Source of the DNA: Anaerolineae bacterium
GTDB lineage: Bacteria; Chloroflexota; Anaerolineae; Aggregatilineales; Phototrophicaceae
NCBI GenBank assembly: GCA_016788435.1
Contig: JAEURB010000422.1
Coordinates: 1 to 56,595 of the forward strand
Length of the DNA stretch: 56,595 bases
Reading direction: 5' to 3'
Below the pieces are notes generated by a model. The model worked only from the letters and a program-made list of their open reading frames with translations. It was not told where the DNA came from and made no database searches. The position numbers and the translations under genes were made by a program. How positions within the stretch are numbered: position 1 is the first letter of the stretch; each line of letters opens with the position of its first letter. Shown here one piece after another: positions 1 to 56,595 of the stretch.

Positions 1-1
1 C

Positions 2-751
2 CCGGCGGTCACTGCGGCCCCGCTTGCTGCGCCGGTCTACACGGCCCCGGCTGCCAGCCCCGATATCGAGATCCTCGAGGTCACGAAGATGCGCTCGCGC
101 ATCGCATCGCGCATGCTCGAGAGCAAGCAGCAGACGCCGCACTTCTACGTGACGGCGGTGGTGGATGTCGAAGCGCTGCTGGCCCTGCGCGCCCAGATCA
201 ACGCCGCGCTGGATGACGAACGCAAAGTCAGCGTCAACGATCTGATCGTCAAGGCGGCGGCGCTCACGCTGCGCCAGTTCCCGAACCTGAATTCGCACTT
301 CTACGGCGACAAGATCGTGCGCTACAAGCGCATCAACGTCGGAATCGCCGTGGCCTTGCCTCAGGGCGGCCTGATGAATGTGGTGTCGAAGGACGCCGAT
401 AAGACCTCGATCTCGACCATCGCCCGCCAGAACAAGGAGATGATCGCCCGCGCCCGCGACAACAAAGTGAGGCCCGATGATATTCAGGGCAGCACCTTCA
501 CCGTCAGCAACCTCGGCGCGTACGATGTGGACGAGTTTGCGGCCATCATCAACCCGCCTGAAGCCGCCATCCTGGCCGTGAGTACAGCGGCCAAGGTGCC
601 GGTCGTCAAGGCGGATGGCACGCTCGGCGTGGGCAGCCGCATGAAACTGACCGTGAGCGTGGACCACCGCGTGAGCGACGGCGCGGAAGGCGCGCAGTTC
701 CTGCAGGCGCTCAAGAAGCTGCTCGAAACGCCGATGCAGTTGCTGGTGTGA
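2..751 (+). CDS. pdhC: 2-oxo-acid (pyruvate) dehydrogenase E2 dihydrolipoamide acyltransferase, 5'-truncated by the window edge
   Basis: Frame is open from position 2 (Ala/Pro-rich linker). Motifs: PHFY, GSTFTVSNLG, IINPPEAAIL and catalytic DHRVSDG. Confidence 0.9.
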   Translation, partial: PAVTAAPLAAPVYTAPAASPDIEILEVTKMRSRIASRMLESKQQTPHFYVTAVVDVEALLALRAQINAALDDERKVSVNDLIVKAAALTLRQFPNLNSHFYGDKIVRYKRINVGIAVALPQGGLMNVVSKDADKTSISTIARQNKEMIARARDNKVRPDDIQGSTFTVSNLGAYDVDEFAAIINPPEAAILAVSTAAKVPVVKADGTLGVGSRMKLTVSVDHRVSDGAEGAQFLQALKKLLETPMQLLV

Positions 752-756
752 GAGAA

Positions 757-784
757 GTTGAAAGTTGAAGGTTGAAAGTTGAAA
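757..784 (+). repeat. Heptamer tandem repeat (GTTGAAR)x4
   Basis: GTTGAAA GTTGAAG GTTGAAA GTTGAAA just after the stop codon; the same unit occurs at 40850 and 54877. Confidence 0.9.
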
Positions 785-816
785 GGGCTGGCCGGTTGGC
801 TGGCCCTCTTTGTTTG
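784..816 (+). terminator. Probable intrinsic terminator
   Basis: agggctggcc-ggtt-ggctggccct stem (with G-U pairs) followed by ctttgttt. Confidence 0.5.
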
Positions 817-905
817 CTGTATACAAGGACTGATAATGAGTGGTTTATCAATCTGCTTTCGTTCTATGCTAGTTCAGGAACAAGGCCTGAAGAGGAGATT
901 TGCCA

Positions 906-1985
906 ATGCGTGCAGTTCTTAGGTTGCTTCTGCTGTACCTGTGTCTTGGCGCGTTCGCGGCGTCGGCGCAGGACGATCGTGTGCCGATTCTGGTCGTGTT
1001 GGCGAGCGTGCCGGATACGCCCGAGTCGCGCGCCACATTCTCCTACGCCGATTACGCGGCCATCATGGGCGAAGCAGAAGGCGATGACCGGTTTCCGCCG
1101 CTGCTGCAGGTGTACTCCGGGCCGTCGCTGGCCTATGCGTCGCTTCGGCTGGAGGAGCAGGAACGGCTGATTGGCGTGCCGTTCTTCGCCATCGAACAAG
1201 CGGCCAGCTGGGGTCTGCCGCCGGGGATGGTCACTGTGTTTCAGGGCGCGTTCGAGGCCGAAGCGGTGCAGGCAGCCCTTGAAGCGCGAGAGTTCACCAC
1301 CTCGGAATTGAATGGCCTGCCGCTGTTCTGCGGGGCGGCGGGTTGTGACCAGGGGATGAGGAGCAATCTCGAGGTACGCGAGCCGGGCGATCCCTTTGGC
1401 GGCGAACTAGCTCGTCAGCAGCCGGTACTGTTCGTGCCGCTGGAAGGGGTGAACCAACTCCTCAGTTCGGCCCTGATTGAAACGGTCGAGCTCAGTTCGG
1501 AAGTGGTTGCCGGAGAGGCGCTCTCGCTGGCGGACAACCCGGAGGTGCAGGCCGCGGTAGACGCCGCCGCACTGGGCGGGCTGCTGCGGCAAGCGCTGTT
1601 TACCGACGCAGAGTGGATTGGGCCTGCGCCGGACGGAGCCAAGCCGCTGCCACCGTACCGGCTGGCCGTGCTGGGCGAGGCGCAGACGGAGGACCGCCTG
1701 AGCGCCAGTGTGACGCTGGTGTACGAGACGCTGGATGAAGCTGAAGCCGCGGCCGCTGCCCTCGAAACGCGGCTCGCCAGCTATGAATCGGTGCGCGTTG
1801 AGCGGCCGTATGCCGATCTGCTCGACGAGCGCGGGATTGTGGCTACGTTCAGCGCGGTGGAAGATGCCGAGACCGGGCTGGCTGTGGCTCAGGTCGTGTT
1901 CAGTGGGCCGGATGACGCGCTCGGTTACCGGTTGTTGGTGCAGGGGCTGTATAACCGTGATTTGGGCTGGCTGGGAATGGACTAG
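906..1985 (+). CDS. Secreted hypothetical protein
   Basis: N-terminal signal peptide (..AFAASAQD), acidic composition and host-like codon use. GAAGGAG lies upstream; the start could be 900 or 906. Confidence 0.7.
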   Translation: MRAVLRLLLLYLCLGAFAASAQDDRVPILVVLASVPDTPESRATFSYADYAAIMGEAEGDDRFPPLLQVYSGPSLAYASLRLEEQERLIGVPFFAIEQAASWGLPPGMVTVFQGAFEAEAVQAALEAREFTTSELNGLPLFCGAAGCDQGMRSNLEVREPGDPFGGELARQQPVLFVPLEGVNQLLSSALIETVELSSEVVAGEALSLADNPEVQAAVDAAALGGLLRQALFTDAEWIGPAPDGAKPLPPYRLAVLGEAQTEDRLSASVTLVYETLDEAEAAAAALETRLASYESVRVERPYADLLDERGIVATFSAVEDAETGLAVAQVVFSGPDDALGYRLLVQGLYNRDLGWLGMD

Positions 1986-2161
1986 AGATCCACGACCTGC
2001 TCTTCGCTCCACCTGCTCGCGGCACGCGGGAAATATGGGAGAGGGGCGAGACAATGTCTGGGGTGAGGGGTTGTTGACGCAGCCCCAGGCCCGCCCTGGC
2101 GTTCCTGGCATTCTTCGGGTTGTCTTTTTCCGTGTCTTTGCCGTTCACGCTCCCCGCTGAC

Positions 2162-2192
2162 TTGCGAACAGATGTGCAACTCATGGTATCAT
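2162..2192 (+). promoter_or_regulatory. Extended -10 promoter of rmuC with an adjacent LexA/SOS-box-like site
   Basis: CGAAC-AGAT-GTGCA at 2165-2178, near GAAC-N4-GTTC; TGgTATCAT at 2184-2192. Confidence 0.5.
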
Positions 2193-2239
2193 GGCGCAAA
2201 ACGTTGGGATTTGGTTTGCCTGCGTAATGGGAGCGCCAC

Positions 2240-3385
2240 ATGGATACCTCCGCGCTGTTCGTTGGCTTCGCGGCCGGGCTGCTGATTGGGGCGGTCGCGG
2301 CGGCGGTCATCGTCTACACGCTGTTCGAGCGCCAGCGCCGGGCCAGCAGCGAGGCCCTGATCGAGACGCTGCGCCTGCAGGTGGCCGAGTTGACGCGGCA
2401 GGCCAACCGGGAAGCCAGCGCCGAACTGCTGCAGATGGCCGGCACGCAATTTGACTCACAACTGAGCAAGCACAGCGCGGTCGTTGAAGGCGAGAAGGCG
2501 CTGATTGACCAGCGCGTGACCGAACTCACAGGCCGCCTGGGGCAAGTCGAGGCGCTGATCGGTGAGTTTGAGCAAAGCCGCGCCGAACGGCTGGGGGCGC
2601 TGGGTGAAGAATTGCGCTCGCTGACCGCCTCGACGGACAAAATCGGGCAGGCGCTGACCTCGAACAAGGCGCGCGGCCAGTGGGGCGAGCGCATCGCTGA
2701 AGATGCCATTCGCGCCATCGGCCTGATCGAAGGGTTGCACTATAAGACGCAAGTGAAGGAATACAAGAATGGCACCGAAACGCAGCCCGACTTCACCTTT
2801 TTCCTTCCTTTGGACAAGCGCCTCAATATGGACTGCAAGTTCCCGCTGGCGAACTACCTGCGCGCTTTGGAAGCAGAAAGCGAATCAGAACGCCAGAGGT
2901 ACATGAAGACCTTTCTGAAGGATGTTCGGATGCGCGTCTCTGAGGTGACCACCCGCAACTATATCGCCCCTGAACATGGCACAGTTGACGTAGCCCTCAT
3001 CTTTATTCCCAACGAGTCACTTTACCAACTCATCCATGAGAACGACCCAACTCTGCTGGACTTCGCACGAAGCCAGAAGGTCGTTCTCGTCTCACCATAC
3101 ACACTTTATATGGTGCTGGCCGTTATCCGCGAAGCAGTGGATAACTTCACTTATCAGGAAAAAGCCCAGCAGATCGCCACCTTGATGCGTGAGTTTCGCA
3201 AAGAATGGCTCGCTTATACGGGGAAGTTGGTCGAAGTACGGAAGCAACTCGACTTGGCACATAACAAGTTTTCCGAATTGTTGGGGGAGCGTACCACTCG
3301 CCTCGACAAGGCGCTGGAGGCGGTGGCGCTGTACGGTGACGAGGCCGCCGCGACCGAACAACTGCCACTGGCGGCGGAGGAATAG
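2240..3385 (+). CDS. rmuC: DNA recombination protein RmuC
   Basis: N-terminal TM helix, coiled coil, RGQWGE motif, PD..MDCKFP nuclease-like motif, FIPNE and VSPYTL. Confidence 0.92.
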   Translation: MDTSALFVGFAAGLLIGAVAAAVIVYTLFERQRRASSEALIETLRLQVAELTRQANREASAELLQMAGTQFDSQLSKHSAVVEGEKALIDQRVTELTGRLGQVEALIGEFEQSRAERLGALGEELRSLTASTDKIGQALTSNKARGQWGERIAEDAIRAIGLIEGLHYKTQVKEYKNGTETQPDFTFFLPLDKRLNMDCKFPLANYLRALEAESESERQRYMKTFLKDVRMRVSEVTTRNYIAPEHGTVDVALIFIPNESLYQLIHENDPTLLDFARSQKVVLVSPYTLYMVLAVIREAVDNFTYQEKAQQIATLMREFRKEWLAYTGKLVEVRKQLDLAHNKFSELLGERTTRLDKALEAVALYGDEAAATEQLPLAAEE

Positions 3386-3408
3386 GGCGCGGGCGTCCAC
3401 GTCCTGAA

Positions 3409-3586
3409 CCTCACTCCCCAGTCTCCTCTCCATCCTGGAGAGGTTGAGGGGGCGACACCAGTGTTTCGGCCCTCGTCGCCTGTCCAGAGTGGAGGAGGAA
3501 ACAAACACCCCCTCTCCGAGGCGGAGAGGGGGCCGGGGGTGAGGTTCGGGCGTGGAATCCCTTACCTTGAGCCTATTGGGGTGAGG
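3409..3586. repeat. REP-like palindromic element cluster (CCTCACCCC..CCCTCTCC..GGAGAGGG..GGGGTGAGG family)
   Basis: Nested inverted repeats between convergent genes; related copies near 2040-2070, 28607-28705, 34100-34213 and 37332-37374. Confidence 0.65.
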
Positions 3587-3593
3587 TTGCCGG

Positions 3594-11300
<7,707 letters not shown>

Positions 11301-11328
11301 AGCGTCACCACCACTCGCACTTCATCCA

Positions 11329-13620
11329 TCAGGATAGCGGCTGATCGGCCGGGAAGCCGTTCGTCTCGCCGGCCGGTTGTTCAACCGGTTCACTGGCCAG
11401 GTCGTCACGCAGGCGGATGGACACCTGCGGCGTGCGCAGCGCCTGACCGACTTCGCGCACGGCCGTTTGCAGAATCTGCTCGATGCTGGTTTGTGAGGTA
11501 ATGCGGGCCGAGATCGAGTTGACGAGGCGTTCGCGCTCGGCGGCGCGGCGGCTTTCCTGGAACAGGCGGGCATTTTCCAGGCTGATGGCGAGGCGGCCGG
11601 CCAGTTCCTGCGCCAGGCTGAGGCGTTCCGCACCAAAGCTTTGGGCCGGCACTTCCCATTCCACCGTACCGAGCATCTGGCCACGCAACATGACCGGCGC
11701 GACGACCGGCAGGGTGTTACGCGCCGTCACCTCACCCACCACCGGCTCTCCGCTTTCGGCGGCCTGCTCGCGCAGGAGCGCAAAGATGGGTTCGGCATCG
11801 GCTTCCTTGAATCCGGCCGACTGCGTCAGGCGCTGCGACCGCTGGTCGCGCAGGAAGTCCTGCCAGGCAGCCAGCGTAGCCCGCTTGTTGGCTTCGTCCA
11901 CTTCAATCGCGCGGCGCGAGGCCTCTTCATAGAAGCGGGCGTTCTGAATGGTGATCGAAAGCTGGTCCGCCATCGTTTGCAGCGCGGTGATCAAGTCGGG
12001 CGTAAACACGTCTGGCTGGCGGCTTTGCACGTCAAGCGCGCCGATCATGGCCGAGCCGATCTTGAGCGGGATGGCCAGCTCAGCGCGGGTATCGGGCAGG
12101 AATTCGTTGCGACGGTGCACCGGACTGGCGGCGGTGTCGCGGGCGACAACCAACTCGCCGGAGTCCGTCACCTGGCCGATCACGCTCTGGCTGCCAACTG
12201 CGAGGCGGTGGCCGCGCCGCAGCAGGAGCTGGCCGGCCTCGCCGGTGCTGGCGCGCAGCACGGCATATTCGCGGTCGTTGTCAATCAGGAAGATTTGGGC
12301 GTGATAGAGCGCCGGGAAGCTGGCGACAATCAAATCCACCACACGCTCCATCAGCGTTGGCAGGTTGACCTGTGAGGCGGCGTAGCGGGCGATCTCCTGG
12401 GTAGCGGCGATGTCACGGCTGCGGGCGGTCACGCGGCCTTCGAGGTCGGTCACCAGCAGGCTGACGCTTTCGCGCAGTGTCGCCGTTTCGCGGGCCAGGC
12501 CGCCGATTTCATCACCGCGCGCGGTATCGGGCACGGTCACGTTCAGGTCGCCAGCCGCCATACGGGCGGCGGTTTGGCGCAGGCGGTTGATGGGGTCGGC
12601 GATCAGGCGGCTGAGCAGATAGACGCCGATCAGCGCCAGCACGGCCGAGAGGCCGAAGATGGCGAAGCGGCGCACCGAGAGCAGACCGGATAGCTGTTCG
12701 GCGGCGAACTGGCTGTCGAGGTGAGCGGCCAGCGCCAGCGGCGTGCCGGGCAGCGTAGAGGTGTAGACATACCACGTCGTCCCGTTGGCATCGGTCAGGG
12801 TGGTGACGCCGGTCGCGCCGGTGAAGGCCGCGCGGGCGAGGTTGAAGTCCCCCACCTCGTTGGCGCGGGCCAGCGATTCGGGGAAGGCAATCACATCGCC
12901 ATCCACCGAAATCAGGTAGCTGAAGCCCATTTCGCGCCCGATTTCAGGGGGGAAGCGGAGGCCGGGGTAGATGACGCTGGTATTGCTCATGCGGCCGACG
13001 ATGTAACCGAGCGCGCGGCCATCGCGCCAAAGCAGGGCGATGGTGTAGTCGAGCGCGCCGGTGCCGTTGGCCAGTGTGGCAACGGTGAGCGTTTGGGTAC
13101 GGCCCTCGGCCAACGCGGCCTCAGCGGCGCGGAGGGCGTCCTGGGTGGCTTGACCGCCGGGGCTGATGGTGGACACGATATTCGAGGCCGACAGCGCGAT
13201 CACGTTGCCGTTACGGTCCAGCACGCGCACCGCGTCGTACAGGCCGGTCGCCGGATTCAGCAGCGTACGGTCCATCAACGCTTCGATTTCGGCCGGCGTG
13301 GTGCGCGGCAGCGGCAGGTCGGACGTATTGACGTTGCGCAGGAGCATACCCAGCAGCATGCGCTCGATTTCAGGGTCGTTCACAAACGTGTCGAGCGCGA
13401 GGCGGGCCTGGCTGATCGAGTTGGTGACCGTCGTCGCCTGGCTCGACCCGGTGTTATCAATGGCTGTGCTGTTGGTTTGCACCGCCAGTTCATCCAGCGC
13501 GCCACGAATGATGATGGTGGAGGGGATAAGCACGAGCAGCAGAATCAGGCCGACGCCGATGAGCAGCTTGAGCCAGATTGGGGTGTTGCGCGCGTCAAGC
13601 CAGGTACGCAATCTCGACAT
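11329..13620 (-). CDS. Membrane sensor (TM, Cache-like, TM, HAMP, GAF) without an output domain
   Basis: Two TM helices, HAMP (PINRL..DEIGGLA), a full GAF, an incomplete GAF and a C-terminal half-GAF tail. Confidence 0.88.
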   Translation of the reverse strand: MSRLRTWLDARNTPIWLKLLIGVGLILLLVLIPSTIIIRGALDELAVQTNSTAIDNTGSSQATTVTNSISQARLALDTFVNDPEIERMLLGMLLRNVNTSDLPLPRTTPAEIEALMDRTLLNPATGLYDAVRVLDRNGNVIALSASNIVSTISPGGQATQDALRAAEAALAEGRTQTLTVATLANGTGALDYTIALLWRDGRALGYIVGRMSNTSVIYPGLRFPPEIGREMGFSYLISVDGDVIAFPESLARANEVGDFNLARAAFTGATGVTTLTDANGTTWYVYTSTLPGTPLALAAHLDSQFAAEQLSGLLSVRRFAIFGLSAVLALIGVYLLSRLIADPINRLRQTAARMAAGDLNVTVPDTARGDEIGGLARETATLRESVSLLVTDLEGRVTARSRDIAATQEIARYAASQVNLPTLMERVVDLIVASFPALYHAQIFLIDNDREYAVLRASTGEAGQLLLRRGHRLAVGSQSVIGQVTDSGELVVARDTAASPVHRRNEFLPDTRAELAIPLKIGSAMIGALDVQSRQPDVFTPDLITALQTMADQLSITIQNARFYEEASRRAIEVDEANKRATLAAWQDFLRDQRSQRLTQSAGFKEADAEPIFALLREQAAESGEPVVGEVTARNTLPVVAPVMLRGQMLGTVEWEVPAQSFGAERLSLAQELAGRLAISLENARLFQESRRAAERERLVNSISARITSQTSIEQILQTAVREVGQALRTPQVSIRLRDDLASEPVEQPAGETNGFPADQPLS

Positions 13621-13622
13621 GA

Positions 13623-15344
13623 TCAGTGACCTCCCTGGCTGCCGTTCGACTGGCCGCCGTTGACAGCGGGCGGCGCGACGGCGGCCGGCTCAATCGTCAC
13701 GCGAGTCGAAACCGCGCCGAGCGCTTCGTTGAAAGCACCGGCGGCGGCATTCAGCAGGCGGTTCAGGTCGGTCGCGCCCAGCAGCACGCCGGTCACTTCC
13801 GAGGCCTTGCGCTCGCGGCGGGCCTGCGCCTGATATTGCTCGTAAAGGCGCGTGCTTTCCAGCGCGAGGCCGAGGCGTTCGGCCACGATGCGCGAGGTTT
13901 CCATCTGGCGCGCCGTGATGAGCTGCCCCGCTGGAACGCGGAAAGTCATCGCTCCCATCAGCGTGTTACGGACGTGGATCGGGATATTGACCACCTGCCC
14001 GGCGTCATCGGCGGTGATCTGCGGCTCGCCCTTTTCAAGGGCGGCACGCAGTTCAGGCGGCAGATCCGAGGCGGCGCGCAGGTCACGCTCGTTGACTCCC
14101 TGCTGCCGGACAAAGTCGAAGCCGATCATCTCGTCGCCACGACCATGTAGGTAGCCTTCCCAGCTTTGCGTCACCGTTTGACGGGCGCGGCCTTCGAGCG
14201 TTCCCACCTGCTCGCGCAGGCGCTCGATTTGCGCCGTCTGATCGCCGATGATGCGCGTCTGGCCGGTCGTGACGATCAGCTTTTCCCAGGCCGCGGCGAA
14301 GGACTGCGCTAGCGTCGTCAGCACCGTCAGTTCGCCAGAGCCGGGCGCAGTGACCGAGGTGGATTGGAAGTCAAGGACGGCAGCGGTTTGGCCGTTGGTG
14401 AGGATGACGGGCAGGCTGATGGCGCGGCGGGCCGGCGCGACCAGATGACGGACACGCGGTTCGCCGTCACGGTCACTAATGAGGACGGCCTGGCCGGATT
14501 GTGCGGCTTCGGCCACGACCTCGGATTCGCCGGGGTTGGCCCCGGTCGTCGAAAGGATCGCCTGTATGCTGGTTCCACGGCGCACGCGGCGGTTGATGTG
14601 GCCGCTGGCGTCGGTCAGATAAATCTGCGCCAGCGCGTAGCCAAGGTCTTCCTGCATGGCCTGCATCGCCTGGCTCATCAATTCATCTTCGCTGGTGGCT
14701 TCGGCGAAGCGCGGCGTCAGTTTGGTTACGCGCTGCATTCGCTGGAAGTTACGCACCATTTCGCGGCTGAGGCGAATGCTGAGGCCGCCGAAGACATAGA
14801 GCAGGATGAAGATGAAGATGGTGATATTGAAGGCCTGAAAGGTCGCCAGCCCGATTTCACGGGACGGGACGACGCGGATGGGCGTATCGAGCTGGCTGAC
14901 GGCGCTGTAGCGGGCGAGGATGCCCACCGCCAGCAGCAGCATCGTAATCACGAGTCCGCGCCGGTTGAGCAGCACGCCGGCCGCGATCAGCGGGATGAGC
15001 AGATAAATCGGCTCGAAGTCATAGTTCGTGATGGGGATGAGCGTGCCCATCACCAGCATGCCGACCAGCAGCCACGACGCCCAGTCGAGCCGGCCGCGCT
15101 GCAGCAGCAGATAGACGGCTGCGAGGGCCCCGCCCATGACCAGCAGCGCACCGGCCATGCCGAAGTCGAGCGGCGGAAGCGAGCCGGTTTGCGGAATGAG
15201 GCCAGCCTGCGCGACGACCATGCCGAAGGAGAGCAGGCCGAGCAGCACCAGCAGAACGATGACCAGCGCCTGCAGGCCGATGGCGCGCTGCTGATCGAGC
15301 TCGTTATCGTAAGTGAAGCGTGGGGTGAAGATCCGCCGGATCAT
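13623..15344 (-). CDS. Multi-TM membrane protein with GAF domains, no output domain
   Basis: About 5-6 hydrophobic helices followed by GAF motifs; its start overlaps the upstream stop (TGATG). Confidence 0.85.
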   Translation of the reverse strand: MIRRIFTPRFTYDNELDQQRAIGLQALVIVLLVLLGLLSFGMVVAQAGLIPQTGSLPPLDFGMAGALLVMGGALAAVYLLLQRGRLDWASWLLVGMLVMGTLIPITNYDFEPIYLLIPLIAAGVLLNRRGLVITMLLLAVGILARYSAVSQLDTPIRVVPSREIGLATFQAFNITIFIFILLYVFGGLSIRLSREMVRNFQRMQRVTKLTPRFAEATSEDELMSQAMQAMQEDLGYALAQIYLTDASGHINRRVRRGTSIQAILSTTGANPGESEVVAEAAQSGQAVLISDRDGEPRVRHLVAPARRAISLPVILTNGQTAAVLDFQSTSVTAPGSGELTVLTTLAQSFAAAWEKLIVTTGQTRIIGDQTAQIERLREQVGTLEGRARQTVTQSWEGYLHGRGDEMIGFDFVRQQGVNERDLRAASDLPPELRAALEKGEPQITADDAGQVVNIPIHVRNTLMGAMTFRVPAGQLITARQMETSRIVAERLGLALESTRLYEQYQAQARRERKASEVTGVLLGATDLNRLLNAAAGAFNEALGAVSTRVTIEPAAVAPPAVNGGQSNGSQGGH

Positions 15345-17029
15345 CAGTGGGCTCCGTTCGTGGCTTGCCCGTTGGCGGCCAGCACGCCGAGGCGGATCGC
15401 GCCCCGATTCGCGCCGAGCGTGTCGCTCAACTCATCGAGCGTGATACGCAGCAGGTCATCCACGGTGTTCACCTGCTGATAGCGGGCGGAAATATCGGAT
15501 ACGCGCTCTTGCTGGGCGGCGTATTCGCGGGCCTGTTCGAACGAGCGCATACTGTCGAGGCTGACGCCGAGGCGTTCGATGACCTGCTGCAGCAGCGCCA
15601 GCGTGGCCTGATCGGGCTTGTCGGCCAGTTCAAACTCCAGCGCGCCGATGACCTGGCCGCGCACGCGCAACGGCAGCGCAATCAGGTTACCGTCATCCGA
15701 TTCGGCCTGAACAGCGCGCCCAGCCTCGATGGCTTCATTCAGGCCCGGCGTCCAGTCCGCCCCATCATCGAGGCGGCTATCGGCCCCGTTGTAACTGTAG
15801 GCCACATCGCGGCGCACGCGAATGAAGTCCTGCCAGCCACGGTCGGTCAGTTCACGGTTAAGCATGTCCACTTCGTGCATGGCGGCCTGCGCCTCGGTCA
15901 GCAGCCGTTCGTTCTCGGCCAGGCGCAACTGCGTTTCCTCGTTCAGGCGCACATTGTCAATCACGATGGCGACGCTGTCGGCCAGCGACTGGAAGATCGG
16001 GGCTTCTTCGCCGGTGAAGGCTTCGGCGCTCCGGCTTTGCAGGTCGAGCACGCCGATGACATCGTTACCGACGCGCAGCGGGAACGCGCCTTCAGCCGCC
16101 GTTTCGGGCAGCAGTTCGTTGCGGCGATGGATGCTGTCGCGCCCACCGGCGCGGGCCACCACCGGCTGGCCGGTGGCCGATACCTGGCCGATCACGCTTT
16201 GACTGCCGACGCCGAGGGCGTGGGCGCGGGCCAGCAGCAGTTGGCCGACCTCGCCCGTACTGGCCGCCAACCGGGCTGTTTGCTGCGCGTCGTCGAGCAG
16301 GAAGATCTGCACGTGATACATGTCCGGGTACGAGTCGCGGATCAGGTCCACCGCGCCGTTCAGCAGGCCGGGCAGCGAAGCCCGGTCGAGGCGGGCGGCG
16401 ATGGTGGTCGTGATCTGGGCGAGCTGCAAGCGGGACTGCGTGGCGGTCACTTCACCCTGCTGTTCGCGGGCGCTGGCGAGGCGCAGATAGACGTAGACGA
16501 AGGCGAGCGCGATGAGCAGGTCGAACGATTGATAACCGAGCGACAGCGGGTTATAGACCGGGAACTGCGGGAAGGCGACCGGCTGCAGGAAGATGTAGGC
16601 GATGATCGTGCCGACAGAGACGAACATCATGGCCAGGCCGCCGTACAGCCCGTACAGCAAGCCGCCCAGCAGCACCAGGAAGACGAAGGATGCGCTTGAA
16701 GCGAGGCCGCTGGGGAATTGCAGCAGGATGTTGGCGACGAAGTAGAGCAGAATGGCGCTGACCGGCGCGAGCTTCCAGCCCCGGCGTGCGCCCCACAGCG
16801 TAACCAGCGCAATGGCCACTACCGTCACAATCCACAGGACGGCGGCAGAAGTCAACTGCCCGGCGGCCGTGAAGATTGGGTCCTGCAGGACGAATGCGCC
16901 CAGCGGCAGGTACATGAAAGCGAAGGCCATGATGAAGAGCGTGACCGCATAGAGCATACGGCCGCGTTCACGTTCAACCGGTGTCTTGTAGGCCTTCAGC
17001 GTGAAGACCCGCGCCAGCAATTCCCTCAT
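15344..17029 (-). CDS. Multi-TM membrane protein with GAF domains, no output domain
   Basis: Hydrophobic N-terminus, GAF with the STGEVGQLLLARAHALGVGSQSVIG motif, and a half-GAF tail. Confidence 0.87.
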   Translation of the reverse strand: MRELLARVFTLKAYKTPVERERGRMLYAVTLFIMAFAFMYLPLGAFVLQDPIFTAAGQLTSAAVLWIVTVVAIALVTLWGARRGWKLAPVSAILLYFVANILLQFPSGLASSASFVFLVLLGGLLYGLYGGLAMMFVSVGTIIAYIFLQPVAFPQFPVYNPLSLGYQSFDLLIALAFVYVYLRLASAREQQGEVTATQSRLQLAQITTTIAARLDRASLPGLLNGAVDLIRDSYPDMYHVQIFLLDDAQQTARLAASTGEVGQLLLARAHALGVGSQSVIGQVSATGQPVVARAGGRDSIHRRNELLPETAAEGAFPLRVGNDVIGVLDLQSRSAEAFTGEEAPIFQSLADSVAIVIDNVRLNEETQLRLAENERLLTEAQAAMHEVDMLNRELTDRGWQDFIRVRRDVAYSYNGADSRLDDGADWTPGLNEAIEAGRAVQAESDDGNLIALPLRVRGQVIGALEFELADKPDQATLALLQQVIERLGVSLDSMRSFEQAREYAAQQERVSDISARYQQVNTVDDLLRITLDELSDTLGANRGAIRLGVLAANGQATNGAH

Positions 17030-17079
17030 ATCCCCCGCTCCTCAGCACAGCGCGCCCGGCAGGCGGGCACGGCTGGCTG

Positions 17080-19392
17080 CTACCACACGTCCATTCCGGA
17101 TCCGCTGCCGGCCCGTTCCGCAACCGGGGCTGGCTCCATAGACAGGCGGATGCGGCCGCGTTTTGCCCCCAGATGATCGCCCAGCTCACGCAGCGTGGTG
17201 GCCAGCATGTCGTTGACATCTACCGAGCGCTGGTAGCGGGCGCCGAGCGTGTTGACCAGCGCCTCCTGTTCGGCCGCGGCTTGCTTACTGGCCAGCGAGG
17301 CGCGGCTGTCGAGCGCCGCCGCGAACTGGTTGGCCATCTGCTGCAGCACCGCCACATCCGATTCGCTGTAGCTGCGCGGCAGGGCGCTGCCCATGCTGAT
17401 CACGCCACGCAGACCCGCGCCGCCGTTGAACGGAAAGAGGGCCATGCTGCGAATGCCAGTATCGCCGCGCGCCCGGCTGGCCGCGCCGTCCCGCGTGTCG
17501 GCAATCGTCAGCGGCGTTTGATTGGCCCACACCTGCCCGGCGTAGGTTCCGGCGATGGCGACCAGCGGCCCGCCCCTGATCTGCACGGCGGATGCGCCGT
17601 CCTGATAGCGGCCGGCCAGCCGCAGTTCGCGGTGTACGTCGTCGTAGAACAAAATGCCGATCCGGTCGGCGGGAACCAGTTCGCGCAGCGCGCCAATCGC
17701 GCCTTCCAGCACGCCCTCGATGGTTTCGCTGGACTGCACATCACGGGTGAAGCCGGCGATACGCTCCAGTTGGACGGCGCGGCGGCGGGCTTCCTGCACC
17801 AGGCGAATGTTCTGCAAGCCGGCCGATAATTCCACGCCGATAGTGCGTGCAATGGTCAGCATATCCGGCCCGTAGGGCAGGATTTCGCCGGCGCGGCTGA
17901 GGGCAGCCATGCCCACCAGCCGTTCATCCACGCTGTAAGGGATGAACAACTGGGCGTGAACACCGTCGCGCGCTAATGCGGCGCGTGCTGCTTCGGGGAC
18001 GCGCGGGTTCGATTGCGCGTCGTTGATCACGACCGGGCCATCGGACCCGGCCTGGCGCTGGCGAAGCGGCTCGGCCAGCAAGCTACGCGCCAGTTCCACC
18101 GTCGTATCAACCTGGCCGTGCGGCGGATATTCGCTGACAAGGCGGCCGTTCTCGCCACCGGCATCGAACAGATAGAAGGCGGCGCTGTCGCTGCGGGTAG
18201 TGCGCGTCACTTCCGCGCCAATCGAGTCGAAGAGCGAGCGCTCGTCTTCGCGCAGGCGGTAGATCGAGCTGGCCAGCGCCGACAGGGCTTCCACGGTGCT
18301 CAACTGGTGGCTCAGTTCCTCGGCGCGGTGGATATTCTCGAGCGTGCCGGATACCTGGGCGGCCATCGCCTGCGCGGTTTCAGCCACATCCTCGTCAAAC
18401 TCACGCTCGGCGGTGAAGAGATCCATACCGATGGAGGCGATGATGCGGCCGCCTTGCAGCACGGGGATGAACATGATGGACTTCAGGCCGAGCTGGTCGA
18501 ACATCGTGCGGGTGTCGGGCAGGAGGTGCTGGTTTTCCGCCACGTGATTGGCGATGACCGGCACGCCGCGCTGGGCACGCACCATCTCAAACAGTTCGTT
18601 ACCGGCCATCACCAGGCGCGAACCGAGGGCGCCAGACGATGGATATTCGGCGACGACCGTGCCGACCGCCTCGTCGGCATCGAGCAGAAGCACGCCGCCG
18701 TGATCGGCTTTGAGAAGCTGCACCATCTCGCGCACGGCGTATTCGTACAGCGACTGGCTGTCGGCGAACGTGCCGGCGCGCAGGGCGAGGCGCGTGACCG
18801 CGTCGAGCTGGCGGGTGTAGCGGTTGAGCCGGTGCTGGCCGGCGTCCAGCGATTCACGTGCCCGGCGCACAGCCAACTCGCGGGCCACCTGATCGAGCAG
18901 GATACGGAGCGCGCGCACGCGGGCCGGCTCGATGGAGAGCGGCGCGCTGCTGCTGAGGATGAGCGCGCCCAGCAGGCTGCCTTCGCTGACCATCGGCACG
19001 ATGACGAGGCCGGTGATGCGGCGGGCGCGCAGACGGTCGCGCTGATCAGGAAACAGGGCCGGATCGGCCAGCATATCGGGGATGATGATCGCGTCACGGT
19101 CGGCCAGCGTATCCCAGCCGGGATAGTCGCTGATGCGATCAGGGTAATCGGCGGAACGAACGGCACCCGATTCGGCTTCGGCGATGATTCGGGCGCGGGT
19201 GGGCGTAGCGGCATCAATCAACCCCAGGCGTGCCTGGCTGAAGCCTGGCCCGGCGAAGCGCAGCAGCGCGCGCAGCAGGTCAACCGGCTGGGGCGAATGT
19301 GCGATGGCAAGCGAGGCTTCAAGGTAGGCTTGCGCCCAACTGGTGGCCGGAGTGGCGGGCTGCGGGGACTGTGCGTCAGGCGATGGCTGCAT
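17080..19392 (-). CDS. Soluble protein with four GAF domains and a half-GAF tail
   Basis: Four GAF-like repeats and no TM or enzymatic domain; AGGAG RBS upstream. Confidence 0.85.
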   Translation of the reverse strand: MQPSPDAQSPQPATPATSWAQAYLEASLAIAHSPQPVDLLRALLRFAGPGFSQARLGLIDAATPTRARIIAEAESGAVRSADYPDRISDYPGWDTLADRDAIIIPDMLADPALFPDQRDRLRARRITGLVIVPMVSEGSLLGALILSSSAPLSIEPARVRALRILLDQVARELAVRRARESLDAGQHRLNRYTRQLDAVTRLALRAGTFADSQSLYEYAVREMVQLLKADHGGVLLLDADEAVGTVVAEYPSSGALGSRLVMAGNELFEMVRAQRGVPVIANHVAENQHLLPDTRTMFDQLGLKSIMFIPVLQGGRIIASIGMDLFTAEREFDEDVAETAQAMAAQVSGTLENIHRAEELSHQLSTVEALSALASSIYRLREDERSLFDSIGAEVTRTTRSDSAAFYLFDAGGENGRLVSEYPPHGQVDTTVELARSLLAEPLRQRQAGSDGPVVINDAQSNPRVPEAARAALARDGVHAQLFIPYSVDERLVGMAALSRAGEILPYGPDMLTIARTIGVELSAGLQNIRLVQEARRRAVQLERIAGFTRDVQSSETIEGVLEGAIGALRELVPADRIGILFYDDVHRELRLAGRYQDGASAVQIRGGPLVAIAGTYAGQVWANQTPLTIADTRDGAASRARGDTGIRSMALFPFNGGAGLRGVISMGSALPRSYSESDVAVLQQMANQFAAALDSRASLASKQAAAEQEALVNTLGARYQRSVDVNDMLATTLRELGDHLGAKRGRIRLSMEPAPVAERAGSGSGMDVW

Positions 19393-19407
19393 GGGGAAGG
19401 CTCCTGC

Positions 19408-19860
19408 CTATTTCCACTCCCACACCTCTTCGCCGGCCAGCAGCTTGCGGATCTGGTTCGGGAAGCGGTCAGGGTCAAGGGGCTTGCCAAGGAAACCGTT
19501 GAAGCCGGCTTTGCGCGCGCGGCGCATCTGATCTTCGCTGGCCTCGGCCGTGACCGCGCAGACGGCGGTACTGCGCAGGCGGGGGTTGGCGCGCAGCTTC
19601 TGCAGCGCCTGATAGCCGTCTTCGTAAGGCAGGCGAATATCCATCAGAATCAAATCTACACGGGGCAGCGTGTCGGCGAACTGAACGACCTGCCAGCCGC
19701 TGGTTTTCCATTCACAGCGCTGCACGCCCATGAAGGCGAGCATTCGCGCGATCAGCACGAAGTTCGGCACATTGTCTTCGACGACGAGGACGTGGGCTTC
19801 GCTGGGCTCGACAGGAGCGCGGGTTACAACACTGGGGGTGGCGTTCGGTGCGTCGTTCAT
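19408..19860 (-). CDS. Single-domain response regulator (DivK/CheY-like)
   Basis: VVEDN, LILMDIRLP, AVTA and GKP; ATGA overlap with the upstream gene. Confidence 0.9.
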   Translation of the reverse strand: MNDAPNATPSVVTRAPVEPSEAHVLVVEDNVPNFVLIARMLAFMGVQRCEWKTSGWQVVQFADTLPRVDLILMDIRLPYEDGYQALQKLRANPRLRSTAVCAVTAEASEDQMRRARKAGFNGFLGKPLDPDRFPNQIRKLLAGEEVWEWK

Positions 19861-20243
19861 GCGCCATTCCTGAGGTACGAAAGAATGTCCTGGGGGAAGC
19901 GGTCAATATCAATCGGCTTGCCGATGTATCCGCTGCAACCGGCGGCCAGCGTGCGCGTTTTATCGGCCTGCATCACATTGGCGGTGAGCGCGACAACGGG
20001 AATGTGCTGCGTTTCGGGGAAGGCGCGCAGCGTGCGCGTGGCAGTGAGGCCGTCCACTTCCGGCATGCTCAAGTCCATCAGGATCAAGTCCGGCTTCTGC
20101 TCACGGGCGATGCGAATGCCCTCCATGGCCGAGGCTGCTTCGAGCATTTCGAACGGATGATCGGAAGCGAGCAGGATGCGGCGCACGAGCACGCGATTGT
20201 CGCGATTGTCTTCGATATACAAAATGCGGTGCATCTTTACCAT
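19857..20243 (-). CDS. Single-domain response regulator, DivK-like
   Basis: ILYIEDN, LILMDLSMPEVDG, IPVVALTA and GYIGKPID; the start is approximate (20243 or 20234). Confidence 0.9.
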   Translation of the reverse strand: MVKMHRILYIEDNRDNRVLVRRILLASDHPFEMLEAASAMEGIRIAREQKPDLILMDLSMPEVDGLTATRTLRAFPETQHIPVVALTANVMQADKTRTLAAGCSGYIGKPIDIDRFPQDILSYLRNGA

Positions 20244-20478
20244 CCTGCCGCGCTGCCGATTCGCCTGCTGCCGCCCGGAAAAAGTTGTCAAAGCATTAAG
20301 CGCGCCCCACCTTGAGACGCATTATGTGCCCTGGTTGGATTATATAGCCGTGGTTTGCTGAGAATTGGTAAAGGATTCTTGGACAATCATTGAAACCCCG
20401 GCCCGGATTCCTGTATGCTGGACGCAGGCGGCCGTGTTCATTCAACCGGGCCGCGTTCATTTATGCAGGAGCAAGGCT

Positions 20479-20964
20479 ATGTCGAAGCAATATGCCACGC
20501 CGCCGGCCATGCAGATTGACCCCAAGAAGAAGTATGTGGCGCACTTCGAGACCAACCGGGGCGCGTTCGATGTTGAGCTGTTCGCCGCCGAAGCGCCGAA
20601 CACCGTCAACAACTTCGTGTTTCTGGCGCGTGACGGTTTCTACGACGGGCTGAAGTTTCACCGCGTCATCAGCAATTTCATGATTCAAGGCGGCGACCCG
20701 GAAGGGAGCGGGCGCGGCGGGCCGGGCTACAAGTGGAATGACGAGCCTTCTGCGCTGCGCCTGCGCCACGAAACCGGCTCGCTGAGCATGGCCAACGCCG
20801 GGCCGAACACCAACGGCAGCCAGTTCTTCATCACGCACGCGCCGCAGCCGCACCTGAACGGCAAGCACGCCGTGTTCGGCAAGGTGACGGGCGACGGGCA
20901 GAAGGTGGTGGACGCCATTCGCCAGGGTGACCAGATGGTGACCGTGACGATTGTCGAGGGCTGA
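20479..20964 (+). CDS. Cyclophilin-type peptidyl-prolyl cis-trans isomerase
   Basis: [33 protein letters not shown] and [10 protein letters not shown]; AGGAG RBS before ATG 20479. Confidence 0.95.
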
Positions 20965-21020
20965 GGGCGAGTAGCGAGTTATGTACAGATAGCGAGTTAC
21001 GAGTAGCCAGCGATACAGCA

Positions 21021-21050
21021 AGCAAGGCGGCCCGGATGGGCCGCCTTGCT
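21021..21050. terminator. Hairpin between convergent genes
   Basis: Perfect 13-bp stem agcaaggcggccc / gggccgccttgct. Confidence 0.7.
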
Positions 21051-21072
21051 GTGCGCGTGGACGGGTTGGGGG

Positions 21073-21546
21073 CTACGCTGGCTTGAACAGATTCTTGAGC
21101 GGCTCGTCGCTGAAGAAGATGTACGCGCCAACGATGTAAATCACCGCGTAGAGAACGGTGAGCAGACTGAAGCCGCCGGTGAGCAGGCCGAGGAGCTGCC
21201 CGGCGAAGCCCAGGATCATGACGACGAAGGTCGCCATGCGGGCCCACGCGAAACGACGAAAGAGCGCAATGGCTGCGATGAGCGACAGGATGCCGACGAA
21301 GAGCAGCACCGCGCCGTAGATGACGAGCAGGCCGCCGGTCGCGCCGGCCGCAGCAGTAGCCGCCGCCCCTTCACTGGTGGTCGCTACACCGCTGACCGCG
21401 ACCGCGCCGGCAGTCGCGCCAAGCAGCCCGCCACCGAGCAGCGCCGCCGCGCCGGCGAACAATTGAAGGACGCCGAGGATGATGAGCAGGATTGCGATGA
21501 TCTTGACGAACTGCGCCCGATCCATATTGCCGAGAAGATTTGGCAT
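21073..21546 (-). CDS. Small multi-TM membrane protein
   Basis: AGGAGG RBS before ATG (MPNLLGNMDR..) and about 4 hydrophobic helices. The longer 526-aa ORF is an antisense extension. Confidence 0.75.
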   Translation of the reverse strand: MPNLLGNMDRAQFVKIIAILLIILGVLQLFAGAAALLGGGLLGATAGAVAVSGVATTSEGAAATAAAGATGGLLVIYGAVLLFVGILSLIAAIALFRRFAWARMATFVVMILGFAGQLLGLLTGGFSLLTVLYAVIYIVGAYIFFSDEPLKNLFKPA

Positions 21547-21843
21547 GGTGCCTCCTGTGCAACGCGCAACCAGCGGTACTGGATCCCCCAAGCGCCTGTA
21601 CCCGGGCGTTTGTGATTGATTTCTATTATAGTCAACCAACTTAATGCAAACAATTGAACTTGGGGCGGGAGGACCGGGGGCGTGACGCCGCCTGAACTTG
21701 TCAACGCCCTCTGCGACACAAGGCGGGTATAATGGATATGGAAACAGGCTGTGGAAGTGAAGCTTTCGACGAGCCTCTCTGTCTTCCGCAGCCCGTGACC
21801 GCAGATTTCCATTGGTATCAGAATCGTTCGCAGGAGAAAAAGC

Positions 21844-22500
21844 GTGGCAGACAACAAGTACAGCTTCATCGTCGTGAAATACCCGGACAAGGCGACTGGC
21901 GATTTGGCCCTGGCGGCCGTCGTGGGTCTCTCCAAGGAGAAGCTGGTCAAGCTTCGTGACGCGGTGGCTATCACCAAGACCGAGGCCGGCAAGATCAAGC
22001 TGCATCAGACGAAGGATGACAGCGCGAAGCAGGGTTTCCTCAAGGGCGGCCTGATCGGCATTTTGTTCGCCGTGCTGTTTGGCCCGGCCGGCTGGATTGT
22101 GGCGGGCGCGGCGCTCGGTACCGCCTTCAGCATGTTCGACCGCGGCATTAAGGACAAGCTGCTGAAGGAACTGGGCGAGAAGATGACCACCCAGGAATCG
22201 GGCCTGGCCGTGCTGGTTGAGCAAGCGGACTGGGACACGGTGATGCAGCGCATGAAGGCTCATAACTTCATGGGCCAGATCGTGATTCAGGAACTGATCC
22301 CCGAACACGCGACCGCGCTGGAGCAGTATCTGGACGCCCCGCCGACGACCGAGCCTGTGCCGGAAGAACTGGCCGTGGAACCGACCGTCGAGGCGATTGT
22401 GGGTGATGCCCCGGCGGCCAGCGAAGAAGCTGCGCCTGCTGCTGAAGAAGCGCCCGCTGCCGAAGAAGCCCCGGCTGAAGGCGAAGAGAAGACGGAATAG
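21844..22500 (+). CDS. DUF1269-like membrane protein with an acidic Ala/Glu/Pro tail
   Basis: L(R)DAVAITK..GKIKLHQT, GGLIGILF..GAALG and GIKDKLLKELG pattern; AGGAG RBS and GTG start. Confidence 0.75.
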   Translation: MADNKYSFIVVKYPDKATGDLALAAVVGLSKEKLVKLRDAVAITKTEAGKIKLHQTKDDSAKQGFLKGGLIGILFAVLFGPAGWIVAGAALGTAFSMFDRGIKDKLLKELGEKMTTQESGLAVLVEQADWDTVMQRMKAHNFMGQIVIQELIPEHATALEQYLDAPPTTEPVPEELAVEPTVEAIVGDAPAASEEAAPAAEEAPAAEEAPAEGEEKTE

Positions 22501-22518
22501 CACCCTGCAACGAATGCG

Positions 22519-22551
22519 AACCCCTGGCGACGAGCCGGGGGTTTTCTTTTT
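22519..22551 (+). terminator. Intrinsic terminator
   Basis: aacccctggc-gacga-gccgggggtt followed by ttcttttt. Confidence 0.75.
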
Positions 22552-22603
22552 GGGGACACGTTGTGAGGGGCAGGAGAAAAGCTGTGAACGACCGTGAAAA
22601 ATG

Positions 22604-22665
22604 AACCACAGAGCCACGGACGACACAAAGAAACCCCTCTCTGCGTCCTCCATGGCTCTGTGGTG
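22604..22665. repeat. ACCACAGAG..CTCTGTGGT palindromic element
   Basis: aaccacagagccacgga ... tccatggctctgtggt inverted repeat; a related partial copy lies at 42776-42830. Confidence 0.6.
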
Positions 22666-22676
22666 ATTCTGTTTCC

Positions 22677-25292
22677 CTACTCCACCACTTCGCCCACGGC
22701 CGCGCTGAAAATGAGCGCTTCCTCGCCATCCACCTCGCCCACATCCACCGTCACGTGGTCGCCTTCGCGGACATGGCCTTCGAGGATTTGCATCGCCAGC
22801 GGGTCTTGCAGGTCGCGCTGGATGATGCGCTTGAGCGGCCGCGCGCCGTAAACCGGGTCGTAGCCACGGTCGGCCAGCAGTTCACTCGCCGCATCGGTCA
22901 GGCTGATGGTGATGCGGCGGCCGGTGAGCAGACGCTGCAGGCGGCGCAGTTGAATCTCGACGATGCGGCTCAGGTCTTCGCGGTTCAACTGCTGGAAGAT
23001 GATGATGTCGTCCAGGCGGTTGAGGAACTCGGGCCGGAAGACGCGGTCGAGCGCGCCGTTAAGGGCGGTTCGCATCTGCTTGCGGTCGCTGATATCGGCC
23101 ATCTGCTTGATCAGGTCGCTGCCGACATTGCTGGTCATGATGAGGATGGTGTTGGTGAAGATCACCGTCCGGCCCTGCCCGTCGGTGAGACGGCCGTCAT
23201 CGAAGACCTGCAGAAAGACGTTGAAGACTTCCGGGTGCGCCTTCTCAACCTCGTCGAGCAGCACAACCGAATACGGGCGGCGGCGCACGGCCTCGGTCAA
23301 TTGGCCACCTTCCTCGTAGCCAACGTAGCCGGGCGGCGCGCCAATCAGGCGGGCGACGGCGTGGCGTTCGCCGTACTCGCTCATGTCAATGCGCACCATC
23401 GCGTTCTCGTCGTCGAACAGGTACTCGGCCAGCGAGCGCGCCAGTTCGGTTTTGCCGACGCCGGTGGGGCCGAGGAACAGGAACACGCCAATCGGACGGT
23501 TCGGGTCCTGCAGGCCGGCGCGGCTGCGGCGCACCGCGTTGGAGACGGCGGCCACGGCGTCATCCTGCCCGATGACGCGCTCGTGCAGGCGGTCTTCCAT
23601 CTTGAGCAGCTTCTCAATTTCGCCTTCGAGCAGGCGCGAAACCGGGATGCCCGTCCAGCGGCTGACGACCTCGGCGATGCCGTCGGCGTCCACTTCCTCG
23701 CGCAGCATTAACTCGCCTTGCTTGCGCATGTCTTTGAGCGCGGCTTCCGCCTGCTTCAACTGGCCTTCGAGTTCGGGCAGCGTGCCATAGCGCAGGCGGG
23801 CGGCGGCTTCGAGATCGGCGCGGCGCTCGGCCTGCTCCAGTTCGATTTTGGCCTCGTCAATTTTCGTCTTGGCGCTGCGAATCTGTTCGATGGCGTCCTT
23901 CTCGCGCTGCCAGCGGGCGGTGAGGGCGTTGGCCTCCTCGCGCAGGTTGGCCAGCTCGTCCTCCAGTTCATCGAGGCGATGGCGTGAGGCGTCGTCACGT
24001 TCTTTTTTGAGCGCCTCGCGCTCGATTTCGAGCTGCATGAGCTGGCGGTCAACCGTGTCGAGAGCGGCGGGCTTGCTGTCAATTTCCATCTTCAGACGGG
24101 CGGCGGCCTCGTCAATCAGGTCAATCGCCTTGTCGGGAAGCTGGCGGTCGGGGATATAGCGCGCGCTGAGGGTGGCGGCGGCGATCACGGCGCTGTCCTG
24201 GATACGGACGCCATGATGCACTTCGTAGCGTTCCTTCAGGCCGCGCAAAATCGAAATCGTGTCCTCGACGCTTGGCTCGCCCACGAACACGGGTTGGAAG
24301 CGGCGCTCGAGCGCGGCGTCCTTTTCGATGTATTTGCGATATTCGTCGAGCGTAGTCGCGCCGATGGCCCGCAGTTCGCCGCGCGCCAGCATCGGCTTGA
24401 GCATGTTCGAGGCGTCAATCGCGCCTTCGGCCGCGCCCGCCCCAACGATGGTGTGCAGTTCATCGAGGAACATGACGATGCGGCCGTCGCTTTCCGAGAC
24501 TTCCTTGAGGACGGCCTTCAGGCGTTCCTCGAACTCGCCCCGGAACTTCGCGCCGGCCAGCAGGCTGCCCATTTCGAGCGAGATGATGATCTTGTCGCGC
24601 AGGCCTTCGGGCACGTCGCCGTTGACGATACGCTGGGCCAGGCCTTCGACGATGGCCGTTTTGCCGACGCCCGCCTCGCCGATGAGGACGGGGTTGTTCT
24701 TGGTGCGGCGGCTGAGGACCTGAATCACACGGCGGATTTCCTCGTCGCGGCCGACGACGGGGTCGAGTTCACCGCGCCGGGCGATGGCGGTGAGGTCGCG
24801 CCCATACTTTTCGAGGCTCTGGAACGTATCTTCCGGCTCCTGCGAGGTGATGCGCTGCCCTCCGCGAATAGTGGTCAGCGCCTGCAGGATGGCGTCTTTG
24901 GTCACGCCGTAGCGTTCGAGCACGCCGCGAACGCTCGAATCTTCGGCGGCGGCCAGCAGAATGTGCTCGGTGCTGGTGTAGTCGTCCTTCATGCCGGCCG
25001 CGATTTTCTCGGCCTGGGTAAGCATGGCCATGGTGGCACGGCTCATACTGGGCGCGGCGTTGCTGCCGTAAGTACGCGGCCGGTTCTGGATCATGGCGGT
25101 CAGTTCGGCGGCCAGCGCCTGCGGGCGCGCGCCGATCTTGGCGATGATCTCCGGCACGACGCCGTCTTTCTGGCCGGCCAGCGCGCTGAGGATATGCACG
25201 GGTTCCAACTGCGAATGGCCGAATTCGGTGGCGATTTGCTGGGCCTTCAGCAGCGCTTCCTGCGCCTTGTTGGTGTATTGGTCAAGATTCAT
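22677..25292 (-). CDS. clpB: ATP-dependent chaperone ClpB
   Basis: Two AAA+ modules ([16 protein letters not shown]), a coiled-coil middle domain and [13 protein letters not shown]; 871 aa. Confidence 0.97.
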
Positions 25293-25443
25293 AGACAGGA
25301 GACTCCTCTACCTGTTGAGATTGTCTCCATCGTATGACAAGCGCGTAAGAAACGCGAAAGCGAAGCATCGGAGGGGTGAAAAAGGGCGGGGGATCTTCCC
25401 TCGCCCTCTGACTACGCCTCAAGTATTTGCGGCACATCGGGAC

Positions 25444-25887
25444 CTAGGCATTCCCTGCGGTGTACTCAGCATCCAGCAACTGCAGGCGGCCGGCCATGCA
25501 GGCGTAGAACTGCTGCTTCAGGCGCTGATGATCGTCTGACGCGGTATCCAGAACAGCCTCGAACACCAGCGGCTCGCTGCTGGTTGCCTGAATCGTCAAG
25601 CCTTCGGGCAGGCCGGAAAATGCGTGTTCTTCACCTGCAGCAAGCTCAACGCTGCCCCCGGTGTGGATGAGTGAAGCACCGCCGGACAGAATGCGGACGC
25701 CAATATCCGGTGAGTTGAACAGGATCGCATTGCCGCGGGTGAGGGTCAGACGGTGACGCGCCTGAACGGGAGCGGCCGGGAGAGGGGCTTCCGTTCGCGC
25801 CGTGGATGATAGAGTGCGCTGCGCCGGATGGTCTGCCGGGATACGAACGGCTTGGCGCGGATTCCTGAAGAGCGAGACGATGAGCAT
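25444..25887 (-). CDS. Hypothetical protein, possibly a beta-barrel (cupin-like) fold
   Basis: GGAG RBS before ATG 25887; lies immediately downstream of the LuxR/STAND gene. Confidence 0.5.
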   Translation of the reverse strand: MLIVSLFRNPRQAVRIPADHPAQRTLSSTARTEAPLPAAPVQARHRLTLTRGNAILFNSPDIGVRILSGGASLIHTGGSVELAAGEEHAFSGLPEGLTIQATSSEPLVFEAVLDTASDDHQRLKQQFYACMAGRLQLLDAEYTAGNA

Positions 25888-25945
25888 GAGATTATCTCCG
25901 TACTGCTGGAACTCGACCGTTGAGTGACAGCATACGGAGGACGCC

Positions 25946-26008
25946 GGTGAAGGGTCTTCCACCTCCGAGGGTGAAAGTGTCTGCGCCGGGGGTGAAGAGC
26001 GGGGTGGA
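25946..26008. promoter_or_regulatory. Candidate operator array GGTGRA
   Basis: GGTGAA at 25946, 25970 and 25991, GGTGGA at 26003; near-palindrome TCCACC-N6-GGTGAA at 25958-25975. Confidence 0.4.
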
Positions 26009-26014
26009 ATTACC

Positions 26015-28429
26015 CTAGATCAGCCCCGATTCCCGCGCGCGGCTGATGGCTTCGACCCGGGACGTTACAGCCAATTTGCTGTACACATGGTTGATGTGCT
26101 TCTTGACCGTGCTGACATCCACCACCAGCCGGGCTGCGATTTCGGCGTTGGTATGTCCGCCAGCAACCAAGCGGAGGATTTCCCACTCGCGCTGGCTAAG
26201 TGGTTCGACGAGCTGCAGGTTGGCCTGCCAGGAGTCTGCCTTACTGACATCAGGCGAATCAGGCGCGTCAACGGGTTCGGAGAGCAATTCCGCTATCACG
26301 CGGGCGAGTTCAAGATGCTGACCACGCTGGATGGCGGTTTCGAAAGTGGCGGGCGGAAGCTCGGTCTCCAGTTCCTTGAGATAACGGGCACCGTCCTCGC
26401 GCCGCCAGAACGGATAAGGGGTGCGCAGGATCAGCGTGAGCTTTTCCACCGCAGCGGCTTTGCGCCCGGTGCTGCGCTCAAGCTGCGCCACACGAAAGAT
26501 CGTGTCGCAGATGTCCATATTCATGCCGGCGTCATAGGCGATCTGAAGGCATTGCCGGTAGCAGCGCATGGCTTCGGGGAGGTTCCGGTTTTTATAGGCG
26601 AGTATCCCCATTTGATAAATCGCCCGGTAGCGCCCGGCGGCGTAGTGAAGCTCATTTGCGGCGTCCAGCGAATGCTGATAATAAACCAGCGCCTCTGGCA
26701 AGTCTCCCCTGCGGAGCGCGCACTCTCCGAGCGCTCTGGAGGCATTGGTCAGGCTAAACAGCTCACCCATCTCCCTTGATCCTTGCCAACTGCTGTGCAG
26801 GTGTTGCAAGGCGAAGGCTGGATCGGTATCACGAAATGCCATGCCCAGGAAGTGAGTGGATTTCACGATGTGCCAGCGATCATCCAGGCGATGCGCTAGT
26901 TCCATCCAGGCGCGAATCTCATCGAGGTAGTCATGCTCGATGCCTGTCAGCAGGGCGTTGAGACACAGCGAAGCATAGGCAAAGAGCAACGCCCCCGGCC
27001 TTTCGAGCGGGGTTAATGCATCTACTGCTTGCCGGGCCAACGCGATCCCCTCCGAGGTTAGGCCCGTCGCTCCCAGCCAGTAGCCATGCACTGCTGCGAG
27101 AAGCGCTGCCAGTGCGGCAGCGCCGCCGGTTGGCGGGTGCGCGTGCAGAGTGGCCTCCGCCTCGGTTACCAGCACGATTCCCTGCGCGTACCAGCCCTGC
27201 ACATCATGGAGGAACCAAATGGTTAAAACCGCCTCCCATAGCGCAGGATAATTCTCTTCTTCCACGCTGATGCGCCATGCGCGACGGATGTTCTCCACAT
27301 CGCGGATTAGTTCGCTCATGGCTTGCTTCTGCTGCCGCGTCTTCAGCAGCGGCCATGCCTGATCCAGCACGGTCATATACCACGCGGCATAGCACTCGCG
27401 AAGCGCCCTAGGCTGGCCGGGCTGCCCGCCGAGCTTTTCCTCAGCGTACTGACGAAGCAGCTCATGCAGGTCCATGCGCCCATGCGGGCGCACCTGAATC
27501 AGCGACTTGTCCACCAGCGCAGATAGAACCGGGAGCGTCGCGCCGGCCACCGCCCCCGCTGCTTCGCGTGTGAAGCCGCCGCGAAAGATGGACAGCTTCT
27601 GAAAGACATCCTGCTCGGCTTCCGACAGGCGGTTCCAGGTCGGCTCGAAGACGGCGCGGATGCTGCGGTGGCGCGATTCACGGTTACGCGCGGCAGAGTG
27701 CAGAAATTCGCTGCTGGCCTCGATTTCCGCGGCGATCTGCGCGAGGGGCATCATACGCGCCCAGCCCGCCGCGATTTCCAGCGCCAGCGGCATGCCGCCA
27801 ACCAGACGGCAGACGTGAATCACAGCTTCGCGGTCGAGCATGTCAGCGACAAAGGCTGTGTTGGCCTGCCGGACGTGGCGGAGCAATAACTCGACGGCGG
27901 GGTAGCGTTCGAAATCAGCGTCATCACCGGGCACGCTGAGCGCAGGCACGTCGTACACCCATTCTTCCAGCAAATTCAGGCGTTCGCGCGATGTCGCCAG
28001 AATCTGAAGGCGTGGAGCGGCCGCCAGCAGTTCGGACAGATACACAATGCCATCGAGGAGGTGTTCGAGATTATCCAACACGAGGAGCATGGACTTGTCG
28101 CGGAAGTAGTTCAGCACCTGTTGCCGGGTATCTTCGCCGGGTTGAAGCTGAAGGCCAGCCGCCTCGGCCAGCATGGGGGCCAGCATTTCGGGGGCAGTGA
28201 TCTGCTGCAAGGGGACGAAACAGGTGCGATCTCTCCCGGCCGCTCCCACAGACGCCACTTCAACCGCCAGGCGCGTTTTGCCGATGCCGCCGGGGCCGGT
28301 GAGGGTCAGCAGGCGACAGTCAGCATCCGCCATCAGCCGGCCAATGGCTGCGAGGTCTTCCTGGCGGCCCACCAGAGGCGCCGGAAAGGTGGGAACAGCG
28401 AAAGCGCCCAAGCTGGCCATCGCACCCAT
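26015..28429 (-). CDS. STAND (NB-ARC-like) ATPase, TPR and LuxR HTH transcriptional regulator
   Basis: GPGGIGKT Walker A, LLVLDNLEHL Walker B, GMPLALEIAA, TPR-like helices and a C-terminal LSQREWEIL..TVKKHINHVYSKL. Confidence 0.92.
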   Translation of the reverse strand: MGAMASLGAFAVPTFPAPLVGRQEDLAAIGRLMADADCRLLTLTGPGGIGKTRLAVEVASVGAAGRDRTCFVPLQQITAPEMLAPMLAEAAGLQLQPGEDTRQQVLNYFRDKSMLLVLDNLEHLLDGIVYLSELLAAAPRLQILATSRERLNLLEEWVYDVPALSVPGDDADFERYPAVELLLRHVRQANTAFVADMLDREAVIHVCRLVGGMPLALEIAAGWARMMPLAQIAAEIEASSEFLHSAARNRESRHRSIRAVFEPTWNRLSEAEQDVFQKLSIFRGGFTREAAGAVAGATLPVLSALVDKSLIQVRPHGRMDLHELLRQYAEEKLGGQPGQPRALRECYAAWYMTVLDQAWPLLKTRQQKQAMSELIRDVENIRRAWRISVEEENYPALWEAVLTIWFLHDVQGWYAQGIVLVTEAEATLHAHPPTGGAAALAALLAAVHGYWLGATGLTSEGIALARQAVDALTPLERPGALLFAYASLCLNALLTGIEHDYLDEIRAWMELAHRLDDRWHIVKSTHFLGMAFRDTDPAFALQHLHSSWQGSREMGELFSLTNASRALGECALRRGDLPEALVYYQHSLDAANELHYAAGRYRAIYQMGILAYKNRNLPEAMRCYRQCLQIAYDAGMNMDICDTIFRVAQLERSTGRKAAAVEKLTLILRTPYPFWRREDGARYLKELETELPPATFETAIQRGQHLELARVIAELLSEPVDAPDSPDVSKADSWQANLQLVEPLSQREWEILRLVAGGHTNAEIAARLVVDVSTVKKHINHVYSKLAVTSRVEAISRARESGLI

Positions 28430-28606
28430 TTCTGTTCTATTACGGAATTATAGTATAGATGGCAAGATAGTACGCCGGGACTGGGGAAAACGCCTCGGGA
28501 AAACCGGCCCGTTGCTCCCGATGCTGCATGACGCCTCTCCGCCGCGCGGCCCGCGCTGCTGGATCAGGCGGCCCCGGACTGTATAATGACGATTGATTTC
28601 GTGGTG

Positions 28607-28705
28607 GCCCTCATCCCCTGGCCCCTTCTCCCAAGTGGAGAAGGGGAACAGCGCCCAAGCTGCCAGGTTTCCCTCTTCACCTGGGAGAGGGATAAAGGGT
28701 GAAGG
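28607..28705. repeat. REP-like palindromic element
   Basis: ccctcatccc..ccccttctccc-aagt-ggagaagggg ..ccctctt..ggagaggg..gggtgaagg. Confidence 0.6.
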
Positions 28706-28739
28706 CGGCAACGCGGAAGCAGGTTCGAGGCGTACCGGA

Positions 28740-30044
28740 ATGCAGATTCGCAGGGATTATTCGCAGCCGTTCTTCAGCAACCGGCGCAAGCGCCGCCACC
28801 TGTGGCGCTGGCTGATTCTGTATGTGCTGCTGCTGGGCGGCTTCCTCTTCTTCGTGGACAGCCAGTTCAATCAGATTCAGCACACGGTACTCGAAGCGGT
28901 CGGCATGGCCCCGCCGCCCACGCCGTTCGCCAGCGAACTGGCGACGACGGCGATGGAGCGCTATCTGGCGGGCAACCTGCCGGACGCCGCGACGCTGCTG
29001 CTGCAGGCCGTCAACCAGCAGCCGCAGAACGTGGACTATTTGTACGAATACGGCCGTATTCTGCTCGAACTGGGCGGCGATGTGCCTTCCTACTATCAGG
29101 AAGCCGTGACCATCGGCGACCGCGCTATCGAGGCAAACCCGAACGACCCGCGCGGCTATGCGCTGAAAACGCGGGCGCTCGATTTGTCGGGTGACCCGGC
29201 CAACGCCATTCCGGTTGGTCAGGCCGGTTTGAACGTGGACCGCAACTTCGCGCCGCTGTATGCGGCCCTCAGCAGCGCTTATCGCAGCATTGACCGCTAC
29301 GATACGGCGCTGCAAAACGCCGAGCGCGCGATTGAACTGGACCCAACTGATCCCGCTTCGCGCCGCATCTACGCCTACGCGCTGGTGTGGGTGGGCCGCA
29401 CCGACGAGGCGATTGACCAACTGGAGCAGGCGGTGCAGTTGAACCCGAATCTGGCCGGGCCGTACTTCGAGCTGGCAGGCCTGTACCGCGCTCGCGCCGA
29501 TCAAAGCCAGGATACTGTGATGGCGCAGGAGTTATACGCCAGTTCCATCGCCCTCTACGAGCAGATTCTGGCCATGCAGCCTGAGAACGCCCGTGCCTAT
29601 CTGCGCCTGTGCGACGCCTATTTCGGCGCTCGCGAGAATCGGCGCGCTCAGGACTACTGCGCCGAAGCGGTGACGGTCAACCCGCAGTACGCGCAGGCGT
29701 GGGCCAGCCTCGGCCAAACGCAGTACAGCCAGCGCAACTACGAAGGCGCGATTGAATCGTTCGAGCAGTGCGTGGCGCTGGCCGGCGATGACGCCGATAT
29801 CCGCTGCTTCTATCTGCGCGGGCTGGCGCATTATTATCTCGGCCAGTGTGACCAGGCTTGGACGCTGCTCTCCGATGCGGTCGAGCGCATCCGGGCGACC
29901 AGCAGCGACGCAACCAATACCGTCCTGCTCTCGTCACAGGAGGGCCTGCGGCTGGTGACGGTTTCGTGCCCGGCCTACACCAACCGGCCGCTGCCGACGG
30001 CCATCCCGCCAACGGCCATCCCACCGACTCCGATCGGGGGCTGA
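28740..30044 (+). CDS. Membrane-anchored TPR-repeat protein
   Basis: Basic N-tail, a TM helix, many TPR motifs (AIELDP, AVQLNP) and a Pro/Thr C-tail. Confidence 0.85.
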   Translation: MQIRRDYSQPFFSNRRKRRHLWRWLILYVLLLGGFLFFVDSQFNQIQHTVLEAVGMAPPPTPFASELATTAMERYLAGNLPDAATLLLQAVNQQPQNVDYLYEYGRILLELGGDVPSYYQEAVTIGDRAIEANPNDPRGYALKTRALDLSGDPANAIPVGQAGLNVDRNFAPLYAALSSAYRSIDRYDTALQNAERAIELDPTDPASRRIYAYALVWVGRTDEAIDQLEQAVQLNPNLAGPYFELAGLYRARADQSQDTVMAQELYASSIALYEQILAMQPENARAYLRLCDAYFGARENRRAQDYCAEAVTVNPQYAQAWASLGQTQYSQRNYEGAIESFEQCVALAGDDADIRCFYLRGLAHYYLGQCDQAWTLLSDAVERIRATSSDATNTVLLSSQEGLRLVTVSCPAYTNRPLPTAIPPTAIPPTPIGG

Positions 30045-30051
30045 GCGCCGC

Positions 30052-31338
30052 ATGTACTTACGCACCCCCAAACGCTATCGGGTGGGCAAACGCCCGCGCC
30101 GCCACCTGTTTTCCGGCAAACGGCTGATTTTGTGGCTGCTGCTGCTGCTGGCCATTGGCGCGGGCGTCTATGTTTTCCAGCATCAGGACGAGGTTGGCCC
30201 GCCGGTGCGCGATTTCGTGGCCGGGGTGGTCGAACAGGCGCAGGGTGGGTTTGCCACGCTCACCGCGCCCACGCCGCCACCGACCGAAGACCCGACGCTG
30301 CAACTGGCCCGCGCCGATGAAGCCTGGTCACGCGGGGCTATCGAGGACGCCGTCGAGTGGTATCAGTCGCTGGCGCAGGCGCTGCCCAACGATGCGCGGG
30401 TCTACTTCCGCGTCGTGCTCGGCCTGATTATGGAGGGCCGGATTGATGACGCGCTGGTGGCCGCCGAAAACGCGGTGACGGCCAACCCGTTCTCGCCGGA
30501 TATGTGGGCTGTGCGCGCCCATGCGCTGGAACGCGATGGGCAAACGGCTGAGGCGATTGCCAGCGCGCTGCAGGCGATTTCGATGGAGCCGCAGAATGCC
30601 CGAGCGCTGGCCTGGATGGGCGAGGCCTATATGGATGCGGGCCGCGCCGACCTCGCGCAGGAGGCGATTGGCCGCGCCCTCGATGCCAATCCGGACAGCT
30701 ATGAGGCCAATTACGTGGATGCTCTGCTGCAATGGCAGGTGCTGTACGACACCAGCGCGGCGGCCGACCGCTTCGCTGCCGCCTACGATGCCGCGCCCAA
30801 TCTGCCGTCAGTCGCTGTGGACCGCGCCTGGTTTGAGTGGGGGCAGCAGAATTACGAGGTGGCACTCGAACTGCTGACGGGCGTCCTTGAGCTCAACCCG
30901 CAAAACCTCGACGCGCTGTATGCCATCGCCTTCCTCTACTATCAGGCCTACGGCGACCCGAACCAATCGCTGGACTATCTCGAACGCTGCGTGCAGGCCG
31001 ACGCGCAGAACAAAGCCTGCCTGGCCTATCTCGGCACGGTGCAAACGGCGCTTGGCAGCACGCAATCCGCGCTGCAAACCTACCGCCGCCTGATGAACAC
31101 GGACACCGCAGATCCGCGCCATTTTCTGGCGGCCGGGCGCGCTTACATGAACAGTGGGGACTGCATTTCGGCGCGGCCAGTGCTGGAGCGGGGCTATACG
31201 CTCGAACAAGATCGTGACGAGCCGAACACGGACCGGCTGGCGCTGTTCGAGGAGTACCTCGCCTCGTGCGGCGCTCCCGTGCAAGCGCTGATCGCCACGC
31301 CCGAAGTGACTGACGAAGCGCCGGCGGATGGTGGGTAA
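30052..31338 (+). CDS. Membrane-anchored TPR-repeat protein
   Basis: Basic N-tail, a TM helix and TPR motifs; 7 bp from the upstream gene. Confidence 0.85.
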   Translation: MYLRTPKRYRVGKRPRRHLFSGKRLILWLLLLLAIGAGVYVFQHQDEVGPPVRDFVAGVVEQAQGGFATLTAPTPPPTEDPTLQLARADEAWSRGAIEDAVEWYQSLAQALPNDARVYFRVVLGLIMEGRIDDALVAAENAVTANPFSPDMWAVRAHALERDGQTAEAIASALQAISMEPQNARALAWMGEAYMDAGRADLAQEAIGRALDANPDSYEANYVDALLQWQVLYDTSAAADRFAAAYDAAPNLPSVAVDRAWFEWGQQNYEVALELLTGVLELNPQNLDALYAIAFLYYQAYGDPNQSLDYLERCVQADAQNKACLAYLGTVQTALGSTQSALQTYRRLMNTDTADPRHFLAAGRAYMNSGDCISARPVLERGYTLEQDRDEPNTDRLALFEEYLASCGAPVQALIATPEVTDEAPADGG

Positions 31339-31449
31339 CCGCGCAGTTCTGAAACAATGCTTGTATAACAGGTAACGTTTTGCGCCCTTCCCGCGTCTGA
31401 ATAGCAGATTCAGCGGTTCGGTACGGATTATTCGAAAGGGAGCAAGCTC

Positions 31450-31671
31450 ATGTCGTTCGCGAAGTTTATGGCCAGCCAGGCGGGGCGTTTGCTGCGTATC
31501 GTGGCGGGGGTAGCGCTGGTCGCGCTGGGGCTGTTCGCCACTCAGTCTCCACTGTCGGTTATCTTGCTGGTGCTGGGCGTCGTATTCGTGCTGGTGGGCG
31601 TCTTCAACGTGTGCCTGCTGGCCCCGCTGATGGGCCTGCCGCTGAAGGGCAAGGATGTGCTGTCGAGGTAA
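31450..31671 (+). CDS. DUF2892/YgaP-like small membrane protein
   Basis: R.LRIVAG, two TM helices and a conserved C..L.P..G motif; GGGAG RBS. Confidence 0.8.
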   Translation: MSFAKFMASQAGRLLRIVAGVALVALGLFATQSPLSVILLVLGVVFVLVGVFNVCLLAPLMGLPLKGKDVLSR

Positions 31672-31703
31672 GGCGGGCTGGCCAGGCATTCGCCGGGAAT
31701 CGA

Positions 31704-31733
31704 ACGGGGCGCTCTCGATGGAGAGCGCCCCGT
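31704..31733. terminator. Hairpin between convergent genes
   Basis: acggggcgctctc-gatg-gagagcgccccgt perfect stem. Confidence 0.65.
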
Positions 31734-31755
31734 ACTGTTGGTGAACTACAACCGT

Positions 31756-32806
31756 CTAGAACGGCAGCACGCGATGGCAGGCCGCCCAATGGCCGGGCGA
31801 CACTTCGAGCAATTCCGGGTCAGGCTCCTGATAGCAGATGCCAGGAACCGCGACCGGGCAGCGGGTGTTGAAGTTGCAGCCCAGCGGCGGGCGAGCCGGG
31901 CTGGGTACGTCACCGGTGAGGATGATGCGCTGGCGGTTGCGTTCGATGTCGGGGTCGGGGACGGGCACGGCCGAGAGCAGCGAGTGCGTATACGGGTGCT
32001 GCGGGTTCTCGTAGACTTCGTCAATCGGCCCAAACTCGACGATCTTGCCGAGGTACATGACGGCCACGCGGTCGCAGATATGGCGCACCATGCTCAGGTC
32101 GTGGGCGATGAACAGATAGGTGAGGTTGAACTCCGACTGCAGGTCTTCGAGCAGGTTGACGACCTGCGCCTGAATGGATACGTCGAGGGCCGAAATCGGC
32201 TCGTCGGCCACGATGAAGCTCGGCTTGAGGGCGAGCGCGCGGGCGATGCCGATACGCTGGCGCTGGCCGCCAGAGAACTCATGCGGATAGCGGTTGACGT
32301 AATACGGGTTGAGGCCTACCTTCTGCATCAGGTCTTCGACAAACTCCAGCATTTCCTGCTTGTTGTCGTAAATCTTGTGCACACGCAGCGGCTCGGCGAT
32401 GATGTTGCCGACGGACATGCGCGGGTTGAGCGAAGCGAACGGGTCCTGGAAGATCATCTGCATCCGGCGGCGCATCTTACGCAGCTCGTCCGGCTTCATA
32501 GTCGTGAGTTCATGGCCTTCAAACTCAATCGAGCCGGAAGTTGGCTTGTAGAGCTGCAAAACGGTGCGGCCAGTCGTACTCTTGCCGCAGCCGGACTCGC
32601 CGACGAGGCCGAGCGTTTCGCCGGTATAGACGTCGAAGCTGATATCATCTACCGCTTTGACCGCGCCCACCTGGCGCTGGATGATCAGGCCGGAATTGAT
32701 CGGGAAGTGCTTCTTGAGGTTACGAACCTTCACCAGCGGCACGCGCTTATCGCCCGACAGAATGCCTGCTGGCTGATTGGCGGTCACCGGGGCTGCAGCG
32801 GCCGGG

Positions 32807-32814
<8 letters not shown>
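31756..32814 (-). CDS. oppF: Oligopeptide/dipeptide ABC transporter ATP-binding subunit
   Basis: [26 protein letters not shown] and the C-terminal [13 protein letters not shown] oligo_HPY domain. Confidence 0.92.
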
Positions 32815-33856
<1,042 letters not shown>

Positions 33857-34245
33857 GGGCCCTGCCCTCCTCTGCAAACACCTGCAACCGACAATGCGCC
33901 CACCAATAGCGGCAGAGTTTGCCAGCAGGCGATGCGTCTGTCAAACGGAATAACCGCGCATTATCGCATCGTGCGCGCCAGTTGACGAGGGTCGTTCCAT
34001 CATGCGGAATAGAAGATTGATTACGGTGGGTAGAAGGCTACTGTGTTCAGCGTAGCCCATGACATCCAAAACTGGCGTCCGGTTTATCAGGCCCGCATCT
34101 CCTAACCCCTACTCCAAACCGCTGTGTCTACGCGCGACAGGTGGGTAAGGGGAAAATACGTCTCGCTACATGCGCCTCCCTCTCCGCGTGCGGAGAGGGA
34201 AGGAAGGTGGGGGCCGCTCACGCACGTTTCAAACGCGCTCCAGGC

Positions 34246-34641
34246 TCAGCCCGGCACATACGCGCTGCCGATCATAAACGTCATCAGCACGAACACGAAC
34301 GAGAGGACGGTGACACCCGCCGCGATCCGGCCCTTCCTGATGCCATCGGCCGTGGGGAGCCAGTACATGACCAGGCAGAAGGCCAGCGGCGCCATACCGC
34401 CCATAAAGTGAATGTAGAGCTGCAATGCGCCCAGACCCTGATCCAGCAGCTTGATCCCGATCAGTACCTGTACCATCAGGACGATCTGGAAGAAGATGAG
34501 GGCGAGCTGGACGCGACGGTTCATCGGCCGCCGCTTCCAGGCCGACCATCCGGCCACCAGCAACGCCAGCAGCGAGGCGAGCACCACGAGCATTCCAACG
34601 GCAAAATGCACATTGGGGGGAACGAATATCGAGTCGATCAT
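34246..34641 (-). CDS. Small 4-TM membrane protein, divergent from the two-component system
   Basis: Four hydrophobic helices, two carrying His; AAGGGG before ATG 34641. Confidence 0.65.
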   Translation of the reverse strand: MIDSIFVPPNVHFAVGMLVVLASLLALLVAGWSAWKRRPMNRRVQLALIFFQIVLMVQVLIGIKLLDQGLGALQLYIHFMGGMAPLAFCLVMYWLPTADGIRKGRIAAGVTVLSFVFVLMTFMIGSAYVPG

Positions 34642-34804
34642 CGGGAAGTCCCCTTTATAGCCGGCCCCGTGGCGGCGAACCGCGTTGATGCGATTCTTCG
34701 AGAGGCCGTTTATTCGAACAGGGCCAGTATGGCAGGGCCGTGTTGCCGCAAGTTGGCGGTTTTGTGACAATTTGATGACAGATTCACCCACGACAGGAGT
34801 TTCG

Positions 34805-35494
34805 ATGGCACAACGGATATTGCTTGTAGATGATGAAATGTCTGTTCTGAAGTCAGTGCGGGCCTATCTGGAGAGGGAAGGCTTCGTGGTGGCTACGGCA
34901 GAGGATGGCCTGACGGCTGTTCAACTTGCGCGTTCTTTCCAGCCGAATCTGATCATTCTGGACGTGATGTTACCCGGGCAGGACGGTTTTGGCGTTCTGC
35001 GAACCATCCGCCGCAATTCCGATGTCTATGTCTTGATGCTCACGGCAAGCGCGGGAGAGATTGACCGGGTGGTTGGGCTGGAACTGGGTGCCGACGATTA
35101 CCTGACCAAGCCATTCAGCCCACGCGAACTGGTGGCGAGAGTGAAAGCGATTCTGCGCCGCGGCCGCAATGCCTCCTCCACCGAACCTTTGCTGACGTTC
35201 GGTGGCTTGCAAATAGACCCGGGCGCGCATCGCGTTTGGAAAAATGGCGAGGAAATCGAACTCACGCCGACGGAATATGACCTGCTCTTCACGCTGTCCC
35301 GTCATAATGGGCGGGTATTGAGTCGTCAGCAGTTGATCGAACACGTATGGGGATATAACTACTTCGGCGATGAGCGCATCATTGATGTGCATATCCGCAG
35401 GCTGCGCCTCAAGATCGAAGATGATTCCCAGCAACCTCAGTACATCGTCACTGTGCGCGGGGCGGGGTACCGGTTTGATGGGGGTACGGCATAA
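34805..35494 (+). CDS. OmpR/PhoB-family response regulator
   Basis: ILLVDD, IILDVMLPG, GADDYLTKPF and the winged-helix end TVRGAGY; AGGAG RBS. Confidence 0.93.
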   Translation: MAQRILLVDDEMSVLKSVRAYLEREGFVVATAEDGLTAVQLARSFQPNLIILDVMLPGQDGFGVLRTIRRNSDVYVLMLTASAGEIDRVVGLELGADDYLTKPFSPRELVARVKAILRRGRNASSTEPLLTFGGLQIDPGAHRVWKNGEEIELTPTEYDLLFTLSRHNGRVLSRQQLIEHVWGYNYFGDERIIDVHIRRLRLKIEDDSQQPQYIVTVRGAGYRFDGGTA

Positions 35495-36526
35495 GTGAAA
35501 TCCATCCTGCTGTTTTACCGTCATATCGAATGGCTGCATGTTTTTTCTTACGTCATCATCATCGCGGCCGAAATGCTCATCCTGATGACGGCTGGCAACT
35601 CGCCTTACGCGAATACATTGCGCTATGTCATTTTCTTCGGAACGATACTGGCCAGCCTGCTGCTGATACGGCAGCGTATTATCAAACCCATTCAGGAGAT
35701 GACGCAGGCGAGCCTGCATATCGTCGCCGGGAACTATCACAATCGCCTGCCCCATTACGGCACCATCGAAATCAACGAGCTTGCCCAAACCTTCAACCAG
35801 ATGACCGCCCATCTGGAGAATGTCGAAGCGCAGCGTGTGGCGCTTATCGGGAGCGTGGCGCACGAACTGCGCACACCGCTGAACAATATTCGCATGACGA
35901 TGGAGGGCCTCGTTGACGAGGTATTCACGCCCGACATCGAGACGTTTCTGGATATTCAGCAGGAAGTGAGCCGATTGCAGCGGCTGGTGGTGCAGCTTGA
36001 GCAGCTCTCAAAGGCGGAAAGCGGCCAGGTGGCGCTGACCCTGCAAGCGACCGAGTTCGGGCCGTTCGTGCGGGCCATCTGTGACCGGATGGACGTGCAG
36101 TATGAGAGCAAAGGGGTGGAACTGGCGTTTGCCTGCGACGCCGGACTGCCTTCAATCCTCATTGACCGCGATCACATGACGCAGGTCGCCATCAATCTGC
36201 TCGGCAACGCGCTGCAATACACGCCGGCCGGTGGGAAGGTTACCGTACAAGTCGTAGGCGATGGCGCGGCGATTGTGACCCGTATTCAGGACTCGGGGAT
36301 CGGGATTCCGGCCGATGAACTGCCCCGTATCTTCGAGCGCTTCTACCGCGTCGATCAGTCGCGTTCGCGCAGCAGCGGCGGCAACGGGATTGGGCTGACG
36401 ATTGCCCGCCAACTGGTGCGCGCTCATGGGGGCACGCTCCAGGCCGAAAGCGCGGGACCGGGCGCTGGCTCCACCTTCACCTTTACGCTGCCGGTGCGTA
36501 CGGTGGCGTCACAAAACCAACCATAA
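35495..36526 (+). CDS. HAMP-domain sensor histidine kinase (BaeS-like)
   Basis: Two TM helices with a very short loop, HAMP, AHELRTPL, NLLGNALQYT, DSGIGI and GNGIGL. Confidence 0.92.
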   Translation: MKSILLFYRHIEWLHVFSYVIIIAAEMLILMTAGNSPYANTLRYVIFFGTILASLLLIRQRIIKPIQEMTQASLHIVAGNYHNRLPHYGTIEINELAQTFNQMTAHLENVEAQRVALIGSVAHELRTPLNNIRMTMEGLVDEVFTPDIETFLDIQQEVSRLQRLVVQLEQLSKAESGQVALTLQATEFGPFVRAICDRMDVQYESKGVELAFACDAGLPSILIDRDHMTQVAINLLGNALQYTPAGGKVTVQVVGDGAAIVTRIQDSGIGIPADELPRIFERFYRVDQSRSRSSGGNGIGLTIARQLVRAHGGTLQAESAGPGAGSTFTFTLPVRTVASQNQP

Positions 36527-36540
36527 ACCTCACAAGAGCG

Positions 36541-36566
36541 CGCGGGCGGCCAGTTGGCCGCCCGCG
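36541..36566. terminator. Hairpin between convergent genes
   Basis: cgcgggcggcca-gt-tggccgcccgcg. Confidence 0.6.
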
Positions 36567-36601
36567 AAGGGTGTCATATGGGGTGATGTGATGAGCGCCG
36601 G

Positions 36602-37096
36602 TTACACCGGCGAGGGCTGTGCGGGGGTAATCTGGCCCTTGAATATGCGTTCGAGCGCCATCGTGTGGCCGCACACGCCCCGGCTGTGGAAGAACTCGCA
36701 GCCGCAGGCGAAGTGATTGTCCCGGTAGGCGGTGATGTGCGTGTCGTTATCGCCCCGAAACGTCACCTCGAACTCGATGAAGGCGATGCGGTCTGGCTCT
36801 TCGGCGTAGCGCATGGACTTGTCCACGTCGCTGACGACGTTCTGGCCGGGCGCATAGGGCAGGGGTGCGCGCTTCAACTGCGGCTTGTAGAGCCGTTCGA
36901 GCGCCATGATGTGCGGGCAAATGCTGTGGGTGCGGAACCCCGGGCAGGTGCAATTCCAACCGCCCGGCGACAGGGTGATGGTGTAGGCATTGTTGTCGCC
37001 GCGAATCTCGGCAACGAGGGTGTTGAAGGTGATTCGGTCAGGCTGGCTGGCATACATCTTGGCTTTCTCGATCTTGCCAATCATCCCGTAGTCCAT
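36602..37096 (-). CDS. Tandem SWIM zinc-finger protein (two internal repeats)
   Basis: CTC..CPH and CGC..CGH motifs in two homologous ~80-aa halves (Y..xPDRI.F..RGDN..MALER); GAGGAG RBS. Confidence 0.8.
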   Translation of the reverse strand: MDYGMIGKIEKAKMYASQPDRITFNTLVAEIRGDNNAYTITLSPGGWNCTCPGFRTHSICPHIMALERLYKPQLKRAPLPYAPGQNVVSDVDKSMRYAEEPDRIAFIEFEVTFRGDNDTHITAYRDNHFACGCEFFHSRGVCGHTMALERIFKGQITPAQPSPV

Positions 37097-37133
37097 GATG
37101 GCTTCTCCTCTGCTACCTGTGGTCTGCGCTCAT

Positions 37134-37255
37134 AAAACAAAGCACGCGGCTTCAACTGTCGCCGCGTGCTACGGTCTCGAAAAGGGGTTGAAAAGAACGC
37201 TTTGTGCATTCCTCGTCCATAGTGCGAGTTTAACCCCCGATGAAGGGCATGTCAA
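37134..37255 (-). promoter_or_regulatory. Sigma70 promoter plus a leader with a terminator hairpin upstream of the SWIM gene
   Basis: Minus strand TTGACA (37255-37250), 17 nt, TAAACT (37232-37227). Then hairpin agcacgcggc..gccgcgtgct followed by ttgtttt, before the start codon. Confidence 0.6.
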
Positions 37256-37426
37256 CCAACGCAACCATTGTGGGAACGGTCCTTAATAAGCGTGACAGGC
37301 GAAGAAATCACGCCGGCCCTCGCGAAAGAAACCTCACCCCCCGGCCCCTTCTGCGAACACAGGAGAGGGGGGAGAAGGCCACTGTGCGCCGTGCCCTTGT
37401 GCGGCTCTACGCAGTGGGGAGGCTTT

Positions 37427-39505
<2,079 letters not shown>

Positions 39506-39541
39506 GCCCGTCCTCGATTCCGGCAAGCCGCGCCCCAAACC

Positions 39542-40492
39542 TCAGAGCGCGAACGCCTCCTCCAGTTCCTCACGCAGTGCAAGGTAGCTTTCGTGGCGCG
39601 ACGGCGCAATCAGGCCGCTTTTCACCGCCGCGCGAACGGCACAGCCTGGCTCGTCACGGTGCGCGCAGTCGGCCGCAAACTTGCAGCCGGGGGCCTGCGC
39701 CGCGATTTCCGGGAAGTAGGCGTCCAGCTCTTCCGGCTCGACATCCCAGATAGTCAGTGTACGCATCCCCGGCGTATCGGCCAGATAGCCGCCGAACGAC
39801 AGCCGCACCAATTCGCTGTCGCGCGTGGTGTGCTGCCCTTCCTGATGATAGCGGCTGACCCCCTTGACTGCACGCCCAAGGCCCGGCTCCAGTTGGTTGA
39901 GCAGGCTGGTTTTGCCCACGCCAGACGGGCCGGTAAAGACCGAAATCTGGCCCTGCAGCAGCTCGCGCAGCGCATCTATGCCCTCGCCGGTGGTAGCGCT
40001 GGTGGCGAAGACCGGGTAACCCAGGCGCTCGTAGAGGCCGAACAGCGCGCGCGACTCACCCGTCGTGTCGAGGTCAATCTTGTTGAGCACCAGCACGAGG
40101 CGGTCGAGGCCGGCTTTCTCACCCATGACGAGGAAGCGGTCAATCATGCGCGGGGCCGGGGCAGGCTGGGCCGCCGCGAAGACGAACAGCGCCTGATCGG
40201 CGTTGGCGATCAGCACCTGCTCGCGCTCGGGCGAGCCTGCGCCGCGCGCGCCGATGGTACGCATGGCCCGCGATACGGCGCTGCGGCGGGGTTCGATGGC
40301 CTCAATCGCACCAGTGCCATCCTCGTTCATCGTGAACTGCACCTGGTCGCCGATGGCCGCCAACGCGCTGGCTTGCGCCTCTTCCTTAAGACGCCCGCGC
40401 AGCCGGCAGAGGACGATCTGGCCGTCGTCAGCGGCTTCCACCTGAAAGAAGCCGCTCTGCGCTTTCACAATCAGGCCGCGCCGTGCATCCAA
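39542..40492 (-). CDS. rsgA: Ribosome small subunit-dependent GTPase A
   Basis: Circularly permuted GTPase: NKID, GPSGVGKTS, GQHTT, DTPG and C-terminal CKF..C.H..EPGC Zn site. Start is approximate (TTG 40492). Confidence 0.93.
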   Translation of the reverse strand: MDARRGLIVKAQSGFFQVEAADDGQIVLCRLRGRLKEEAQASALAAIGDQVQFTMNEDGTGAIEAIEPRRSAVSRAMRTIGARGAGSPEREQVLIANADQALFVFAAAQPAPAPRMIDRFLVMGEKAGLDRLVLVLNKIDLDTTGESRALFGLYERLGYPVFATSATTGEGIDALRELLQGQISVFTGPSGVGKTSLLNQLEPGLGRAVKGVSRYHQEGQHTTRDSELVRLSFGGYLADTPGMRTLTIWDVEPEELDAYFPEIAAQAPGCKFAADCAHRDEPGCAVRAAVKSGLIAPSRHESYLALREELEEAFAL

Positions 40493-40723
40493 TCGCCCCG
40501 TACCCCCGCCTGCTGTGCCGAAGAATGCGCGTTCGTAACGCGCCTGTGCTGTCATTCTACACAACTTTTGTGGAAGCCAACGCGAAGCGAAAGCACAACT
40601 GTTGCGGCGCACAGGGGACGGGCGAATGACGTTTGGGGTGAGGGGCGGGAGCTGTTCCGCAATGCGCACGCCCGGTATTCCACTTTGTCTTCCATTTATT
40701 CGTCCTTCCGTTCACCTTGGCCA

Positions 40724-40743
40724 TAGAACATACGTGCTAATAT
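40724..40743 (+). promoter_or_regulatory. LexA/SOS-box-like palindrome overlapping an extended -10 upstream of the capsid gene
   Basis: TAGAAC-ATAC-GTGCTA (one mismatch from a perfect TAGAAC-N4-GTTCTA palindrome) overlapping TGcTAATAT at 40735-40743. Confidence 0.6.
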
Positions 40744-40849
40744 TGAAGCCAGCGAACGATTAGGTTCGCTGGCAGCTTCACAACCCCATGACCGCCCCGC
40801 TCTGCACCATGACGCCCATCGCGTGTGGAGGACGGGAGGCGGAAAAGCA

Positions 40850-40950
40850 GTTGAAAGTTGAAGGTTGAAGGTTGAAAGTGCGCGCCTGACCAGACGGGCC
40901 GCTACCACTTCTCCTTCATCGTTTGGCTGTCAACTTTGAACTTTTAACTT
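40850..40950. repeat. Heptamer repeat (GTTGAAR)x4 with a degenerate inverted copy
   Basis: Four units at 40850-40877; tcaactttgaacttttaactt at ~40930-40950, just before the capsid RBS. Confidence 0.8.
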
Positions 40951-40972
40951 CTCTTCTCAGGAGGACACCGCA

Positions 40973-42763
40973 ATGACAGGTTCTCCGCAGGCCGTCAAAG
41001 CGCTGGACGGAAGCAGCGGACGGGTGGGCGGCTACCTCGTGGTGTGGGGCAGCCCGGCCAGCCGTGACTTGCAGGATGAGTATTTCACCCCGGCCACCGA
41101 TCTCGGCCTGGACTGGTTCGAACGGCGGCCGGTGCTGTATCACCACGGGCTGGATGGCGCGGTCAAGACGGCCGTCATCGGCGCGGTCGAGCAATTGACG
41201 CCCGACGCGATTGGCGTGTGGGCCGAAGCGCAGCTCGACATGCGCCAGAAGTACGCCCGCGCCGTCTACCGCCTGATCGAGCGCGGCGTGCTGAGCTGGT
41301 CGAGCGGCAGCCTGCCCCATCTGGTCGAGGTCGAGCCGGATGGCCGTATCGCCCGCTGGCCGCTGGTGGAGGGCAGCCTGACGCCTTCGCCCGCCGAACC
41401 GCGCCATACCGATGTGCGCACCATCAAAACCGCGTTCGCGCTGCTGGGCCTCGATCCGGCCCGGCTTGATCAACCACCGGTTTCCCCGGCAGACAAGGAG
41501 CATTCCCCGATGACCGAAATGATCCCGTTTACGCCGCCCAGCGAGGCGGCCCCGCTCAAGCGCCTGCCCGTCGCCAGCCCCGCCGACGCGGTGAAAGCGG
41601 GCGCTATCAGCGTCGGCAGCCCGTATGACGGCCTCGACGCGCTCGACCTGCTGCACGGCTACGTGATGCTGCGCGCGGTGAAGGGCTTCCAGGGCGTGAG
41701 CGAACGCTTTGCCGGCGCTTTGGCCCACAAGGTACGCGGCGCAGGAATGAGCGCGCTGAAGGCCGACGAACTGAACCGCAGCACGCTGACCGGCTTCGGT
41801 GACGAGTGGGTTCCCGACCTGTGGAGCGCGCAGATCTGGCGCAAGGCGCGCACCGAAAACGTGGTGCTGCCGCTCTTCCCGCAGATCGAGATGCCGAGCA
41901 ATCCGTTCGAGGTACCGACCGAAGGGGCCGATCCGTCGGTCTTCTTCGTGCCGGAAACGGCCGACGAGGCGCAGTTGGGGCTGGGCAGCGGCAACCCGAT
42001 CCCGGACAGCAAGATCGGCAGCGGCAAGGTGCAGTTGACGGCGAAGAAGCTGGCCCTGCGCGTGGGTTTCAGCGCCGAACTGGTCGAGGATGCCATCGTG
42101 CCGGTGCTGTCCCTCTACCGCGAACAGGCCGTGCGCGCCATCGCCGACAGCATGGATTACCTGCTGCTGAACGGTGACACGACAACCGCCGCGACCGGCA
42201 ACATCAACAAGGATAACGCCGCGCCGGCCGCCACCGACCGCTATCTGGCCTTCGACGGCCTGCGCAAGCTGGGGCTGGTGACCAACACCGCCAACCGCGT
42301 GGACGCCGCCAATGCCGCGCCGGCGCTGGCGCTGCTGCGCTCGGCCCGCTTCAAGCTGGACCCGCGCGCTTCGGTGCGCCCGGCCGACCTGGCCTGGATT
42401 GTGGACGCCGGGACGTACGCCAAGCTGCTGGCGATGAGCGAGTTCCTGACGATGGACAAGGCGGGTCCGCACGCGACGGCGCTGACCGGGCAGATCGGGC
42501 TGATGGACGGCTCGCCGGTGCTGGTGAGCGCCGAAATGCCGCTGACGGAAGCGGATGGCAAGGTAGGCGCAGGCCCGAATGACCGGGGCACGGCGCTGGT
42601 GGTGTATCGCCCGGGCTGGTACGTGGGCTACCGCCGCCGCATCGCCGTGAATGTGGACTACCTGCCCTACTACGACAGCTACCAGTTGACGGCGACGGTG
42701 CGGCTGGCGCTGGCCCCGTTCGATACGGACGCGGCCGCCGTGCTGTTCAATCTGGCGGTGTAG
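40973..42763 (+). CDS. Prohead protease / HK97-fold major capsid protein fusion
   Basis: N-terminal protease motifs VLYHHG, WSSGS and EGSLTPSPAEP. Capsid motifs GDEWVP, V.LTAKKL...FSAELVED and D.LLLNGD. AGGAGG RBS. Confidence 0.85.
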   Translation: MTGSPQAVKALDGSSGRVGGYLVVWGSPASRDLQDEYFTPATDLGLDWFERRPVLYHHGLDGAVKTAVIGAVEQLTPDAIGVWAEAQLDMRQKYARAVYRLIERGVLSWSSGSLPHLVEVEPDGRIARWPLVEGSLTPSPAEPRHTDVRTIKTAFALLGLDPARLDQPPVSPADKEHSPMTEMIPFTPPSEAAPLKRLPVASPADAVKAGAISVGSPYDGLDALDLLHGYVMLRAVKGFQGVSERFAGALAHKVRGAGMSALKADELNRSTLTGFGDEWVPDLWSAQIWRKARTENVVLPLFPQIEMPSNPFEVPTEGADPSVFFVPETADEAQLGLGSGNPIPDSKIGSGKVQLTAKKLALRVGFSAELVEDAIVPVLSLYREQAVRAIADSMDYLLLNGDTTTAATGNINKDNAAPAATDRYLAFDGLRKLGLVTNTANRVDAANAAPALALLRSARFKLDPRASVRPADLAWIVDAGTYAKLLAMSEFLTMDKAGPHATALTGQIGLMDGSPVLVSAEMPLTEADGKVGAGPNDRGTALVVYRPGWYVGYRRRIAVNVDYLPYYDSYQLTATVRLALAPFDTDAAAVLFNLAV

Positions 42764-42909
42764 ACGGGCAAATCTGAACCACAGAGGCACAGAGGACACG
42801 GGGGGCCGGGTTGTCGCCGTCCCCTCTGTGTAGCAGCGGTAGCTCACCGGAAGTCACGCCGGGCTGTAACGGATAGCCGCCTTCGCCCAGCGAGCGAAAG
42901 CTCCTTGTG

Positions 42910-43134
42910 CTAGGAGCCTTGCTCCCACAAAGCAATTCCCGCGCTGGTAATGTGGACTTGATTTTGGGACGGTTTTCCCACCCATTCCACCAGCGGCGGA
43001 TGGCGGTTGATCAGACGCTTAATCGTCGTATCCAAGCCAACATATTGTACCGGACTTGACTTGCGTTCCCGGTTTCTATACAGAATGACCAGCGCCTGCC
43101 ACTCCAGATAACTGATATCCGCATTTTCAGACAC
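42910..43134 (-). CDS. Small hypothetical protein, possibly winged-helix-like
   Basis: AAAGGAG RBS and GTG start; ends in ..VHITSAGIALW, resembling the wing and final helix of wHTH proteins; AT-richer than its flanks. Confidence 0.5.
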   Translation of the reverse strand: MSENADISYLEWQALVILYRNRERKSSPVQYVGLDTTIKRLINRHPPLVEWVGKPSQNQVHITSAGIALWEQGS

Positions 43135-43282
43135 GTCAATAACTCCTTTCAAGCATCAAAGGCGTGGTCACAGCCCGATTCGACTTTACCGCCACGGCCT
43201 CTGCGCGTTTGGGGAACGGGGCAGCAAGCGACCATGCCCGTTCATCCCAATTCTGAAAGGCCGCAAGTCGTTCGAGCCTGAC

Positions 43283-43477
43283 CTAATAACTCGCGTATTC
43301 CGAATTTGTGGCGTCAAACCGGGCGCGCCGGGCCTGCCCCAGTTCATCTTCGAAATCATGGAGCGCTTTGGCAAAAGGCTCGTTATGCAAACCCGCCTTG
43401 CGCAGAACATGCATGAGTTCCAGCGCCAACTGTTCGAGGTCGTTGATATGTTTGGAGGAGACTGTCTCAAGCTGCAT
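43283..43477 (-). CDS. Small helical hypothetical protein (64 aa)
   Basis: GAGGTG RBS before ATG 43477; amphipathic helical pattern. Confidence 0.55.
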   Translation of the reverse strand: MQLETVSSKHINDLEQLALELMHVLRKAGLHNEPFAKALHDFEDELGQARRARFDATNSEYASY

Positions 43478-43549
43478 CTGGCACCTCATTCTTGAACACG
43501 ACAGGACACTTCTCTGGATAACGGCCGGTTGGGCCGGCGCGGCGAGACT

Positions 43550-43662
43550 GGAAAAAGAAAGAACCCCGACAGGATCGCGGGGTTCCAGAATGCGATTTTA
43601 GGCGGGAGTTGACCGGAGGCTATCCCTGAGATCGAGTTCCGGCCATCTATCAAACCGCCTTA
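43550..43662 (-). ncRNA. Candidate structured sRNA or leader with an intrinsic terminator
   Basis: Minus-strand TGgTACACT -10, AGGCGG..CCGCCU outer stem, UGGCCGGA/UCCGGUCA inner stem, then a GAACCCCG..CGGGGUUC hairpin followed by UUUCUUUUU. Confidence 0.45.
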
Positions 43663-43823
43663 AGTGTACCACAGTTCCTGAGCGCCCTTCCAAATCGCCC
43701 GGCTGGCGCTGGCCCCGTTCGACACCGGCGTGACGGCATTGCTGTTCAATCTGGCGGTGTTAGGGCGAAGTAATAAACAAACGCCAAGAACGCCAAGGGG
43801 GGCCGGGGAAAGGGAACGGCCCC

Positions 43824-45266
43824 TCATTCCCCCAACGCGTACACACGCAGCAGGGGGCGGTCCGGCGCACCTTCGATCTCCGCGATCAGCCGGCCGGGGG
43901 ACGAGACGGGCGCATAGGGGATGTCCTCCAGCACCGCAACCATGCCGGGCTGATGGCCGGCTTCAAGCAGCGAGTCGAGCGCCGGAATGTCCTCACCGTT
44001 CGGGTTCAGGCGTGGACAATCGACCGGCAAATCGCCCGCCAGATAGCGCAGGCTGAGGCAGTTGGCGAGGATACCAATCACCCGTTCAGCCCTTTCGCCG
44101 CGCAGAACGTCCAGCGTTTCGTTCAGCCCGAAGCCGCCGCTCTCGGCCGTGATGTATTCGCTCCGATCACTGGCGGTCAGCGGCACGGCCAATGGGTTGG
44201 TCATGAGCGCTGTGGCGAAAGGCAGCCAGACCAGCGCCGCCCACACGAGGATGATCGTCAGCGCCAGGCGGCGAACAATAGGCGCATAGCGCTTGCTGAG
44301 GTACTCGACCGCGACTGCGCCGCACAGCAAGACGATATTCAGCGGCGCGATGATATGGCGGGAGTCCTGCCGCCCGCTCAGCGACAACACCAGCAGCGGC
44401 GCGACAAGGAGCAGCGGCAGGTAGAACTTCCGTCGCAGCAGCAGAACGACAATGCCTGCCAGCAGCAACAGGCTCATCAACAGTCCCGCGTATCCGATCA
44501 AGGTGTCGGGAACGAGCAGAAGCTTGTCGAGGTATGCACCCCGGGCGACGCTGGAGGGGCTTTGCAGGTAGAAAAATGGGTTGACGCCGCGCAGCAGCAG
44601 CACGCCGAGAAACGTCGCGCTCAGGCCGATACTCACAGCGAGCGCAACCATTGCCCAACGCGCATTCTCGCGCCAGGGGCGGCCAGGCGGTTTGAGGGTG
44701 AGCGCAGCCGCCAGCGGCACGCCAAGATAGGGCAGCGCTGATACCTTCGCGCCGACTGCCACGAAGAGGGCCAGCCCGCACAGCGCCGCATCGAGCCAGT
44801 GGGCGCGAACACGCAGGCGCGCCCCGAAGTACACTCCCACCAGGACGGCCGACGCCGAAACCGGGTCGGCCAGTGCCAGCCGGTCAAAGAACAGATGAAA
44901 GGCACTGAAGGTAAAAAGCAGCGCGGCCAACACGCCGCTCCATCCACCGCCCAGCAACTGCCCGGCGGCCATCGCGGCTGCAACACCCGGAACGACGGCC
45001 AGAATGGTCGCCATCCGCGCGACAAAAACGGGCATCCCGCCGGTTTGCGCCTGCGCCGCCACATACAACCAGACCGTGAACTGCCGTCCTTCTTCAGCGC
45101 GGGCGAGCAATCCCTGCTCGCGCACCAAATTCCCGAAGTTGATGTGAAAGGCCTCGTCCACGAACGGAGGGAACGATTCCAGGGCCCAAACACGGGTCAG
45201 CCAGAAGAACAGGATCAACACTGTTCCGAGCAGAAGCCAGTGGGAAAAACGCGCAGATTTTTGCAT
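43824..45266 (-). CDS. GT-C (ArnT/PMT-like) membrane glycosyltransferase
   Basis: PPFVDEAFH motif after TM1, FDRLALAD and many TM helices. Confidence 0.75.
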   Translation of the reverse strand: MQKSARFSHWLLLGTVLILFFWLTRVWALESFPPFVDEAFHINFGNLVREQGLLARAEEGRQFTVWLYVAAQAQTGGMPVFVARMATILAVVPGVAAAMAAGQLLGGGWSGVLAALLFTFSAFHLFFDRLALADPVSASAVLVGVYFGARLRVRAHWLDAALCGLALFVAVGAKVSALPYLGVPLAAALTLKPPGRPWRENARWAMVALAVSIGLSATFLGVLLLRGVNPFFYLQSPSSVARGAYLDKLLLVPDTLIGYAGLLMSLLLLAGIVVLLLRRKFYLPLLLVAPLLVLSLSGRQDSRHIIAPLNIVLLCGAVAVEYLSKRYAPIVRRLALTIILVWAALVWLPFATALMTNPLAVPLTASDRSEYITAESGGFGLNETLDVLRGERAERVIGILANCLSLRYLAGDLPVDCPRLNPNGEDIPALDSLLEAGHQPGMVAVLEDIPYAPVSSPGRLIAEIEGAPDRPLLRVYALGE

Positions 45267-45365
45267 GCAGGAGAAAGTAGCGCGGTTCGATGGAGAATCA
45301 CACCGTCCCCGTTCCCTGAACCTCGGACGGGGGCGGCATGTTCACGGATAAAGGTGGTGGTGCGC

Positions 45366-46856
45366 CTAACCGACCTTGATAAACACCAGCGTATAGTTCA
45401 CGAGCGCCGGGCCGCTGCCATCGGGCAGCGTGACGTTGAGGAAGCGCTGATTGCTCTCGTTGTTCAGGGTCAGCGTCAGGCTTTGCCCGCAGGCGAGGTT
45501 CTGCGCCTGGTTCTCGCCCCAGCGCACATACTCAGTACCCGTTCCTGTGCAGGCCAGCGTGACCGCGAACTGCGCGAACGAGTTGGCGCTGTCGAAATTG
45601 CTCACGCTCACGCTGATGCGGTCGCTGCGATCACCGGCGGGGTACGAAATCTGCTGGCTGAACGAGCCGCCGTTGTTGCGGTCAAGCTCCACCTGATAGT
45701 CGTTGTCGGGCGGGGCGACCGGCGGTGGTGTGGGCGTAATGGCCTGCGTCGGCGGTTCGCTATCAGGCAGCGGCGTGACGGTGACGAGGCCGATGGCCGT
45801 TGCGCTGGCGAATGGCGTCGCGGTCGCCTGGCCCGGCGCGGCCGTGGGTGGCGCGGCTGGTGGCTGAATGGTGGACAGATTGCCGCACGGTCCGTTCAGG
45901 GTCACGACCGTCGCTGAGGACCAGGCCTGCGCGCCGTTCGTGTTCACCGCATACCAGCCGCGATCCGGGCTGATGCCCTGCACGGGGAGGAACATGCCGG
46001 GGTTGAGCGATCCCACGATACCGTAATTGGTGCCGGGGCCGCTCCGCAGATTTACCGTGCCGCCGCTGCTCGCCGTGCAGACGTTGGCGGGAGCAACCGC
46101 CGCAGCGCCGGGTTCCTGGGTGGCAGCGGGCGCAGTCACGTTATCCGGCAGTGCGCCGCCGGTCGAAATCTGAACCATTCCGGTGGAGTCCAGGCTCGCG
46201 GGCTGCAGGGCAATGACGGCTGCGCCGGCGGCGGCAGGCAGGTTGACGCTGGCCTGCGGCACGCCGTCCAACAATGCGATCAACGAGCCGTCCGGGCCGT
46301 AGAGCTGCGCGCTGAACGCGAAGGTGGCCGGACTTGCCGCAAGGGTGAGCGTGCCCGGCGCCGATGGATCCACCGGGATGGCGATGAACTGGGGAAGCGG
46401 GCTGGCTGTAAAGTCGGCAACCGCAGCCGAACCGGGCGGAAGGGCCGGGGGTTCACCGGCCTGCAGCCCGTTTAGCTTGATCAGAAAGTCTCCTATCGTG
46501 CCGTTGGCGCCGCCCACGAGCAAGGCGTAAGTTCCGTTGGTGTTCAGCCGCCTCGCGATGCGTGCGTCCACAGCGCCCGGGGTCAACGAGTTGCTATCGC
46601 TGGCGGCGATAGGCTCTTGCGAAGGGCTGAGCAAGCTCACGCTGGGGTCGAAGCCGGGCGTCAGCGCAATCACGTCCACTGCGATCAGATCGCCCGCGCT
46701 GGCCGGAAACGAATAAATCACCAGCGGCGAGGCGGTCGAAATCGTGCCGACCTGCGCGCTGCCATAAGCGAGGCTCCCGCCAGTCTGGGCGGACACCCCG
46801 GCCGCGAGAAGCGCAACGAGAAAAGCTGGAACAAGGACGCGAAATATGCGGCGCAT
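45366..46856 (-). CDS. Secreted protein with PPC-like and bacterial SH3 domains
   Basis: Signal peptide; YSFPASAGD..DP.VSLL..GTY PPC-like repeat; VNLRSGPGTNY..WY.V SH3b; Pro/Thr linkers. Confidence 0.8.
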   Translation of the reverse strand: MRRIFRVLVPAFLVALLAAGVSAQTGGSLAYGSAQVGTISTASPLVIYSFPASAGDLIAVDVIALTPGFDPSVSLLSPSQEPIAASDSNSLTPGAVDARIARRLNTNGTYALLVGGANGTIGDFLIKLNGLQAGEPPALPPGSAAVADFTASPLPQFIAIPVDPSAPGTLTLAASPATFAFSAQLYGPDGSLIALLDGVPQASVNLPAAAGAAVIALQPASLDSTGMVQISTGGALPDNVTAPAATQEPGAAAVAPANVCTASSGGTVNLRSGPGTNYGIVGSLNPGMFLPVQGISPDRGWYAVNTNGAQAWSSATVVTLNGPCGNLSTIQPPAAPPTAAPGQATATPFASATAIGLVTVTPLPDSEPPTQAITPTPPPVAPPDNDYQVELDRNNGGSFSQQISYPAGDRSDRISVSVSNFDSANSFAQFAVTLACTGTGTEYVRWGENQAQNLACGQSLTLTLNNESNQRFLNVTLPDGSGPALVNYTLVFIKVG

Positions 46857-46948
46857 CGGTCATCCACCCCCACTACGTATCCGAACGAAATGGCTCCTTT
46901 TCCGGTTCAGTGTGGGGCAATTCCCGATCTGGGGCAAATGCAAGTGAT

Positions 46949-48049
46949 TTACAGCGACGGCAGGCCGAGCCAGTCTTCCCACGCCCGCAGCAGGACGAAA
47001 GCTTGCGCGGCCTGCCCGGCGCTGGCCAGTTGAGCGGCGCTGTCGCTGGCAACCTGCGCCCGGTACGAGTCGGTAGTGGCCGTCATGTGAGCCAGCGCCA
47101 GCCGCTGCACCTCGCTCACGCAGCCCGGCGCTTCAAGTGCCGTAACCTGCTCGCTGAGGGTATTCATCCGGCCAATCGCCAGATTCAGGTTGAGGGCGGT
47201 CGCGGTGCGCGCACCAGCCGCTTCAGCCGTGAAATCGGCCCACAGTGGCACGAGCGCGGCATGCCATTCTTCGGGCGCGCAGTCACCGCCGCTGCCGCGC
47301 GCGATGGCGCGGGTGGTCGGTGCGTCGGGCGCGGTGAAGACGCCCATATCCCACAGTGATGTGAGCGTGCGAGCCAACGCCAGCGTAACGGCGGCGGAAT
47401 GTGCATCGAAAGCGGCGCTGTCCCCGGCTTGCGCGGCGTCGAGGCCGGCCAGCGTTTCATCCATCGCACCCAGCAGGGCAGCATAGGGCGTTTCCAGGCA
47501 GGCTGGTGCGCCGCCGCTGACCAACGTATCTCGGCGCGGCGCGATGCGCAGGCGCAAAGCTCCCGCGTTTTCGGCCCCGCTAGCGAGCGCGGGCAGCGCG
47601 GCCGCCACGCTGTTGAAGGTGTCCTGCTGGCCGAACCACCAGGCCGCGCCATCGGCGCAGACGACACCGGCCGGCAGCGGCGTTCCGGCGGCAGCGACAT
47701 CAAGCGTGCGCTCGGCGGCCGGTTCAGCCGCCAGCGTCGGCACGTTCAGGACGGCTACGGTTGGCACGCGGTCGAGAAAAGCGGGTACAGCGGTCGGTGG
47801 TGTTTCGGGCAACACGCCGCGATCTTCCGCCAGCCAAACGGCGGCCCCGCTGATCAGGCCGCAGATTAACACCGCGATCAGCGCGATGAGGAGGATTTCC
47901 AGAATCCCGCCGAGAAACTGGCCGCAGGTTGGCCCGGTACGAAGCGGCGGGGGAGGAGTAAGTGGCTCGTCGGGCAGCGAACCGCCGTCGAAGGGGTCAC
48001 CCAACATGGTGAGTTCATCGTCCTGCATGGGCGACGATTTCCTGGCCAT
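46949..48049 (-). CDS. Membrane-anchored hypothetical protein with two Cys-containing helical repeats
   Basis: One TM helix; repeated C...W...aP.C pattern; GGGGAG RBS. Confidence 0.65.
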   Translation of the reverse strand: MARKSSPMQDDELTMLGDPFDGGSLPDEPLTPPPPLRTGPTCGQFLGGILEILLIALIAVLICGLISGAAVWLAEDRGVLPETPPTAVPAFLDRVPTVAVLNVPTLAAEPAAERTLDVAAAGTPLPAGVVCADGAAWWFGQQDTFNSVAAALPALASGAENAGALRLRIAPRRDTLVSGGAPACLETPYAALLGAMDETLAGLDAAQAGDSAAFDAHSAAVTLALARTLTSLWDMGVFTAPDAPTTRAIARGSGGDCAPEEWHAALVPLWADFTAEAAGARTATALNLNLAIGRMNTLSEQVTALEAPGCVSEVQRLALAHMTATTDSYRAQVASDSAAQLASAGQAAQAFVLLRAWEDWLGLPSL

Positions 48050-48186
48050 CGGCGGTGTTCTCCCCGCAGGGCGCGTTCAACGCGGCGAATACTGCCGCCA
48101 TTATAACGTGGGCTGGCCGTTCCGAATCATGAGGCGAGGCGGCTTCGACTGGAAGCCGCCTCGCTCCTGCTAAGCGTACGGGCTGG

Positions 48187-49917
48187 CTACTGGGAAGCCA
48201 GTGTCAGCGCCATGCGCGTGGAAACGGTCACATCGTTGTACACCGCCGACATGCCCAGGCTGCTGAAGATCGGGCCGACTTCCAGTTCCTGCGAACCGCT
48301 GTACGCCGAGCGGCCCAGCATGCCGAGTTCGATGATGGCATTCAGCATGTCCCCGCTGCCGTAGAGCAGGACCGGCGAGTTCGTCAGCGCCAGCGCCGCC
48401 GCTTCCTGATAACCGGCATCGCCGTTCAGGCCGCCGTCTGGCGAGAGCGCCTGGCGGGCCATATCCGGCGTGCCAATGACGAACACGCTTTCGTTGCCGC
48501 CGATCACAATTTCGAACGGATCACGCATCCCGCGTGACGTCACACTGATGAGGATGGCCGGCGCGCCGCCAATCGTTTCCTCGCTGATTGTGATGCCTCC
48601 ACTACGATCCAGGGTGGCCAGTTGAGCCAGGCCCTCCTGAAGGCCGGCCACCAGCGCCTGCGCGCCTTCGCCAGTCGTATTCTCGGCGATGAAGGCAAAC
48701 TGCATCAGGCGCGCCATATCCTCCGGCCCGGCCTGAAGCAGCGCGTCGAAGTCGAACGAGAAGCCGAACGCATACTGGCCGGTCATCCAGCTCAGTACCG
48801 CGTCGTCCAGTTCCATGCCAGTCATGCCACGGAAAGCCAGATTCAGGCCAGCCAGCACTTCCTCAGGGCTGCCCTGCCGCCCGCTCTGTTCCGGGACCGT
48901 CTCCGCCATCCGTGCCATGTTCGCGAGGCCCTGCTCAATCGAGGCGGCCAGGTCGGTGCCTTGCATCGCCAACTGCGTGCCGGCGGGCAGGTGCTCGGCG
49001 AAAGCCGGGTCGAACGGCGCGAAAGCCGTCATATCTACCGCCATATCGCCCATCGCGCTCATGTCCATGCCGAGGCTGATATCCGCCGTGAGCGAACGGC
49101 CATCGAGCACCGTCAGGCCGAGGCCCATCCCGCCAATGGCATCCAGCATCGGTTCAAGCATCGCCATGTTCATGCCCATGCTGGCGCTCATCGCTGCGCT
49201 GTCCCGCATCTCGCTGAGGCTGGCTTCGACCATCGCGTGATAGTCCACATAGCCGAGCAAACCGTAGGACGGTTCGGGCAGCGCGGCCAGCGCCGACTGG
49301 AACTGGGCGTTATCCACCAGCGACGGCGACGGCATGCCGCCGATGGGCAGTGCTTCCGGCTTGTTGGTGAGGATCAGCACCTGATCGTCAAGGTAGACGG
49401 CCGCCGATTCATCTGGATTGGCCGGCGTGATCAGGGTGTATCCCGCCTGCTCGTCAATCACGAGCTGATCGGCCGGCGCGATGCGCTCGAAGAACGCCTG
49501 GGCCGCGGCGCGGTCGGTGATGCTGATTGCGATCAGGAACGGACCGTCATCGTCTTTCTCCACCAGAGTTTCCATAGACAGCGCCCCGAACGACGCGGAG
49601 TCGCCCAGCCACGAGCGCACGGCTGCATCGAACGTTTCGCCGCTGCTGGCCTGCCCCGCCATCGCGTCCAGCGCCTCGCGGAGGGTCGTGCCATCCATCG
49701 CGCCCGCAGGCAGTACGGCCTCGATATGCGCGCGCATGGCATCCATCTCGTCAACGAACGCATCGTCGGTGCGGAATGCGGCATACAGCGCCGTGTTCTG
49801 CGGATAGTAGGCGGCCAGCGCCACCAGATCGGGCGTGGATTGAGCCGCCACAGGGAGGATTGCCCCGACCAGAAGCAGGGCGACAATGAGGAGGACCAGT
49901 CGTTTCATGGCATTCAT
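48187..49917 (-). CDS. DUF3352-like secreted protein
   Basis: Signal peptide; YYP.NT.LY, V.SWLGD, HLPAGT and VLSWMTGQYA repeats resemble DUF3352. Start is 49917 or 49908. Confidence 0.7.
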   Translation of the reverse strand: MNAMKRLVLLIVALLLVGAILPVAAQSTPDLVALAAYYPQNTALYAAFRTDDAFVDEMDAMRAHIEAVLPAGAMDGTTLREALDAMAGQASSGETFDAAVRSWLGDSASFGALSMETLVEKDDDGPFLIAISITDRAAAQAFFERIAPADQLVIDEQAGYTLITPANPDESAAVYLDDQVLILTNKPEALPIGGMPSPSLVDNAQFQSALAALPEPSYGLLGYVDYHAMVEASLSEMRDSAAMSASMGMNMAMLEPMLDAIGGMGLGLTVLDGRSLTADISLGMDMSAMGDMAVDMTAFAPFDPAFAEHLPAGTQLAMQGTDLAASIEQGLANMARMAETVPEQSGRQGSPEEVLAGLNLAFRGMTGMELDDAVLSWMTGQYAFGFSFDFDALLQAGPEDMARLMQFAFIAENTTGEGAQALVAGLQEGLAQLATLDRSGGITISEETIGGAPAILISVTSRGMRDPFEIVIGGNESVFVIGTPDMARQALSPDGGLNGDAGYQEAAALALTNSPVLLYGSGDMLNAIIELGMLGRSAYSGSQELEVGPIFSSLGMSAVYNDVTVSTRMALTLASQ

Positions 49918-50048
49918 CCTTTATGCAACGTCACACCACCTTACTATACGCGAGATCGCGGGGGCGCGTTGCAACGGCTGGCCTGCGCTGGGTACACTGG
50001 CCGGGTCAGGCTGGCAGGAATCTCCGCCTCGTGACCACAACGCCGCCC

Positions 50049-52106
50049 ATGATCAAACTGGCTCTCCCCCGCTGGCGCGCCTTCGCCGCCGCGAGCCTGG
50101 CGCTCGCCGCCGTGGCCGCCATGTCGGTCAGCGCGGCGCTCTATGGCGAACTGCGCTTTCAGGACTGGCCCGACTTCTTTGTGGCGGCCGGCACTGCGCT
50201 CATACCCCTGCTGGTGGGCGTCGTGCTGCTCGGCCTTTCCCTCTGGTGGTCGCCCTGGCGGCTGCCGTTTCTCCGGCCCACCCGTGAAGCGGCGAACGGC
50301 CGCACGGCCTGGCGGTGGCTTGTCACCGGCGTGCTGCTGCTGGCACTGGGGACGGTCCTCGGCGGGCGTTTGGTTGGGGCACTGCCCGCCGCCAGCGCGC
50401 ATATCCAGTTCGCGCTGCTGCTGGCCGGAGTATTGGTGATGGGCTGGGCCTTGAGCGGCGCGCCGCGCGGCTTTCCCGCCATCTCGCGGCGCGAAGGAGC
50501 GCTGGTCGCCGGCCTGACCATCGCGGCGCTGGTGCTGCGCGTGGCCAAAACATCCGCCATTATCCCCGGGCTGATAGACGAGGTGCATTTCATCAACGGG
50601 ATGCACGCCCTGTGGAGCGACCCGGCCGCCCCGCTGCTGCGCCAGGTTTCGACCTTTCTGCCGGCTACCATTCTCTATCACTACTGGCAGGTCAACGCGG
50701 TGGCGCTCATCGGCCACTCACTGGAAGGCATGCGCCTCACCAGTCAAATCGCCGGCGCGCTCACTATCCCGGCCGTTTACCTGCTGGCGCGTTCGCTGTT
50801 CGACCGGCGTACGGCGCTGGCGGCTGCCCTGCTGCTGCTGGCCTTTCCGCCGCACATGGTCTTCAGCCGCCTGGCCTATGCCCATATCGCCGATCCGCTG
50901 TTCGGCACGCTGGCGCTCGGCCTGTTCGCGCTCGGGCTGAAGGGCGGGAAACGCTGGGCGTGGGCGTGGGGCGGCGTGGCGCTGGGCATGACCCAGTATT
51001 TCTTCGAGGGCGGACGGCTGCTTTACCCGCCGCTGGCGCTGATCTGGCTCATCTATTTGCTGATCGCCTGGGGCCCGCGCCGGATGATTCGTGCGCACGG
51101 GCGCGGCATGATCACGGCCTTCACCGCCGCGCTGCTGGCCGCACTGCCGATGTACGTGACGATGGCGGCGGCGAACGCGCCGTTCTCCAGCCGCCTTAAC
51201 GACTCGGGCGGCGGCGTTGGACTGGTTGACCAGTTGAGCGAATATGACTCGCTCGACACATTCTCGCAGGTCTTCCTTCTGCGCCGCTTGGTGGACCCGT
51301 TCCTGACTTACGTCGCCCTGCCGGATTCGACCGGCGAGTACTACGGCAATGACCAGCCGATGGTGCTGCCTGTCCTCGTGCCGCTGCTGCTGCTCGGCGC
51401 GGCGCACAGCCTGTGGCGGGCCCGCTCACCAGCCATCATCGTGCTGATGGGGGTGCTGACGGTGGCGGCGGGCAACATCATCATGCAGGAAACGCGCTGG
51501 TTTCCGCGCTTTGTGCCGGCAATGCCGCTGCTGCCGCTGCTGATGGCGGTTGGCCTGCGCTATACCGTGCCGCTGTTGTGGCCGCTTCCCGCGCTGCCCG
51601 CCTCTTCCCGGCTGCGGGCGGCTGGCGCGGCGGTCGTGCCTATCGCGGCCGGGGCAGCGCTGGTACTGCAGGCGGTCTATTTCTTCGGCCCGTACCGCGA
51701 AGCCTACGCTGTGTCGTTTCGCGCTGCCAATCCGAATCGCGACCCCTACGATGCGGTGCAGCGGGCGGTGGCCCTGCCCGATCCGCGCCGTACGCAGGTG
51801 GTGCTGGTTTCCACGTTCGAACAGGATGAGCACACGCCGCGCGGTTTCTTCGACTATCTGATGCCCAATTCGCTCCCGCTGCTGATCCCGCCGCCCGGGT
51901 CGTTTACGAACGACTTCCTCGCCAGCTTGCCCCGCGATCACGGTTACGCCTTCTTCCTCGAACCAGCCGATACCAGGTCATATCGCCTTTTATCCAACGC
52001 CTTCCCCGTCGGCGCCCCGCTCTATTCGAACCAGCCGCTGCTCCCCGCCAGCGAGGAATACCTGCTTTTCTACGTCCCACCGCCCGAAAACGCCCCGGCC
52101 AACTGA
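50049..52106 (+). CDS. GT-C (family 39/ArnT-like) membrane glycosyltransferase
   Basis: IPGLIDE motif, MRL..GALTIPAVYLLAR.LF and HMVFSR; multiple TM helices; start approximate. Confidence 0.8.
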   Translation: MIKLALPRWRAFAAASLALAAVAAMSVSAALYGELRFQDWPDFFVAAGTALIPLLVGVVLLGLSLWWSPWRLPFLRPTREAANGRTAWRWLVTGVLLLALGTVLGGRLVGALPAASAHIQFALLLAGVLVMGWALSGAPRGFPAISRREGALVAGLTIAALVLRVAKTSAIIPGLIDEVHFINGMHALWSDPAAPLLRQVSTFLPATILYHYWQVNAVALIGHSLEGMRLTSQIAGALTIPAVYLLARSLFDRRTALAAALLLLAFPPHMVFSRLAYAHIADPLFGTLALGLFALGLKGGKRWAWAWGGVALGMTQYFFEGGRLLYPPLALIWLIYLLIAWGPRRMIRAHGRGMITAFTAALLAALPMYVTMAAANAPFSSRLNDSGGGVGLVDQLSEYDSLDTFSQVFLLRRLVDPFLTYVALPDSTGEYYGNDQPMVLPVLVPLLLLGAAHSLWRARSPAIIVLMGVLTVAAGNIIMQETRWFPRFVPAMPLLPLLMAVGLRYTVPLLWPLPALPASSRLRAAGAAVVPIAAGAALVLQAVYFFGPYREAYAVSFRAANPNRDPYDAVQRAVALPDPRRTQVVLVSTFEQDEHTPRGFFDYLMPNSLPLLIPPPGSFTNDFLASLPRDHGYAFFLEPADTRSYRLLSNAFPVGAPLYSNQPLLPASEEYLLFYVPPPENAPAN

Positions 52107-52163
52107 ACCCTGCTACCCAATCCATAGCCTGAAAGTCTGACTACCGTGAACGGAGGTTGCCCC

Positions 52164-52898
52164 GTGTCTACTCTTGCGACACTTGCTGAACTGCACCGTC
52201 ATCTCGGCCTGCGCGCCGATGAGACGAGCGACGATGACCGCCTGTTGACCGCCCTGGAAGCCGCCAGCGCCGACCTGGAGCGCGAGTGCGGCCGCCGCTT
52301 CGAGCCGCGCCTCGCGGCCATCACGCACACCGATGTTCAGTCAGGAGATACGCTCTCGCTGGCCGACGATCTGCTCGAACTGACTGGGTTGTACGACGCC
52401 GGCGGCGCAATCCCGCTGGAGGCCGTGACGCGCATCCCGGCCGATGGCCCGGCGGCGCTGCTGCGGCTGGCCGAGGGCCTGTACTTCATGGCGGGCGAAG
52501 TGACCGTGACCGGCTGGTGGGGCTGGCATGACGACCCGGCCGCGCTGTGGGCAGCGACCGGCCAGACGGTGCAGGACGACCCGCTGCAGGCCGCCGCCGA
52601 TCAGGTGACGGTGGCCGAACCCGCCGCCTTCTCGCCGGGGCAACTGTTGCGGCTGAACGCCGAGGTGCTGCGCGTGGCGGTGGTTCCATCTACGCCTGGC
52701 CCGATTTACGTGCTGCGCGCTCAGTGCGGCACCGAAGCGGCCAGCCACGCTCAGGGGACAGGTATCGAAAGCTGCGCGCCATCGCCCGACGTGCGCGACC
52801 TCGTGTTGCGCCGGGCGGCCTGGCTGGCGCGCCGCGCCGAACCACTGCCCGATGCGCTGCGCCAGCCCGCCCGCCGCTGGCGGCGCGAGCGCGTGTAG
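52164..52898 (+). CDS. Phage head-tail connector-like protein (gp6/gp15 type) with an inserted beta domain
   Basis: ATLAEL.RHLG....DDDRL..ALEAAS...ERECGRRF N-terminus, V.VTG.WGW and P.DVR..V. GGAGG RBS and GTG start. Confidence 0.7.
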   Translation: MSTLATLAELHRHLGLRADETSDDDRLLTALEAASADLERECGRRFEPRLAAITHTDVQSGDTLSLADDLLELTGLYDAGGAIPLEAVTRIPADGPAALLRLAEGLYFMAGEVTVTGWWGWHDDPAALWAATGQTVQDDPLQAAADQVTVAEPAAFSPGQLLRLNAEVLRVAVVPSTPGPIYVLRAQCGTEAASHAQGTGIESCAPSPDVRDLVLRRAAWLARRAEPLPDALRQPARRWRRERV

Positions 52899-52909
52899 GA
52901 GACCCATCA

Positions 52910-53368
52910 ATGACCCCGTTTGCCGATGCCCTTGCCGCGCTGGCCACCTTGCAGCCCGCCGGAATTGCCGCCCGCTTCAGCATTGAGGATGCCCCCGGCC
53001 AACTCAACCGCGCCCAGTTCCCAGCCCTGCTCGTGCGCCCCTACGATGAGCAGGAGCGCCGCCTGTTCCGCGAGCGTGGCGAGGCCTTCGAAGCGCTCGC
53101 TTTCGCCAACGGCCCGGCGCTCGTCACCTGTGCCGTCACGCATCTATTGCTCGTCGCGCCCGAGGACAGCGGGCTGGGCGCACGCTCACAACTACCACCT
53201 CTCGCCAGCCTGCTCGATGCCTACTTCGCCGCGCTGGCCGCCGATCCCATGCTGGGCGGCGCGCTGGCTTCCCCGGCCCGCGTCTCCGTCGAAGCGGGCG
53301 TGTTCACCTTTGGCGACCTGCGCTGCATCGGCGCAGCCCTGCGCCACCGCTGGCAGGTTGCGTACTGA
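52910..53368 (+). CDS. Putative phage tail-completion/terminator-like protein
   Basis: 152 aa, follows the connector; FPALLV.P and AL.ADP.LGG motifs; AGGAG RBS. Confidence 0.5.
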   Translation: MTPFADALAALATLQPAGIAARFSIEDAPGQLNRAQFPALLVRPYDEQERRLFRERGEAFEALAFANGPALVTCAVTHLLLVAPEDSGLGARSQLPPLASLLDAYFAALAADPMLGGALASPARVSVEAGVFTFGDLRCIGAALRHRWQVAY

Positions 53369-53382
53369 CGAAAGGCTCTCTC

Positions 53383-54870
53383 ATGCCCCACACCTATACG
53401 ATCACACTGGATACCGCCGATGACGGCACGCCGCTCGATCTCACGCCAGACGTGCGGGCGCTGGAATGGCGGCTCGGCTCGGAGCATCCCGAACAAGCCC
53501 TTGCGCCGTCCGGCCGCGCCCGCCTCACCCTATACAATGTGGGCGGCCGCTATGCCGCTGGCGTGCCCGATTGGGCCGGGCGCTGGCTCGTCATTCGCTG
53601 CCACGACGGCGAAACGGAGCGCGTCCATTTCAGCGGGCTGGTCGAGGCTATCCGGCCAGGCACCGGGCCGGATAAGGCCGGACTGGCGTACCTCGACGCG
53701 GTGACGGCCGATGCCGGTTTATCTGCGCTCACGGCCGCGCTGCCCCCGCTGGTGGATAGCGCGCCCGGCCCGTTGATCGCGGCATTGCTGGCCGGTTTGC
53801 CGCTGCGCCGGGCGGACTTGCACGCCGCCTGGGTGCTGGAAACCACAGGCTTTGGCGAACTGGATACAACCTCGCGGCTGGCCGAATTGCTGGCTTTGCC
53901 GGTGGAGGCTGACGAGGGCATCGCGCGTTTTGCGTGGGCGGCGCTGGGCGGGCTGCCAGCGAACGAGGCGCTGCGCCAGATTGTGGTCAGCGAGGGCGGG
54001 CGCGGCGCGATGGATCGCGAAGGCGTGTTTATCTTCCGCGACCGGCACCAGCCGCTGCGGGCACTGCCGGACGCGCTCGAGTTCTCCGGCCGGATGCTGG
54101 GCCTCGAACTGGTCGTGGGTGAGGAGTGGGCCAACTGCGTGCAGGTGCATTTCGCGCCGGTTGTGCTGGGCGAAGCGGATATGGTGCTGTGGACGCTCGA
54201 ACGGCCGCAGAAGCTGCCGCCGGGCACACGCCGGATGACCGTGCGCTTTCACGCTGCCAACGGCGAATCCGTCGCTGCGTGGCGAGTGGATCGTCTGATC
54301 GCCAGCGCCGCCGAACACGACGATGGCAGCGGCCGTCCGATGCCGCTCGAGGCGCTGATTGTCGCCGTCAACGCCCGCCAGGCCACGCTCGAACTCCGCA
54401 ATCCGTCAGCAGAAGATATTTGGCTGCTGGCGGGTGCGCGGCTGGAAGGTACACCGCTGTACTTCGGCGCTGCGCTGATGGCCGAACAGGTGGACGAGCA
54501 AAGCATGGCCTTTCACGGCCCGCGCCGCCGTAACCTCGTGCTGCCGCTGGCCGGTTCGCTGGACGACGCGGATGGCCGCGCGCGCTTCGAGTTGCTGCGC
54601 GCCCCCCGGCCATCGCCCCGCGCCGCCTGGATTGACCTTGATACGCGGGCCGCCCCGCAGGCGCTGGCCGTGACCCTTGGCGGCCGGGTTCGCGTGCGCG
54701 ATTCGCCGTCTTCCCACGATGCCGCCTATCACGTCATTGGCGAGGCGCACACGGTGGACGACGGGGGCGCGCGTCATCGCATCCGCCTGTTCCTCGAACC
54801 AGCCTCCCTCACCCGCTTCTGGGAAATCAGCCTCTGCGCGCTCGGCAGCGAAACCGCGCTGGCGTATTAA
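53383..54870 (+). CDS. Putative phage minor tail/baseplate hub-like protein
   Basis: DLT.DV, G.A.LTL.N..GRY, FSG.V..I, SEGG...DREG.F.FRDR, LGGRVRV.D, Y.VIG..H and FW...S.LG..T.LAY; these patterns resemble siphovirus-type tail proteins. Confidence 0.6.
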   Translation: MPHTYTITLDTADDGTPLDLTPDVRALEWRLGSEHPEQALAPSGRARLTLYNVGGRYAAGVPDWAGRWLVIRCHDGETERVHFSGLVEAIRPGTGPDKAGLAYLDAVTADAGLSALTAALPPLVDSAPGPLIAALLAGLPLRRADLHAAWVLETTGFGELDTTSRLAELLALPVEADEGIARFAWAALGGLPANEALRQIVVSEGGRGAMDREGVFIFRDRHQPLRALPDALEFSGRMLGLELVVGEEWANCVQVHFAPVVLGEADMVLWTLERPQKLPPGTRRMTVRFHAANGESVAAWRVDRLIASAAEHDDGSGRPMPLEALIVAVNARQATLELRNPSAEDIWLLAGARLEGTPLYFGAALMAEQVDEQSMAFHGPRRRNLVLPLAGSLDDADGRARFELLRAPRPSPRAAWIDLDTRAAPQALAVTLGGRVRVRDSPSSHDAAYHVIGEAHTVDDGGARHRIRLFLEPASLTRFWEISLCALGSETALAY

Positions 54871-54876
54871 GGGCAA

Positions 54877-55004
54877 GTTGAAAGTTGAAGGTTGAAAGTT
54901 AAAAGAGAGGCCGGTGACTCAACACCATCCGTACCTACCGTTTGCCTTTCAACCTTCGAGTCGGACCTTCCAGCACTTTCAACTCTCAACTCTCAACTCG
55001 TAAC
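54877..55004. repeat. Heptamer repeat (GTTRAAR)x4 with an inverted (TYTCAAC)n array
   Basis: Forward units at 54877-54904; TTTCAAC TCTCAAC TCTCAAC TCGTAAC at 54977-55004. Confidence 0.85.
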
Positions 55005-55028
55005 TCGTACCTCCAAAGGAGCACTCCT

Positions 55029-55538
55029 ATGACCGCGATCTGGACCCTGCCGCGCACCTGGGCAACCGGCGAAATTGTGACGGCCGCGCAGCTCAATACT
55101 CACCTGCGCGACAACTTCGAGTACCTCAAGCAGCGCGACGAAACGCCGCTCAATCACTTCACGTGCAGTTCTGGCACCGCCTACACCACCACCTCGACCT
55201 CGTTCACCGACGTGGACGCCGCCGGGCTGTCTGGTACGCTGATCACGACCGGCGGGCCGCTGCTGATTGGCATTGCGGGCAGTTGGAAATCGAGCGGCAC
55301 CGGCATTGACGTGTGCCTCGACGTGAGCATCAACGGCGCGCGCATGGGCCACGCCACCTACGGCGTCACCTTCATGCAGAGCATCGCCGCCAACGCCTAC
55401 CTGCCGGTCGCGTGGTCACAGGTGCGCGCGTTGGCCGCCGGAACGTACGCGCTCAAATTGCAGTGGCGCACGTCCAGCGGCACGCTGTCGCTGGGGCCGT
55501 ACAGCGCGGCGCAGTTCTACGCCGTGGAACTGGTCTAG
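55029..55538 (+). CDS. Putative short tail fibre / receptor-binding-like protein
   Basis: N-terminal WT.PRTW..GE.VTAAQLN..LRDN..YLK anchor-like motif, then a Ser/Thr-rich beta domain (TTSTSFTD, L.AGTY..KLQWR); AAGGAG RBS. Confidence 0.6.
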   Translation: MTAIWTLPRTWATGEIVTAAQLNTHLRDNFEYLKQRDETPLNHFTCSSGTAYTTTSTSFTDVDAAGLSGTLITTGGPLLIGIAGSWKSSGTGIDVCLDVSINGARMGHATYGVTFMQSIAANAYLPVAWSQVRALAAGTYALKLQWRTSSGTLSLGPYSAAQFYAVELV

Positions 55539-55618
55539 GCCGGGGGCGTTCGGCTGTACTTGCGGGCCGGGGGGAGTCACCTATACTGAACTCTGTCGGT
55601 GAACAGGAGCTGCCCCTC

Positions 55619-56392
55619 ATGAGGAGATTCGCCCCATCCCATCGGCACGAAGAACCGCTGCCATCCCTCCACCAGCGGCCAGCCATTGCGCGACCCCCCG
55701 CGCTGGCCTTGAGCAGCATCATCGGCAACGCCGCCATGCGCCGGATGCTCACCGCGCCTGTCGTGCAGCGTTCGCTGTGGGATGACATTACCGGCGCAGT
55801 GGATGCGGCCAGCGCGTGGGTGAGCGGCGATACCACCAGTGCAGAGCCATCACCGGCCCTCGAAGCGCCGGCCTCCAACCCAGACACGAGTGACGAAACG
55901 CTCCAGCCCGCCAGCGACCCCGTGTCCGATCACGAATGGTGGCCCAGCGAAGCGCCCGCCGAACCAGCCGAGGATGGCGGCTCGTGGTTTGAGTCGTGGT
56001 TTGGTGAGCAGGAGCCAGAGTCGCATTCCTCACCTGCCAGCGAGGCGATGCCCGAATCGGTGCAGGAGGACGAATGCGCGCAACTGGAGGCCCAAATCGC
56101 GGATTTGAGCGCGATCATCGAGCACCTTTTCAACGAAAGCCAGGCCCTGCTGCCCGAAGTTGAAGCGGCCAAGGCGGAGGCCGAGACGCTCGAACGCACC
56201 GCGCCCGGCTCGCCGCAGGCCATCGAAGCCCGCCAGCGCTTCGAGCAACTCCATCAGCATTACAACGCCATCGTGGACGAATGCCTGCGCCTGATGGAAC
56301 TCCGCAACGATCTGCGCCGCCAGCTGGAAGCCTGCCGCGCCAGCCAGGGCGGCAAAGAAAAGCCGCCACCCGAAGGCTTCCCCAACAGTTGA
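55619..56392 (+). CDS. Hypothetical acidic/coiled-coil protein with an IGNAAMRRML..VVQR motif
   Basis: AGGAG RBS before ATG 55619, low-complexity acidic middle and a C-terminal coiled coil with Cys. Confidence 0.65.
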   Translation: MRRFAPSHRHEEPLPSLHQRPAIARPPALALSSIIGNAAMRRMLTAPVVQRSLWDDITGAVDAASAWVSGDTTSAEPSPALEAPASNPDTSDETLQPASDPVSDHEWWPSEAPAEPAEDGGSWFESWFGEQEPESHSSPASEAMPESVQEDECAQLEAQIADLSAIIEHLFNESQALLPEVEAAKAEAETLERTAPGSPQAIEARQRFEQLHQHYNAIVDECLRLMELRNDLRRQLEACRASQGGKEKPPPEGFPNS

Positions 56393-56595
56393 GAAGCAGT
56401 GGAAAGTGGAAAGTAACGCTTGGTGACGGGCGAATGAGGTGTGATTGAGGAATGAATGCCTGGCATCGCCCGAGGCTGAAGCCGTCGGGCTAAAGCTGCA
56501 CCCCCTGATGAATCTCTTGTAAATAAGTGCAGGATGTCGCGGTGCAGCACGCTGCGCCCGCCGGATTGACGACTATCAGACAGGCGCAGCGTGCT

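Follow-up and report, generated by a model that had tools for sequence, protein, structure and literature searches.

A LexA-type operator precedes the capsid gene of a dispersed, probable virion module in Chloroflexota

What controls a phage-type capsid gene that lies among the chromosomal genes of an Anaerolineae bacterium, and why would the cell keep it? The window, by which we mean the whole stretch of 56,595 nucleotides that was analysed, encodes on its plus strand a fused HK97-type prohead protease and major capsid protein of 596 amino acids (40973..42763; Pfam Peptidase_S78 and Phage_capsid, PHROG major head). The gene is divergent from rsgA and surrounded by host genes, and its protease residues H58, S110, S111 and E133 are invariant in 29 aligned proteins. 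The original prediction placed a LexA-type site over an extended −10 about 230 bp upstream of the capsid ATG, and proposed that host LexA would govern particle production after DNA damage. Both sequence elements were confirmed. The operator, of the form GAAC-N4-GTGC, reads TAGAAC-ATAC-GTGCTA (40724..40739, without assigned strand), and the extended −10 (TG-C-TAATAT; 40735..40743, plus strand) lies over its right half-site. The operator ends 233 bp before the ATG at 40973.

To score the site, we used a symmetric matrix built from 40 distinct pattern-matching sites upstream of lexA and recA, with the capsid sequence excluded. The operator scores 18.4 bits, compared with 18.4 for the recA box and 18.6 for lexA, and ranks 14 in the 3.87 Mb assembly. 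Thirteen intergenic sites reach 18.4 bits in the real sequence versus none or one in each of 10 shuffles. The motif type had been predicted as well, and Gibbs sampling of 30 lexA and 30 recA upstream regions of this lineage recovered AGAAC-N4-GTTC de novo. In this genome, the LexA-type motif is GAAC-N4-GTTC with G/A-TGC variants, and the leader of its own lexA contains GAAC-TTGT-GTTC and GAAC-ATCT-GTGC. LexA proteins of the Gram-positive and Dehalococcoides type bind GAAC-N4-GTTC.

The operator half-site is not merely a by-product of the −10 element, since GAAC stands in register at only 6 of the 157 upstream TGCTAnnnT sites, one of the six being recA. The recA promoter of the same genome (TAGAAC-AAAA-ATGC-TAAAAT) shows the same layout of an operator over an extended −10. 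A simple sigma-70 scan did not list the capsid promoter because it requires a −35, and the promoter, read by us from the extended −10, is thus a putative one. We consider it very likely that the capsid site is a genuine LexA operator. LexA bound over the extended −10 would block RNA polymerase, as it would at the identically built recA promoter.

The prediction also depended on conservation of the site before orthologous capsid genes. We scanned the 500 bp upstream of 53 capsid genes, namely that of this genome, 12 close orthologues and 40 others chosen among the best-scoring matches at one or two per genus (G018 was omitted, as its contig begins inside the gene). A box of at least 14 bits is kept in 37 of the 53 leaders despite differing upstream neighbours, compared with 37 of 2729 ordinary genes of this genome; because kin are not independent, such leader counts measure conservation and not probability. 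At least 11 bits are reached in 43 leaders, while 10 stay under that value. The operator overlaps an extended −10 in 29 of the 53, and some orthologues have a perfect GTTC half-site. Shuffled controls gave a mean of 0.27, and distant capsid homologues 0 of 8. The divergent rsgA gene was considered as the operator's target and rejected: the box accompanies the capsid gene while the upstream neighbours differ among genomes, and it therefore belongs to the capsid gene.

In relatives, the box is found at a second locus of the same set of genes. In the 1 kb preceding the large terminase gene, at least 14 bits are reached by 38 of 51 leaders (33 of them with an extended −10) versus 47 of 2526 ordinary genes, although a few of these boxes may serve an intervening gene. 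Upstream of this genome's own terminase, no site was found in the 754 bp that precede the contig end. No comparable box was found upstream of orthologues of the portal, adaptor, terminator, hub and fibre genes. In three clusters of the family that we denote f4, the box precedes the portal that heads each cluster, and both f4 terminase loci that were tested carry it (2/2). By motif match and by its promoter-blocking, conserved position, the capsid gene qualifies as a predicted member of the LexA (SOS) regulon.

Other top-scoring sites in the genome precede ssb, nurA, ftsK, gyrA, a radical-SAM gene and glyoxalase-type genes. Among 21 genes scanned beside top sites, some look unrelated and six have no Pfam match. 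The predicted regulon is unusual in its strong boxes at gyrA, ftsK, nurA, several glyoxalase/bleomycin-resistance-type genes, a RibD-like gene and a BNR-repeat gene (L094, L098, L099, L102, L104, L106, L108, L110), and the gyrA box is present in most of 30 relatives too. Within the window, a 13.4-bit LexA-type site at 2164-2179 lies upstream of rmuC (2240-3385), which is likely another SOS gene. The recA match ends at residue 239 within much longer frames in several genomes (G001, G002, G013, G014, G016, G017), which suggests inteins at one site. A lexA leader with both boxes recurs nearly identically at the end of a contig (C53:6388, C184:1658) and is probably an assembly overlap or a strain variant.

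The box could be bound by LexA or another regulator and nonetheless fail to be released by DNA damage, particle genes answering to some other cue. The cleavage position of LexA is Ala-Ser in place of the usual Ala-Gly in this genome and in 19 of 30 loci, the remaining 11 having Ala-Gly (L001, L035-L063), and we count this substitution against the reading that we favour below. In addition, LexA of Rhodobacter is described as affecting production of gene transfer agents (GTAs) indirectly and positively (PMC6363796), and phage GIL01 as requiring an accessory factor beside LexA (PMC4551915), as far as the sections of these papers considered here go. However, the catalytic Ser and Lys are retained in all 30 LexA loci, and the same box precedes recA, lexA, ssb, nurA and gyrA. 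We hold it to be very unlikely that the site is insensitive to damage.

As had also been claimed, no phage repressor is encoded nearby: there is none among the 39 window proteins scanned, and in this 91%-complete genome lexA is the sole S24 peptidase over the cut-off in a search for a CI-type repressor. The LexA box had been taken to support domestication. By itself it would not prove it, since phages and satellites also use LexA (GIL01, SaPI operon I), but distribution, co-occurrence, trees and purifying selection support the claim independently of the box.

Capsid matches are present in 228 of the 301 genomes of the order, mostly as one copy with 58-76% identity. By family, they occur in 170/200 genomes of f1, 29/34 of f2, 7/7 of f6, 6/20 of f7 and 0/15 of f8; a reading of the table by eye identified 13 f4 matches, the sole f5 match and 9 f1 matches as distant homologues. 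In the window's own genus, close capsid orthologues occur in 10 of 36 genomes, a count that speaks against the favoured reading. Phylum-wide, 7 of 301 genomes match the capsid and only two of them, both of this genus, do so closely. Capsid-bearing genomes encode the terminase in 40/40 cases and the portal in 39/40, and the hub protein is present in 5/5 near-closed genomes. A terminase orthologue was found in none of 16 capsid-less genomes, six of which gave short matches with E 1e-6 or weaker.

In the 48 genomes that have all three genes, the capsid tree shares 19 of 45 splits with that of gyrA and the terminase tree 15 of 45, compared with at most 3 for random trees. Among well-supported splits, 5 of 18 conflict with gyrA for the capsid and 0 of 14 for the terminase. 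The capsid thus broadly tracks the host tree, with mostly vertical descent. Rough dN/dS values (NG86; 12 of 13 pairs, one being saturated) are 0.11-0.31 for the capsid, 0.11-0.36 for the terminase and 0.07-0.28 for gyrA; capsid and terminase are under purifying selection. We regard the domestication of the module as very likely.

These data bear on the view that the locus is what remains of a prophage in decay, its LexA-like site being a relic or due to chance. Capsids of related phages are about as similar to the query as the f2 orthologues, and three near-identical viral contigs have the box just before the capsid gene, both of which a remnant would explain. On the other hand, decay does not agree with genes that keep open reading frames and a single copy throughout the order, have dN/dS of 0.1-0.3, lie up to 1.1 Mb apart and retain the box at two unlinked loci, and this explanation, largely refuted, retains almost no probability. 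The three viral contigs (L355, L356, L359) are tailed-phage-like and show several strong LexA-type sites, one of them about 120 bp before the capsid gene, so the LexA wiring may predate capture.

Other observations speak against one clean origin of the capsids. Related capsids are encoded at 26 IMG/VR loci, many with tail genes, and the module capsids are interleaved with those of tailed phages from IMG/VR. A single origin was mildly rejected (p-AU 0.031; 34 of 85 rows), while f1 and f6 capsids form a supported clade (95/97). Capsid exchange or multiple captures are likely. The f4 clusters (L129, L130, L131) have the tube-less gene order of the module with a distant capsid and portal and a related terminase, and point either to domestication having happened twice or to replacement of the head. 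With the same wiring on another capsid lineage, they would mean convergence, or replacement of the head inside a stable regulatory frame.

The remaining genes of the module are partly in the same window, on the plus strand. A head-tail adaptor (52164..52898, with an alternative GTG start at 52146; phrog_442, E 2e-11, and a weak match to Pfam Phage_connect_1) is followed by a protein of 152 amino acids (52910..53368) of a conserved family, which we call terminator-like from its position after the adaptor and from an Atlas lead, a neighbour cluster at 0.95 with PF23840 on 11% of its members. Alignment of this protein against PDB sequences matched designed armadillo repeats only and was judged spurious. 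Directly 3′ of it lies the gene of a 495-residue baseplate-hub protein (53383..54870) with the Mu gp44 / T4 gp27 / Tal / VgrG-base fold (AlphaFold pLDDT 86.7; Foldseek E 4e-14 to 1e-8 against hub proteins). The predicted complex of hub and terminator scored 0.02, which is evidence neither way. A short fibre-like protein of 169 amino acids with a TNF/C1q-type lectin head (55029..55538; pLDDT 92.7) resembles a cyanophage short-fibre domain and the BC2L-C lectin (Foldseek E about 3e-6), and is predicted from its model to be a receptor-binding protein.

This genome holds single intact copies of the terminase, portal, capsid, adaptor, terminator-like, hub and fibre genes at four loci. The terminase is on contig C30, preceded by an open frame with a helix-turn-helix (HTH), the predicted small terminase, and the portal on C339; adaptor, terminator-like, hub and fibre genes share the capsid's window at 52164-55538. 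The Walker A/B motifs and nuclease aspartates of the terminase are invariant. The gene order in relatives is terminase, portal, protease-capsid, adaptor, terminator-like, hub, fibre and small genes, with host genes interrupting variably. Capsid and terminase are 8 kb to 1.1 Mb apart in the 14 genomes that have both on one contig, and the capsid gene is often isolated among host genes. For one module protein, the Atlas clusters consist mainly of Chloroflexota members. At the capsid gene of this window, the 3′ end (42701-42763) is repeated 1 kb downstream at 43700-43760 with 87% identity over 61 bp; the repeats flank a 936-bp insert of 56% GC with two small minus-strand frames, which looks like an integration into the capsid 3′ end. 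Neither frame matched Pfam or PHROG, and the insert has no other copy in the genome.

The frequent isolation of the capsid gene among host genes would suit an encapsulin-like compartment without DNA cargo, and Family 3 encapsulins indeed carry the PF05065 annotation and are a domesticated HK97-fold shell gene in host context (PMC8346489, in the part consulted). An encapsulin, however, would be a shell with cargo and no portal or terminase. Here, intact portal and terminase genes co-occur with the capsid and are co-inherited with it together with tip proteins, a maturation protease is fused to the shell protein, and no conserved cargo or biosynthetic cluster adjoins. A compartment of this kind is highly improbable.

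If the module builds a particle, several of the usual parts were not found for it. Searches of this 91%-complete genome by tblastn, HMM and PF10145 found no tail tube and no tape measure, a result that depends on the queries used; nor did they find a lysis gene, with the same dependence on queries. The tube identity of the queries comes from gene position and an Atlas lead at 0.88. In five relatives, one tube-like query gave a weak match in one (1/5), a second tube query, for which a positive control was absent, gave none (0/5), and PF10145 matched in one (1/5), beside additional hub copies in what are apparently prophages. This genome yielded no match for the holin-like and 115-amino-acid genes of f2, f4 and f6 clusters. 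In related phages, further tail genes including the tape measure follow the terminator-like gene, whereas the module has none there. That neither a lysis gene nor a tail tube was found we count against the favoured reading, as these parts bear on release and on DNA delivery.

The host might instead keep only the head and tip, as a kit that depends on a prophage or disturbs it. The SOS response would switch on both, and the module would borrow tube and tape-measure proteins from the prophage or poison phage assembly, as capsid-forming satellites do. The parts that the searches failed to find are precisely the tube and the tape measure, the lysis gene was likewise not found in this genome, homologues of the adaptor, terminator, hub and fibre genes occur in prophages of these hosts, and SaPIs provide an example of LexA control over a terminase operon (PMC3152322, in the text available). 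Against this, the module is intact in near-closed genomes without a tube or tape-measure match (G113, G137), its own hub and fibre are retained, which a tail thief would not need, and its genes are scattered over the chromosome, which precludes mobilisation as a satellite. Beside the module genes we saw neither an integrase nor a replication module, and these genes do not form the contiguous element with integrase, repressor and replication genes that a prophage or satellite would present. We consider dependence on a prophage, or interference with one, unlikely.

Another possibility is an SOS-linked device for self-destruction or DNA release, in which the terminase cuts and sequesters the damaged chromosome, or protected DNA is freed as nutrient or matrix, with no delivery to other cells. 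Relatives have a box of its own for the nuclease-bearing terminase, and an injection tube was not found. The hub and lectin fibre are nevertheless kept with the head genes, pointing to attachment to target cells, and we judge such a device to be quite unlikely.

Instead, we favour a domesticated, dispersed, GTA-like and tube-less virion module with host LexA on the capsid promoter, which DNA damage would likely derepress; on the sequence evidence assembled here, this is the probable reading as a whole. Besides the points already named, the 10 low-scoring capsid leaders, the site-less 754 bp before this genome's terminase, the five conflicting capsid splits and the interleaving with phage capsids weigh against it. 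Host LexA would then govern particle production after DNA damage, as proposed. RecA-triggered cleavage of LexA would free the capsid and terS-terL promoters together, coupling head building to DNA cutting. The HTH-bearing small terminase and the intact large terminase would load the heads with host DNA; host DNA is the expected cargo because the module genes, up to 1.1 Mb apart, could not be packaged as a unit. Adaptor and terminator-like rings would cap the portal, and hub and lectin fibre would form a stub for attachment to cells nearby. Kin would likely benefit by receiving repair templates or alleles after damage, as is reported for the Caulobacter GTA. The function of the particle is the weak step of this reading.

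A bolder version, which we put forward only tentatively, would see in the module a new class of viriform fixed in an order of Chloroflexota. It would be a head-plus-tip particle from which tube and tape measure have been deleted, with the terminator docked on the hub, wired to the SOS response at two unlinked promoters with leader RNAs of their own, the packaged chromosome serving kin as repair template. No description of the module was found in the literature searched, although subscription papers and supplements lay largely outside that search and surveys of GTAs or prophages could include it.

How does the module compare with systems already described? RcGTA, CcGTA, BaGTA and BhGTA/VSH-1 are viriforms by the definition of PMC9662315. 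As far as the part of that source used here goes, the module is GTA-like on paper, agreeing by computation with three of its criteria, though known from genes alone: the genes include Caudoviricete-derived proteins for a virion-like particle, and endogenisation is full, over four loci here. Like GTAs, it has a Caudoviricete-derived head, portal and terminase, several loci and mostly vertical descent; RcGTA genes are spread over five loci (PMC5026251, in the portion consulted). Unlike them, it occurs in a different phylum, stems from a separate phage ancestor, and yielded no tube or tape measure in our searches.

Regulation differs further. In the parts of these papers considered, mitomycin C induces production of BhGTA (PMC9662315), CcGTA aids DNA repair under its own repressor, with the dedicated regulators RogA and GafYZ (PMC9632790), and LexA acts on RcGTA indirectly, through CckA (PMC6363796). 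In contrast to RcGTA and CcGTA, the module has predicted direct operators for host LexA on capsid and terminase. Its packaging gene would in this respect resemble SaPI operon I, which includes terS and is LexA-regulated (PMC3152322, as excerpted). The module differs from SaPIs and PICIs in that no integrase or replication genes were seen next to it, in being dispersed and vertically inherited, and in its own hub and fibre. Capsid-forming PICIs (cf-PICIs) make heads without tails, and the module would resemble them in making heads, no tail tube of its own having been found. In phage GIL01, host LexA replaces a CI-type repressor (PMC4551915, in the sections seen); that phage is a self-replicating virus, whereas the module genes lie in the chromosome and form no contiguous genome.

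Pyocins are SOS-induced. With tailocins and extracellular contractile injection systems (R/F pyocins, PVC, Afp) the module shares domesticated phage parts and the hub fold, but it is the reverse of tailocins, which keep tube and sheath and lose the head, whereas here head and tip are kept and a tube was not found. A particle of head plus hub without tube or tape measure would, if true, be a new virion architecture. The reason why cells keep GTAs is debated, DNA repair being a leading hypothesis, with experimental support from Caulobacter. In the GTAs compared here, LexA is indirect or uninvolved. With an independently domesticated module that has conserved operators before both capsid and terminase, the repair hypothesis could be put directly to the test in a distant phylum: if it is true, particles should appear upon damage and should rescue kin. 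This stretch is present in RNA libraries from sludge and biofilm, so a route of gene transfer, if there is one, would bear on those communities.

Finally, the leader between operator and capsid gene contains further elements. A hairpin had been noted downstream of the operator, and it is present on the plus strand (arms 40748-40757 and 40764-40773) and stable, with a fold of −20.9 kcal/mol over 40744-40781 (z −6.3, 0/200 shuffles); its sequence, however, diverges in orthologue leaders. The hairpin was rejected as a second operator, as the spacing of CGAAC-N6-GTTCG is wrong and it is absent among window sites of at least 10 bits. The conserved features of f1 leaders are instead a boxA-like motif and a two-helix element. 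The motif (40772..40784, plus strand; consensus about GCA(C/G)CTTAACAAC), recognised by eye in about half of the f1 leaders and to be taken as a lead only, resembles GYTCTTTAANA, the gamma-proteobacterial boxA (PMC5725501, in the part consulted). The comparison is with that consensus, no rRNA having been found in this assembly.

The two-helix element (40792..40842, plus strand), probably an RNA structure, is present in 22 of 53 leaders, with 94.5% of cells paired and 6 of 15 pairs altered on both sides, exceeding shuffled and slid controls; the search pattern and the structure were derived from the very leaders and alignment on which they were counted. In terminase leaders the conserved fold is another one (pattern match in 20 of 52, alignment of 18). 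This element covaries, begins shortly past the terS-terL −10 (L162:1064-1156, L251:1368-1457) and is possibly an antiterminator or a packaging signal. Rfam gave no match in the capsid leader and only a tRNA across 15 orthologue loci, and neither leader fold is in Rfam. By analogy with CcGTA, which employs a Nus-containing antitermination complex (PMC11150451, as far as excerpted), the leader elements may act in antitermination, a role that we offer as a lead. RNA-library contigs from four studies span parts of the capsid gene and leave 40406-40707 uncovered; as contigs reveal neither transcription nor its start or level, we gave them no weight. Intergenic repeats of the TTGAAGG/TTTCAAC type occur at 40849-40880, 40930-40950 and 54870-55020 as well as elsewhere in the genome, and probably represent a small dispersed repeat.
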